Source: an uncultured Bacillales bacterium (GTDB lineage Bacteria; Bacillota_I; Bacilli_A; RFN20; CAG-826). Taken from it: 51,339 bases of DNA. A program made the translations under genes and the position numbers. Where the stretch lies: assembly GCA_947164155.1 (NCBI GenBank), contig CAMUVS010000006.1, positions 1-51,339 of the forward strand, written 5' to 3'. Shown one piece after another: positions 1-51,339 of this stretch (positions within the stretch are counted from its first letter, which is position 1; each line of letters opens with the position of its first letter). The notes beneath the pieces were generated by a model. That model saw only the letters and a program-made list of their open reading frames with translations. It had not been told where the DNA came from and made no database searches.

Positions 1-45
1 ATTATCTTATTAGAATTATAGTTAATTATCAAGACAAAAATGACC

Positions 46-72
46 AACAAAAAACCAGGATTAAATCCTGGT
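46..72 (-). terminator. Rho-independent terminator downstream of preA
   Basis: Inverted repeat accaggatt-a-aatcctggt (54-72) followed by a U-tract on the minus strand, about 20 nt after the preA stop. Confidence 0.8.
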
Positions 73-92
73 AGTTTGTTTTGCTAATGATA

Positions 93-1340
93 TTAGAGTC
101 TAACGTCTTGGACTTTTCTTCCTGGTTTTGCGGTCTTTTTAAAGACAACTTCACCTTTAGAAATTGCTCCAACTGGACAGACATGTCCACATAAGAGACA
201 TCCAACACATTTATCATGGTTACAACTTGGTCTTCTAGACTCTTCATCCCACTCCATAGCTTGGTGAGCGCCATCATAACAAGAGATATAGCAACGGCCA
301 CAGCCAACACATTTTTCACGATCAATTTCTGGATAGACAATATAGTCTCTATCGAGTTCTTCAGCAGGAATAATGTTCTTATTAGCTTTACCCACTAATT
401 GCTCTAAGTGATCAACATGTTGTTCTTCCATGTAATGCATTAAGCCGTTACATAAATCTTCAACGATTCTATAACCATATTGCATAATCGCGGTGGTAAC
501 TTGAATAGTTTTAGAACCCACTAAAATGAATTCAGCAGCGTCTTCCCAAGTTTCACATCCACCGATACCAGAGACTTCTAGATTAGGAATCGCAGTTCTC
601 ATTTGTTGAATAAATCTTAAGGCTACTGGTTTAACAGCTTTTCCGGAATATCCAGAGATCGCGGATTTACCGTTAACGATTGGCATACCAATTTTCTTAT
701 CTAAATCAATATTGCATATTGACTTGATGGTGTTAATCGCGGCAATACCGTCCGCTCCACCTTCTAAACAAGCTTTAGCAACTGGCACCATATCAGTAAT
801 ATTTGGTGTCATTTTTGCCATCATTGGGAGTTTAGATCCTCTTTTAACAGCTTGACAGTATCTCTTACAAAGTTCGGCATTCGTGCCTACGTCACTTCCC
901 ATCGCGTGAGACGTCATTTGAGGACATGATAAGTTCATTTCAATCATATCCGCGCCTGCTTCGGTAACTTTACGAGCGAGGTCTTCCCAAGTCTCTTCAC
1001 TATTACCCATAATCGAGGCAATTAATACTTTATCAGGATATTCTTTCTTTAATCTTGCTAAGTCAGCAAGGTTTTCTTCTAATGAATGTTCAGCGATTTG
1101 TTCCATGTTTTTGAAACCGACAAATGGTTCAGCTTCTTTAGTTAAGGTATCAAATCTAGGAGACACTTCATTAATAACGTAGGATTTTGGACCAATTGTC
1201 TTAAAGACAATTCCACCCCATCCACAGTCATAGGCCTTTTTACACATGTCATAATCATTTCCTACTGGAGAAGATGATAGACAAAACGGGTTAGGGAATT
1301 TAACACCTAAGAAGGTAATACTTAAATCTTTCTTTACCAT
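93..1340 (-). CDS. preA: NAD-dependent dihydropyrimidine dehydrogenase subunit PreA
   Basis: DHODH-like barrel ([28 protein letters not shown]) plus C-terminal 2x[4Fe-4S] motifs (CVGCGRC..C, CVGCLLC..VCP); SD ggagg. Confidence 0.93.
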
Positions 1341-1342
1341 AA

Positions 1343-2551
1343 TTATTTACCTCCTAAATATTTTTTAACTTTATAGGCAACTTCTTTAGCAGATCTCACC
1401 GCATAAACAACGGTCTTTTCTCCGCCTTTATAGATATCACCACAAGTGAATAAGTTGCCTTCAACTTTTTCTACTTCTTGAAGTTTATTAACTTCTAAAC
1501 CAAATGCACCTGCTTCGGTAGCTTGACCAACAGCGAGAATGATTAAATCAGCTTTAACTTTGACTTCGCTTGGTACAAATCTATGAGTGAATCTCACAGT
1601 CTTTCCTTTTAATGAAACAGGAACAAAGCCGTCCATAATAGAAACACCTTGCTCTTGAGCGCCCATAAGTTCTTTCTTAGAGGCCCTAAATTCTTCAAAT
1701 GTTTCATAAACGACATCAGTGACTTGTTTAACGCCTAATAATTTAAGAGTAGTAACAACGTCCATAGCGACGTCTCCTCCACCGATAACTAACACGTTAT
1801 CAGGGACTTTAACATTACCTTTCTTTTTCTTGCAGTCATGTAAGAAGTCAACCGCGGTCTTGACAAATCTATGACCTTCAAACATTGGAAGCATCTTGCC
1901 TTTAGAGTGACCGACCGCTAAAACGACTGCGTCATATTCTTTTTGAAGTTTCTTTAAATCTTCTACTTTAGTAGAGGTTCTAATTTCTACTCCTAATTTT
2001 TGAATACGTTTAATTTCTTTATCAACAACGCTAGATGGTAAACGATATTCAGGCATGCCATATCTCATATAACCACCAGCTTTAGCGTCTTTTTCAAAAA
2101 CCACGACAGAGCAGCCATCTAAAGCTAATAAACCAGCAATAGATAATCCAGCAGGACCACTACCAACAACTGCCACTTTCTTACCGTTAGATGGTTTCTT
2201 CTCTAAGATATCCATCTTTAATAAGTCTTCATAGTCAGTGACATATCTTTGAATTCTTCCGATATCAATTGGCTTATCAATACCACTTCTAGAACAACCA
2301 AGTTGACAATATCTTTCGGTTGGACAGACTCTTGCGCAAATTGCGCCTAAAATATTATTGATACGAACAGTTTCTGCTGCGCCTTTAAAGTTTCTAAATC
2401 GCACAGAACGAATAAATTTTGCTGGATCCGTTCCAGCAGGACAGGCTTTAGAACATGGAGCGTCGTGACAAAGTAAACAACGTGATGCTTCTTCCATCAC
2501 GAGTTTAGGTGTATACCCGGCTTCATATTCTTTTAAGTACTTTTCGGACAT
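1343..2551 (-). CDS. preT: Dihydropyrimidine dehydrogenase subunit PreT (GltD-like flavin/Fe-S oxidoreductase)
   Basis: [31 protein letters not shown] and IGGGDVAMD motifs; directly upstream of preA. Confidence 0.9.
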
Positions 2552-2607
2552 AAAAATCCTCCTAATTAAGTCTAAAAAAGAAAAATCCTTGTATTTATTT
2601 TAACAAA

Positions 2608-2643
2608 TAAAAAAAGAATATGCATTATCAATTGCATACTCTT
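2608..2643 (-). terminator. Probable terminator after the zinc-ribbon gene
   Basis: Minus-strand hairpin aagagtatgca...tgcatattctt followed by a U run. Confidence 0.65.
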
Positions 2644-2651
2644 AATTTTGC

Positions 2652-3188
2652 TTATCTATTACTTTCGTATTCTTCAATTATTCTTTCACGATTAGAAATC
2701 TTTTTAGAAAATACCGCGCCTGAAAGGATGAGGAAGACAATTCCGGCATCTGCGACTAATTCAAATAGCACTCCTAAGAATACGTACATTACATATTGAC
2801 TAACAACTCCATACCCCGGATCAGCGACATCAACTGTTCTAACGCCTAGAGCAATAAATAAAATACAAAGCGCTAATCCAACTGGTAAAAAGATCAATCC
2901 TAAAGTTAAAAATGTTGTTCTTTTAGATTTTAAAGAAACGATTTCTCTTTTATATCTTTCTATGGTCGCATCATCAACTTTATTATTAGATGAACTTTGA
3001 TCAATAAAGCTCGCCGCTACTCTAGTAGATGAAATAGCTTTTCCGCAATAAGAACAATAAACTGCATCTTCATCAACGCTTGCTCCACAATGTGGACAAG
3101 TCGCGTACTTCACCAATTTACTGCCGCATTTATCACAATACGTTGCCCCATCTCCAAATTCAGCATTACATGTTGGACATTTTTTCAT
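2652..3188 (-). CDS. Double zinc-ribbon (DZR) membrane protein
   Basis: CPTC-x10-CDKCG and CPHCG-x9-CSYCG, followed by two hydrophobic helices. Confidence 0.8.
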   Translation of the reverse strand: MKKCPTCNAEFGDGATYCDKCGSKLVKYATCPHCGASVDEDAVYCSYCGKAISSTRVAASFIDQSSSNNKVDDATIERYKREIVSLKSKRTTFLTLGLIFLPVGLALCILFIALGVRTVDVADPGYGVVSQYVMYVFLGVLFELVADAGIVFLILSGAVFSKKISNRERIIEEYESNR

Positions 3189-3190
3189 AA

Positions 3191-5143
3191 TTAATCACCA
3201 TCCTTTTGAGGATTTAATTCTTTATAAATACCTACTAATTGTTTAGCCCATTTATCACTAGAATAATTTAGCATCGTCTTTTTAGCGTTTTTAATGATTG
3301 GTTTAATATCACCAAATAAGGCTTTTTCTAGTTTAGAAACCCATTCATCATAGTTATGATAAATTAAAGCGTTTTCCTCGTCGATAAATACTCCATCTAA
3401 AGCGGTATCCGCTTTCGCTAATATTGGAGTGCCACACACTGCAGCCTCAAAATAAGTTAAGCCTTGAGTTTCAAAGTTACTCGCGGTGACAAAAACATCG
3501 AATAAAGAATAATAATATTTGAGTTTGGAGTTTTCTATTTCACCCACAAATATCACGTTTTCTTCTAAATCTAACTTTTTCACAGTCTTTTTAAGCATTG
3601 GAATCGCATCTCCGATTCCTACAATAATAAAGGCTAGATTAGGGATTTCGTGCTTAATTTTTGCAATATATTCTAAAGTCTCAACAATGTTCTTTTCTAG
3701 GGAAACTCTTCCTACATAACCAATAACTTTTTTATGTTTAAGTCCATATGAATCTCTTAAGTTATTAATTAATTCATTATCCATCTTAGAGATTTCAAAG
3801 CGAGCGACATTAACTGGAGAAGGGATAATACGAATATCTTTTTCTCCAACATCCTTTTTTAAGATCTCATAGCTTTTTTGAGAAGGAACAGTAATGATTT
3901 TACAGTCATTATAAATACGTTGAAAAATTAAGCTTTTCGCAGTTTTATAGATAATATTACCTAAATCTAAACCAAACTTCTTTTCATAATATAAATTCCA
4001 TAAGGTGTGATATGTATATAAAATATTAACTCCTGTTAACTTCGCTAATTTAAGAGCGATTACCCCGACAGAATATTCGGTATGTAAATGAATATAGTCA
4101 AAACCAAATAAAGCAAGCATCTTCGCTGATTTAGTAAACTGGAATGTTTTTAACATATGTAGTTCTTTATTTCCTCTAAGTAAAGAGGCATAAGTTGCAG
4201 GAATTGGAATATAGCTATCTTTAGGTAATTCTTTATAAGATGAATTCTCATTCCAAAGCGCTCCAATATAGACCTCGTAACCGAGTTTTTCTAGCTCTAA
4301 CTGTAATAAGTCAATGACCACTGCCACTCCGTTAACAAATAAAGGACAAACATCAGTTAATAACGCAATTCTAGGTTTATTAGGAATATCATCTAGTTCA
4401 TTAAATAAATGAGTAAAGAATGTCTCATTTAATATGGCTTCTTCTGGAAGAGCAGAAGCTATGTATTTAGATTTTTTACCCACTAATGGGTTATAGTGAT
4501 GTTTCTTATAATATTCTTCAAGTCGAATAGATAATATATCCTTATAATATAAATAATGCCCACATACTGGATAAGAAGAGAATTTCACTAAAGGATTTAA
4601 ATGTCCTTTTTCATAAATCTTAAATCGATTATCAAGTGACACCACTTCATCGTTTTGTCCAAAGTGGATATAAGTAGGAACTGTAAAATTAACGATTTCA
4701 TCACTCAATTCATATTCAGCTTTATAAGAGTTAACTGGAGAAATTAGAATCATCTTTTCGATATTTAAATCTTGGTTCTTATGTGCTTTAGAGGCTAAAT
4801 ACGCCCCTACTCCAAATCCTAATAAAGTTAGTGTTTGATCTTTTCTAATAACTTTACTAGAGAATAATTCAAAAATAATTCTTTCAAAAACATCAAAGTA
4901 ATATTCTAAATATAAAACATGGTCATGTTTTGTAATAAAGTTAATGACAATAACTTGCTCCCCGCGATTAATAATAGGAGCAAGCAAATCATAAAATTGT
5001 CTTTCTCCTTCAAAATGAAATAAAGGAAAGATAATAATATTTTTTAAGTTATTCTTACTATTATAAAAACTAACCTGATATGGGTTATGATCTAAAACAA
5101 TTTCAATCTTTTTGCCTTTAAAGGCTGGTCTAGATTTCGCCAT
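3191..5143 (-). CDS. Fusion of an alpha/beta-hydrolase-like domain and a GT4 glycosyltransferase (glycolipid synthase-like)
   Basis: C-terminal ~400 aa carry LLTD..P.VNGV, IHLHTEYSVG, YTYHT, YVGRVSLEKN and FETQGLTYFEA; the N-terminus has the hydrolase pattern LLGFGVG / HFGQNDEVV / CGH. Confidence 0.8.
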   Translation of the reverse strand: MAKSRPAFKGKKIEIVLDHNPYQVSFYNSKNNLKNIIIFPLFHFEGERQFYDLLAPIINRGEQVIVINFITKHDHVLYLEYYFDVFERIIFELFSSKVIRKDQTLTLLGFGVGAYLASKAHKNQDLNIEKMILISPVNSYKAEYELSDEIVNFTVPTYIHFGQNDEVVSLDNRFKIYEKGHLNPLVKFSSYPVCGHYLYYKDILSIRLEEYYKKHHYNPLVGKKSKYIASALPEEAILNETFFTHLFNELDDIPNKPRIALLTDVCPLFVNGVAVVIDLLQLELEKLGYEVYIGALWNENSSYKELPKDSYIPIPATYASLLRGNKELHMLKTFQFTKSAKMLALFGFDYIHLHTEYSVGVIALKLAKLTGVNILYTYHTLWNLYYEKKFGLDLGNIIYKTAKSLIFQRIYNDCKIITVPSQKSYEILKKDVGEKDIRIIPSPVNVARFEISKMDNELINNLRDSYGLKHKKVIGYVGRVSLEKNIVETLEYIAKIKHEIPNLAFIIVGIGDAIPMLKKTVKKLDLEENVIFVGEIENSKLKYYYSLFDVFVTASNFETQGLTYFEAAVCGTPILAKADTALDGVFIDEENALIYHNYDEWVSKLEKALFGDIKPIIKNAKKTMLNYSSDKWAKQLVGIYKELNPQKDGD

Positions 5144-5178
5144 AAAGTTATTTTAAACCAAACCTATTTCTTTGTATA

Positions 5179-5208
5179 TAAAAACCCCATCTAATAAATA
5201 GATGAGGT
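5179..5208 (-). terminator. Terminator of the ribosomal protein superoperon
   Basis: Minus-strand acctcatcta-tttat-tagatggggt followed by tttt, 20 nt after the rplQ stop. Confidence 0.8.
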
Positions 5209-5228
5209 CTTAAATAATTTAGTGTAGA

Positions 5229-5630
5229 TTATTCAACCCAAGTCACTAAGACAACTGGGGCGTCATCACCACGACGGTTTTCAAGCTTTAATCTTCTTGT
5301 ATAACCACCATTACGGCTCTTAAATTTAGGACCGATGACGGAGAATAATTTATCTAAAGCGGAGACTCCTTCACTAGCTTCGATATTTCTCACGAATCTA
5401 GCGGCTTCTCTTTTAGCGTTCATAACGTCGGCTTTCTTAGTTAAAGTAACTAATCTATCAGCTTCTTTAACGACATCACGAGCGACAGCTTCAGTAACTT
5501 TGACGGATTCATGAATAATTAAATCAGTGACCACATTACGAAGCATATTTTCATATTTGCTTTTGGTGTACGCGGCTTTAAATCTCACGCCGGTTTTACC
5601 ATGTACATTTTTACGACCTTGTGCTGGCAT
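5229..5630 (-). CDS. rplQ: 50S ribosomal protein L17
   Basis: RNGGYTR..K...RRGDDAP motif; follows rpoA. Confidence 0.95.
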   Translation of the reverse strand: MPAQGRKNVHGKTGVRFKAAYTKSKYENMLRNVVTDLIIHESVKVTEAVARDVVKEADRLVTLTKKADVMNAKREAARFVRNIEASEGVSALDKLFSVIGPKFKSRNGGYTRRLKLENRRGDDAPVVLVTWVE

Positions 5631-5648
5631 AATTTATTTCCTTTCTAA

Positions 5649-6614
5649 TTATTCAAAATCTCTGAATGATAAGCCAATGGATTGAAGTTTCTCTTTAATT
5701 TCTTTAAGAGACTTCTTACCAAGATTTTTGACTTTCATCATTTCTTCTTCACTCTTCTCAGTTAATTCTAAGACAGTGCCGATATTCGCTCTTTTTAAGC
5801 AGTTATAGCTTCTGACAGATAAATCGAGATCTTCAATAGTGATGTTCTCATATTTATTTTCTTCAACAGTAACGACTTCTTTTTCGATATTAATATCTTG
5901 AGTGATTTCCGCTAAGCCTAAGAATTTGTTGAGGTGTTCGATTAATAATCTAGCAGCCCAAACAACAGCTTCTTGAGGAAGAATACTTCCATTAGTCCAA
6001 ACTTCTAATGTAAGTTTATCAAATTTGGAATCGTGACCAACACGAGTGTTATCAACGATGTAATTTGCTTTTCTTACTGGAGAATAGTTACTATCTGTAG
6101 CGATAACTCCAACTGGGAAATTTGGATGTAATACTTTATTTTGTTCACCAGTGAAATATCCTCTACCGTTTCTAGCGTGAAGCACCATATGTAATTTGCC
6201 GCCTTCCGCTACGTGAGCGATGACGACATCTTTATTAATAACTTCAACGCCAGTTGGGCAAACGATATCAGCACCAGTAACGACTTTGGCTTCTTCAACA
6301 TTAATTTCAAGTCTCTTATTAGCGTCATCGGTTTCATCAATCTTTAAGACTAAATCTTTAAGATTAAGGACGATAGAAGTAACATCTTCTTCAACGCCTT
6401 CTAAAGAGGAGAATTCGTGTTGTGCACCTTCTACTTCAACAGCATAGATGCTAGCGCCTGGAAGAGCGGATAATAAGACTCTTCTTAAAGCGTTTCCAAG
6501 GGTTAATCCGAATCCTCTTTCAAGAGGTTCGATGACGAAACGACCATAATTTTCATTACCGTCGTAGTCAGCTTGGGTAATACCAAATCTTTCAAATGGA
6601 TTTGCAATTTTCAT
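5649..6614 (-). CDS. rpoA: RNA polymerase subunit alpha
   Basis: EPLERGFGLTLGNALRRVLLS; alpha-CTD LDLSVRSYNCLKRA. Confidence 0.98.
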   Translation of the reverse strand: MKIANPFERFGITQADYDGNENYGRFVIEPLERGFGLTLGNALRRVLLSALPGASIYAVEVEGAQHEFSSLEGVEEDVTSIVLNLKDLVLKIDETDDANKRLEINVEEAKVVTGADIVCPTGVEVINKDVVIAHVAEGGKLHMVLHARNGRGYFTGEQNKVLHPNFPVGVIATDSNYSPVRKANYIVDNTRVGHDSKFDKLTLEVWTNGSILPQEAVVWAARLLIEHLNKFLGLAEITQDINIEKEVVTVEENKYENITIEDLDLSVRSYNCLKRANIGTVLELTEKSEEEMMKVKNLGKKSLKEIKEKLQSIGLSFRDFE

Positions 6615-6631
6615 TGTTATATCCTCCTAAA

Positions 6632-7015
6632 TTAACCACGTGGACGTTTTGGTGGACGGCAGCCATTATGTGGGATTGGGGTTGTGTCAACAATAGACAT
6701 AACTTGTAAGCCCGCAACCGCTAAAGAACGGATAGCGCCTTCTCTACCTGGGCCTGGACCTTTGACATCAACATCAACTTGTCTAATGCCTTGTTCATAA
6801 GCACTCTTTGCTGCAGCTTCACTAGCTTGTTGAGCAGCAAATGGAGTGGATTTTTTCGCTCCTTTAAAACCTAATGCACCGGCGCTACTCCAAGCGATGG
6901 CATTGCCGTCGGCATCAGTAATAGTAACGATGGTGTTATTGAATGTGGAGTGGATGTGCGCCACGCCTTTAGTATAGGAACGTTTAACTTTCTTTTTACG
7001 TACAACTTTAGCCAT
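6632..7015 (-). CDS. rpsK: 30S ribosomal protein S11
   Basis: [17 protein letters not shown] and PIPHNGCRP motifs. Confidence 0.98.
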
Positions 7016-7033
7016 GATACATCTCTCCTTTCA

Positions 7034-7408
7034 TTATTTAGGTGCGACTTTCTTATTCGCAATGGTTTTACGTGGACCTTTACGGGTACGCGCATTTGTT
7101 TTGGTTTTTTGACCGCGGACTGGTAAACCTTTTTTATGTCTAATTCCACGATAACAACCAATTTCAGTTAATCTTTTGATATTTAAGGCGACTTCTCTTC
7201 TTAAATCACCTTCGACTTTTAATTTGCTAACTTCTGCTCTGATTGCATTCATTTGAGCGTCGGATAAATCCTTAACTCTAATTTGTGGATCAACTTTTGC
7301 AGTTTCACAAATCTTTCTAGCAGTAGTTCTTCCAATACCGTAAATATAGGTAAGGGAGAAGGCTACTTGTTTGTCGTTTGGAATATCAACACCAACAATA
7401 CGTGCCAT
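7034..7408 (-). CDS. rpsM: 30S ribosomal protein S13
   Basis: [10 protein letters not shown]; [18 protein letters not shown]. Confidence 0.98.
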
Positions 7409-7427
7409 ATTCTAATTTCCTCCTATA

Positions 7428-7541
7428 TTAACCTTGTCTTTGCTTGTGCTTTGGATCGCTACAAATGACCATGATTTTACCATGTCTTTTGATGACTCTG
7501 CACTTTGAGCAAATAGGTTTGACTGAAGGTCTGACTTTCAT
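7428..7541 (-). CDS. rpmJ: 50S ribosomal protein L36, zinc-binding form (not in the ORF track)
   Basis: Manual translation gives [37 protein letters not shown]; SD aaggagg. Confidence 0.97.
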
Positions 7542-7573
7542 AATTTCTTTCCTCCTTAATAGTTTTGTTAGGA

Positions 7574-7792
7574 CTATTTAAACCTGAATGTTATTCGGCC
7601 CCGTGTTAAATCATAAGGCGAGATTTCTACGGTAACTTTATCACCTGGAAGAATGCGAATGTAATTCATTCGGATTTTACCAGAAACGGTAGCCAAGATT
7701 ACCATGTCGTTTTCAAGTTTGACTCTAAACATTGCGTTTGGAAGAGTCTCAGTAACGACCGCCTGAACTTCGATGACATCTGCTTTAGACAT
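7574..7792 (-). CDS. infA: Translation initiation factor IF-1
   Basis: [12 protein letters not shown]; [17 protein letters not shown]; YDLTRGRI. Confidence 0.98.
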
Positions 7793-7796
7793 TTAT

Positions 7797-8558
7797 TTAC
7801 TCTTCTCCTTCATACATTGTAATGATTTCAATTCCCTCACTAGTGACTATCACTGTGTTTTCATAGTGGGCAGTTAATTTGTGGTCTTTAGAAACCGCTG
7901 TCCAGCCATCAGGTAGGACCCTGATGTCTTTTTTACCTTCTAGAACCATAGGCTCTATACATAGTGACATACCTTCTTCAATCTTCATTCCTGTTCCCGC
8001 TTTTCCATAATTTGGAATCGTTGGATCTTCATGCATATGAGTTCCAATTGAATGACCAGTATAATCACGAGTGACGTTATAACCATGATTTTCAACATAG
8101 GACTGTATCGCGTGGGATATATCTCCAATATAGTTACCGACCTTAACTTGTTTTAAGCCTTCAAAGAATGCATCTTTTGTGACTTTCACAAGTTTTTCGG
8201 CTCTATCGGAGAGCTTGCCAACCGCGAAGGTACGGCAAGCATCTGCCATATAGCCCTGATAAGACGCCACTAAATCTACAGAAACAATATCGCCTTCTTT
8301 TAAGATTTTCTTATTAGAAGGGATGCCATGCACTAACTCTTCATTAACGGATACGCAGGCATTAGCGGGATATCCATAATATCCTTTTTCCGCACTGATA
8401 CATCCGTGTTTGATGAATGTGTTAATGACAATTTGATCAATATCCATGGTGGTCATACCTGGCTTAATGACTTCTTTAATAGTTTTGAAGGCATCAGCGA
8501 CAGCTTGACCCGCCACTTTCATTAATGCAATTTCTCTTTTAGATTTAATGTACACCAT
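7797..8558 (-). CDS. map: Methionine aminopeptidase, type I
   Basis: CVSVNEELVHGIP, GHSIG..MHEDP, IEPM and AHYENT motifs. Confidence 0.96.
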   Translation of the reverse strand: MVYIKSKREIALMKVAGQAVADAFKTIKEVIKPGMTTMDIDQIVINTFIKHGCISAEKGYYGYPANACVSVNEELVHGIPSNKKILKEGDIVSVDLVASYQGYMADACRTFAVGKLSDRAEKLVKVTKDAFFEGLKQVKVGNYIGDISHAIQSYVENHGYNVTRDYTGHSIGTHMHEDPTIPNYGKAGTGMKIEEGMSLCIEPMVLEGKKDIRVLPDGWTAVSKDHKLTAHYENTVIVTSEGIEIITMYEGEE

Positions 8559-8560
8559 AG

Positions 8561-9211
8561 TTATTTTTTTAAGTATGAAGAAACTTCATCGAATAGTTCT
8601 TCTTTACCAACTAAAGAGTTGAATGACTCTAATAGCCCAAGCTTCTTATAGAAATCAAGAAGTGGTTTGGTTTCAGAAACATAATGTTCCAATCTCACTT
8701 TGAGAGCTTCTTCGTTATCGTCTTTTCTTTGGAATAATGGTCCTCCACATAAATCACAGACACCTTCCACTTTTGGTTTCATGGTGACAACGTGATATGG
8801 AGCGCCACAATCTTTACAAACTCTACGACCGGAGATTCTTCTCACAAGTTCTTCGTTATCACAGTCTAAATTGATAACTGCTTCGATTGGTCGAGAGATA
8901 GACTTAGCGATTTCATCTAACGCTTCAGCTTGCGCTAAAGTGCGAGGAAAACCGTCAAGTAAGAACCCAGCTTCACAGTCTTTTTGACTGAGTCTCTCTT
9001 TGACTAAGCCAATAGTCACATCATCAGGGACTAAATCGCCTTTATTAATGTAACTAGCAGCAAGTACGCCGAGTTCTGTTTGTGCTTTAATTGCTTCTCT
9101 AAACATATCTCCAGTAGAAATATGAACGAGATTTAAAGCTTCTTTTAATTGCTTTGCAAGTGTACCCTTGCCAGCTCCTGGGGGACCCATCAAGATAATG
9201 TTCTTTTTCAT
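8561..9211 (-). CDS. adk: Adenylate kinase with zinc LID
   Basis: GPPGAGKGT, LLDGFPRT, CKDC..CDLC. Confidence 0.98.
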   Translation of the reverse strand: MKKNIILMGPPGAGKGTLAKQLKEALNLVHISTGDMFREAIKAQTELGVLAASYINKGDLVPDDVTIGLVKERLSQKDCEAGFLLDGFPRTLAQAEALDEIAKSISRPIEAVINLDCDNEELVRRISGRRVCKDCGAPYHVVTMKPKVEGVCDLCGGPLFQRKDDNEEALKVRLEHYVSETKPLLDFYKKLGLLESFNSLVGKEELFDEVSSYLKK

Positions 9212-9216
9212 AAATA

Positions 9217-10593
9217 TTAATGACCTCCTGAAGCCACAACTTCATCGAATGATTTACCAGCAAGTAAGCCATCGATTTGGTTATTTAATTCTAAGCAAAC
9301 ACCGACAACAATGATCATTCCGGTACCGCCCATGACTAAGCTTGCATCGCCTCCGAATATACCACTCATTGTTAACACTGGTGGTAAAGCGGCAATTAAT
9401 ACAAGAGCCATAGCGCCGATAAAGGTCACTCTATTTAAGACACGACGGATATATCTTTCAGTTTCAATACCTGGTTTAACTCCAGGGATATAGCTTCCAT
9501 TCTTTTGGAAGTTTTCCGCCATTTGTTGTGGATCGATTTGTAAGTTCGCATAGAAGAATGTAAATGCTACTACAAGGACAATATAGATAATTAATCCCCA
9601 AGGCATTTTCCAACTTCCCATGTCGTATAATTCGCTGGTAGAGAAGATCTTTAACCAACCAGCGTTAGCCCCATCATTAGAGACAAATGCCGCAATGACA
9701 CTTGGCGCCATTAATAAGGAGCTAGCGAAGATGACAGGAATAACTCCAGCACTATTAATCTTAATTGGTAAGAAGCTCGCTCTAGCCATTGATTGAGTTT
9801 GTCCTCCACCTTTACCCGAATGTTGAATTGGGATTTTACGTTGAGATAACTCAATGAATGTCACGAATGCGATAATGACGAGGTAAGCAACAACATAGAG
9901 TATAAACTTGAATACTCCAGCGATCACTAGACTATCAGGAGCACCACCAGTGCTACTAATATAGGTAGTGAAGGCGTGGGCGAATTGATTTGGTAATGAA
10001 CAGACAATACCCGCAAAGATGATCATGGAGATACCATTACCGATACCTTTAACGGAGATTTGATCACCAAGCCACATCACAAGCATAGAGCCTGCAAGCA
10101 TAACTATGATGATATATAAATATCCCATCCATGCGTTTCCGTTCGCGGAAAGCTGATTCATTAATTCAAATGTCACGCCACTATCAGAAGAGTTTTCAAT
10201 AGTTTTGATAATACCGTATGCTTGGACCGCACCTAATAATAAAGTTAGGTAACGGGTCGCATATTCCATTTTCCTTCTTCCGTATTGACCTTGACGTCTA
10301 AGCTCAGATAGAGCAGGTAATACATCAGTACTTAACAGTTGCACAATAATTTGTGCGGTGATGTATGGAGAGACGCCGAGGGCGAAGATGGAGAACGTTT
10401 GTAACGTACCTCCACCAAGTAGGTTCATAAGAGATAGAGCAGACCCGGAATTGAGATAATCGTCAAATCCTGAGACTTTTACTCCCGGGACTGTAATCTG
10501 TGCTCCGATACGGAAGATAAAGAGAATGAGGACCGTAAACAAAATACGGTTCATGATTTCTTTATTTTTAAGAATCGAAGCAATCTTTTTCAT
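9217..10593 (-). CDS. secY: Preprotein translocase SecY
   Basis: FSIFALGVSPYITAQII, GIGNGISMIIF and AGVIPVIFASS; multiple TM helices; canonical position. Confidence 0.97.
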   Translation of the reverse strand: MKKIASILKNKEIMNRILFTVLILFIFRIGAQITVPGVKVSGFDDYLNSGSALSLMNLLGGGTLQTFSIFALGVSPYITAQIIVQLLSTDVLPALSELRRQGQYGRRKMEYATRYLTLLLGAVQAYGIIKTIENSSDSGVTFELMNQLSANGNAWMGYLYIIIVMLAGSMLVMWLGDQISVKGIGNGISMIIFAGIVCSLPNQFAHAFTTYISSTGGAPDSLVIAGVFKFILYVVAYLVIIAFVTFIELSQRKIPIQHSGKGGGQTQSMARASFLPIKINSAGVIPVIFASSLLMAPSVIAAFVSNDGANAGWLKIFSTSELYDMGSWKMPWGLIIYIVLVVAFTFFYANLQIDPQQMAENFQKNGSYIPGVKPGIETERYIRRVLNRVTFIGAMALVLIAALPPVLTMSGIFGGDASLVMGGTGMIIVVGVCLELNNQIDGLLAGKSFDEVVASGGH

Positions 10594-10595
10594 AA

Positions 10596-11036
10596 TTAGA
10601 TTACCTCAGCGGTTCCACCTGCGGCTTTAATGGCTTCAAGAGCACTCTTAGAGAATTTAGAAGCTTGAACAGTTAATGCTTTTTCAAGCTTGCCTTTTCC
10701 TAAGACTTTGACACCGCAATATTCTTTGCCGATTAAACCGGCATCTTTGAGAGTAGCAGCATTGACCACTTTGCCAGCTTCGAATTTATTTAAATCTTCG
10801 ACGTTAACAACAGCGTATGCGACGCGATTGACATTCTTAAAACCTCTTTTTGGAAGTCTTCTCCATAAAGGCATTTGTCCACCTTCAAAGCCTAAAGCGA
10901 CTCCACCACCACTACGGGCGTTTTGTCCTTTATGACCTTTACCAGCGGTCTTGCCGTTTCCGGAGCCGATGCCTCTACCTCTACGGTAGTGAGCGCTTCT
11001 ACTGCCTTCTACTGCTTGTAATTCATGTAATTTCAT
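10596..11036 (-). CDS. rplO: 50S ribosomal protein L15
   Basis: [24 protein letters not shown]; FEGGQMPL. Confidence 0.98.
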
Positions 11037-11050
11037 GTGACTAAGCCTCC

Positions 11051-11683
11051 TTATTCTTTGCTACGAAGAGCTTGCATTTCTTTGTAGCTCTTGAGGTTGT
11101 CTAAGCCTTGGTTAGTCGCTCTAATGATATTGATTGGAGCGCGGCTACCATAGACTTTAGAGCACACGTTTTGTACGCCAGCAAGTTCAAGAATTGCTCT
11201 AACAGGACCACCAGCGATAATACCAGTACCTTCAGGAGCAGGTTTTAAATAAACATTGCAAGCGCCATATTTGCCAACCACTTCGTGGGAAATAGTGTTT
11301 CCTTTAACTAAATGGATGGAATATAACTTTTTACGAGCTTGTTCACTAGCCTTTTTGATGGCATCTGGGACTTCAGCAGCTTTACTTAAAGCAAAGCCAT
11401 AATGTCCTTTATGATCACCAACAACAACAAGGGCGGTGAATTTCATACGACGTCCACCTTTAACGGTTTTAGAAACACGGTTGATGTAAACGACTCTTTC
11501 TTCAAAATCGTCTTTTACTTCTTTACGTTCTCTTCTATCGTCTTTTTTGCCAGGTCTAGCGCCTTTACGGTCACCATGAGGACGTCTATCTCCGCGTGGA
11601 GCTCTTTCTTCTTTAGGAGCTTCGGTGGCTGGAGCTTCTGCTTTTGCTTCTTCTGGAGCAGCAACAACTTTTTCTTCTTCCAT
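11051..11683 (-). CDS. rpsE: 30S ribosomal protein S5 with a long N-terminal extension
   Basis: [16 protein letters not shown]; [12 protein letters not shown]; SD aaggaga before the ATG. Confidence 0.97.
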
Positions 11684-11697
11684 GATTAATCTCCTTA

Positions 11698-12054
11698 TTA
11701 GAATTCTAAGCCAGCTTCACGAGCGGCTTCAGCAAGGGCTTTGACTCTTCCGTGATAAATATAACCACTTCTATCAAAGACCACTTTCTTAATTTTCTTA
11801 GCTTTAGCTTTTTCAGCTAAATCCGCACCAACTTTACTAGCAGCTTCAATATTGGAGCCATTTTCAAGTTTTAAGCTCATTGAACTAGATGCGACTAAAG
11901 TGACCTTTTTCACATCATCAATAATTTGAGCTTCGATGTTTTTGTTAGAACGATAGACACATAATCTTGGGCAACTACTTGTTCCAGAGACTTTAGCTCT
12001 AACACGGGCATGTCTTCTTTTTCTAGAGACATTTTTGCTTTCTTTAGAAACCAT
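11698..12054 (-). CDS. rplR: 50S ribosomal protein L18
   Basis: [12 protein letters not shown]; [12 protein letters not shown]. Confidence 0.97.
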
Positions 12055-12075
12055 TTTATATACCTACCTTTCTAA

Positions 12076-12621
12076 TTATTTCTTACCACCAGCACGTTTA
12101 CCTTCTTTAGTGACAACGTGTTCGTCTTTATAACGAATACCTTTTCCTAAATATGGTTCTGGTGGTCTCACTTCACGGATTCTAGCAGCGGTTTGTCCAA
12201 CTGCTTGCTTGTCAATACCTTCAATGTCGATTTCAGTTGGAGAGACAAGAGTCACTTTGACACCTTCATTTGGTTTGATGGTGATGGTGTGGCTATATCC
12301 AGCCCATAAGACAATGTTATTGCCTTGCATTTGCGCTTTATAACCAATACCTCTCATTTCTAAGGATTTCTTATATCCTTCAGAAACTCCAACAACGGCG
12401 TTATGGATATTAGCACGGGTAGTTCCGTGATTTTGTTTTGTTTGTTTTAAGTCGTTTGCTCTTTTGCACACCACTGATGTTCCTTCGACTTCCACGGAGA
12501 TACCGTGATTCGTAGGAACAACTAAGCTACCTTTAGGACCGCTAACTTTGACGTTAGTGCCTTCAACAGTAACGGTGACTCCAGCAGGAAGAGTAATGTG
12601 TTTGTTACCAATACGTGACAT
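12076..12621 (-). CDS. rplF: 50S ribosomal protein L6
   Basis: MSRIG; RPPEPYLGKGIRY. Confidence 0.97.
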   Translation of the reverse strand: MSRIGNKHITLPAGVTVTVEGTNVKVSGPKGSLVVPTNHGISVEVEGTSVVCKRANDLKQTKQNHGTTRANIHNAVVGVSEGYKKSLEMRGIGYKAQMQGNNIVLWAGYSHTITIKPNEGVKVTLVSPTEIDIEGIDKQAVGQTAARIREVRPPEPYLGKGIRYKDEHVVTKEGKRAGGKK

Positions 12622-12632
12622 AACTTTCCTCC

Positions 12633-13025
12633 TTACCAGACATAAGCAACGACTTCTCCGCCGATTCCTAAGGTACGAGCTTTCGCATCAGTCATCACAC
12701 CTTGGGAAGTAGAGATAATCGCAATTCCTAAGCCTTTTAAAACTCTTGGGAGTTTATCGCAGCCCACGTTCACACGTAAGCCTGGTTTAGAAATTTTCTT
12801 TAAGCCGGAGATGACTCTAGTGCCATCGCTAGCGTATTTTAAGGAAATTGATAATTCTTTTTTAGTGGTTCCTTTGACTTTATAGTCAACAATGAATCCT
12901 TCTTCTTTTAAGATCTTAGCAATTTCCACCTTCATCTTGCTAGAAGGCATTTTTACAGTTTCATATTTTAATGCATTTGCATTTCTAATGCGGGTAAGCA
13001 TATCCGCAATTGGATCTGTCATCAT
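12633..13025 (-). CDS. rpsH: 30S ribosomal protein S8
   Basis: [13 protein letters not shown]; ISKPGLR; GGEVVAYVW. Confidence 0.98.
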
Positions 13026-13045
13026 AATCGAACTTTACCTCCTTA

Positions 13046-13231
13046 TTACCAAGATGATTTCTTTAAGCCTGGGATTTCTCCCTTGTATGCGAGTTCACGG
13101 ATACAAATACGGCATAAATGGAATTTTGAATAGACAGCATGAGGACGTCCACAACGTTCACAACGTGTGTATTCTCTAACTTTGAATTTCTTTGGTCTCG
13201 CACAGCGGACTTTAGCACTTGTTTTCGCCAT
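13046..13231 (-). CDS. rpsN: 30S ribosomal protein S14, type Z (zinc-binding)
   Basis: 61 aa with RCERCGR...LCRIC. Confidence 0.97.
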
Positions 13232-13246
13232 TAGTACATCCTCCTA

Positions 13247-13945
13247 TTATCTTGAGAAAGGCATACCTAATAATTCTAATAAGGTATACGCTTCTTTATC
13301 AGTTTTAGCGGTAGTAACGACAACAACGTCCATACCTCTAACTTTTGAAACTTTATCGTAGTCAATTTCTGGGAAAATTAATTGTTCTTTGACACCTAAG
13401 GTGTAATTACCACGACCGTCAAAGGCGTTTTTAGATACACCACGGAAGTCACGAACACGAGGGAGAGCGATTGACACTAATTTGTCAAAGAAGTCCCACA
13501 TTCTAATTCCTCTAAGAGTGACTTTACAGCCAATGGCTTGGCCTTCTCTTAATTTGAAGCTAGCGATGGATTTCTTAGCTTTAGTGATCACAGGTTTTTG
13601 ACCAGTGATTTGAGTAAGTTCAGCGACAGCTTCTTCAAGTCGTTTGGCATCTTGAGTGGCATCACCAACACCGATGTTCACAACGATTTTATCTAAACCA
13701 GGAATTTCCATGACACTGGAGTATTTATATTGCTCCATAAGAGCTTTTTTCACTTCAGTTTCATATCTAACTTGTAATCTATTGACTACAGCGGCCTTTT
13801 TATTTCCGGTTTTAGCCTTTGGGGCTTTAGGAGCAGCTTTAGGTGCTTCTACTTTTGCTTCTGCAGGTTTTTCCGCTTTTGGTGCAGCAGGTTTTTTTGC
13901 TGTACTTGCTGGCTTTTTGGCTGCAGGTTTATTAGCTTCTGCCAT
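13247..13945 (-). CDS. rplE: 50S ribosomal protein L5 with a ~50-aa Ala/Lys/Pro N-terminal extension
   Basis: LPRVRDFRG; [10 protein letters not shown]; SD aggaggt before the extended start. Confidence 0.97.
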
Positions 13946-13959
13946 ATTTAGCTACCTCC

Positions 13960-14265
13960 TTATAATTCAGTGCCGCTAGCTTTAGCGACTCTGACTTTCT
14001 TTCCTTTAACAACCTTATGGCCAACTCTAGTTGGTTTTTTGGTTTTTGGATCAACAAGCATGACGTTAGAAGCATCAATTGGAGCGTAAATCTCGACGAT
14101 ACTTCCTTCTGGAGTTTGTTGAGTTGGTTTTTTGTGTTTCTTACGGAGATTGACACCTTCGACAACCACACGGTTAGTTTTTGGATCAACCTTTTGGATT
14201 GTTCCAGTCTTTCCCTTGTCTTTGCCAGAGATGACAATGACTTTATCACCTTTTAATAATTTCAT
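13960..14265 (-). CDS. rplX: 50S ribosomal protein L24
   Basis: KOW motif [14 protein letters not shown]; PIDASNV. Confidence 0.97.
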
Positions 14266-14278
14266 TGTTTACTCCTCC

Positions 14279-14656
14279 TTATAACACTTCTGGAGCAAGG
14301 GAGAGGATTTTCATAAATCCATCAATACCCTTCTCTCTTAACTCACGGGCCACAGGTCCAAAGACACGTGTTCCGACTGGGGCATTATCATCGTTAATGA
14401 TAACAACTGCGTTATCATCAAAGGCGATGGTGCTGCCGTCAGCTCTTTGAGTTGGTTTTTTACATCTCACGATGACGCATCTGACAATGTCACCTTTTTT
14501 CACTTTTCCATTTGGAATAGCTTCTTTAACGGAACATTGGATGATATCACCGATATAAGATGTTTTTCTTTTACTTCCTCCGTAGAGGGTGAAAGCGCGA
14601 ACTTTACGAGCGCCACTATTATCAGCGACAACAAGATTTGTTTCCTTCTGGATCAT
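14279..14656 (-). CDS. rplN: 50S ribosomal protein L14
   Basis: VADNSGA; [13 protein letters not shown]; LSLAPEVL. Confidence 0.98.
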
Positions 14657-14658
14657 AA

Positions 14659-15054
14659 TTATTCGGCCTCCTTTTCTTCTTTAGCTGGTTCTGCTTCTTC
14701 AACTTTCTCTGCTGCAGGTTTCTCTTCGACTTCTTCAGCAGGAATTTCACCAGTAAGAATTTCTTCTTTTAATTCTTTTTCTGCCTCTTTAACAGACATT
14801 TCGGCAGTCTTATCGATTGAGACTAATCTCCATCTTTTGGTAGCGGAGAGTTTTCTAGTTTCCATGATGGTCACGACATCTCCAACTTTAGCCTCATTCT
14901 TTTCATCGTGCGCGTAATACTTCTTTCTATATTTAACGCGCTTGCCATACTTAGCGTGTTTTTTGTGAGTTTCAACAAGGACACCGATGGTCTTGTCGTT
15001 TTTATCACTAACAACTACGCCTTGAATGGAACGTCTTAAGTTTCTTTCTTCCAT
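14659..15054 (-). CDS. rpsQ: 30S ribosomal protein S17 with an acidic C-terminal tail
   Basis: [11 protein letters not shown]; [13 protein letters not shown]; ~45-aa Glu-rich tail. Confidence 0.96.
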
Positions 15055-15068
15055 TTTTAACGATCTCC

Positions 15069-15269
15069 TTATTTAGATTCATTTAATTCTCTTTCACGTA
15101 ACACCATGTTTACGCGGGCGATATCTTTTCTCACGCCAATGACTTCTTCTCCTCTTTCAAGAGTTCCGACAGCTTTTTTACGTCTTAACTCGAAGAGTTG
15201 TTCTTTTAATGAGTAGAGCTTTTCTTTAAGTTCACTCGTAGACATTTCACGGACTTCACTAATTTTCAT
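15069..15269 (-). CDS. rpmC: 50S ribosomal protein L29
   Basis: [17 protein letters not shown]; canonical position. Confidence 0.95.
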
Positions 15270-15274
15270 TGCTA

Positions 15275-15685
15275 CTACTCTCCTTTTCCGACAACTTTAC
15301 ATTTGATTGGGAGTTTATAAGCAGCAAGTCTAAGAGCTTCTCTTGCGACTTCGGCTTCAACGCCACCAATTTCAAACATTACTTGTCCTTGTTTAACTAC
15401 TGCGACCCAGTCTTCTGGAGATCCTTTACCAGATCCCATACGAACTTCGGCAGGTTTCTTTGTTTTTGCTAAGTGAGGGAAAATTCTAATCCAAATTTGT
15501 CCTCCACGTTTGGTATATCTAGATAATACAATACGGGCAGCTTCGATTTGTCTTGTGGTAATCCAAGCACCTTCAAGGGCTTGTAAACCAAATTCACCAA
15601 AGCTGATTTCTGTACCGCCTTTTGCGTGTCCTTCATATTTAATAATATGTGGACGACGATATTTCACTCTGTTTGGTTGTAACAT
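15275..15685 (-). CDS. rplP: 50S ribosomal protein L16
   Basis: QIEAAR; EVRMGSGKG; YKLP. Confidence 0.98.
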
Positions 15686-15688
15686 CTC

Positions 15689-16360
15689 TTACTCTCCCTT
15701 CTCGCTTTTCTTAAGTTCTGGGCGGATTTCTCCTCTACAGATCCAGACCTTAACACCTAAGCGGCCATATTGAGTAGCTGCTTCACTGACTGCGTAATCG
15801 ATATCACTTCTAAGGGTGTGTAGAGGAATAACTCCTTCTTTATAGCCTTCGCTTCTAGCGATATCAGCACCACCAAGTCTACCAGAGACCATGGTTCTAC
15901 ATCCTTTAGCGCCAGCTTTTCTCACTCTTTGAATAGCTTTCTTTTGCACAGTTCTGAAGCTTGCTCTTTCTTCTAATTGTTTTGCAATTGTTTGGGCAAC
16001 GATTGTCGCATCTAAGTCAGGATTCTTGACTTCCACTACGTCCACGCGCACGCTCTTATTTTTAATTAATTTAGCGAGTGCTTCTTTTAAGGCTAAGATG
16101 TTTTTACCATCTTGACCAATAACAACACCTGGACGAGCAACGAATGTTTTGACGACAACACTAGTGCCTTTATCTGTTTTGGTTCTTTCGATTTCAACAT
16201 GAGATAATAATGCTTCTTTTAAAGAACTTGCGAGATATTTACGAATTTTAACGTCTTCATTTAAGTAGACAGGGTATTCTTTGTCTTCGGCGAACCAACG
16301 AGAATTCCAATCCTTGTTGACACCGATACGCATACCTACTGGATTAACTTTTTGACCCAT
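15689..16360 (-). CDS. rpsC: 30S ribosomal protein S3
   Basis: MGQKVNP; SGRLGGADIARSE; PLHTLR. Confidence 0.98.
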   Translation of the reverse strand: MGQKVNPVGMRIGVNKDWNSRWFAEDKEYPVYLNEDVKIRKYLASSLKEALLSHVEIERTKTDKGTSVVVKTFVARPGVVIGQDGKNILALKEALAKLIKNKSVRVDVVEVKNPDLDATIVAQTIAKQLEERASFRTVQKKAIQRVRKAGAKGCRTMVSGRLGGADIARSEGYKEGVIPLHTLRSDIDYAVSEAATQYGRLGVKVWICRGEIRPELKKSEKGE

Positions 16361-16373
16361 TGTATCTATCTCC

Positions 16374-16856
16374 TTATCTCATTTTGACCACCACAGTAAT
16401 GTGGCAGCATCTTTTCACTAAACCAGAAGCGGAACCTTTTGCTCTTGGTAAGTATCTTCTCATTTTTAAGCCATCATTAGCATAGATTTCTTTGACATAT
16501 AATTTGTCTTCATCCATACCGAAGTTATTGATAGCATTTGCCGCAGCGGACTTAATTACTTTAGTAACTGGTTCACATGCTGCACGGTTGATGTTTCTTA
16601 ATAAACCTAAGGCAACTTTGACATCCTTACCTCTCACTTGGTCGATGACTAAGCGAGCTTTTCTAGGAGTTAAGCGAACGTTTGTCGCGGTCGCTCTTGC
16701 TTCTGTTGGCATTGGCTTTTTAGGAGCTTCAACCTTCTTATCTTCTTTTTTAGCCTTTTTGGCTTTAGGAGCTTCTTCTACTGGAGCAACTTCTTTGACT
16801 TCTGCTTCGGCTTTTTTGCTTGCCTTCTTAGCAGGGGCTTTCTTTGTTTCTGCCAT
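16374..16856 (-). CDS. rplV: 50S ribosomal protein L22 with a ~50-aa N-terminal extension
   Basis: TPRKARLV; SAAANA; PRAKGSA; SD aggaggt before the extended start. Confidence 0.96.
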   Translation of the reverse strand: MAETKKAPAKKASKKAEAEVKEVAPVEEAPKAKKAKKEDKKVEAPKKPMPTEARATATNVRLTPRKARLVIDQVRGKDVKVALGLLRNINRAACEPVTKVIKSAAANAINNFGMDEDKLYVKEIYANDGLKMRRYLPRAKGSASGLVKRCCHITVVVKMR

Positions 16857-16871
16857 TATTAGAACCTCCTA

Positions 16872-17165
16872 TTATTTACCAGCCGCAGCTGCTTTATCTT
16901 CAGCAGTGTGGCCTGTATGACCGGTGTATTTTCTGGTTGGAGAGAATTCACCGAGTTTATGTCCTACCATATCATCTGTGACGTAAACGGAGATGTGTTC
17001 TTTTCCGTTATAGACCGCGAAGGTGTGTCCGACGAATGATGGGTAGATTGTAGAACGGCGGGACCATGTCTTAATGACTTCTTTTTTGCCAGCAGCATTT
17101 AAAGCTTCGACTTTTTTCATTAAGTGTTCATCACAGAATGCGCCTTTTTTCAAACTTCTTGCCAT
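16872..17165 (-). CDS. rpsS: 30S ribosomal protein S19
   Basis: KTWSRRSTI; [13 protein letters not shown]. Confidence 0.98.
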
Positions 17166-17178
17166 TTGCGTTTACCTC

Positions 17179-18012
17179 CTATTTCGCGTTACGTCTACGA
17201 ATAATTAATTTAGTAGACTTTTTCTTATTATTTCTGGTCTTAACACCCATTGCACGTTTACCCCAAGGAGTTCTTGGTGCATCACGTCCAACTGGACATT
17301 TACCTTCACCACCACCATGTGGGTGATCGTTAGGGTTCATAACGGAACCTCTAACTGTTGGTCTAGTACCGTACCATCTGGTTTTACCAGCTTTACCAAG
17401 ATTGATTAAGTTCCAATCTTCGTTACCAACGGTACCAACTGTCGCTCTACAAGTTGCGAGAACTTTTCTCATTTCTCCACTTGCGAGTCTAAGCATGACA
17501 TATTTGCCTTCGCTACCGAGGACTTGAGCAGCCGCTCCAGCAGCACGACATAATTGTCCGCCTTTTCCTGGAACTAATTCGACGTTATGGACGAATGTAC
17601 CTTCAGGAATGTTCTTTAATGTAAGGGCATTACCGGTTTTAATATCAGCGGTTTCCCCAGATATGATTTTATCCCCGACTTTGAGATCTTTAGGTGCTAA
17701 GATGTATCTCTTTTCACCATCTAAGTAAGCGACTAAGCAGATGTTAGCGTTACGGTTTGGATCGTACTCAACAGTCTTTACAACAGCAGGGATATTGTCC
17801 TTATTACGTTTGAAGTCAATTACACGATATTTACGTTTGTGACCTCCACCAATGTGACGGCAGGTAATAACGCCTTGGTTATTTCTTCCGCCAGATTTGG
17901 ATAAGCTGACTAATAAACTTTTTTCAGGAGTGCTTGTTGTAATTTCTTCGAATGTCGAGTTTGTCATGTTTCGTCTACTTGCAGAAGTAGGCTTGTAAGT
18001 TCTAATTGACAT
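17179..18012 (-). CDS. rplB: 50S ribosomal protein L2
   Basis: EYDPNR; [13 protein letters not shown]. Confidence 0.98.
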
Positions 18013-18049
18013 TACTTTTTCCTCCTATAGTTTGAGAATATGAACTTGA

Positions 18050-18391
18050 TTATTCTCTGAATAAGTCGATTGCTTCACCACTTGCGATAGTGACAATCGC
18101 TTTCTTATAGCCTTGGATGTATCCGTGATAACGGGTACCTCTTGTTGTGGCTTTAGCGTGGACGTTAACGATTCTGACATCAACAACTTTCACTTGGAAG
18201 ATTCTTTCAAATGCAAGTTTGACTTCAGTCTTGTTAGCATCTTTTGCGACTTTAACAGTGACTTTGTTGCTGTTTTGCATACCTGCCATACTCTTTTCAG
18301 TGATGACTGGCTTTAAGATTACAGCAAAGTCTCTTTCTGTTGGTTTTTGGAAGCTACTTTTTGGAGCTTCAACTTTCTTCTTGGCTGCCAT
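18050..18391 (-). CDS. rplW: 50S ribosomal protein L23 with a short N-terminal extension
   Basis: PVITEKS; ANKTEVK; YKKAIV. Confidence 0.96.
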   Translation of the reverse strand: MAAKKKVEAPKSSFQKPTERDFAVILKPVITEKSMAGMQNSNKVTVKVAKDANKTEVKLAFERIFQVKVVDVRIVNVHAKATTRGTRYHGYIQGYKKAIVTIASGEAIDLFRE

Positions 18392-19029
18392 TATTTAAGT
18401 GCCTCCTCAACTTCTTTAACTGCGGCTTCACTCATAACTAATTTCTCAGCATTTAATAAGTCAAATACAGAGACGTTATCAGTGGTAACCACTTTGGCGT
18501 AATTTACGTTACGCACGCTGGCGAATAAATTCTCATCAATTTCGCTCACAACCACGAGAGTCTTAACTTCGGATTTAAGAGCAGCAAGCATCTTGACGAA
18601 TTCTTTAGTCTTTTTACCTTCGAATTTGATTTCGTTAACAACAACGAGATCTTTTGGGGTCTTAAGAGATAAAGCGCTTCTTAAGGCTAATTGATGTTCT
18701 TTTCTGTTTTGGGATAATGTGAAGTTTTGGTTACCAACTGGTCCAAATACTGTTCCACCACCAACCCAGATTGGGGATCTAGAGCTACCAGCACGGGCTC
18801 TACCTGTTCCCTTTTGTCTCCATGGTTTCTTACCACCACCAGAGACTTCGTGTCTAACTTTGGTCTTAGCAGTTGCTTGACGTTGGTTAGCTTGCTCGAC
18901 TTGGACGGCGTTGAACATTGCTTGTTTGTGTGGTTCGACAGCGAACACAGCACCATTTAAGCTTAATTTGCCAACTTCTTCGCCGGCCATGTTAAGAACT
19001 TTAACACTGACGGTTTTCTTTTCTGACAT
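18391..19029 (-). CDS. rplD: 50S ribosomal protein L4
   Basis: GGGKKPWRQKGTGRARAGS. Confidence 0.98.
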   Translation of the reverse strand: MSEKKTVSVKVLNMAGEEVGKLSLNGAVFAVEPHKQAMFNAVQVEQANQRQATAKTKVRHEVSGGGKKPWRQKGTGRARAGSSRSPIWVGGGTVFGPVGNQNFTLSQNRKEHQLALRSALSLKTPKDLVVVNEIKFEGKKTKEFVKMLAALKSEVKTLVVVSEIDENLFASVRNVNYAKVVTTDNVSVFDLLNAEKLVMSEAAVKEVEEALK

Positions 19030-19046
19030 AATGTTCTCCTTTCGTC

Positions 19047-19790
19047 CTATTCAGCTTTTGCTTCTTCAGCAACAGGAGCTTCTACTGGAGCTTCTTCTGC
19101 TTTAGGAGCTTCAACCTTTTTAACTCTTTGAATTAAAGGTTTAACACTTTCTTTGTTTTTGACTGTCTTAATTGCGGAACGGATTGTCACAATGCTCTTC
19201 TTGGAGCCTGGTAAACCGCCTTTAATTAAGATATAGCCTTTTTCGGCATCAACCTTGACCACTAATAAGTTTAATAAAGTGGCAGATTTGTTACCGTGAT
19301 GTCCAGACATGTGTTTGCCTGGCATAACACCGTGGTTATAACGACCGTTATTAGCGAAGGAACCTTGTCCTCTGTGATAACCTGAACCATGTCCTTTTGG
19401 ACCGATGTGCATATGCCATCTTTTAATAGTTCCAGTATAACCATGACCTTTACTAGTTCCGATAACATCAACGACGTCACCAGCTTGGAACATATCGGCT
19501 TTAATGAGATCACCTAATTGGTAAGAACCCATTTCATCGCCTCTTAATTCCGCGGACACGTAATGTGGAACGGTATTGGCTTTCTTTGCAATGCCTTTTT
19601 CTGCTTTGTTAGCACGAGATTCTTTCTTTTCTTCGTAACCAACTTGGACAGCGACATAGCCATCTTTCTCTAAGGTTTTAACTTGTGTAACAACGTTTGG
19701 TAAGACTTCAACGACTGTCACTGGGTATAAGGTACCATCTTCAGCGAAGACAGAAGTCATGCCCATTTTACGACCTAAAATTGCTTTCAT
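19047..19790 (-). CDS. rplC: 50S ribosomal protein L3 with a C-terminal extension
   Basis: LGRKMGMT; DGYVAVQ; SKGHG..G.IKR; HGS. Confidence 0.97.
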   Translation of the reverse strand: MKAILGRKMGMTSVFAEDGTLYPVTVVEVLPNVVTQVKTLEKDGYVAVQVGYEEKKESRANKAEKGIAKKANTVPHYVSAELRGDEMGSYQLGDLIKADMFQAGDVVDVIGTSKGHGYTGTIKRWHMHIGPKGHGSGYHRGQGSFANNGRYNHGVMPGKHMSGHHGNKSATLLNLLVVKVDAEKGYILIKGGLPGSKKSIVTIRSAIKTVKNKESVKPLIQRVKKVEAPKAEEAPVEAPVAEEAKAE

Positions 19791-19804
19791 TTCGTCTTAC
19801 CTCC

Positions 19805-20116
19805 TTAAAGTTTAATTTCGATATCTACTCCTGAAGGTAAGTCTAAGTTCTTGAGAGCTTCAAGAGTTTCCTTCTTTGGATTTGTAATATCGATAATTCT
19901 TTTGTGTGTTCTAATTTCGAATTGTTCACGAGAATCTTTGTACTTGTGAACCGCTCTTAAAATGGTAAACACTTGTTTTTCCGTTGGTAGTGGGATAGGG
20001 CCAACAACGGTCGCCCCAGAGTTCTTCGCTACTTGAACGATTCTCTCAGCAGATAAATCAAGGTTAACGTGATCATAAGCTTTGAGACGAACTCTAATCT
20101 TAGTAGTTTTTGCCAT
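19805..20116 (-). CDS. rpsJ: 30S ribosomal protein S10 (true start at 20116)
   Basis: [10 protein letters not shown]; GPIPLPT; SREQFE; SD taggagg upstream of MAKTTK. Confidence 0.97.
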
Positions 20117-20124
20117 GAAATTTC

Positions 20125-20240
20125 CTCCTATATCACTTTCAGGCTTTGACCTCACTCTCTCAGTACGAATTCCCAGATACACCTTCATGACAACGCCTGT
20201 GGGTGTGTCCGCAACCTCGCACGTCAACGCGAGCAGTCAA
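20125..20240 (-). promoter_or_regulatory. Structured 5' leader of the S10 operon
   Basis: GC-rich island in AT-rich intergenic DNA; reads gcgaggttgcggacacaccc...catgaaggtgt, which as recalled resembles the Firmicutes rpsJ leader; ACACC/GGTGT can pair. Confidence 0.65.
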
Positions 20241-20247
20241 CGTTCAA

Positions 20248-20277
20248 ATACTACTCTTATGCGTATGTATGTGTCAA
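20248..20277 (-). promoter_or_regulatory. Sigma-70/SigA promoter of the S10 operon
   Basis: TTGACA-18 nt-TAGTAT on the minus strand, with an AT-rich UP-like tract upstream. Confidence 0.7.
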
Positions 20278-20399
20278 TAATTTATTTATAAATATTTTTA
20301 ATAGATAAAAGTACGTCTGAAAAAAGTACAAAAAAATATCAAATTTTTACGCCAACTATGATTTTAGATGGCTTATTTTTGATATTTTGACTCTTAATT

Positions 20400-21041
20400 T
20401 TAGTTACTTTTTGACTTTAGCTTCTTTTGGTATGCTTCATAAGAGTATTTGCAGCCGCAATACTCCTGAAAATACATCTCATGTTCTTTAATAATTATCA
20501 GAGATTTTTCATAGCCATCATTTTTCTTAAAATCAGCATATAACCATTTAGTTGTAGGGTAGTCTAATTGTAATTTTTTACCTATTTTATTAATATCTTG
20601 AGCATTTTTGTATCTCGAGATTGTCATCACTGTTCCATAGTAATCAAAATGATGTTTACTAGCGTATTCAAAACCTTCTTTTAAGCGCTTATTAAAGCAG
20701 ATTCGACATCTTTCATGACCTTCTTTATCATCTTTATGAGGTTCTAAATCTAAATTATATGTTTCATTATCATATTTGGTCTCAATAACTTTAATATTTG
20801 CTCCAATTTCTTTGATATAGTGCTTAAGTTCTTCTAGTCTACGATCATGTTCTTGCTTAGGATAGATGTTAGAGTTGTTATATAGGATTGTGATATCAAA
20901 ATAATCCTTGAGTAATTCATAAGGAATAGTGAAACAAGGACCACAGCAAGCATGTAACAAAAGAGTGGCCTTTTTACCACTATTTTTTATATTTTCTACT
21001 TCAATTTCGAACTTTTTTTGATAATTTATTCTATTTTCCAT
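20400..21041 (-). CDS. queH: Epoxyqueuosine reductase QueH (DUF208)
   Basis: [17 protein letters not shown]...R, RC.ICF..RL and YFQEYCGC motifs; clustered with queA and tgt. Confidence 0.9.
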
Positions 21042-22061
21042 AAATGATCATCGAGTCGCCAAAGGAGAAAAATCTATATCTTTCATCCACAGCATGCTTA
21101 TAAACTTCAAGTGTATATTCTCTTCCTAAAAATGCAGAAACAAGCATAATCAAAGTCGATTTTGGAAGATGAAAATTCGTTATAATACAATCGACCGCTT
21201 TAAATTCATAACCAGGTTTAATAAAGATATTAGTTTCCTTTTTAATCGGAGTAAATTTGCCAAATTCTTGCATATTTGCTTCTAAAGTTCTAACCGAAGT
21301 TGTCCCAATGGCTATAATTCTTCTTTTTTCTTCTTTAGCCTTGTTTAAAATTTCACAAGCTTCACTAGAAATTTCATATAGTTCGCTGTGCATGACATGA
21401 TTATCAGTATCTTCGACTTTTATTGGCCTAAAAGTACCAAGTCCAATATGTAGTGTAATGTCTACAACAGTTATTCCCTTAGCTTTTATCTTATCAAATA
21501 GCTCTTCTGTAAAGTGAAATCCAGCAGTAGGGGCTGCTGCACTACCTTCATATTTTGCATAGACTGTTTGATATCTATCATTAGTGCATAATTGTTCTTT
21601 AATATATGGAGGAAGAGGCATCTTACCTAAAGAATCGAGTACCTCTAGGAATATTCCTTTATAGTGGAACTTCACTAAACGTAGTCCTTCTTCTTTTTCT
21701 TTGACTACTTCACCAATTAATTTACCTTCTCCAAAATTAATTTTTGCACCAACCTTTAATGATTTAGCGGGTTTGGTGAGACATTCCCAGATATCATCCT
21801 CAACTTGTTTAAGTAAAAGAAGTTCACAGTGGGCTCCTGTAATTTCTTTAATTCCAATAAGTCTAGCAGGGATAACTTTAGTATTGTTTCTAACTAAAAC
21901 ATCTCCTGGTCTTAAATATTCAAGGATGTCATAAAAATGTCTATCTTCATAAGTTTTAGTGTCTTTATTAATTGCTAATAAACGAGAATGATCCCTTTTA
22001 TCACTTGGTTTTTGGGCAATTAGTTCTTCAGGCAAATAAAAATCAAATAGATTAATATCCA

Positions 22062-22062
<1 letters not shown>
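21031..22062 (-). CDS. queA: S-adenosylmethionine:tRNA ribosyltransferase-isomerase
   Basis: [44 protein letters not shown]. Confidence 0.97.
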
Positions 22063-23195
<1,133 letters not shown>

Positions 23196-24095
23196 TTATA
23201 ATTTAATAATTTTAGAAATATCTAAAACAGTAATATTTTTTGATAATCTTTTTTCAATTGAATTAGTAAACACTAAATCTTTAATATGTGATTCTAAAAG
23301 TTTATCAATGCTCTTATTAGATAAAACAGCATGACTTGCGCCAACTAAAACGCCTTTAGCGCCATGCTCTAAAAGCAGATTAGAAGCCGAAATAATTGTT
23401 CCGCCTGTATCGATAATATCATCCAGAATTATACAGATTTTGTCTTTAACATCATCTTCAAAAGCTAAATGCTCAGCATAATTTGGAGCAGTTCTTATTT
23501 TATTTAAAATAACTTTTCTAGTTCCTGGTAACTCTTTAACTAAAGCATCTGCCCTAGTATTTGCCCCGTGATCTGGAGAAACAACCACTACATCTTTAAT
23601 ATCAATTCGTTCTTTTTTTAAGTAATCTTTGTAATACTTTGCAAATAAACTAGTAGTTGGTAAAGATGTGAATTTGGTTTTAAAGAATTTTTCAATATCA
23701 GGATGATGTAAATCGAAGGTTAATATTTCATCGACTTCAGCTGTGTCTAAAATCTTTGCCACCACTTCACATGAGATTGGTTCATTAATCCAAGACACTC
23801 TTTCTTGTCTAGAGTATCCAAAATAAGGAATATAGAGTTTGATACTCCTAGGTCCTGTTCTTTTAATAGAGTCAATCAATAGCAAAAGTTCAAATAATCT
23901 TTCGTGCGCTTTAATCGCTGTACTTTCAAAGATGACAACGTCTTTATCTTTGCAATTAGTAAGCGTCTTAACAAGAACTTCTCCATCCTTAAAATGATCA
24001 ATTGAAATTTCCCCTAACTCAGCGCCATATTTTGTAGCAATTCGCTTTGCAAGTTTTCTATTAGACAACAATGAAAATATCACAAGATTGCTCAT
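23196..24095 (-). CDS. prs: Ribose-phosphate pyrophosphokinase family protein (divergent)
   Basis: FKDGE, IPYFGYSRQ, DLH, VVSPDHG and ILDDIIDTGGT motifs. Confidence 0.85.
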   Translation of the reverse strand: MSNLVIFSLLSNRKLAKRIATKYGAELGEISIDHFKDGEVLVKTLTNCKDKDVVIFESTAIKAHERLFELLLLIDSIKRTGPRSIKLYIPYFGYSRQERVSWINEPISCEVVAKILDTAEVDEILTFDLHHPDIEKFFKTKFTSLPTTSLFAKYYKDYLKKERIDIKDVVVVSPDHGANTRADALVKELPGTRKVILNKIRTAPNYAEHLAFEDDVKDKICIILDDIIDTGGTIISASNLLLEHGAKGVLVGASHAVLSNKSIDKLLESHIKDLVFTNSIEKRLSKNITVLDISKIIKL

Positions 24096-24096
24096 A

Positions 24097-24666
24097 TTAA
24101 AGATAGTATTTACAGGTCATTAAGACCATCTCCTTATTCACAGAAAATTCATTTTTTATGCGCTTTTTGTCAAAAATAATGCCTTTTTGTTTATAAAAAT
24201 CAGCTAATTCACTAGTAAAAAACCATTCTCTCATCTTAAATTTGGTAAAGTCATTTTTAGGATCGTATTTTTCACAGTAATCACTAACATAATATAGAGT
24301 GTCATTTACTAACATCCACTTGTCTAAAGAGAAGTCTAAATTAAGTCCAGCGGCTCTGGCCATATAAGAATTTTTAAAGATTTGTTTATAGATATTTTCG
24401 TTGAAGTCATTATCCAAAATATAGTCGCTAATAAGCACTCCATCTAGCCACTGAAAAGCCACATAACCACTCTTTTTATCGAATAATTTAATTTTAGGAG
24501 TACAAACATTGGATTTACGAAGTTTTTTAATCATATCAAGACTAATTGATCCTGGTTCATATTTCTTAACAAAATATGTCTCGTTTTTGAATTCAGCTTT
24601 AAAAGTATCTTTAGATAAGATCTCAACTACTTCAAATTCTTTACGCTTAATTTTCAAATTTTCCAT
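24097..24666 (-). CDS. Hypothetical protein, possible degenerate protein-kinase-like fold
   Basis: 189-aa ORF abutting prs; YFVKK, P.I...D, .QWLDG and LD...W.LV...LYYV spacing resembles small kinase-like folds. Confidence 0.6.
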   Translation of the reverse strand: MENLKIKRKEFEVVEILSKDTFKAEFKNETYFVKKYEPGSISLDMIKKLRKSNVCTPKIKLFDKKSGYVAFQWLDGVLISDYILDNDFNENIYKQIFKNSYMARAAGLNLDFSLDKWMLVNDTLYYVSDYCEKYDPKNDFTKFKMREWFFTSELADFYKQKGIIFDKKRIKNEFSVNKEMVLMTCKYYL

Positions 24667-24795
24667 CTGTGTTATTATACATTATTTATTAAAATAAATA
24701 TAGATAGCAAAATTATACGCATTATTTTTATGTATAAGTAGGTTATTCCAATATTTTATTATTTTTTGTTATTATTGGGGATTATTTATAATCTT

Positions 24796-24804
24796 TGTTA
24801 TAAT
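24796..24804 (+). promoter_or_regulatory. Extended -10 promoter of pepT
   Basis: TG-T-TATAAT 26 nt upstream of the ATG; SD aaggtga. Confidence 0.6.
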
Positions 24805-24830
24805 AGGAAAATGACAAAAAAGGTGAGATT

Positions 24831-26024
24831 ATGACTAGTTTAGAAAGATTTATTAGATATGTAAAAATTGACACTCAAGCGAGTGACAAAACAGGAACTA
24901 CTCCTAGTACCGAAAAACAAAAAAATCTTGGAGCGCTTTTAGTAAAAGAACTATTAGAACTCGGTTTAGAAGATGCTCATATGGATGAATTTGGTGTCGT
25001 TTACGGACATCTACCAGGAAAAGGAACAAGAATTGGCTTAAATGCCCATATGGATACCGCACTAGAAGTCACTGATGAAAATGTTAAGCCTCATCTCATT
25101 AAAGAATACAAAGGTGGCACGATTAAACTAGCAAATGGATTAGAAATGTCACCAACGCAATTCCCTGTTTTAAGAAAACATGTTGGTCATGATTTAGTTG
25201 TGACTGATGGAAATACCCTTTTAGGCGCTGATGACAAGGCTGGAATCGCTATTATCATGTCCGCACTACAATATTTCAAAGATAATCCAAAAGTTAAACA
25301 TAACACCATTTGTGTAGCGTTTACAGTCGATGAAGAGATTGGCGAAGGACCAAAACATTTTAATTACAAAGAATTTAATGCTAAATATGCTTATACAATT
25401 GATGGAAGCGATATAAATGTTGTAGAGGCTGAAAACTTTAACGCATACGCTGCAAATGTTGATATCGTGGGCGTATCCATACACCCAGGAGAGGCAAAAG
25501 GAAAATTAATCAACGCTTTGCTTTTGGCAAAAGAATTAATTGCTTCTCTTCCAGAAAAAGAAACTCCATATGATAGCGAAGGAAAACAAGGTTATTGGCA
25601 TATCAATGAAATTGTAGGAGATTCTGAACACGCAACAATGCACTTTATATTAAGAGATTTTGATGATGACGGAATTCAAAGTCGAATCGAAACAGTTAAA
25701 AAAGCCGTTAAAACATTACAAGATAAATATCCAACCGCTAAAATTGAAGTTAACTTTAAAGAGCAATATCGCAACATGAAAAAATATGTCGCTAAAAAGC
25801 CAATTGCCCTAAAAAGAGTTAGATCAATAATGCGTAAAAATGGCATCGAACCAATCAGTGGAGCAATTAGAGGCGGAACAGATGGAGCAACCTTCTCTAG
25901 AAACGGATTAATTACCCCAAATTTAGGCACAGGAAGCTACAATCATCATGGGCGATACGAATTCCTTGATTTATATGAATTTAACAAGATGATATCAGTA
26001 GTTATCGGCTTAATGAAAAAATAG
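24831..26024 (+). CDS. pepT: Peptidase T (M20B tripeptidase)
   Basis: ERFIRYVKIDTQ, AHMDT, LLGADDKAG, DEEIG, IRGGTDG, HGRYE. Confidence 0.95.
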   Translation: MTSLERFIRYVKIDTQASDKTGTTPSTEKQKNLGALLVKELLELGLEDAHMDEFGVVYGHLPGKGTRIGLNAHMDTALEVTDENVKPHLIKEYKGGTIKLANGLEMSPTQFPVLRKHVGHDLVVTDGNTLLGADDKAGIAIIMSALQYFKDNPKVKHNTICVAFTVDEEIGEGPKHFNYKEFNAKYAYTIDGSDINVVEAENFNAYAANVDIVGVSIHPGEAKGKLINALLLAKELIASLPEKETPYDSEGKQGYWHINEIVGDSEHATMHFILRDFDDDGIQSRIETVKKAVKTLQDKYPTAKIEVNFKEQYRNMKKYVAKKPIALKRVRSIMRKNGIEPISGAIRGGTDGATFSRNGLITPNLGTGSYNHHGRYEFLDLYEFNKMISVVIGLMKK

Positions 26025-26131
26025 ATTATTTAAATTTATTTAAACTACAAGTCTTTAATGGACAAAAATAAAGCACAAAAACGTTAATTTTAGACAGTGT
26101 CCCAATTTTAACAAAAATGTGCTTTTTTTAG

Positions 26132-26159
26132 TTGCTAATATTTCATAGTTTGATATTCT
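26132..26159 (+). promoter_or_regulatory. Putative nrdD promoter
   Basis: TTGCTA-16 nt-TATTCT with a TGn extended -10. Confidence 0.5.
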
Positions 26160-26203
26160 TTTCTCAAGCGCTAAAAATCAATTAGTGGGAAAGAGGAAAA
26201 CAC

Positions 26204-28564
26204 ATGTTAAGTATCCGAAAAAGGGATGGTTCTTTACAAGACTTCAACCTTGAAAAGATTTCCAAAGCAATCGAAAAAGCCTTTATGGCCGATCACAAAT
26301 TCTATAACGATGACATTATCAATATGTTATCTCTTAGAGTAGTTGCGCAAATGAACTCCAAAATCAATAACGATGTCATTGATATTGAAGATGTTCAAGA
26401 CGCAGTCGAAGTTACTTTAATTCAAGCAGGTTACGTCGATGTCGCACGTAGTTATATTTTATATAGAAAGGCGCGCGCGAATTTAAGAGAGCAAAAACAA
26501 ACCGATTTAGACTATAAGAAAACTGTTGATAACTATTTAAAGATTAATGACTGGAGAGTTAAAGAAAACTCCACAGTTACCTATTCTGTTGGTGGATTAA
26601 TCTTATCTAACTCTGGTGCAGTTACTGCTAATTACTGGTTAAGTGAAGTATACGATCAAGAAATTGGTCAAGCTCATAAAAACGCTGATATTCACATTCA
26701 TGATTTAAGCATGCTAACTGGTTATTGTGCTGGTTGGTCACTTAAACAATTAATTCAAGAAGGCTTAGGTGGAGTCGTTGGAAAAATAACATCTGCTCCA
26801 GCAAATCACTTATCAACATTATGTAACCAAATGGTCAACTTCTTAGGCATTATGCAAAACGAATGGGCTGGTGCTCAAGCCTTCTCATCTTTTGATACAT
26901 ATTTAGCCCCATTTGTGAAAAAGGATCACTTAACATATAAAGAAGTCAAACAATGTATTCAATCTTTCATCTATGGCGTTAATACCCCATCTAGATGGGG
27001 TACACAAGCTCCATTCACCAACATTACTCTTGACTGGGTTGTACCAAATGATATGGCAGAACTTAACGCTATCGTAGGTGGTAAGGAAATGGACTTCAAA
27101 TATAAAGACTGTGTTGAAGAAATGGCAATGGTCAATAAAGCCTTCATCGAAGTAATGATTGAAGGTGACGCCAATGGAAGAGGATTCCAATATCCAATCC
27201 CAACTTATTCAATTACTCGTACATTTGACTGGTCAGAAACCGAAAATAACAAATTGTTATTCGAAATGACCGCTAAATACGGCACTCCATATTTCTCAAA
27301 CTACATCAATAGTGATATGGAACCAAGCGACGTAAGAAGTATGTGCTGCCGTTTAAGACTCGACTTAAGAGAATTAAGAAAGAAATCTGGTGGATTCTTC
27401 GGTTCAGGTGAATCTACTGGTTCAGTCGGTGTTGTCACTATCAATATGCCTAGACTTGCTTATTTAGCAGTTGATAAAGCTGATTTCTATGATCGTTTAG
27501 ATAAAATCATGGATATCGCCGCAAGATCATTAAAGGTCAAAAGAAACACTATTACTAAATTATTAGATGCTGGATTATATCCATATACCAAAAGATATCT
27601 TGGTACATTCAATAACCACTTCTCCACCATTGGTTTAGTTGGTATGAATGAATGCTGCTTAAATGCGAGATGGATCAGACAAGATTTAACTCATAAAGAA
27701 GCTCAAGAATTCACAAAAGAAGTTCTTAACCACATGAGAGAAAAATTATCTGACTATCAAGAATTATATGGTGACTTATATAACTTAGAAGCCACTCCAG
27801 CAGAATCTACTGCCTATCGATTAGCTAAACACGATAAAGAAAAATATCCAGATATTATTACTGCAAGTGAAGAAGGAAGAACTCCATATTACACTAACTC
27901 CTCTCACTTACCAGTGGGCTTCACCGATGATATTTTCACCGCTTTAGATATCCAAGATGAATTACAAACCTTATATACATCTGGTACTGTTTTCCACGCT
28001 TTCTTAGGTGAAAAACTTCCAACTTGGAAATCTTGTATGAATTTAGTAAGAAAGATTGCTGAAAATTATCACTTACCTTATTACACAATGTCTCCAACAT
28101 ATTCAGTTTGTAAAGAACATGGCTATTTAGTTGGTGAACAATATGTCTGTCCAAAATGTGGTTCTAGAACTGAAGTCTATTCCCGTATTACTGGTTACTA
28201 TCGACCAATTCAAAACTGGAATGATGGTAAGAGCGAAGAATTCTTAAATAGAAAAACATATAACATCAAAACCAGTAAACTCACTCACGGAATTAAAGAT
28301 GAAGTTTGTGAAGAAGAAAAGCCACAAACCCTACAGGAAACCCTCTTATTTGGAACAAAAACATGTCCAAACTGTAAGATGGCAAAGATGCTTTTAGAAA
28401 AAGCTGGCGTGAAATATAAATGGGTTGACGCTGAAGAAAATGTCGAATTAACCACCAAGATGGGAGTTAAAAAAGCACCTACCTTATTAGTTCCTGAAGA
28501 CGGCGAAGTTAGAGTATTCGAAAATGCTTCTAACATCAAAGGTTATATCGAAAGCAAAAAATAA
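26204..28564 (+). CDS. nrdD: Class III anaerobic ribonucleoside-triphosphate reductase with an ATP cone and a C-terminal glutaredoxin/NrdH-like domain
   Basis: ATP cone (IRKRDG..F..EKI), IHIHD, SMCCRL finger loop, LEATPAE, zinc site CKEH..CPKC, glycyl-radical motif YSRITGYY, then TCPNC...APTL. Confidence 0.95.
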   Translation: MLSIRKRDGSLQDFNLEKISKAIEKAFMADHKFYNDDIINMLSLRVVAQMNSKINNDVIDIEDVQDAVEVTLIQAGYVDVARSYILYRKARANLREQKQTDLDYKKTVDNYLKINDWRVKENSTVTYSVGGLILSNSGAVTANYWLSEVYDQEIGQAHKNADIHIHDLSMLTGYCAGWSLKQLIQEGLGGVVGKITSAPANHLSTLCNQMVNFLGIMQNEWAGAQAFSSFDTYLAPFVKKDHLTYKEVKQCIQSFIYGVNTPSRWGTQAPFTNITLDWVVPNDMAELNAIVGGKEMDFKYKDCVEEMAMVNKAFIEVMIEGDANGRGFQYPIPTYSITRTFDWSETENNKLLFEMTAKYGTPYFSNYINSDMEPSDVRSMCCRLRLDLRELRKKSGGFFGSGESTGSVGVVTINMPRLAYLAVDKADFYDRLDKIMDIAARSLKVKRNTITKLLDAGLYPYTKRYLGTFNNHFSTIGLVGMNECCLNARWIRQDLTHKEAQEFTKEVLNHMREKLSDYQELYGDLYNLEATPAESTAYRLAKHDKEKYPDIITASEEGRTPYYTNSSHLPVGFTDDIFTALDIQDELQTLYTSGTVFHAFLGEKLPTWKSCMNLVRKIAENYHLPYYTMSPTYSVCKEHGYLVGEQYVCPKCGSRTEVYSRITGYYRPIQNWNDGKSEEFLNRKTYNIKTSKLTHGIKDEVCEEEKPQTLQETLLFGTKTCPNCKMAKMLLEKAGVKYKWVDAEENVELTTKMGVKKAPTLLVPEDGEVRVFENASNIKGYIESKK

Positions 28565-28566
28565 TT

Positions 28567-29475
28567 ATGCATGACATTATTGTTATAGGCGGTGGCCCAG
28601 CAGGAATGACTGCTGCCTTATATGCTTTAAGAAATAATAAGTCTGTTCTCATTTTAGAAAAAGAAGCATTTGGAGGACAAATCGCTACTTCTCCTAGACT
28701 AGAAAACTATCCAACTATTGAATCTATTTCTGGCAGTGAATGGGCGGATAGATTATTCGAGCAAATCACTAACTTAGGAGCCGAATTTGAACTAGAAGAC
28801 GTCGAATCTGTCGAGAAAATCGATAATATCTTCCATGTTAAGACCAATTATGGAGAACATGAAGCTTTAGCGGTTATTGTCGCTAACGGAGTAAAGCCAA
28901 GAAAGATGGGTTTACCTAATGAAGACGATCTAGTCGGTAAAGGTGTTAGCTATTGTGCTGTTTGTGATGGACCATTCTATAAAGGAAAAGAAATCTACTT
29001 AATTGGAGATGCAAATACCGCACTTCAATATGCCTTATTATTAAGTGGATATTGTCCAAAAGTTCATATGCTCACTTTGTTTGATAAGTTATTTGGTGAT
29101 CAAATCCTTATTGATAGAGTTCTTCAAACCGAGAATATCGATATTAGACATAACTTATTACTCAAAAAGCTTGTCGAAAAAGATGGTGAATTAGCCGCTA
29201 TCGAATTAGAAGACACTATTTCTAAAGAAAAAGTAAAATTCGAAACTAATAACTGCTTCATTGCTATTGGCCAAGTTCCTCAAAACGAATTCTTAGAAAG
29301 CTTAATTAAGTTAAATAAAGGATTTATTGAAACTGACGAAGCTATGAGAACTTCTATTCCAGGATTATTCGCTGCAGGAGACACAAGAGTAAAAGAAAAT
29401 AAGCAAGTTATTACTGCATGTAGTGACGGGGCAACTGCCGCAATGAGTGCAGTTAAATATATCAATACCCTCTAA
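28567..29475 (+). CDS. trxB: Thioredoxin reductase-like flavoprotein
   Basis: GGGPAG, ENYP, GVSYCAVCDG and FAAGD motifs; the pyridine-nucleotide motifs are atypical. Confidence 0.88.
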   Translation: MHDIIVIGGGPAGMTAALYALRNNKSVLILEKEAFGGQIATSPRLENYPTIESISGSEWADRLFEQITNLGAEFELEDVESVEKIDNIFHVKTNYGEHEALAVIVANGVKPRKMGLPNEDDLVGKGVSYCAVCDGPFYKGKEIYLIGDANTALQYALLLSGYCPKVHMLTLFDKLFGDQILIDRVLQTENIDIRHNLLLKKLVEKDGELAAIELEDTISKEKVKFETNNCFIAIGQVPQNEFLESLIKLNKGFIETDEAMRTSIPGLFAAGDTRVKENKQVITACSDGATAAMSAVKYINTL

Positions 29476-30151
29476 GTTCTACTGTTTCAATACTTTGAGA
29501 TAAAATCTCAACAAATTTATTAGCAAGACCTTCATCAATCGCGTGGAGGTCTTTATTTATTACTCCATCAGAGACTTTAAATTGCTGTAAATATAATCTT
29601 TTACTGCCTTTTAAAATATCTTTAACTTTATTAATAACTTCTAAAGAATGATATTCATCAATTAAAGTCATTCTAAATTCATAGTCCACTATTCCGGATT
29701 TTAATAATTCGATAGATTCTTTAACATTTTCTATTAAAGCATCATTATTAGTAAATCTATGATAATCATCAAATGAAGACTTGATGTCCATCGCGATATA
29801 ATCAATTAATCCTTTAGACACTAAATCTTTAATTACTTCAGGATGTGAACCATTCGTATCTAATTTAATAGAGTATCCAAGTTCTTTTATCGCTCTAATT
29901 TTTTCTTCTAAATTAGGCATTAAAGTTGGTTCTCCACCAGAGATGACCACTCCATCTAAAATGCCCACTCTTTTCTTTAAAAAAGAAAGGATATCATTAA
30001 AAACAAGATCTTCATTATCACTAGCAGCAATTAAAGTATTCCAGTTATGACAGTATTCGCATCTAAAATTACATTTATCGATATATAAAATAGCTGCAAT
30101 CTTACCTGGATAATCTAATAAAGATAACTTGTTGATACCTTGAAATTCCAT
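29462..30151 (-). CDS. nrdG: Anaerobic RNR activating enzyme (radical SAM)
   Basis: SLLDYPG, CNFRCEYCHN, ISGGEPT, KLDTNG, AMDIK. Confidence 0.92.
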   Translation of the reverse strand: MEFQGINKLSLLDYPGKIAAILYIDKCNFRCEYCHNWNTLIAASDNEDLVFNDILSFLKKRVGILDGVVISGGEPTLMPNLEEKIRAIKELGYSIKLDTNGSHPEVIKDLVSKGLIDYIAMDIKSSFDDYHRFTNNDALIENVKESIELLKSGIVDYEFRMTLIDEYHSLEVINKVKDILKGSKRLYLQQFKVSDGVINKDLHAIDEGLANKFVEILSQSIETVELRGY

Positions 30152-30244
30152 GAGGATAGTATATCACTTTTTATACATTTATTTATGTTTTCTATGAAAT
30201 AATAAATAACTTTGGTAAAATATACTGCGAACGAGGTCTATATT

Positions 30245-30721
30245 ATGAAAAAATACGACAATATATCTTGGGATGAATATTTTATGGGTATGGCGGTCTT
30301 ATCTTCTTTAAGAAGTAAAGATCCAAGTACTAAAGTAGGTGCTGTTATTGTTTCTCCAGAAAATAAAGTTATTTCTATTGGCTATAACGGAATGCCTTCT
30401 AAGTTAGATGAAGAACAATTAACTTGGAATAAAGGTGAAGGCTTAGATAGTAAATATTTATATGTCTGTCACGCTGAATTTAACGCTATTTTAAATACTC
30501 AAGTCGGCGGTTCTTTAAAAGATGCTAGAGTCTATGTCACTTTATTCCCATGCAACGAATGTACTAAGGCTATTATTCAAACCGGTATTAGAGAAATTAT
30601 TTATTTAAGTGATAAGTACGCTGACACCACTATGATTAAGGCTAGTAAAAAGATGTTAGATCTTGCAGGAATCCCATATCGTCAATTCTCAGTAGATAAC
30701 CTCGAAATTAGGAAAAAATAA
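30245..30721 (+). CDS. dCMP deaminase (ComEB-like)
   Basis: WDEYFM, RSKDP..VGA, GYNG, HAEFNA and FPCNEC; SD gaggt before the ATG at 30245. Confidence 0.92.
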   Translation: MKKYDNISWDEYFMGMAVLSSLRSKDPSTKVGAVIVSPENKVISIGYNGMPSKLDEEQLTWNKGEGLDSKYLYVCHAEFNAILNTQVGGSLKDARVYVTLFPCNECTKAIIQTGIREIIYLSDKYADTTMIKASKKMLDLAGIPYRQFSVDNLEIRKK

Positions 30722-31512
30722 TGACTATTAAAGAATATATTAAAGCAAGAAAAGAAGAGATTAAAAATGAGGTTTCAAAACTCGAAAAGAAACCATTTTT
30801 AGTCGTCATTCAAGTCAACGAAGATGCCGGAAGTAATGCCTATGTAAAAGGCAAATTAAAGGACTGTGATGAACTTGGAATTAAAGCCGAACTCATCAAG
30901 CTTCCAATCGACACAAGTGAAGAAAATTTGTTAAAAATAATTGAAAATTGCAATAAAAAACCTGAAATTACAGGGTTTATTGTCCAAATGCCTCTTCCAA
31001 AACATATCAATGAAGAAACGGTAAAATTAGCGATTTCTCCAGAAAAAGATGTTGATGGATTTCACCCACTTTCTAAACTCAATCCATGTACCCCACAAGG
31101 AATAATTGACTACTTAAAATCAGAAGGGACAAATTTCGTTGGAAAAAACGCTTTAGTTATCGGAAGAAGTAATATTGTTGGTAAGCCAATGGCAAAGCTC
31201 TTACTTGCAGAACACTGTAATGTCACTATCACACATTCTAGAACTAGATTTGAAGACATGAATTGGTTTATTAATCACGCGGATATTATTGTTATCGCAA
31301 TTGGTAAACAACATTATTTAGATAATAAATATAATTACAAGCCAGATTCCATTGTTGTGGATGTCGGAATTTCTAGAGATGAGAATGGTTTACATGGAGA
31401 TGCTCTTCCTGGATTACCAGTAAAACTACAGACACCGGTTCCAGGTGGAGTTGGTTTATTAACTAGATTATCTCTAATTGAGAATTTACTTAAAATATAT
31501 AAAGCAAAATAA
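30721..31512 (+). CDS. folD: Methylene-THF dehydrogenase/cyclohydrolase
   Basis: VQMPLP, KDVDGFH, PCTP.G, GRSNIVGKP, TPVPGGVG. Confidence 0.95.
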   Translation: MTIKEYIKARKEEIKNEVSKLEKKPFLVVIQVNEDAGSNAYVKGKLKDCDELGIKAELIKLPIDTSEENLLKIIENCNKKPEITGFIVQMPLPKHINEETVKLAISPEKDVDGFHPLSKLNPCTPQGIIDYLKSEGTNFVGKNALVIGRSNIVGKPMAKLLLAEHCNVTITHSRTRFEDMNWFINHADIIVIAIGKQHYLDNKYNYKPDSIVVDVGISRDENGLHGDALPGLPVKLQTPVPGGVGLLTRLSLIENLLKIYKAK

Positions 31513-31531
31513 AAAGATGTCTAACATCCTT

Positions 31532-31807
31532 TTATAATTGTGAGACTGAAAGGGTTAGTCCTAATGGTTTCATGATTTTAATTATTGTTTCAACATTAGG
31601 TTTAACAACGCAAGCTTCAATTCTAGCTACAGACGAATGTGGAATGCCACATTTATCTGCTAAATCTCTTTGCGAGATGCCCAATTCTTTTCTTCTATCG
31701 ATTATTGCACTAATGATTGAAGCTAACTCTTCCATTTCCTCAATATCTTGCTTAGTTAATGAATTTGCTTTTTTAGCTTCTTTTTTAAAGTCTTCCCATG
31801 TCCTCAT
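31532..31807 (-). CDS. XRE-family HTH protein (HigA-like antitoxin type)
   Basis: RRKELGISQRDLA..CGIPHSSVARIE; start probably at MRTWEDFK. Confidence 0.8.
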   Translation of the reverse strand: MRTWEDFKKEAKKANSLTKQDIEEMEELASIISAIIDRRKELGISQRDLADKCGIPHSSVARIEACVVKPNVETIIKIMKPLGLTLSVSQL

Positions 31808-31899
31808 ACTGAATACCACTATTATTGATAGCATAAATGCGTTCAAAACTGCAACTATTTTTAATTAATATATAAGAATTATTTTGTGATATCATTTTT

Positions 31900-32820
31900 A
31901 TGATGAATAAACAAAAAATCATAATCGACTGCGATCCAGGGCACGACGATGCAATCGGTCTTTTAGTTGCCTATTATTCAGACGAATTAGATTTAATCGG
32001 AGTCTCTACTTGTGCAGGTAATCAAACTATCGATAAAACAAGTAGAAACGCTAATAACTTATTAAGATTCTTTAATAGTGACATCAAAGTCGCTAAAGGG
32101 GAAACTGACCCAATTAAAAGAAAAGTTAAAACATGCCCAGAAATACATGGAGAATCTGGATTAGACGGATATGATTTTCCTAAATATAAAGAAGAATACG
32201 ATTCTAGACCGGCATATCAATTTATTATTGATACTGTATTAGCAAATAAAGATATTATCGTAGTCACCACTGGGCCAATGACTAATCTTGCTTTAGCGAT
32301 ATCTAAATGCCCTGACATAACCAAAAACATCAAAGAAATAGTCTTAATGGGTGGCTCCACTACTGAAGGCAATATCACTCCTGAAGCAGAATTTAATATC
32401 ATTGTGGATCCAGAAGCTGCGGATATTTGTTTTAAATCAGGGGTTCCATTAAGAATGTTAGGATTAAATGTCACTAGAAAAATCTTAGTGAATAATAAAG
32501 TTCTAACAGAGGCCAGTAAAATAAACACTAGAGGCAGCGACTTATTTGTAAAATTAATGAAAGTCTTTAATGAAAATCAAAGAACATTCTTTGGTTTAGA
32601 ATTTGGTCCACTACATGACCCTGCTACTGTTGTTTCATTGATTAATCCTAAAGCTTTTGAATTTACTCCAATGCATGTAGAAATAGATGTAACTGAGACA
32701 AAATATTTAGGAAAAACAAGATGTAGCAAATCTAAACCATTTAATTGTATGGTGGCTACAAAAGTAAACTTAGAAGAATATTGGTCCACTATATTTGAAA
32801 ATTTAAGGAGATGTAAATAA
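31900..32820 (+). CDS. Nucleoside hydrolase (IU-NH/Rih family); the start may be the second ATG at 31903
   Basis: DCDPGHDDA, IHGESGL, TGPMTN, MGG..GN.TP.AEFN..DPEAA, LHDP. Confidence 0.93.
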   Translation: MMNKQKIIIDCDPGHDDAIGLLVAYYSDELDLIGVSTCAGNQTIDKTSRNANNLLRFFNSDIKVAKGETDPIKRKVKTCPEIHGESGLDGYDFPKYKEEYDSRPAYQFIIDTVLANKDIIVVTTGPMTNLALAISKCPDITKNIKEIVLMGGSTTEGNITPEAEFNIIVDPEAADICFKSGVPLRMLGLNVTRKILVNNKVLTEASKINTRGSDLFVKLMKVFNENQRTFFGLEFGPLHDPATVVSLINPKAFEFTPMHVEIDVTETKYLGKTRCSKSKPFNCMVATKVNLEEYWSTIFENLRRCK

Positions 32821-33701
32821 TGAAAAAGAAGATATTAGTTATTGGAAGTATATCAATAGATAACACTATTTTTACTAAACAGCTCCCAAGTGCTGGCACC
32901 ACTACTGTTGCGGATTCTTATTTTCAAAATATAGGTGGAAAAGGCGCTAATCAAGCATGTGCCTCACTCTTTTTAGGAGGAGATGTCTCTTTTATCGGAG
33001 CCATTGGAAAAGACCATAATGGTGACATGGTTGAAAAATTTCTAAAGGAGCAAGGCCTACATGCTAGATTAAAAAGAAGTGAAAAGCCTACAGGGATCGC
33101 TTTTATCATTTTAGAAGAAGAGACTGCAGAAAATAGAATATTAATCATTCAAGGAGCAAATACTGATTTACAAATTGAAGATATAGACAAAAATCTCGAC
33201 TTATTTACCGAAGGAGACATTTTATTAACTCAATTTGAAAATGATATGGAAACAGTTAGCTATGTTATTAAAAAAGCATATGAAAAACATATGTTAGTGG
33301 TTGTTAATCCTGCTCCAATAAAAGAATTAAAAGAAGAATATTATCAATATATTGATTATTTAGTGCCAAATGAGCACGAATTAGAAGCGTTAAGTCATAA
33401 AACAGATATTTTATTAGCAGCAAAGGAATTGCTCTCTAGAGGGGCTAAAAACGTGATTGTCACTTTAGGAGAAAAAGGATCAGTTTTAATTAATAAAGAT
33501 GAATATATAAAAGTCGAACCACATAAAGTAGACGCTGTTGATACGACTGCTGCAGGAGATTCTTATTTAGGAGCGTTAGTGACTAGACTTTCTGAAGGTA
33601 AGTCAATTAAAGAGGCTATGGAATTTGCCTCACTTTGTAGTAGTAAAACAGTCACTAAAAAAGGAGCGATTGTTTCGCTCCCTCATCTAGAGGATTTGTA
33701 G
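32820..33701 (+). CDS. rbsK: Ribokinase (PfkB family)
   Basis: GGKGANQA, NPAP, PNEHE and VDTTAAGDS; translationally coupled to the nucleoside hydrolase. Confidence 0.9.
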   Translation: MKKKILVIGSISIDNTIFTKQLPSAGTTTVADSYFQNIGGKGANQACASLFLGGDVSFIGAIGKDHNGDMVEKFLKEQGLHARLKRSEKPTGIAFIILEEETAENRILIIQGANTDLQIEDIDKNLDLFTEGDILLTQFENDMETVSYVIKKAYEKHMLVVVNPAPIKELKEEYYQYIDYLVPNEHELEALSHKTDILLAAKELLSRGAKNVIVTLGEKGSVLINKDEYIKVEPHKVDAVDTTAAGDSYLGALVTRLSEGKSIKEAMEFASLCSSKTVTKKGAIVSLPHLEDL

Positions 33702-33703
33702 AA

Positions 33704-34168
33704 TTACTTGAACAATATTTCTACTTTAGTTCCTAATCCTTTAGCAATACGATTGATTAACTTGATTGAAGGGTTTGATAATCCTTTTTCAATTTTTGAT
33801 AAATCTGACTGGTCAATTCCAGTCTTTTTAGCCAAATCTTCCTGAGACATAAATAAACCTAATCTAATATCCTTTATTTTATATCCAAGAATAGCAAGAG
33901 ATATTTCATCATAATCATATTCATTAGTGACGTCTATGCCGTCTTCATATACGGTATCTGCACTAACGTCTAGTTCATCGTTCCAGATAACACCACCCCA
34001 TCCAGGGATGTGTCCCTTTTCAAATAATGATCTATCTTTTAATTGGTTTAATTGAGGAAATTTATCGGCTAAAGATAATATATCGTATCTTTTAACTACA
34101 CCATCAAGAAAGATAACATCAAATAATGTCTTCTCCCTTAACACTAATTTAACAGCTTCTTTCATCAT
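33704..34168 (-). CDS. DUF2442-like domain fused to an XRE HTH (putative antitoxin)
   Basis: F.DG..K.YD...L......LF....GVIWNDELDVSADTVY followed by SQEDLAKKTGIDQSDLSKIEKG..NPS. Confidence 0.8.
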   Translation of the reverse strand: MMKEAVKLVLREKTLFDVIFLDGVVKRYDILSLADKFPQLNQLKDRSLFEKGHIPGWGGVIWNDELDVSADTVYEDGIDVTNEYDYDEISLAILGYKIKDIRLGLFMSQEDLAKKTGIDQSDLSKIEKGLSNPSIKLINRIAKGLGTKVEILFK

Positions 34169-34173
34169 ATAGT

Positions 34174-34428
34174 TTATTCCAAAGGCGGTAACTTGTAATA
34201 TCGCTCAGTATCCCACATATCCATTAGTTCTTTTTGATATTTCAATATAAACTCTTTAACCATTGCAATTCCTTTTTTAGGAAATTTGCCATTAATAAGT
34301 GAACCGTCTGATATAAGGAATACAGCTTCTAAATTTCCATAAAACGCATGAATATGCGGTGGACGGTGATCCTTACTGGTTAAATACATGTATATCAAAA
34401 TTCCATAGAACATTGATATAGCAGGCAC
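34174..34428 (-). CDS. DUF4160 family protein (putative toxin)
   Basis: MP.ISMFYGI.IYMY...DH.PPHIHA.Y; GTG start with SD aggaggt. Confidence 0.85.
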   Translation of the reverse strand: MPAISMFYGILIYMYLTSKDHRPPHIHAFYGNLEAVFLISDGSLINGKFPKKGIAMVKEFILKYQKELMDMWDTERYYKLPPLE

Positions 34429-34451
34429 TTCGTATACCTCCTTTCAATATA

Positions 34452-34480
34452 ATTTTATGGTATATATCCCCTATTTACAA
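34452..34480 (-). promoter_or_regulatory. Promoter of the DUF4160/DUF2442 pair
   Basis: TTGTAA-17 nt-TAAAAT; the spacer contains a near-palindrome (ggatatatacc). Confidence 0.6.
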
Positions 34481-34495
34481 GATAAAAAAATAAAA

Positions 34496-34750
34496 CTATT
34501 CAATAAGCATTAAATCATCAGTGCGACTTAATACAAAGACATCAATAATATTAAGTAAAAGCGCCCAACCTAGTAAGACGAATATCGCCAGTCCAGCGAT
34601 ATTCTTTTTACTATGCAAACGAATAACCGCAAAAACTCTTACTCCTATTTCCACTAAGTAGCCGATAAAAGGAATAACGATTAATATTGCTTGGGATAAG
34701 AAATCTAATTTAGAGAACCACTTTTCCATAAGACAGTTTGTATTATACAA
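34496..34750 (-). CDS. Small two-TM membrane protein; the start is probably the ATG at 34729
   Basis: Hydrophobic ORF; TGTATAAT overlaps the annotated upstream TTG start, favouring MEKWF. Confidence 0.6.
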   Translation of the reverse strand: MYNTNCLMEKWFSKLDFLSQAILIVIPFIGYLVEIGVRVFAVIRLHSKKNIAGLAIFVLLGWALLLNIIDVFVLSRTDDLMLIE

Positions 34751-34797
34751 AAATATAAAGATACAGTTAATGAAAAATGTTATAATGCTACTTGTCT

Positions 34798-37002
34798 ATG
34801 AAAAAGATAATAGTTCCAATTTTATTGTCGACATTATTATTTTCAACATTTGTTTTATCTAACTCTGATAAAGAAGTAACAATCACTGAAGCCGTTGCTC
34901 CTAGTAACTATTACAGCTCCATCACCTCTAATATGAAGGGCGATACTTTAAAAGTCGCACTTTATAACATTATTAAAGGTCACACAAGAATTCCTTATGA
35001 TAGTTTAGAGCCTGCAATGAAAATCACCGATAGAGATTATAATCTCTCTCCTTTAGGCACTGACGATGATAATCCATATATTGTTACTCTATATGCTGAT
35101 TATAATGGAGATAAATCAACAGCAATAAGATACGGAGATTCATGTGGTGGTTATAACACAAGCGGAAATCAAATTTGGAACAAAGAACATATTTGGGCTA
35201 AATCAAATGGATTCGCCACAGAAAGCAAACCAGCTCATAGTGATCTTCACCATTTGAGAGCAAGCGATGAAAGATGTAATAATTTACGCGGAAATCTTCC
35301 ATTTAACACAGTCAGTCAACATACAAGTTCTAATGCAGTAGAAAACCACTACAAGCAAAAAACAGACAACTATAGAATTACCAATTCTTATTTTGAACCA
35401 CGGGATTCTGATAAAGGTGATGTTGCTAGAGCCTTATTCTATATGGCAACGCGATATTATAACGGTGATGGATCTAATAGCGCTTTATCTTTAACTAATG
35501 GTACTGATTCTTCAGGAGGCAAATGGGGTTATTTAGATACTTTACTTGCGTGGCATGAAGCTGACCCAGTTGATGAATTTGAAGCACATAGAAATGATTT
35601 AATTTATGAACAATTTCAACATAATAGAAATCCATATATTGACCATCCAGAATACGCTCGAGCGGTATTTAAAAATGAAGCAATCGTTGATCCAGATACT
35701 TTAACAAAACTGACATATACTGGTAGTCCAACTAAAACTTCTTATAGAGAAGGTGAATCATTTAGCCCTAATGGCTTAACTGTTACCGCTACATTTGAAA
35801 AGGAAGACACTACAACATATACCTCTAACGTAACTGAATTTATTTCTTGGTCTCCTAATCCATTAACTAAAAACACCACTTCCGTTACTGGTTCATATAC
35901 ATTTGGAGATGTCACAAAATCAATAACCATTACTGGATTAACTGTTTCATCATTAGATTCTATTAAAATATCTGGCAACCCTAATAAAACAGTTTACGAT
36001 GAAGGAGATACTTTTGTATCTACTGGTTTAACTGTATACGCAAAATATGGACAAGAAGAGGTTGATGTCACAAGTAATGTAACTTGGACAAACACTCCTT
36101 TAGTTAAAGGTCAAACAAGTGTTACTGCTACTTATGGAACTTTTAATGCTACATACATCGGAATACTTGTTAAAGAAAAGACATTATCATCTTCAACAAT
36201 CGAATTTAAAGATTATGGATCTGCTACTGGTGAGTTAACTAAAGAAACAATTCAAAATGATTTAGTTAAAGGAAAAGATATTGCCACTGTTAGCGCAGTT
36301 TCAAAAGCTTTTAAAGGATCTGGTGGTGTTAGATTTGGTTCGGGTTCTGCAGGTGGCTCTATCACATTAACAATAGCATCTACTCAAGTAACAAAATTAA
36401 TAATAAATGCAAAAGTTTATGGTAGCGATTCATCAACAGTTACTGTCAAAACAAACAATAGTTCATCTGGTACTTTTAAGCCCATTTCATCATTTGCAAA
36501 TTACGAATTTAGTGTTAACAAAACCGTCACATCAATTATAGTTAGCAGTTCTTCTTCAAATAATAGATTCTATCTCAAATCAATTGATATAGTTTCTGGT
36601 TCAGGAAGTGGAGCTGATTCAATCACCGAATGGGGAGTTAGTTATTTACATATTGGTGATTCATCTTTTGATGGACAAGGTACTGGGTTATGTAAATCAA
36701 ATGAATTATATAAATACGCAAAAGTTGCTTTATTCAATCTAAACTCTGCTGAGAGTGGTACAATCAGCAAGCTTCAAAATGATTCTAAATATTCAAATGA
36801 ATACGCTAGATATTTAGCCTGGTCAAAAGCGTGTGAAGATGACTCTCCATTTATTAATACTTTTGAATTTGTTTCTAATAGAGTAAATAGTTCCATAAAT
36901 ATTGAATCTAATTCTACTATGATTATCATCATTTCTATAAGTTCAATAAGCGTTTTAGCGTTTTCAGTTTTATTAATCATCAAAAAACGTAAACATCAAT
37001 GA
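34798..37002 (+). CDS. Surface-anchored endonuclease I family nuclease with Ig-like repeats
   Basis: Signal peptide; WNKEHIW, SDLHHLR, FEPRD..KGDVARALFYM..RY and NRNPYIDHPE; two Big_3-like repeats (PTKTSYREGESF..GLTV, PNKTVYDEGDTF..GLTV); C-terminal TM plus KKRKH. Confidence 0.9.
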   Translation: MKKIIVPILLSTLLFSTFVLSNSDKEVTITEAVAPSNYYSSITSNMKGDTLKVALYNIIKGHTRIPYDSLEPAMKITDRDYNLSPLGTDDDNPYIVTLYADYNGDKSTAIRYGDSCGGYNTSGNQIWNKEHIWAKSNGFATESKPAHSDLHHLRASDERCNNLRGNLPFNTVSQHTSSNAVENHYKQKTDNYRITNSYFEPRDSDKGDVARALFYMATRYYNGDGSNSALSLTNGTDSSGGKWGYLDTLLAWHEADPVDEFEAHRNDLIYEQFQHNRNPYIDHPEYARAVFKNEAIVDPDTLTKLTYTGSPTKTSYREGESFSPNGLTVTATFEKEDTTTYTSNVTEFISWSPNPLTKNTTSVTGSYTFGDVTKSITITGLTVSSLDSIKISGNPNKTVYDEGDTFVSTGLTVYAKYGQEEVDVTSNVTWTNTPLVKGQTSVTATYGTFNATYIGILVKEKTLSSSTIEFKDYGSATGELTKETIQNDLVKGKDIATVSAVSKAFKGSGGVRFGSGSAGGSITLTIASTQVTKLIINAKVYGSDSSTVTVKTNNSSSGTFKPISSFANYEFSVNKTVTSIIVSSSSSNNRFYLKSIDIVSGSGSGADSITEWGVSYLHIGDSSFDGQGTGLCKSNELYKYAKVALFNLNSAESGTISKLQNDSKYSNEYARYLAWSKACEDDSPFINTFEFVSNRVNSSINIESNSTMIIIISISSISVLAFSVLLIIKKRKHQ

Positions 37003-38009
37003 AAAAAGAATTTGTGATATTAATCCCATCTTATGAACCAGATGAGCAACTAATAAAAGTTGTAGATTCTTTAATTAATGAAGAACTACCTGTTTTAGTG
37101 GTTAATGATGGATCTAGTGAACAATATGATGCAGTCTTTAATCAAATTAAAGATAAGATTCAATATATTAGGTTAGACCATAACCAAGGTAAAGGTGCAG
37201 CCTTAAAAGAAGGATATAGAAATATCCATGCTTTATTTCCCGAGGCCAAATACGTTATAACCGCGGATGGAGACGGACAACATTCCACTAAAGATATTGT
37301 TAAGATGTCTAAGTTATTATTAGAAAAAGATGAATGCGTATTAGGTATAAGACCATTTGATAAATCAGTTCCTTTTAGAAGTAGATTTGGAAATTATTTT
37401 TCTCAAACCACTAGAGGATTAGCAACTAAGACATATCTAAAGGACGATCAATGTGGATTAAGAGGGTTCCCTATTAGATACTTAGAGGAATTATCAAAAA
37501 TTAAGGGAAACAGATATGATTATGAAATTAATCAATTAACTTCATTTCAGTTAAGAGACTATCCAATCATTCCTATGGAAATAGAGTTAATCTATCCTAA
37601 AGATAACAACAAAAAAACTCACTTTAGAAACGTTAAAGATACTTGGAATATCCAGTGTATTATCGCTTTCCAAGGATTACCTTCTTTAATATCTTTATCC
37701 TTATTAATTGCAGGTTTATTAGTTTTATATCATTTTGGATATTCCTTCCATCACTTAATAATCTTCCCTGCTTATCTAATTAGTGCATGCTTAACTTTAT
37801 TAATGTGGACTATATTAGAGCCATCTCAAAAGCCTTTAAATAGAGTATTAAAAGAATTATTATTCACCATAATAAAAATGACATCCGTTTTCGCAATCAT
37901 GTATTTATTTACAGATGCCTTTAAGATGTCATTTTTTATCGCGGTCCCGTTATTAGTGATTTTGGCGTGTTTCTATAACTTGCTATTATCTAGAATTTTC
38001 GTTAATTAA
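36999..38009 (+). CDS. GT2 glycosyltransferase with a C-terminal 4-TM (GtrA-like) domain
   Basis: IPSYEPD, VVNDGS, NQGKGAALK, ADGDGQH and D.QCGLR; hydrophobic C-terminus; ATGA overlap with the nuclease gene. Confidence 0.85.
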   Translation: MKKEFVILIPSYEPDEQLIKVVDSLINEELPVLVVNDGSSEQYDAVFNQIKDKIQYIRLDHNQGKGAALKEGYRNIHALFPEAKYVITADGDGQHSTKDIVKMSKLLLEKDECVLGIRPFDKSVPFRSRFGNYFSQTTRGLATKTYLKDDQCGLRGFPIRYLEELSKIKGNRYDYEINQLTSFQLRDYPIIPMEIELIYPKDNNKKTHFRNVKDTWNIQCIIAFQGLPSLISLSLLIAGLLVLYHFGYSFHHLIIFPAYLISACLTLLMWTILEPSQKPLNRVLKELLFTIIKMTSVFAIMYLFTDAFKMSFFIAVPLLVILACFYNLLLSRIFVN

Positions 38010-38461
38010 TATATTTTTATCCCTTCTACTAAAACATTTTCGACAAATGCAGCACTCCCTACAAGTTGTTCAACCGTTTGAAGATCAACTTCTTTGCCTA
38101 ATGCATTAGTTAATTCATCCGCCATTCCAAAAAATGAAAGACCCATCTTGTGACAAACAACGATGATATCTACATCACTCTCTGGTTTGGCCTCTTTTCT
38201 AGCATAGCTACCATATAAATAAGCGCATCTAACTTCAGGATAGTTTTTAAAAATTTGAGCGCATCTAAATTTGATAAATTGTAGACCAAGAATTCTATTC
38301 TTTTCAGCGTTATCAAGGATCTCTAAAACTTTTCTTCTCATTTCTTCATATTCATCGTTTTCTTCATAATATTGAAAAGAACGTCGAGACACTCCACATA
38401 TTTGAGCAGCCTCAACTTGGGTTAGTCCTAGTTCTTTTCTTTTTTGCTTTAGCTCATTCAT
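38006..38461 (-). CDS. HTH-minimal nucleotidyltransferase (MNT) fusion
   Basis: RKELGLTQVEAA..CGVSRRS...YE followed by YLYGSYAR.EA.PESDVD and L...LGKEVDL. Confidence 0.87.
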   Translation of the reverse strand: MNELKQKRKELGLTQVEAAQICGVSRRSFQYYEENDEYEEMRRKVLEILDNAEKNRILGLQFIKFRCAQIFKNYPEVRCAYLYGSYARKEAKPESDVDIIVVCHKMGLSFFGMADELTNALGKEVDLQTVEQLVGSAAFVENVLVEGIKIY

Positions 38462-39417
38462 AAAATAATATCTCCTATTTTTTCTTTATATAGTTTTAAG
38501 TCCTTGATTTCTAATATTGTTGTTATTCTATTACCACTGTCTTTAGAGGAATGGCCGCAATGATATATTTTTTCGGTATTATACCCTATATCTATAAAGA
38601 TATAACGATCATGAAATCTTCCTTCATTCGGTTTTAGTTTAATTGATATGCCAGTGTCTAATTCAAAATCATTAAGCATAATATCATCAACATGATCTTT
38701 GAATTTGTTATCACTAATAATGGTTATGTCAACATCTTTATTTACAGTTTTTAGCAAGGATAGTGTTTTGATATTGATATAGTCATCTATGATCACTAAT
38801 GAATGTTTAGCGAAAGAATATATTTGCTTATAAGCGATATCTGATTCAATTCTTTCTCCGTTCATAATCAAGAAGTGTTTAAACTTAGATGGATCTATAA
38901 AATTATCCATCACTATTCCTAATTTAGACTCGATATTTTCAAACCTTTTATCGTGCTCTGCAAATCTAGACTCAATATATGTATTAGTGTTTGTTAATAG
39001 ATGTCCGCTTTCTTCAATATAGTCTTTCATGGTTTTGAAGAGCTTGATAAGCGCGATACTTTGTTTAATAGCAAGATCACCTTTTAAAACAGTCATAAGC
39101 ATATAAATGCCTTGTTCAGTAAAAGCATAAGGCAAAGATGTTCGGCCTCCGCTATTTCCAACAGTCCATATTCGCGCGGTCACAATTTGTGACCTCGCCA
39201 AATAATTTGATTCCTCCTTAGTAATTTGAAACATAAAACCATCAGGAAAGCGCTCTATATTACGATTAATTTGCTGGTTGAATGCTTTTGTTGAATATCC
39301 ATAGATTTCCGCTAAATCAAAATCTAACATCACTCTTTGGCCGAGTATTAAATAAATCTTGTCTTTAATATTATTTTCATCAACAATCATAATTTCTTTG
39401 TTTGCTACATTTGACAT
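38458..39417 (-). CDS. ORF6N (KilA-N-like) DNA-binding domain protein with a C-terminal PLD-like domain
   Basis: QRVMLD.DLAEIYG.STK..NQ...RN.ERFP..FMFQ and PYAFTEQG; C-terminal IIDDY and FHDRYIFID..YHCG.S.KD.G; SD gaggtg. Confidence 0.85.
   Translation of the reverse strand: MSNVANKEIMIVDENNIKDKIYLILGQRVMLDFDLAEIYGYSTKAFNQQINRNIERFPDGFMFQITKEESNYLARSQIVTARIWTVGNSGGRTSLPYAFTEQGIYMLMTVLKGDLAIKQSIALIKLFKTMKDYIEESGHLLTNTNTYIESRFAEHDKRFENIESKLGIVMDNFIDPSKFKHFLIMNGERIESDIAYKQIYSFAKHSLVIIDDYINIKTLSLLKTVNKDVDITIISDNKFKDHVDDIMLNDFELDTGISIKLKPNEGRFHDRYIFIDIGYNTEKIYHCGHSSKDSGNRITTILEIKDLKLYKEKIGDIIL
39174..39198. repeat. Palindrome within the ORF6N coding sequence
   Basis: gcg-c-GGTCACAA-t-TTGTGACC-t-cgc: perfect 8-bp arms, 11 of 12 positions paired. 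Confidence 0.95.
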
Positions 39418-39658
39418 ACTGCGCACCTCTTAAAAAACATAAGCGTAAAGATACCATGCTCAGTAAATGCATAAAGAAGTTTTTTAACACCTCCCCAACT
39501 TGATGTGAAATTTTTGCACTTCAAGAACGCACTCCACTCTTTTTCAGTTAATTGAAACATAAATCCAGCATCACTCTTTGGTCGCATATTAAATAAAACT
39601 TGTCTTTAATACTATTTTCATCAACAATTACAATTTCTTTATTCGTTACATTCGACAT
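39418..39658 (-). pseudogene. Degenerate tandem copy of the ORF6N N-terminal domain
   Basis: MSNVTNKEIVIVDENSIKDKFYLICDQRVMLD, then an ~85-nt deletion with frameshift into FMFQLTEKEW..LKCKNFTSSWGG..YAFTEHGI; clearly homologous to the adjacent gene. Confidence 0.9.
39499..39525. repeat. Imperfect palindrome in the ORF6N pseudogene
   Basis: cttga-t-gtg-a-aa-ttt-tt-g-cac-t-tcaag: 10 of 13 positions paired, centred at the same codon position as in the intact gene. Confidence 0.8.
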
Positions 39659-39688
39659 AATACATATCTCTAAATATTAGATATCTAT

Positions 39689-39717
39689 ATTATATATGCG
39701 CATTATTTTTTGCGCAA
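39689..39717 (-). promoter_or_regulatory. Promoter with an overlapping TGCGCA-N8-TGCGCA operator-like site
   Basis: TTGCGC-17 nt-TATAAT; TGCGCA at 39697-39702 and 39711-39716. Confidence 0.7.
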
Positions 39718-39718
39718 A

Positions 39719-39755
39719 CAAAAAGAGCCTTGCTTGTATATAAATTTTAGGCTCT
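39719..39755 (-). terminator. Probable terminator after the sugar kinase
   Basis: agagcct...aggctct stem with an 18-nt loop, followed by a U-rich tract. Confidence 0.55.
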
Positions 39756-39762
39756 AATTTGT

Positions 39763-40689
39763 TTACTTAATAGAAGCTAAGAATTGATCAATTTCTTCTT
39801 CGCTAGGAGCGACATTGATTGCTCCTTTTTTAAGAGTGGCAAGTCCTCCAACTACATTTGCTCTAGTAAGATAATGAATAATTTCTTTATCACAATTAAT
39901 AAATTCAGGGTGATTAACTAAAGACGCTAAGAAATATGAATAAAAAGCATCTCCCGCTCCAGTTGTATCAACTGGTTTAACTTTATAAGTAGGAACTTCT
40001 ACTACATGACCATTATGATAATAAATTGAGCCTTTAGAACCTAATGTTATGACTGCAATTTGATTTTCATTTAATAAAGTTTTTAAACCTTTAACTAAAT
40101 CTTTTTCTTTGGTTAATAATTCAACTTCTTCAATAGAAAACTTTAAAATATCTGCCTCTTTTAATGCTTTAATAAATATTTCCTTAGCCTCGGCTTCACT
40201 GTTAAAGATGTCGTCACGATAATTAATATCAAAAGATATTTTAGCGTTAGTTTCTTTTTTAATTCTCTTTACTAGTTCAAAGAAGAATTCTCTACCTTCT
40301 TTTTCTGATAGCATTAATGAACCGATATGAATAATGTCGTCATCTTTAATATCCTTAAAGTTAATTGAATTAATATCAAAGATATAATCCGCTCCAAAAG
40401 AGCGATCAAATTTAAATGATCTTTCTCCATTATCTAGACTAACAATCGCTTTAGAAGTATATCGGTCAGTTAAAACTTTAATATCTAAATATTTAAAAGG
40501 TTTACCTTTCGCGGTATTTAATAACAAATCTCCATCTTCGTCTTTACCAACAGTGCCAATAAAGCCAACGTCTTTGGTATATAAAAGAGCATTACACGCA
40601 ACATTAAAAGGCGCTCCACCAGGTAAAGTGGTTTTAGACTCACCATCTTTAAAGATGTCCACTAAGATTTCACCAATTGAAATAAGCAT
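39763..40689 (-). CDS. PfkB carbohydrate kinase, probably fructokinase
   Basis: IGEILVD, PGGAPFNVA, SFDINYR and VDTTGAGDAF; adjacent to the GH32 locus. Confidence 0.88.
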   Translation of the reverse strand: MLISIGEILVDIFKDGESKTTLPGGAPFNVACNALLYTKDVGFIGTVGKDEDGDLLLNTAKGKPFKYLDIKVLTDRYTSKAIVSLDNGERSFKFDRSFGADYIFDINSINFKDIKDDDIIHIGSLMLSEKEGREFFFELVKRIKKETNAKISFDINYRDDIFNSEAEAKEIFIKALKEADILKFSIEEVELLTKEKDLVKGLKTLLNENQIAVITLGSKGSIYYHNGHVVEVPTYKVKPVDTTGAGDAFYSYFLASLVNHPEFINCDKEIIHYLTRANVVGGLATLKKGAINVAPSEEEIDQFLASIK

Positions 40690-40704
40690 ATTTATATTCC
40701 TTTT

Positions 40705-40729
40705 AAAAAGCCGAGAACTTGCTCGGCTT
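40705..40729 (-). terminator. Terminator hairpin between the surface protein gene and the kinase
   Basis: Minus-strand aagccgag-caagtt-ctcggctt followed by ttt. Confidence 0.7.
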
Positions 40730-40745
40730 ATAAGTTTAGTTGTTA

Positions 40746-42980
40746 TTATTTTTGTTTTTTCTTCTTAAGGACGAAGAACAACATTAAGGTAAGAGTCACA
40801 GCAGCACCTACGATAATAATAATGTAGAGGTTGCTACCAGCAGCGCTGTCAAATAGAAGCACTGCTAAGCTATTACTATAAGCATTGACAGAAATGTGAT
40901 TAAGTTCACCTAAATATTGAATGGTGTGTCCTAAGTTATAATGTGAATTACCATCAAAGATAGTTGGGTCAATGTTATACCATTCACCAGAACCAATTCT
41001 TTGGAAGTCGTCAGAGTAACATACGATTTGTTGGGCACCTTCAGATAAAGCGTTATATGCGTTTAAGAAAGCCTTAACTTCGTCAGATGTAAGAACGTCA
41101 CAAACGTTGCTTCCAAGTTCTCCGCCTCTAACACTTTCAATATATTGTTTCCAAACAGTGTGTGCAGCATAGGAATCGGATTCATCAACGTGATCAAGGA
41201 TTCTGTGTTCACCATCGGTATTAACGGAGTTACCTGCGTTATAAATAACACCATATTGGTTACCATCACTCTTACAAGTGGAGTTGATATAAATATCAGG
41301 ATAAGTGATATAGTATGTGCCGTTTGTGTTGGTTTGAACTGCAACATCAACGTGATATTCAGGTCTAGCAGCGTAATTCACGGTTAATTCATCAAAGTAA
41401 CAAGCAGACCAATCGGAATAATCATAGTCACAAATCGCTAATTGAATAGTTCTTCCTAAATAAGCTTCTAAGTTGATAACGTGATAGACCATAGCTGTGG
41501 TATTAAATCCACTATCAGCCATATTCCATGTATTTCCAGACATATTGAATGCTTTATTATCAATCCAAGCTAAGTCAGCGGATTGGGTATCGGTGTTCTT
41601 TTGCGTTGCATCAATAACGTGTAAGGAAGCTTTACCAGCCATCTTAATGCTGATAATGCCTGTACCACTTAAAACAAATGGACGAGAAATGAAACGATAT
41701 CTTAAACCATCAGAGGCAACAAAACCACCTTCGCCTAAACCTTGGTACCATCCTCTGAAGAATCCGCCTTCATTATTGAATGGCATTTCTCCATCACCAG
41801 GACGAACTGAGAATGTAGAGATTGCTTGATCGAAATGTTTTTCTGGTCCATAGTCACCATTAAAGAAGTTATGATCGAAATACCAGTGATTTACAAAACT
41901 TTCATTTGTACTGAATGAATCGCTAATGTCACTAACGGTAGCAAAGAACACTTCTTTTTGAGATTCATTTTCAAAATATGTGTTTTGAATTTCTCTTCTT
42001 TTATTAACTTCCCATTCACGAGAATCAGTTGATAAATGATTTAAGAAATATCTCATTGCATCGCTTGTGGAGCTAAGGGTTTGGTTAACGTGAAGATAAC
42101 CAAAGTTAGCGAAGCCGTAGTCCTCAGTTGCAGGATCTACAACTTCAACATACATATCAAAATCGTCAGCTTCAGCAGTTAATTCTGCAAATTTATCATC
42201 AGGGACTTTGAAATAACGTAAAGTCATTGGGTTTTCAACAAATGTGTTGTTATAGAAATCAGCGGAATATGGTCCATAATGGAAAACAAGATGCGTGTGG
42301 CCATTTGGATGTTTATCACCAAAATCTTTAGCAGCACCTAATTGGAAGTAAACATATTGAGTACTTTGTTTCCATGTTCTAGAAGTTAATGTTCCAGTCC
42401 AGCCTTCACCGGTTTCACCGCGATAGAAAGGACTTAATGCTTCAAAGTAATAGTTATCACCCCAGAATCTTGCATCTACACTAGCGATAGAACCAGCAGC
42501 ATCTGTCCAGTTAGTGAAGAATGATGCTCTCATAGGAATATATGTGTCATATCCTGCGGCATAGGAATACCAGCCATCATTATGGACGTAAACTTTTCCG
42601 TTATATCTTTCAACATTAGTCCAAGAATTGATAGGCTCTTGTTGGCTTATCCAGGTTTCACCATCAAGAAGTTGGAATTGCATTACACCAACGCCGTCAT
42701 ATAAATCGGTATATGTACAACTATATAAGTCGTATCCACCATATGATTGTTGCAATTTTGTCATAGTTGATGACTGCCAATTTTCAGCATCACCTTGTAG
42801 CTTGACATTCAACTTAACTGTGTAAGAGCCGACAACTTCAGATGGAACCGCATAATAGACAGTTGTTTCAGTTGCGGCTTCAGTTACTTTAGCTTTTTCT
42901 TGATGTGCGCTAACGGCGACACCAACTCCTAAAACAGCAGTAGCTAAACCCGCGAATAAAATATTTTTAAGTTTTTTCAT
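40746..42980 (-). CDS. Secreted, C-terminally membrane-anchored protein with putative carbohydrate-binding beta domains
   Basis: SD aaggaggg; signal peptide MKKLKN..; aromatic-rich beta domains related to the repeats of 44387-46879; TM plus KKKKQK tail; no catalytic motif recognised. Confidence 0.8.
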   Translation of the reverse strand: MKKLKNILFAGLATAVLGVGVAVSAHQEKAKVTEAATETTVYYAVPSEVVGSYTVKLNVKLQGDAENWQSSTMTKLQQSYGGYDLYSCTYTDLYDGVGVMQFQLLDGETWISQQEPINSWTNVERYNGKVYVHNDGWYSYAAGYDTYIPMRASFFTNWTDAAGSIASVDARFWGDNYYFEALSPFYRGETGEGWTGTLTSRTWKQSTQYVYFQLGAAKDFGDKHPNGHTHLVFHYGPYSADFYNNTFVENPMTLRYFKVPDDKFAELTAEADDFDMYVEVVDPATEDYGFANFGYLHVNQTLSSTSDAMRYFLNHLSTDSREWEVNKRREIQNTYFENESQKEVFFATVSDISDSFSTNESFVNHWYFDHNFFNGDYGPEKHFDQAISTFSVRPGDGEMPFNNEGGFFRGWYQGLGEGGFVASDGLRYRFISRPFVLSGTGIISIKMAGKASLHVIDATQKNTDTQSADLAWIDNKAFNMSGNTWNMADSGFNTTAMVYHVINLEAYLGRTIQLAICDYDYSDWSACYFDELTVNYAARPEYHVDVAVQTNTNGTYYITYPDIYINSTCKSDGNQYGVIYNAGNSVNTDGEHRILDHVDESDSYAAHTVWKQYIESVRGGELGSNVCDVLTSDEVKAFLNAYNALSEGAQQIVCYSDDFQRIGSGEWYNIDPTIFDGNSHYNLGHTIQYLGELNHISVNAYSNSLAVLLFDSAAGSNLYIIIIVGAAVTLTLMLFFVLKKKKQK

Positions 42981-42995
42981 GAGTTTCCCTCCTTG

Positions 42996-43009
42996 TGGAA
43001 ACGTTTCCA
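42996..43009. promoter_or_regulatory. LacI-family/cre-like operator
   Basis: Perfect 14-bp palindrome TGGAAACGTTTCCA with a central CG, lying between a TACAAT -10 (43015-43020, minus strand) and the SD. Confidence 0.8.
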
Positions 43010-43059
43010 TAGATATTGTACATATAATGTACTATACTTTTTGCTTAAAAACAAAGCAT

Positions 43060-44394
43060 TTATTTGTAAAGGCTGAGCCTATTACAACCAGATTCAGTTT
43101 TTAGAGTGAATTTATCACTCTTTTCGCTTGGATAAATTGTATTACTCATTGATAGTCCATTAACAAACACTTCAATTGAGTATTTATCTAAAACAATATA
43201 GATTTTTGTGTGTTCTAACTTTCTATAAGGCATAATTCTTATGCCTTTTTTAGAATATTCGTCGACTTCCGCTCCAGTGATGGTTTCGCCCGATTCACTC
43301 CTATCGAAGTAGATTTTGTCATCTTTTAAATATAATTTAGTGGACTCTTTTGTCCCTTTCCTAAATTCGAAAGAAAAAGTTTTTAAATTTTCGATATCTA
43401 ATTCAATAGTGCCTACGCTTAACTCGCCTTCATATTCTTTTTTAAATGATTCTTCTAATACTTTTTGTCCATAAATGATTGGAGTCTGAAGCATTAAATT
43501 ATCTTCTACATAGACTTTTCTAGGAACAGTTAACATACCAGCAAAACCATATTTAGAACTTGGAATATTTCGATCCCACATATTAAGCCAGGCAATTAAT
43601 ATATGTTCCTTATCCATAATTTGAGGCGCATAAAAATCAAAACCATAGTCTATTAAGGTTTTTTTAGAACTTGGAATAAATTTATAGTCTTTATTAAACG
43701 CCCCTAATTCATATTCACAAGAATGAATATTTAAGCAGTGATTATTATCACTAGGGAAATTTTGTTCACAGTATATTAATAATCCTAAATCTTCATGATA
43801 GTCTGCGCATTCAATCATCTCACCTTCAGATTTATGAGTTAAGACATCACTTACAAATTTCCACTTCTTTAAATCTTGAGATTTATATAGAACAATTGCC
43901 CCTCCATTATTCACTCTTCTAGTGGCCACTAATAAATAGTAAAAGCCATCTTTATAAAAGAGTTTAGGATCTCTAAAATCACAAGGCTTATATTCTTTTG
44001 GCAAATCTTTGCCAGTAATAATTGCTCCGTGTTTAGTGAAATGAACTCCATCTTTAGAAGAGGCTAAACATTGGATTTGTTGTATTTTTTCTGGATCTTC
44101 GTTATTGATAAATCCTGTGTAGACAATATATAAAGTATCGCCCACTACGAGGCTAGTCCCGGAAAAACAGCCATCTTTATCAAATTCATCTCCTGGAGTT
44201 AAAGCATAAGGCAAATACTTCCAGTGTATTAAATCATCACTAACAACATGCCCCCAATGCATTGGTCCCCACTCACAAGAATATGGATGGTGTTGGAAAA
44301 AGACATGGTATTGTCCTAAAAATTTAACAACACCATTAGGGTCATTAATCCAGCCCTTTTCTCCAGTAATATGAAATATCGGTTTATTATTCAT
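43060..44394 (-). CDS. Intracellular GH32 beta-fructofuranosidase / sucrose(-6-P) hydrolase
   Basis: WINDPNG, WGPMHWGH, FSG, FRDP, IEC and DFYAPQ; no signal peptide. Confidence 0.93.
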   Translation of the reverse strand: MNNKPIFHITGEKGWINDPNGVVKFLGQYHVFFQHHPYSCEWGPMHWGHVVSDDLIHWKYLPYALTPGDEFDKDGCFSGTSLVVGDTLYIVYTGFINNEDPEKIQQIQCLASSKDGVHFTKHGAIITGKDLPKEYKPCDFRDPKLFYKDGFYYLLVATRRVNNGGAIVLYKSQDLKKWKFVSDVLTHKSEGEMIECADYHEDLGLLIYCEQNFPSDNNHCLNIHSCEYELGAFNKDYKFIPSSKKTLIDYGFDFYAPQIMDKEHILIAWLNMWDRNIPSSKYGFAGMLTVPRKVYVEDNLMLQTPIIYGQKVLEESFKKEYEGELSVGTIELDIENLKTFSFEFRKGTKESTKLYLKDDKIYFDRSESGETITGAEVDEYSKKGIRIMPYRKLEHTKIYIVLDKYSIEVFVNGLSMSNTIYPSEKSDKFTLKTESGCNRLSLYK

Positions 44395-46879
44395 TTGTGA
44401 CCTTTTCTGCTAAAACGTAATTAGATGGGATATCACTACTAGATTCATAGTAAGTAATAAAATCATCAGCGAATAATAATCCCCAATCATTAGTCGCATT
44501 ATCGACAATTCTAATTTGAATGTGACGACCAATAAATTCGCTTAAATCAACTTTATATTCCGCCATATTAGCCGCGTAGAAGCCGTCTAAAGCTAAATCT
44601 TTTGGATAGCCTTGATAATAATAAGATTTAGTGATTTCTTTAAATCTTTGATTATAAGTAGTCGCTAAAACATCGCCTGTATCCGCATCAACAAATTCGA
44701 TGTGACATACTTCTTTATTTTTACCTCCACCTAAGCGATAAGTGACAAATCCACTTCCGCCTAAAGTAAATGAACTAGAAGTTAATGTACCAACACTTTC
44801 TTCTCCAGTAACCCATCCGTTTAAGAAGTAAGAGCCTTGTTTATTATATAAGAAGCATTCGTGCCACCAAGTATAATCTCTAGAAATCCCTAAAATAGGA
44901 TCTCCGTCTATTACCCAGCCACTCATATCACCAGTTTCAAAGGTGCCATTAGTGACTTGATATTCGGAAACGCTTTCTTTATATGCTAAAGCGTTTGGAT
45001 TTAATAAAGCTGATGAATCAATCGCGCTCATGCTCTCATAATAAGTAATAAAGCTATCAACACACACTAATCCCCAATTACTAGTAGCCTTATCTACGAC
45101 TTGAATTTTCACATCTTTACCTAATAAAGAAGTTAAATCTGCTTTATAGAAGATCATATTCATTAAGTTTTCTCCATGTCCCACTCTTTCGGTTTCATCG
45201 TCAAGATCATTGAACATAAAGTTTGTAAATCTTAATAATTCTTCATTAGTTATAGCGTCAATAATAGAAACATAAACGCTTAATGGGTCTCTTGCGCCTG
45301 ACATTCTAAATGTCATATAGCCCACTCCACCAACTTTAAAGCTACTTGAAGTTAATGTACCTGTACCGGCTTCATTATTTTCTCCAGAGAAGAAATAAGT
45401 ACCACGTTTATTAAATGTTAATCTAGGATTATTCCACCAATAGGATTTAGAAGAAATTACACCGATATCAGTCTCATTAGTGGACTCCAAAGTCCAACCA
45501 GATAAATCACCAGTTTCAAAAGTTCCGTTCACTGGTTGATATTCGTTAATTGGTTCTCTTTCATAAGTCGAAGCAATATCAATCTTGTAATATTCTTTAT
45601 CTTCCCAATATGGTGTATCTAAATAGAATGTTTCAAAACTATCAAAAGTCATACATCCTAATTCATCTAGGCTTGTGTTATTATCAACGATTTCGATATA
45701 TAAACTTTCTCCAACATATTCACCTAAATCAATATAATATTGGACCATATTTAATAGGTGCATCTTCATTGGAATAAATGGGAATTGTTCATTTTTATAT
45801 TGAACGTTAGAAACTTTAGCGACTTCAATAGGCTCTCCCCCATTAACCGCCATAAAGCGGATATAAGTTAAAGCTTGTTCCTGGCAGCCTCCTAACTTAA
45901 AGGAAATAAATCCTTTCCCACCTAATTCAAATATCGATGAGCGGAGAACACCTGTCGCACTTGGTTTATAGTGACCGTAATGATATTTACCGTCTTTATT
46001 ATAGGTAATATATTCGTTCCACCAGCCATTTTCGACGTTTACTCCTTCGTTAGAGAAAGCTTCTCCTTCAACAACTGTCCAGCCACCTAAAGAGCCAATT
46101 TCGAAATCAGGGTTCTTGATATGATATTTATCAATTGCTTCTACATCATCTATATATTCACGCGATTTTGTGTAGTAAGCACCTTCAGTTTGTGCACCTA
46201 CATAACCAACACGAATATCATCAACACTTAAATAGCCATAATAAACATCTTTATCGTTATCAACAATACGAACATAGACTTCTTGATTAGCGTATTCCTC
46301 TAAATCAATCGTATATTCATAGAAATTATCGGTGTTGTAATAGTTATTGTTATATTTACTTGCTTCAACATATTCTGTATGTTGCTTAAAGAATTTATTT
46401 GTTTGTTTAGCAATCATTTGATCGCTAGAGGCTAAATAAACTCCAAAATAACAAATTTCTTGTTCGTTTTTAAGTGGAGAATCATCATATTTATCTTTTC
46501 TAGTGGCCCCACCAGCTAGTTTCACTGTAATTAAACCATCATTATCTAAATAGAAATTATTACTTCTAATAGAGCCCACTCTAGCGTGAGAGTACGCTAA
46601 ATCATAACCTTGACCAGATAAATACCAGTTTCCAGTCTTTTTAATATCGAGTCTATTGTGTTCAGTATCATCATCAAAGGTAAAATAGGTTCTAGAAGAC
46701 ACTGAATCATCAGTGTAGGCATCACCATATTCCACAGTCCATCCACTTAAATCAGAGGTTTCAAATCCTCCGTTTAATACAGAATGGTTAATAACTTTAG
46801 AACTAGACGAGCCACATCCAACTAAAGGAATAGCAAATAAGCTAATAAATAAAGATTTAATATATTTATTCATACTCAT
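44387..46879 (-). CDS. Lipoprotein made of four tandem ~200-aa beta-sandwich-like repeats
   Basis: Lipobox LVGC; four NxxFExxx[L/M]xGW...G.[L/I].S..F...[L/M].G...DL.......VD repeats. Confidence 0.85.
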   Translation of the reverse strand: MSMNKYIKSLFISLFAIPLVGCGSSSSKVINHSVLNGGFETSDLSGWTVEYGDAYTDDSVSSRTYFTFDDDTEHNRLDIKKTGNWYLSGQGYDLAYSHARVGSIRSNNFYLDNDGLITVKLAGGATRKDKYDDSPLKNEQEICYFGVYLASSDQMIAKQTNKFFKQHTEYVEASKYNNNYYNTDNFYEYTIDLEEYANQEVYVRIVDNDKDVYYGYLSVDDIRVGYVGAQTEGAYYTKSREYIDDVEAIDKYHIKNPDFEIGSLGGWTVVEGEAFSNEGVNVENGWWNEYITYNKDGKYHYGHYKPSATGVLRSSIFELGGKGFISFKLGGCQEQALTYIRFMAVNGGEPIEVAKVSNVQYKNEQFPFIPMKMHLLNMVQYYIDLGEYVGESLYIEIVDNNTSLDELGCMTFDSFETFYLDTPYWEDKEYYKIDIASTYEREPINEYQPVNGTFETGDLSGWTLESTNETDIGVISSKSYWWNNPRLTFNKRGTYFFSGENNEAGTGTLTSSSFKVGGVGYMTFRMSGARDPLSVYVSIIDAITNEELLRFTNFMFNDLDDETERVGHGENLMNMIFYKADLTSLLGKDVKIQVVDKATSNWGLVCVDSFITYYESMSAIDSSALLNPNALAYKESVSEYQVTNGTFETGDMSGWVIDGDPILGISRDYTWWHECFLYNKQGSYFLNGWVTGEESVGTLTSSSFTLGGSGFVTYRLGGGKNKEVCHIEFVDADTGDVLATTYNQRFKEITKSYYYQGYPKDLALDGFYAANMAEYKVDLSEFIGRHIQIRIVDNATNDWGLLFADDFITYYESSSDIPSNYVLAEKVTNE

Positions 46880-46885
46880 AGCCTC

Positions 46886-49426
46886 CTAGTTATAATCCGC
46901 TAAATTGCCAACGTTACCGTAATAAGCAGGTTCTACTTCATCTTTAAAGCAGCCTTTCATTTGGGTAACCTTGAATTTAGTAATAGACATATTGCCACCA
47001 TTATCGAATAAGGAAATATAATCACTATCTCCATATTTTGGATAAATACGAGTGGTAATGGTCTCAATATCATTAATGTAAATTTCTAACATTGAACGAT
47101 CGACTAAAATACGAACGTTAAATTCTTTTGTGTCTACTGGTAAATGCCATGTATCAGATGTATCGATATAGTCAATGGTTGTCGATAATAAACGGTCGAC
47201 AAAGACTTTGTCAGTGTTATCTGTATAGGCAGTCTTTTCAAATTTAATGGCCGTTCTTTCTGTACCCATATAGTTATCATTTGGATTATATCTCACGTAA
47301 ATTCCACTAATATAGTTATCTGTTGGATTTAAGGAGAAAGTCGCTTCAATTTGATACATATCGCTTCTCACATTTTTAAGTTCTTCAGCAAGTTCAGAAG
47401 CAGATTTACCACTACCTTCATATTCAAATAAGGTTTCTTTATATAAACTATCAATAGCCTTTACTGGTCTTCTAATAACATCTCTTCCATTTGGGGCTAA
47501 GAAGATTTCTACTGGCATCGCGAAATTATGCGCCCAGCCCGCAATCTTATTTTGATTTGTACCAGCGGATTTTCCTTGGGCAATCGCATAAATCACTGTG
47601 TGCCCATCTTCATAATTTGAGATACCCGCTGCTCTTTCTTCATCAGTTAAATAAGTAAATCCAGTTTGACCAGTCCAAATGCCCTTGCCATGGTCAAATA
47701 ATCTTGGTTTAGGATCATCAGGAATAAATCTACATGTATCTTTATTAAATGTACCAATCCAGTAATATGTATCAACAACATATCCAGAAACTGTATATTG
47801 AGGAGAATCCATAAAGATATATTTAGTCACACTCTTATCTTCAGTAGAAATAGGAAGCATGACGCAACATTCCCAGTGCTTTCCTTGCTCTGGATAATCT
47901 TGATAGCTCACTTCAAAAGTGAAACCTTTATATTCCCAGTTTCTCATATCAGTAGATCTATACATATTAGTAGATCCACCGTGAGATTGATCCCAGTCAG
48001 CAGCAACAGAAGTTGACACCATCATGTAATAATACGGAGCATCATACCAAATAAATGGATCTCTAAATTCTTCTATCTTTCCTTGAGACCAGTCACTTGG
48101 TTGCACCAAAGTATTAACATCTTCAACATACCAATCGGTTAAATATGGATCGGTTGGATCTACAGGATGAACATAACACACTGATTGATGTGAGAATGTT
48201 GATGTTTCTTCATAATCTGCATAGTTAGTTCCAGCAGTGATTGTTAACCAAGGGACCCCGTCTGGTCCAATAACTGAACCACCCGTCCATGCTCCTTCTG
48301 GGCAAGCTGGCTTAGTAGGAGCAACAGCGTCTTTAACATAACGCCAGTGAATCATATCTGGAGAACAAATATGCGCCCATCTAATTTGAGACCAATAAGG
48401 TCCAATTGGGTTATGTTGATAAAAGACGTGATACATACCCTTATAATAAATTGGGGCGTGAGGTTCATTCATCCACACTGCAGGAGGGATCGCATGATAT
48501 TGTGGTCTAAATCTATCTCCATCATAGACACTACTATCAAGTTGAACTTCGCTAAATGGTAAAGTAGGAACTTTGCCGTTAATAGAGTAACGCGAAAATA
48601 AATAATTCATTTGTTTTGGGGTCATAGACTCATGATATATTTCTGCTTCATCCACTAATGCAGAAGGCATTTGTCTAGGAACACCAAATTCGTAAATGGT
48701 AGAACAATAATAACCAAAATATAAAGGTTTCGCACTAGCAACAATCTCTGTATTTTCTAAATCAGGAATTAAAGATTCATAAGCGACTTGACCGTTAAAA
48801 GTTAAACAAATATAACCTTTGTCTCCATCAAAAGTTGCAGAAATATGACTCCATTCATATAAAGGTAAAGCGTTAAGTGGGTCATAATATCCAACGAATA
48901 CTTTTTGACCAGTAGTCTTATTTCTTAAATTCATTTGTAAACCCCATAAACCGAGTCTACCATAGCCAAATAAGAATCCTTCTTCAGCTTCCATATGACC
49001 CCAGTTAAATAGGGAAGTCATTCTTGGATGACCCCGAGCAATAGTCTCGTTACCGTATCTATTTAAATTTTCAAAGCCGCGTGGAGCAACCCAAGTAGAG
49101 AATGTAATTTTATTAGTAGGACCAGTATAATCACTCATTTCAATGCGAGTAGAAAAACCGTCCATATATAACGATTTACCAGAGACACCTTGTTTTTGAA
49201 GTGGATCATTAGGTTTTTTAAATAATGATTCCTCGTTTTCTTTAGCGAAAACATAATCGATATAACGATCTTTTTTCGCTCCTGAGTCTCTTGTGTAACT
49301 ATCTTTAGTGCTTTCAAAAGAGAAACTCACCACCGCAGTAGTTTCTTTATCTACTGCACTAGAACAGCCTCCGAGAGTTAATGAACAAATATAAGCAAAT
49401 AAAGGTAACAAATTTCTTTTTCTCAT
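46886..49426 (-). CDS. GH32 lipoprotein with an N-terminal LamG/ConA-like domain (endo-fructanase or fructanotransferase-like)
   Basis: Lipobox LGGC; LamG pattern (EWSHISATFD...NG..VDE); RPQYH..P..WMNEPH, WTG, FRDP and WEC; GH32C motif ILVDRSMLEIY. Confidence 0.88.
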   Translation of the reverse strand: MRKRNLLPLFAYICSLTLGGCSSAVDKETTAVVSFSFESTKDSYTRDSGAKKDRYIDYVFAKENEESLFKKPNDPLQKQGVSGKSLYMDGFSTRIEMSDYTGPTNKITFSTWVAPRGFENLNRYGNETIARGHPRMTSLFNWGHMEAEEGFLFGYGRLGLWGLQMNLRNKTTGQKVFVGYYDPLNALPLYEWSHISATFDGDKGYICLTFNGQVAYESLIPDLENTEIVASAKPLYFGYYCSTIYEFGVPRQMPSALVDEAEIYHESMTPKQMNYLFSRYSINGKVPTLPFSEVQLDSSVYDGDRFRPQYHAIPPAVWMNEPHAPIYYKGMYHVFYQHNPIGPYWSQIRWAHICSPDMIHWRYVKDAVAPTKPACPEGAWTGGSVIGPDGVPWLTITAGTNYADYEETSTFSHQSVCYVHPVDPTDPYLTDWYVEDVNTLVQPSDWSQGKIEEFRDPFIWYDAPYYYMMVSTSVAADWDQSHGGSTNMYRSTDMRNWEYKGFTFEVSYQDYPEQGKHWECCVMLPISTEDKSVTKYIFMDSPQYTVSGYVVDTYYWIGTFNKDTCRFIPDDPKPRLFDHGKGIWTGQTGFTYLTDEERAAGISNYEDGHTVIYAIAQGKSAGTNQNKIAGWAHNFAMPVEIFLAPNGRDVIRRPVKAIDSLYKETLFEYEGSGKSASELAEELKNVRSDMYQIEATFSLNPTDNYISGIYVRYNPNDNYMGTERTAIKFEKTAYTDNTDKVFVDRLLSTTIDYIDTSDTWHLPVDTKEFNVRILVDRSMLEIYINDIETITTRIYPKYGDSDYISLFDNGGNMSITKFKVTQMKGCFKDEVEPAYYGNVGNLADYN

Positions 49427-49441
49427 ATTTAATTGTCCTTT

Positions 49442-50365
49442 CTACATCTTAAGTCCAGCAGTGCCAAATCCTTTGACGATATATTTCTGCGCTGCGACAT
49501 ATAATATAAATATTGGTAAAGTTGTAATCACTAACGCTGCCATAACTTGACCAGTGGTAATCCCGTCAGAGCTAGTAATAATATTGACCGCGTATTGAAT
49601 TGGATATAACGGCCAACCCGAGGTTCCTCTATTATCCACAACTAAGCTTGGCCACACATAATCGTTCCACACACCAATAAAGGTGAAAACTGCAGTAGTC
49701 GCCACAATTGGTTTAGATAATGGAAGAATTAAATTAAAGAACATTCTTACTCTACCCGCTCCATCAATATGCATTGCTTCTTCATATTCTTTAGGAATCG
49801 AAGAGAAGAACTGGGTATATAAGAAGATATTAAAGACGGAAATAATACTTGGTATCACTATCGCGATTATCGAGAAGAATCCTTTATTTAGATGTAATAA
49901 ATCCTGAACGATAGATAAAAGCGGAATAATACTTGTTTCTACTGGGACAACCATTAAGAAAATAATGATAAAACTAAAGAATCCTTTAGCAGGGAAATGG
50001 AATTTTGCTAATACATATCCCGCTAATCCATTAACTAAGGTATTTAAAACAATAACAACTAAACAATAAATTAAACTATTAATCGCATAAGTCCAAATGT
50101 GGTATCTTTCGCCAAACACCACCGCATAGTTATCGAAAAATACACTTAGATTAGTGAAATCAGGGATAAACATTAAGAAGGTTCCATTAGAGGTTGCAAC
50201 CGCAGCTTCACTCTTAGTGGAAGCGGCAAGCATATATAAAAGAGGAAGAATGAATAATAAAGATAAAGCTGTACCAGTTAGATAATAAATAACTGAATAA
50301 ACAATCTTTTTCTTCGATTTTTTAGAGCGAACAAAATTAGGATCATTAAGATATCTCTTTTTCAT
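49442..50365 (-). CDS. Carbohydrate ABC transporter permease (MalG-like)
   Basis: EAA loop IPKEYEEAMHIDGA; FIGVWNDY.WP; start MKKRY coupled to the upstream stop. Confidence 0.92.
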   Translation of the reverse strand: MKKRYLNDPNFVRSKKSKKKIVYSVIYYLTGTALSLLFILPLLYMLAASTKSEAAVATSNGTFLMFIPDFTNLSVFFDNYAVVFGERYHIWTYAINSLIYCLVVIVLNTLVNGLAGYVLAKFHFPAKGFFSFIIIFLMVVPVETSIIPLLSIVQDLLHLNKGFFSIIAIVIPSIISVFNIFLYTQFFSSIPKEYEEAMHIDGAGRVRMFFNLILPLSKPIVATTAVFTFIGVWNDYVWPSLVVDNRGTSGWPLYPIQYAVNIITSSDGITTGQVMAALVITTLPIFILYVAAQKYIVKGFGTAGLKM

Positions 50366-51339
50366 TATTTCTTCTTCTCCTTTAGAAGTTGCCTTTGTAA
50401 GAAGGTAATAGAGCCTATGACAATAGTCATAAGTAACGCCACCGCACACGATAATCCCACATTACCGTATTTTTGGCCTTGGTTATACATATATAAACTT
50501 AAAGTGACACTACCAGGATAAACGCCTTGATCTAATAACATTGGTTGAATTAAAACACGACACGCTCCAATAAAAACAGTAATCAAAACAAATAACATTG
50601 TTGGTCTAAGTCCTGGAATAGTGACTGTTTTAAATCTTTGGAATGCATTAGCCCCATCCACTCTAGCGGCCTCATATAAATCTTTTCTAATATTTCCTAA
50701 AGCAGAAAGGAATATTAACATTTGATAGCCACATCCTTGCCAGGCAGAAATGGCAATCATCCAGCCTAAAATCTTATCGGTTCCTAAGAAATCTTGATTA
50801 GGGATTCCAAAATTAGCGAGGATAGAATTCATAATGCCATCCGGTCGATTAGCTAATACTTCCCTCCAGAAGAAAGCAGTAACTGATAAAGAAACCGCAA
50901 CTGGAGCAAAGAAACATACTTTAAAGATTGTTGTTCCTCTTCTTTTATTATTCACAAATAAAGCTAAACCTAAGGCTAAACCAATTTGAATTGGGACGAC
51001 AAAGACCACGAAGATTGCGGTATTTTTTATCGCATGATAGAAATCACCTTTAATTTGGAATTCACTTATTAAATCTCTAAAGTTACCAAATCCATCTCCA
51101 CCAGCAAGGCTAATGTTATTTGGATCACCAAGCGTGTAATTTGTAAAAGAAAAACCTAAAGAAGTAATAATCGGTAATAGCACTAAAAAGAACGCTAATA
51201 CCACACTAGGAGCAAGTAAAATGAAGGCCATAATTACTTCACCCTTATGGTATTTATAATGCGACTTTCTATTCTTTATAAAGTCTTTGATGAAAATAGC
51301 CAAGAAAATGACTATAAATGCAGCAAAAACATAAAGAGC
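50365..51339 (-). CDS. Carbohydrate ABC transporter permease (MalF-like), 5'-truncated by the window edge
   Basis: W...GY.MLIFLSAL; DLYEAARVDGAN.FQRF..VTIP; the frame stays open to position 51339. Confidence 0.92.
   Translation of the reverse strand, partial: ALYVFAAFIVIFLAIFIKDFIKNRKSHYKYHKGEVIMAFILLAPSVVLAFFLVLLPIITSLGFSFTNYTLGDPNNISLAGGDGFGNFRDLISEFQIKGDFYHAIKNTAIFVVFVVPIQIGLALGLALFVNNKRRGTTIFKVCFFAPVAVSLSVTAFFWREVLANRPDGIMNSILANFGIPNQDFLGTDKILGWMIAISAWQGCGYQMLIFLSALGNIRKDLYEAARVDGANAFQRFKTVTIPGLRPTMLFVLITVFIGACRVLIQPMLLDQGVYPGSVTLSLYMYNQGQKYGNVGLSCAVALLMTIVIGSITFLQRQLLKEKKK

Follow-up and report, generated by a model that had tools for sequence, protein, structure and literature searches.

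The window analyzed here, a 51,339-nt stretch of DNA, carries on its minus strand an intact gene of 319 codons (38458..39417) that encodes an ORF6N N-domain, a long helix, and a PLD-like C-terminal domain. The match to Pfam ORF6N (PF10543) covers residues 20-110 (E=5.5e-33; 113.6 bits against a gathering cut-off of 27.8), and the PADLOC model PDLC04869 aligns with residues 5-314 over positions 5-297 of its 306 (E=2.4e-93); these matches make the gene a candidate single-gene phage defense gene of the PDC-S05 type. One PDC-S05 representative, described as containing a RhuM domain, lowered the plating of T7 and T5 by ~1000-fold (bioRxiv 10.1101/2024.09.26.614923); that form may differ from the ORF6N-PLD form described here. 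The next gene downstream (38006..38461, minus strand) overlaps the intact gene by 4 nt and encodes a single protein, HTH plus nucleotidyltransferase, that resembles PADLOC PDC-S09 and PDC-M05A, with matches to Pfam Polbeta (E=2.3e-15), NTP_transf_2, and HTH_3 and to PADLOC PDC-S09 (E=8.3e-13). Upstream of the intact gene lies a degenerate ORF6N module (39405..39658, minus strand), and beyond it an intergenic region (39659..39762, minus strand) that is probably the promoter region of the array and is 93% identical to the syntenic region of a sister locus, L004. An inverted repeat with 17-nt arms is present at 39657-39693 and is unrelated to the ORF6N palindrome described below.

The C-terminal domain (residues about 180-319; 38461..38880, minus strand) is predicted to adopt a PLD-like fold. 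Specifically, an AlphaFold2 model has pLDDT values of 85-93 over most of the domain, and Foldseek matches it to NucT (6ehi_B, E=6.4e-4), Zucchini (4ggk, E=8.7e-4), and Nuc (1byr, E=3.8e-3); the whole-length match of the 319-aa protein is TrmBL2. The catalytic motif of the PLD superfamily is HxK(x)4D. Invariant residues in our alignment of the domain (A2) are H269, D270, R271, D276, G288, S290, K292, and D293, so that H269-D270-R271...D276 presents an Arg in place of the expected Lys and is followed by the invariant K292-D293.

Two dyads lie within the ORF6N modules of this locus. Palindrome 1 (27 nt, 39173..39199, centered on 39186) is in the expressed module; it has a perfect 17-nt core, GGTCACAATTTGTGACC (39178-39194), is paired at 8/8 inner positions and at 11/12 and 11/13 positions overall, and encodes the minus-strand peptide L-A-R-S-Q-I-V-T-A-R. 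Palindrome 2 (27 nt, 39499..39525, centered on 39512) is in the degenerate upstream module; it is paired at 10/13 positions and encodes L-K-C-K-N-F-T-S-S, and the same 27-mer is present in the expressed module of L004. The original prediction, which was built on these two dyads, describes them correctly: both exist with this pairing, both have their center at the first base of the aligned I/N codon on the coding (minus) strand, and the compensatory differences that it named are all present (C:G to G:C at pair 5, C:G to A:T at pair 3, and GCG/CGC to TTG/CAA in the outer arms). One such dyad alone is unremarkable because similar dyads form part of the background. Roughly twelve perfect palindromes in the window have arms of at least 8 bp and loops of at most 5, and the 1.31-Mb host genome contains 34 odd-centered dyads of at least 11/12 and, across 1,312,893 centers, 765 dyads of at least 10/13 (5.8e-4 per center). 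It is the comparison with homologues that rules out chance. The 17-mer of palindrome 1 has a single occurrence in the window and in the host genome and its half-sites follow no pattern, so a regulon built on this sequence is rejected; one related free copy occurs in the host genome at C25:8270.

We assembled 165 non-redundant ORF6N modules from other genomes and viral contigs, placing the center of the palindrome in each by HMM alignment. At least 9/13 positions pair at the aligned center in 146/165 modules, a count that overstates the number of independent events, as do the others in this set, because the modules share ancestry and some have moved by horizontal transfer. A dyad of the same strength lies within 12 nt of the center in 154/165, and the other 11/165 include some misaligned or degenerate modules. 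Mean pairing is 11.12 at the site as compared with 3.44 elsewhere within ±150 nt, and the site is the strict maximum over that range in 137/165 modules. The symmetry is not a by-product of the peptide: for the 110 distinct 27-mers, mean pairing is 11.41 observed vs 4.92 after synonymous-codon resampling, with p<=0.001 in 104, p<=0.01 in 106, and p>0.05 in 0. A chance or codon-usage artefact of a conserved peptide motif might draw on the facts that the window holds a fair number of comparably strong palindromes and that the motif alone fixes a few pairs (Ser/Cys T with Thr A; Gln C with Val G); however, this resampling refutes it, and amino-acid pairs covary by base complementarity, such that we consider an artefact almost certainly wrong.

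These results confirm that a palindrome of ~27 bp sits at one fixed place in the ORF6N coding sequence, family-wide and in many phyla and viruses. Its center is A/T-rich, its GGTC...GACC core is conserved, and its outer arms vary. The proposal that symmetry at the DNA level survives changes in the peptide is thereby borne out well beyond the two copies from which it was drawn, with an excess over synonymous controls and with covariation. In contrast, the idea that the palindrome encodes a variable specificity segment private to those two copies fails; the segment is a semi-conserved family motif, [RK][SCW][QKH]xxT[AS], and the KCKNFTSSWGG of the degenerate copy is a standard family variant. 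In the main text of openly searchable papers, we found no description of a coding palindrome in ORF6N.

The manner in which the arms vary is informative. All 13 arm positions covary across the 110 distinct 27-mers, and core pairs 2-10 (n=990) comprise 903 Watson-Crick pairs, 4 G.T, 23 A.C, and 60 others. Where codon 1 is an Arg codon of the form xGG, Thr codon 6 is ACC in 79/79 cases and ACT in 0/79, set against a Thr codon usage in the same loci of 22% ACC and 27% ACT. Likewise, codon 4 (I/F/N) ends in T in 94/95, and the pair c0.3-c7.2 is Watson-Crick in 110/110. Complementarity reaches up to a loop of only 1-3 nt, and where pairing reaches the center the central base is A in 30, T in 24, and C in 1. 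Amino acids follow these rules: the near-invariant R and T are jointly replaced by I and I (ATA with ATA), and the residue pairs S/V, S/A, W/S, C/C, and F/G obey base complementarity. In five modules (L145, the second domain of L148, L177, L193, and L253), the core is read in another frame, with its center at codon position 2, and the GGTC...GACC sequence is conserved there as well. In addition, among the 17-nt cores, the exact reverse complement exists as another coding variant for 22/77; these form 11 pairs, 4 of which are asymmetric beyond the center base, and an example is CAA-AAT vs CAT-TTT (Q-N vs H-F). One departure from strict pairing is a C.T mismatch at pair 4 that persists in the widespread RCKNFT class (13 distinct 27-mers), which implies that amino-acid selection can override copying between arms. 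Symmetry outlasts coding capacity, with mean pairing of 11.14 in intact modules (n=140) and 10.29 in fragmentary ones (n=14), although these numbers are too few to separate selection from self-maintenance.

The two modules of the window were originally viewed as an intact gene and a decayed duplicate, a description that proves too simple. The degenerate module (C type) is broken into two ORF pieces, 39548-39658 and 39405-39587, and has lost internal sequence between QRVMLD and FMFQ; its HMM pieces cover 1-34 and 50-110, and the second piece matches Pfam ORF6N with E=5.8e-9 (36.6 bits). Its core shares 87% identity with the module expressed at L004, and bases 1931-2002 of that module have no counterpart here. 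Conversely, the variable core of the expressed module (39143..39295, minus strand; about residues 42-92), which contains palindrome 1 and has flanks conserved among cassettes, matches the silent first module of L004 at 94% identity. The order of modules is C'-A(full) in the window, B'-A-C(full) in L003, and A-B'-C(full) in L004/G255, with flanks that are 92-96.5% identical, and tandem arrays with differing expressed cassettes are likewise present in L009/G251, G107, and G103. As judged from these sequences, the locus is a tandem cassette array of partial modules and one full gene, in which the last module is joined to the PLD-like domain and sister strains express another cassette. Contigs from samples of other strains contain core replacements and single-module forms: in one (X8), 39143-39295 is replaced exactly by 139 other letters, and in another (X6), 39143-39561 is replaced by 164 letters. 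These differences lie between strains and not within one population, and strain comparison points to cassettes that may be switched. The inversion or hypervariation anticipated at the palindrome itself was not seen in the regions covered by four such contigs (X8, X5, X6, and X12), which have no break or junction there, and the boundaries of the variable core are ~30 and 96 nt away.

Family palindromes are also found free of the coding site. Within 178 loci, 113 copies lie inside HMM envelopes and 25 outside, the latter adjoining ORF6N genes in 13/178 loci, where ~1 free copy would be expected at the rate of the host genome (4 per 1.31 Mb). Tight triplets occur just 3' of the ORF6N genes of L272/L176 and L168, and pairing in free copies stays perfect. 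These copies tend to look like the palindrome inside the module at the same locus, with a median Hamming distance of 4 vs 10 and with 15/27 in the closest 5%, a count that includes overlapping (L109/L123) and near-identical (L101/L102) loci. In viral contigs, the GAGGTC...GACCTC form has 30 orphan contexts, compared with 5 poorly paired ones (6 stretches) for an arm-swapped control, and a GAAGTC variant has 28 loci that are mostly imperfect, 3 of them in ORF6N ORFs. The 30 contexts are a specific class; both controls reject the notion that they are generic terminators. Many viral orphans lie directly after stop codons, and some lie between an A-run and a T-run (L192, L203, L248). The five orphan-bearing viral contigs that we searched all lack an ORF6N gene and contain one palindrome copy each. 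Across 251 genomes, an exact-pattern copy is present in 10, one per genome, and 9 of these are inside ORF6N ORFs.

What maintains this element? We favor, with moderate confidence, a DNA-level palindrome capable of forming a hairpin or cruciform, in which the arms are kept by template switching and the peptide is a passenger. During replication or repair, intramolecular template switching would copy one arm from the other; a change in a single arm could thus become a ‘compensated’ change in both, and the loop would sometimes be inverted, such that DNA symmetry can dictate the peptide and not the peptide the DNA. We infer the copying mechanism and the passenger role from patterns, no template-switch event having been seen. 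In published studies, imperfect inverted repeats are preferentially corrected by template switching (PMC5941160), perfect stems are both created and maintained by it (PMC8794818), and homogenization of arms and inversion of spacers are described (PMC8604942). The concerted changes in both arms and the spacer-inversion isomers found here are those of an inverted repeat maintained in this way. The peptide can yield to the DNA because it lies where a helix ends and a poorly ordered, sequence-tolerant loop begins: residues 73-82 are palindrome-encoded, and in the AlphaFold2 model 73-76 end helix 67-76 and 77-82 are in a low-confidence loop, with pLDDT <50 at 77-82 and again at 84-91, before strand 97-99. 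This placement would be more natural for a passenger than for a reading head. Of the two explanations originally offered, the one that invokes a hairpin or template switching fits best, given strict Watson-Crick pairing and the inversion isomers; however, the process does not act as the dedicated diversifier then envisaged, as the arms are kept identical and the loop is flipped. Copying alone does not predict the near-universal presence of the palindrome, the sequence conservation of its core, and the excess of orphans; together with the location of orphans beside ORF6N genes, these features suggest that selection for a function in cis also operates. The palindrome could serve as a binding site or as a break-prone site that promotes core exchange.

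A cis-acting site kept by selection is possible though rather unlikely; here a dimer of ORF6N, or some different symmetric protein, would bind duplex DNA or an extruded hairpin within its own gene and so either regulate its own expression or be tethered there, much as at origins or centromere sites located in the genes of their binding proteins. The conservation in sequence of the GGTC...GACC core and A/T center, even when read in another frame, would suit such a site, as would the 25 free copies where ~1 is expected, the triplets 3' of ORF6N genes, and the likeness between orphans and the palindrome within the same locus. PLD nucleases function as dimers, and with its long helix and PLD-like domain this protein, if a PLD dimer, would be appropriate for a symmetric target. 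However, a dimer that reads duplex DNA needs no complementarity at positions that it does not contact, and 13/13 arm positions covary; moreover, the 17-mer occurs once in the host genome, the function would have to work from a single internal copy since extra copies occur in only 13/178 loci, and the five orphan-bearing viral contigs have no ORF6N gene. A bolder version retains the self-referential recognition of the original prediction. Here the palindrome, as a hairpin or cruciform, would be the cognate ligand of the ORF6N domain, each gene carrying its own target in the codons of a surface loop; free copies beside ORF6N genes and single copies in large phage genomes would be further targets, ORF6N-PLD (PDC-S05) would be a restriction-like defense nuclease, specific for both structure and sequence, that sits on its own gene, and a cassette swap would change specificity and bring the matching site with it. 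We regard this as speculative, with a slim chance of being correct; if true, it would be a new kind of self-referential recognition.

Two further explanations locate the function in RNA or in recombination. A hairpin in the mRNA that affects stability, processing, or translation, with terminator-like non-coding copies, would fit the many viral orphans that directly follow stop codons, some with flanking A- and T-runs, and an RNA-library contig (X8) covers the gene, although that library may contain DNA. Against it, G.T is rarer than A.C in the core (4/990 vs 23/990), ACU is never found opposite G (0/79) even though these loci use ACT more often than ACC for Thr, pairing is kept up to a loop of 1-3 nt (as in the codon 4 third base, T in 94/95), and coding copies, whose yTT/AAr flanks are themselves paired, have no T-run after the stem and so lack the hallmark of an intrinsic terminator. 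A search of Rfam over 38300-39800 at E<=10 returned snoRNA and sRNA matches at chance level and no relevant family. The scarcity of G.T thus argues against an RNA hairpin, which we judge unlikely; a role for the RNA could nonetheless persist if DNA-level template switching renews functional stems (PMC8794818). A fragile structure that initiates recombination and promotes core exchange, retained by second-order selection in a defense gene, is consistent with the position of the palindrome inside the swapped core (39143-39295) and with the tandem arrays that express different cassettes in the window and its relatives. However, most of the ORF6N genes examined are single modules that contain the palindrome all the same, the core boundaries lie ~30 and 96 nt from it, and the contigs examined have no break or junction at the palindrome; we therefore consider this quite unlikely.

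Several known systems share features with this palindrome. Sites within the gene of the protein that binds them include ori-lambda in gene O, oriL of SPP1 in gene 38, and parS in spo0J; for these, binding is established and the site recurs in additional copies or iterons. The ORF6N palindrome is similarly a cis site within the coding sequence of a DNA-binding protein (here a predicted one), in a linker-like part, but it is a single hairpin-type palindrome with no second 17-mer in the host genome. The short palindromes in tandem intergenic clusters after genes (L272/L176, L168, and C25 of the host) recall REP/BIME elements, yet there is no dispersed high-copy family, with one copy per genome in 10/251. 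Cassette systems for variable domains include the hsdS shufflons and silent pilS with pilE. The array shares with them its tandem silent modules, their conserved ends and differing cores, and the fusion of different modules to one constant part; unlike them, it has all modules in direct orientation and no adjacent recombinase gene in the window. Perfect inverted repeats in mitochondrial coding genes also preserve protein function together with stringent DNA or RNA secondary structure, but those reach 284 bp, encode conserved protein in both arms, and are a trait of certain mitochondrial genomes, whereas the single 27-bp palindrome here accompanies one domain family through phyla and viruses and falls largely within a loop that tolerates change. 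A further likeness is to quasipalindromes maintained by template switching, for which the literature describes homogenization of arms, one-step multi-base ‘compensatory’ changes, and spacer inversion (PMC5941160, PMC8794818, PMC8604942), and all three footprints are present in ORF6N. These studies concern many unrelated repeats or RNA genes, in contrast to the one codon site followed here over deep divergence, where the mechanism is deduced from sequence patterns (PMC5941160, PMC8794818, PMC8604942).

Should the reading as a self-maintaining DNA palindrome hold, ORF6N would be a natural case of a nucleic-acid constraint that shapes protein sequence over deep time, in which symmetry overrides amino-acid conservation, and its palindrome would be a direct test bed for self-perpetuation by arm-to-arm copying. 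Part of the motif R-S-Q-x-x-T-S in the ORF6N profile would then be a DNA signal and not a protein one, affecting alignments, the inference of structure and function, and annotation of the PDC-S05 kind. In addition, the tandem cassettes suggest a route by which specificity could change in a candidate defense gene. The family profile had no meaningful match among PDB sequences (best E=0.059), and a tblastn search of 50,697 phage records with the N-domain matched 4 unannotated metagenomic records. In the sister family Rha (PF09669), whose 6 true loci are too small a sample for a verdict, 0 odd-centered dyads of at least 10/13 occur at a fixed position; even-centered dyads of 11/13 are present in 2 of these 6 loci, one of them at the homologous QRNFALSS motif.

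The original prediction described a DNA dyad in each of the two ORF6N modules of the window, and both are present. Dyad 1 (39173..39199, centre 39186) is paired at 11/12 positions in total and throughout its 8+1+8 core, and dyad 2 (39499..39525, centre 39512) has 10/13 pairs. Both are centred on the first base of the aligned I/N codon, and all of the compensatory differences listed between them are found in the sequence. A single dyad like either of these, taken alone, is not rare; some twelve perfect palindromes with arms ≥8 bp occur in the window, the 1.31-Mb host genome contains 34 dyads with at least 11/12 pairs, and 10/13 is reached at 5.8e-4 of all centres. The dyad 1 17-mer, for which a host-genome scan had been proposed, occurs once in 1.31 Mb. 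A second, weaker A+T-rich dyad (10/13) covers the IKDKIYLI codons within the modules' conserved 5′ portion (39344-39371 and 39586-39613; about 1547-1573 in the sister locus L004, GTATTAAAGACAAGATTTATTTAATAC) and could be a chance product of A+T-rich sequence.

ORF6N loci were gathered through the protein only, never through DNA symmetry. The family search reached E≤1e-3 for 7964 of 8000 scored candidates; 80 of 591 confirmed loci were kept in the genome-contig set, and 45 pattern-matched stretches gave 21 confirmed in the viral-contig set. Within the window's phylum, searches with the Pfam ORF6N model PF10543 matched 15 of 300 genomes; in the phylum of one Bacteroidales MAG they matched 77 of 251, and five other genomes were added to this sampling. 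A profile HMM was used to position the modules, so it was the protein alignment, and not any symmetry in the DNA, that fixed the site. Among 165 modules with a unique 200-nt context, 146 form at least 9 of 13 pairs at the aligned centre and 154 do so within 12 nt of it, the 11 without such a dyad including some misaligned or degenerate pieces. Mean pairing is 11.12 at the aligned centre and 3.44 over the remaining centres of the ±150-nt neighbourhood, and the aligned centre is the strict maximum of that range in 137 modules. For 110 distinct in-frame 27-mers, the observed mean of 11.41 pairs fell to 4.92 when synonymous codons were resampled from the usage of each locus itself, the control called for originally; p was ≤0.001 for 104 of them, ≤0.01 for 106 and above 0.05 for none. 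Genes for short ORF6N proteins (160-230 aa) whose C-termini differ also have the palindrome, which thus belongs to the domain, not to the ORF6N plus PLD-like architecture. The original observation is real and extends to the whole ORF6N family; our literature search found no published description of this coding palindrome.

In locus L144 (1485-1890) and in proteins P0063, P0079 and P0116, the palindrome-encoded peptide is present in frame two or three times inside the loop, at intervals of ~42 nt, indicating that the palindrome unit can multiply in tandem within coding sequence. In the sister family Rha (PF09669), the homologous motif F-T-Q-R-N-F-A-L-S-S is overlain by an even-centred dyad (11/13) in one gene (L281, about 1603-1629), and the other five Rha loci have nothing at this position.

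That the peptide changes while DNA symmetry stays holds across ORF6N modules, in which residue pairs track base complementarity. S(TCA) is found with V/L(xTG), S(TCG) with A/S(xCG), W(TGG) with S(TCC), C(TGC) with C(TGC) and F(TTC) with G(GGA); in the outer arms L...S is exchanged for S...L, and the near-invariant R and T are replaced jointly by I and I (for example, TTTGATATCAAAATTTTTGATATCAAA). Opposite Arg xGG the Thr codon is ACC in 79 of 79 cases, with locus-wide Thr usage at 22% ACC and 27% ACT; T occupies the third position of the I/F/N codon in 94 of 95, and one core pair is Watson-Crick in 110/110 27-mers. Five modules have the GGTC...GACC core centred on codon position 2, hence a different peptide. 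Judged from these sequences, it is the DNA that appears to rule the peptide. In the AlphaFold2 model, the encoded residues 73-82 run from the end of a helix (67-76) into a loop whose pLDDT is <50 at residues 77-82 and 84-91, which would place the peptide mostly in a tolerant loop.

Palindromes also occur outside ORF6N modules. The pattern GAGGTCNNAANTTNNGACCTC matched 82 stretches in viral contigs, and all 80 loci analysed (L181-L260) have at least 9/13 pairing. These represent 39 flank contexts, 9 in ORFs matching the ORF6N HMM and 30 not; the exact GAGGTC..AA.TT..GACCTC palindrome is found in the latter 30, many directly after stop codons and some with A-run and T-run flanks. An arm-swapped control pattern matched 6 stretches, with poor pairing, and a GAAGTC variant pattern gave 28 loci, mostly imperfect. 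Five large viral contigs bearing such orphans contain one palindrome copy each and no PF10543 match. Among 251 cellular genomes, GAGGTCNNAANTTNNGACCTC occurs in 10, one copy each; nine are inside ORF6N ORFs and the tenth belongs to a family-palindrome triplet immediately 3′ of an ORF6N gene. In the 178 loci found through the protein, ORF6N envelopes contain 113 family-like dyads, and another 25 are outside them (13 loci). The outside copies are similar to the internal palindrome of the locus they belong to (median Hamming distance 4 versus 10), with 15/27 in the closest 5%, a count in which the overlapping L109/L123 and the near-identical L101/L102 enter twice. The host genome holds one related orphan, C25:8270, within an intergenic hairpin cluster. 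The free copies demonstrate that symmetry is kept outside coding sequence; they may be decayed-module relics, local amplifications, terminator-like hairpins or putative binding sites.

Two genomes of the 251-genome search have tight triplets of family palindromes, ~28-42 nt apart, directly 3′ of ORF6N genes (L272 1428-1523, equal to L176 1176-1272; L168 2063-2167). In three non-ORF6N viral contexts the end of the preceding gene looks, by eye only, like a T9SS-type C-terminal sorting domain. The host cluster (contig C25, about 8020-8290; L332 1220-1490) lies between convergent genes and consists of three ~55-nt tandem units, each with a hairpin of the type GTCACGCA-n-TGCGTGAC; it includes one ORF6N-type palindrome (TTTGAGGTCACATTTTGTGACCACAAA) and has no ORF6N match.

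A stem selected as RNA is expected to tolerate G.U, above all in A+T-rich hosts favouring ACT. Core pairs 2-10 of the 110 27-mers comprise 903 Watson-Crick, 4 G.T, 23 A.C and 60 other combinations, arm complementarity extends to a loop of 1-3 nt, and Rfam returned no family match for the palindrome region; the near absence of G opposite T, the short loop and the Rfam result are together evidence for a DNA-level constraint. We therefore consider it quite improbable that the palindrome works as an RNA element, a role disfavoured by the wobble test, although stems renewed through DNA-level copying may nonetheless function as RNA (PMC8794818). A selected cis function would fit the conserved core sequence, the rarity of palindrome loss and the existence of free copies; of its two forms, a putative self-binding site seems unlikely to us and a putative recombination initiator very doubtful.

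To the best reading, a DNA-level palindrome whose arms would be held symmetric through arm-to-arm copying, with the peptide as a passenger in a permissive loop, we give an even chance. In 71 close module pairs (at most 6 differences in 60 nt upstream), the 27-mers are identical in 42; in 12 of the other 29 pairs the sole difference is the centre base, A versus T, in seven loci and possibly from few events. For 22 of 77 distinct 17-nt cores the exact reverse complement is found as another coding variant, making 11 pairs, 4 of which have asymmetry beyond the centre base. In one of these 4 pairs, GGTCGCAAAATGCGACC (S-Q-N-A-T) and GGTCGCATTTTGCGACC (S-H-F-A-T), three bases and two residues differ in a way equivalent to inverting the loop, and where pairing extends to the centre, the centre base is A in 30, T in 24 and C in 1. 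Template switching between inverted-repeat arms is described as homogenising the arms and inverting the spacer (PMC8604942; PMC8794818), and imperfect repeats in Proteobacteria are reported to be corrected preferentially (PMC5941160); the footprints seen here match these features. Coding palindromes exist in Nematomorpha mitochondria (PMC6649704); these and template-switch repeat maintenance are the closest printed parallels.

In the window, the palindromes belong to a larger arrangement. The 319-aa gene (38458-39417, minus strand) encodes an ORF6N domain at residues 20-110 (Pfam E=5.5e-33), and directly upstream lies a second ORF6N module (39405-39658), broken into two ORF pieces with an internal deletion. 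Beyond the intact gene and degenerate copy of the original prediction, the two are cassettes of a tandem array. Such arrays, with one constant PLD-like part, span 38458-39658 in the window, 1168-2789 in L003 and 1156-2774 in L004. The two sister loci are syntenic with the window, lying between the same kinase and nucleotidyltransferase genes, and each has three tandem modules, the last fused to the constant part; a genome of the same genus (G255) has a layout identical to L004. The order of core types is C'-A in the window, B'-A-C in L003 and A-B'-C in L004, so that the expressed module is type A in the window and type C in the sister strains. Array flanks are 92-96.5% identical, and 95-96.5% in the comparison with L004; the A core expressed in the window shares 94% identity with the first, silent module of L004, and the window's broken C core shares 87% with the module that L004 expresses. 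Close protein relatives join core type B to the same C-terminus, contigs from other samples have an exact replacement of the core (39143-39295) or single-module forms, and arrays are also found in L009/G251, G107 and G103. By its sequence, the array is reminiscent of silent cassettes that would supply the variable part of a candidate defence protein.

The PADLOC candidate defence model PDC-S05 covers the 319-aa protein at full length (E=2.4e-93). Its AlphaFold2 model contains a long helix as well as an alpha/beta C-terminal domain modelled with confidence; this domain is predicted to be structurally like the PLD-family nucleases NucT, Zucchini and Nuc, and the whole-length model resembles the TrmBL2 architecture in its layout of ORF6N domain and long helix. 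The classical PLD-nuclease motif is HxK...D; in the PLD-like domain (38461-38880) it is replaced by an invariant H-D-R...D, followed by G-x-S-x-K-D. Downstream, with a 4-nt overlap, is an HTH-nucleotidyltransferase gene that resembles PDC-S09/M05A. Upstream of the array is an inverted repeat (39657-39693) with 17-nt arms, 82% complementary, and a 3-nt spacer; its sequence has no relation to the ORF6N palindrome, and it is a possible operator.
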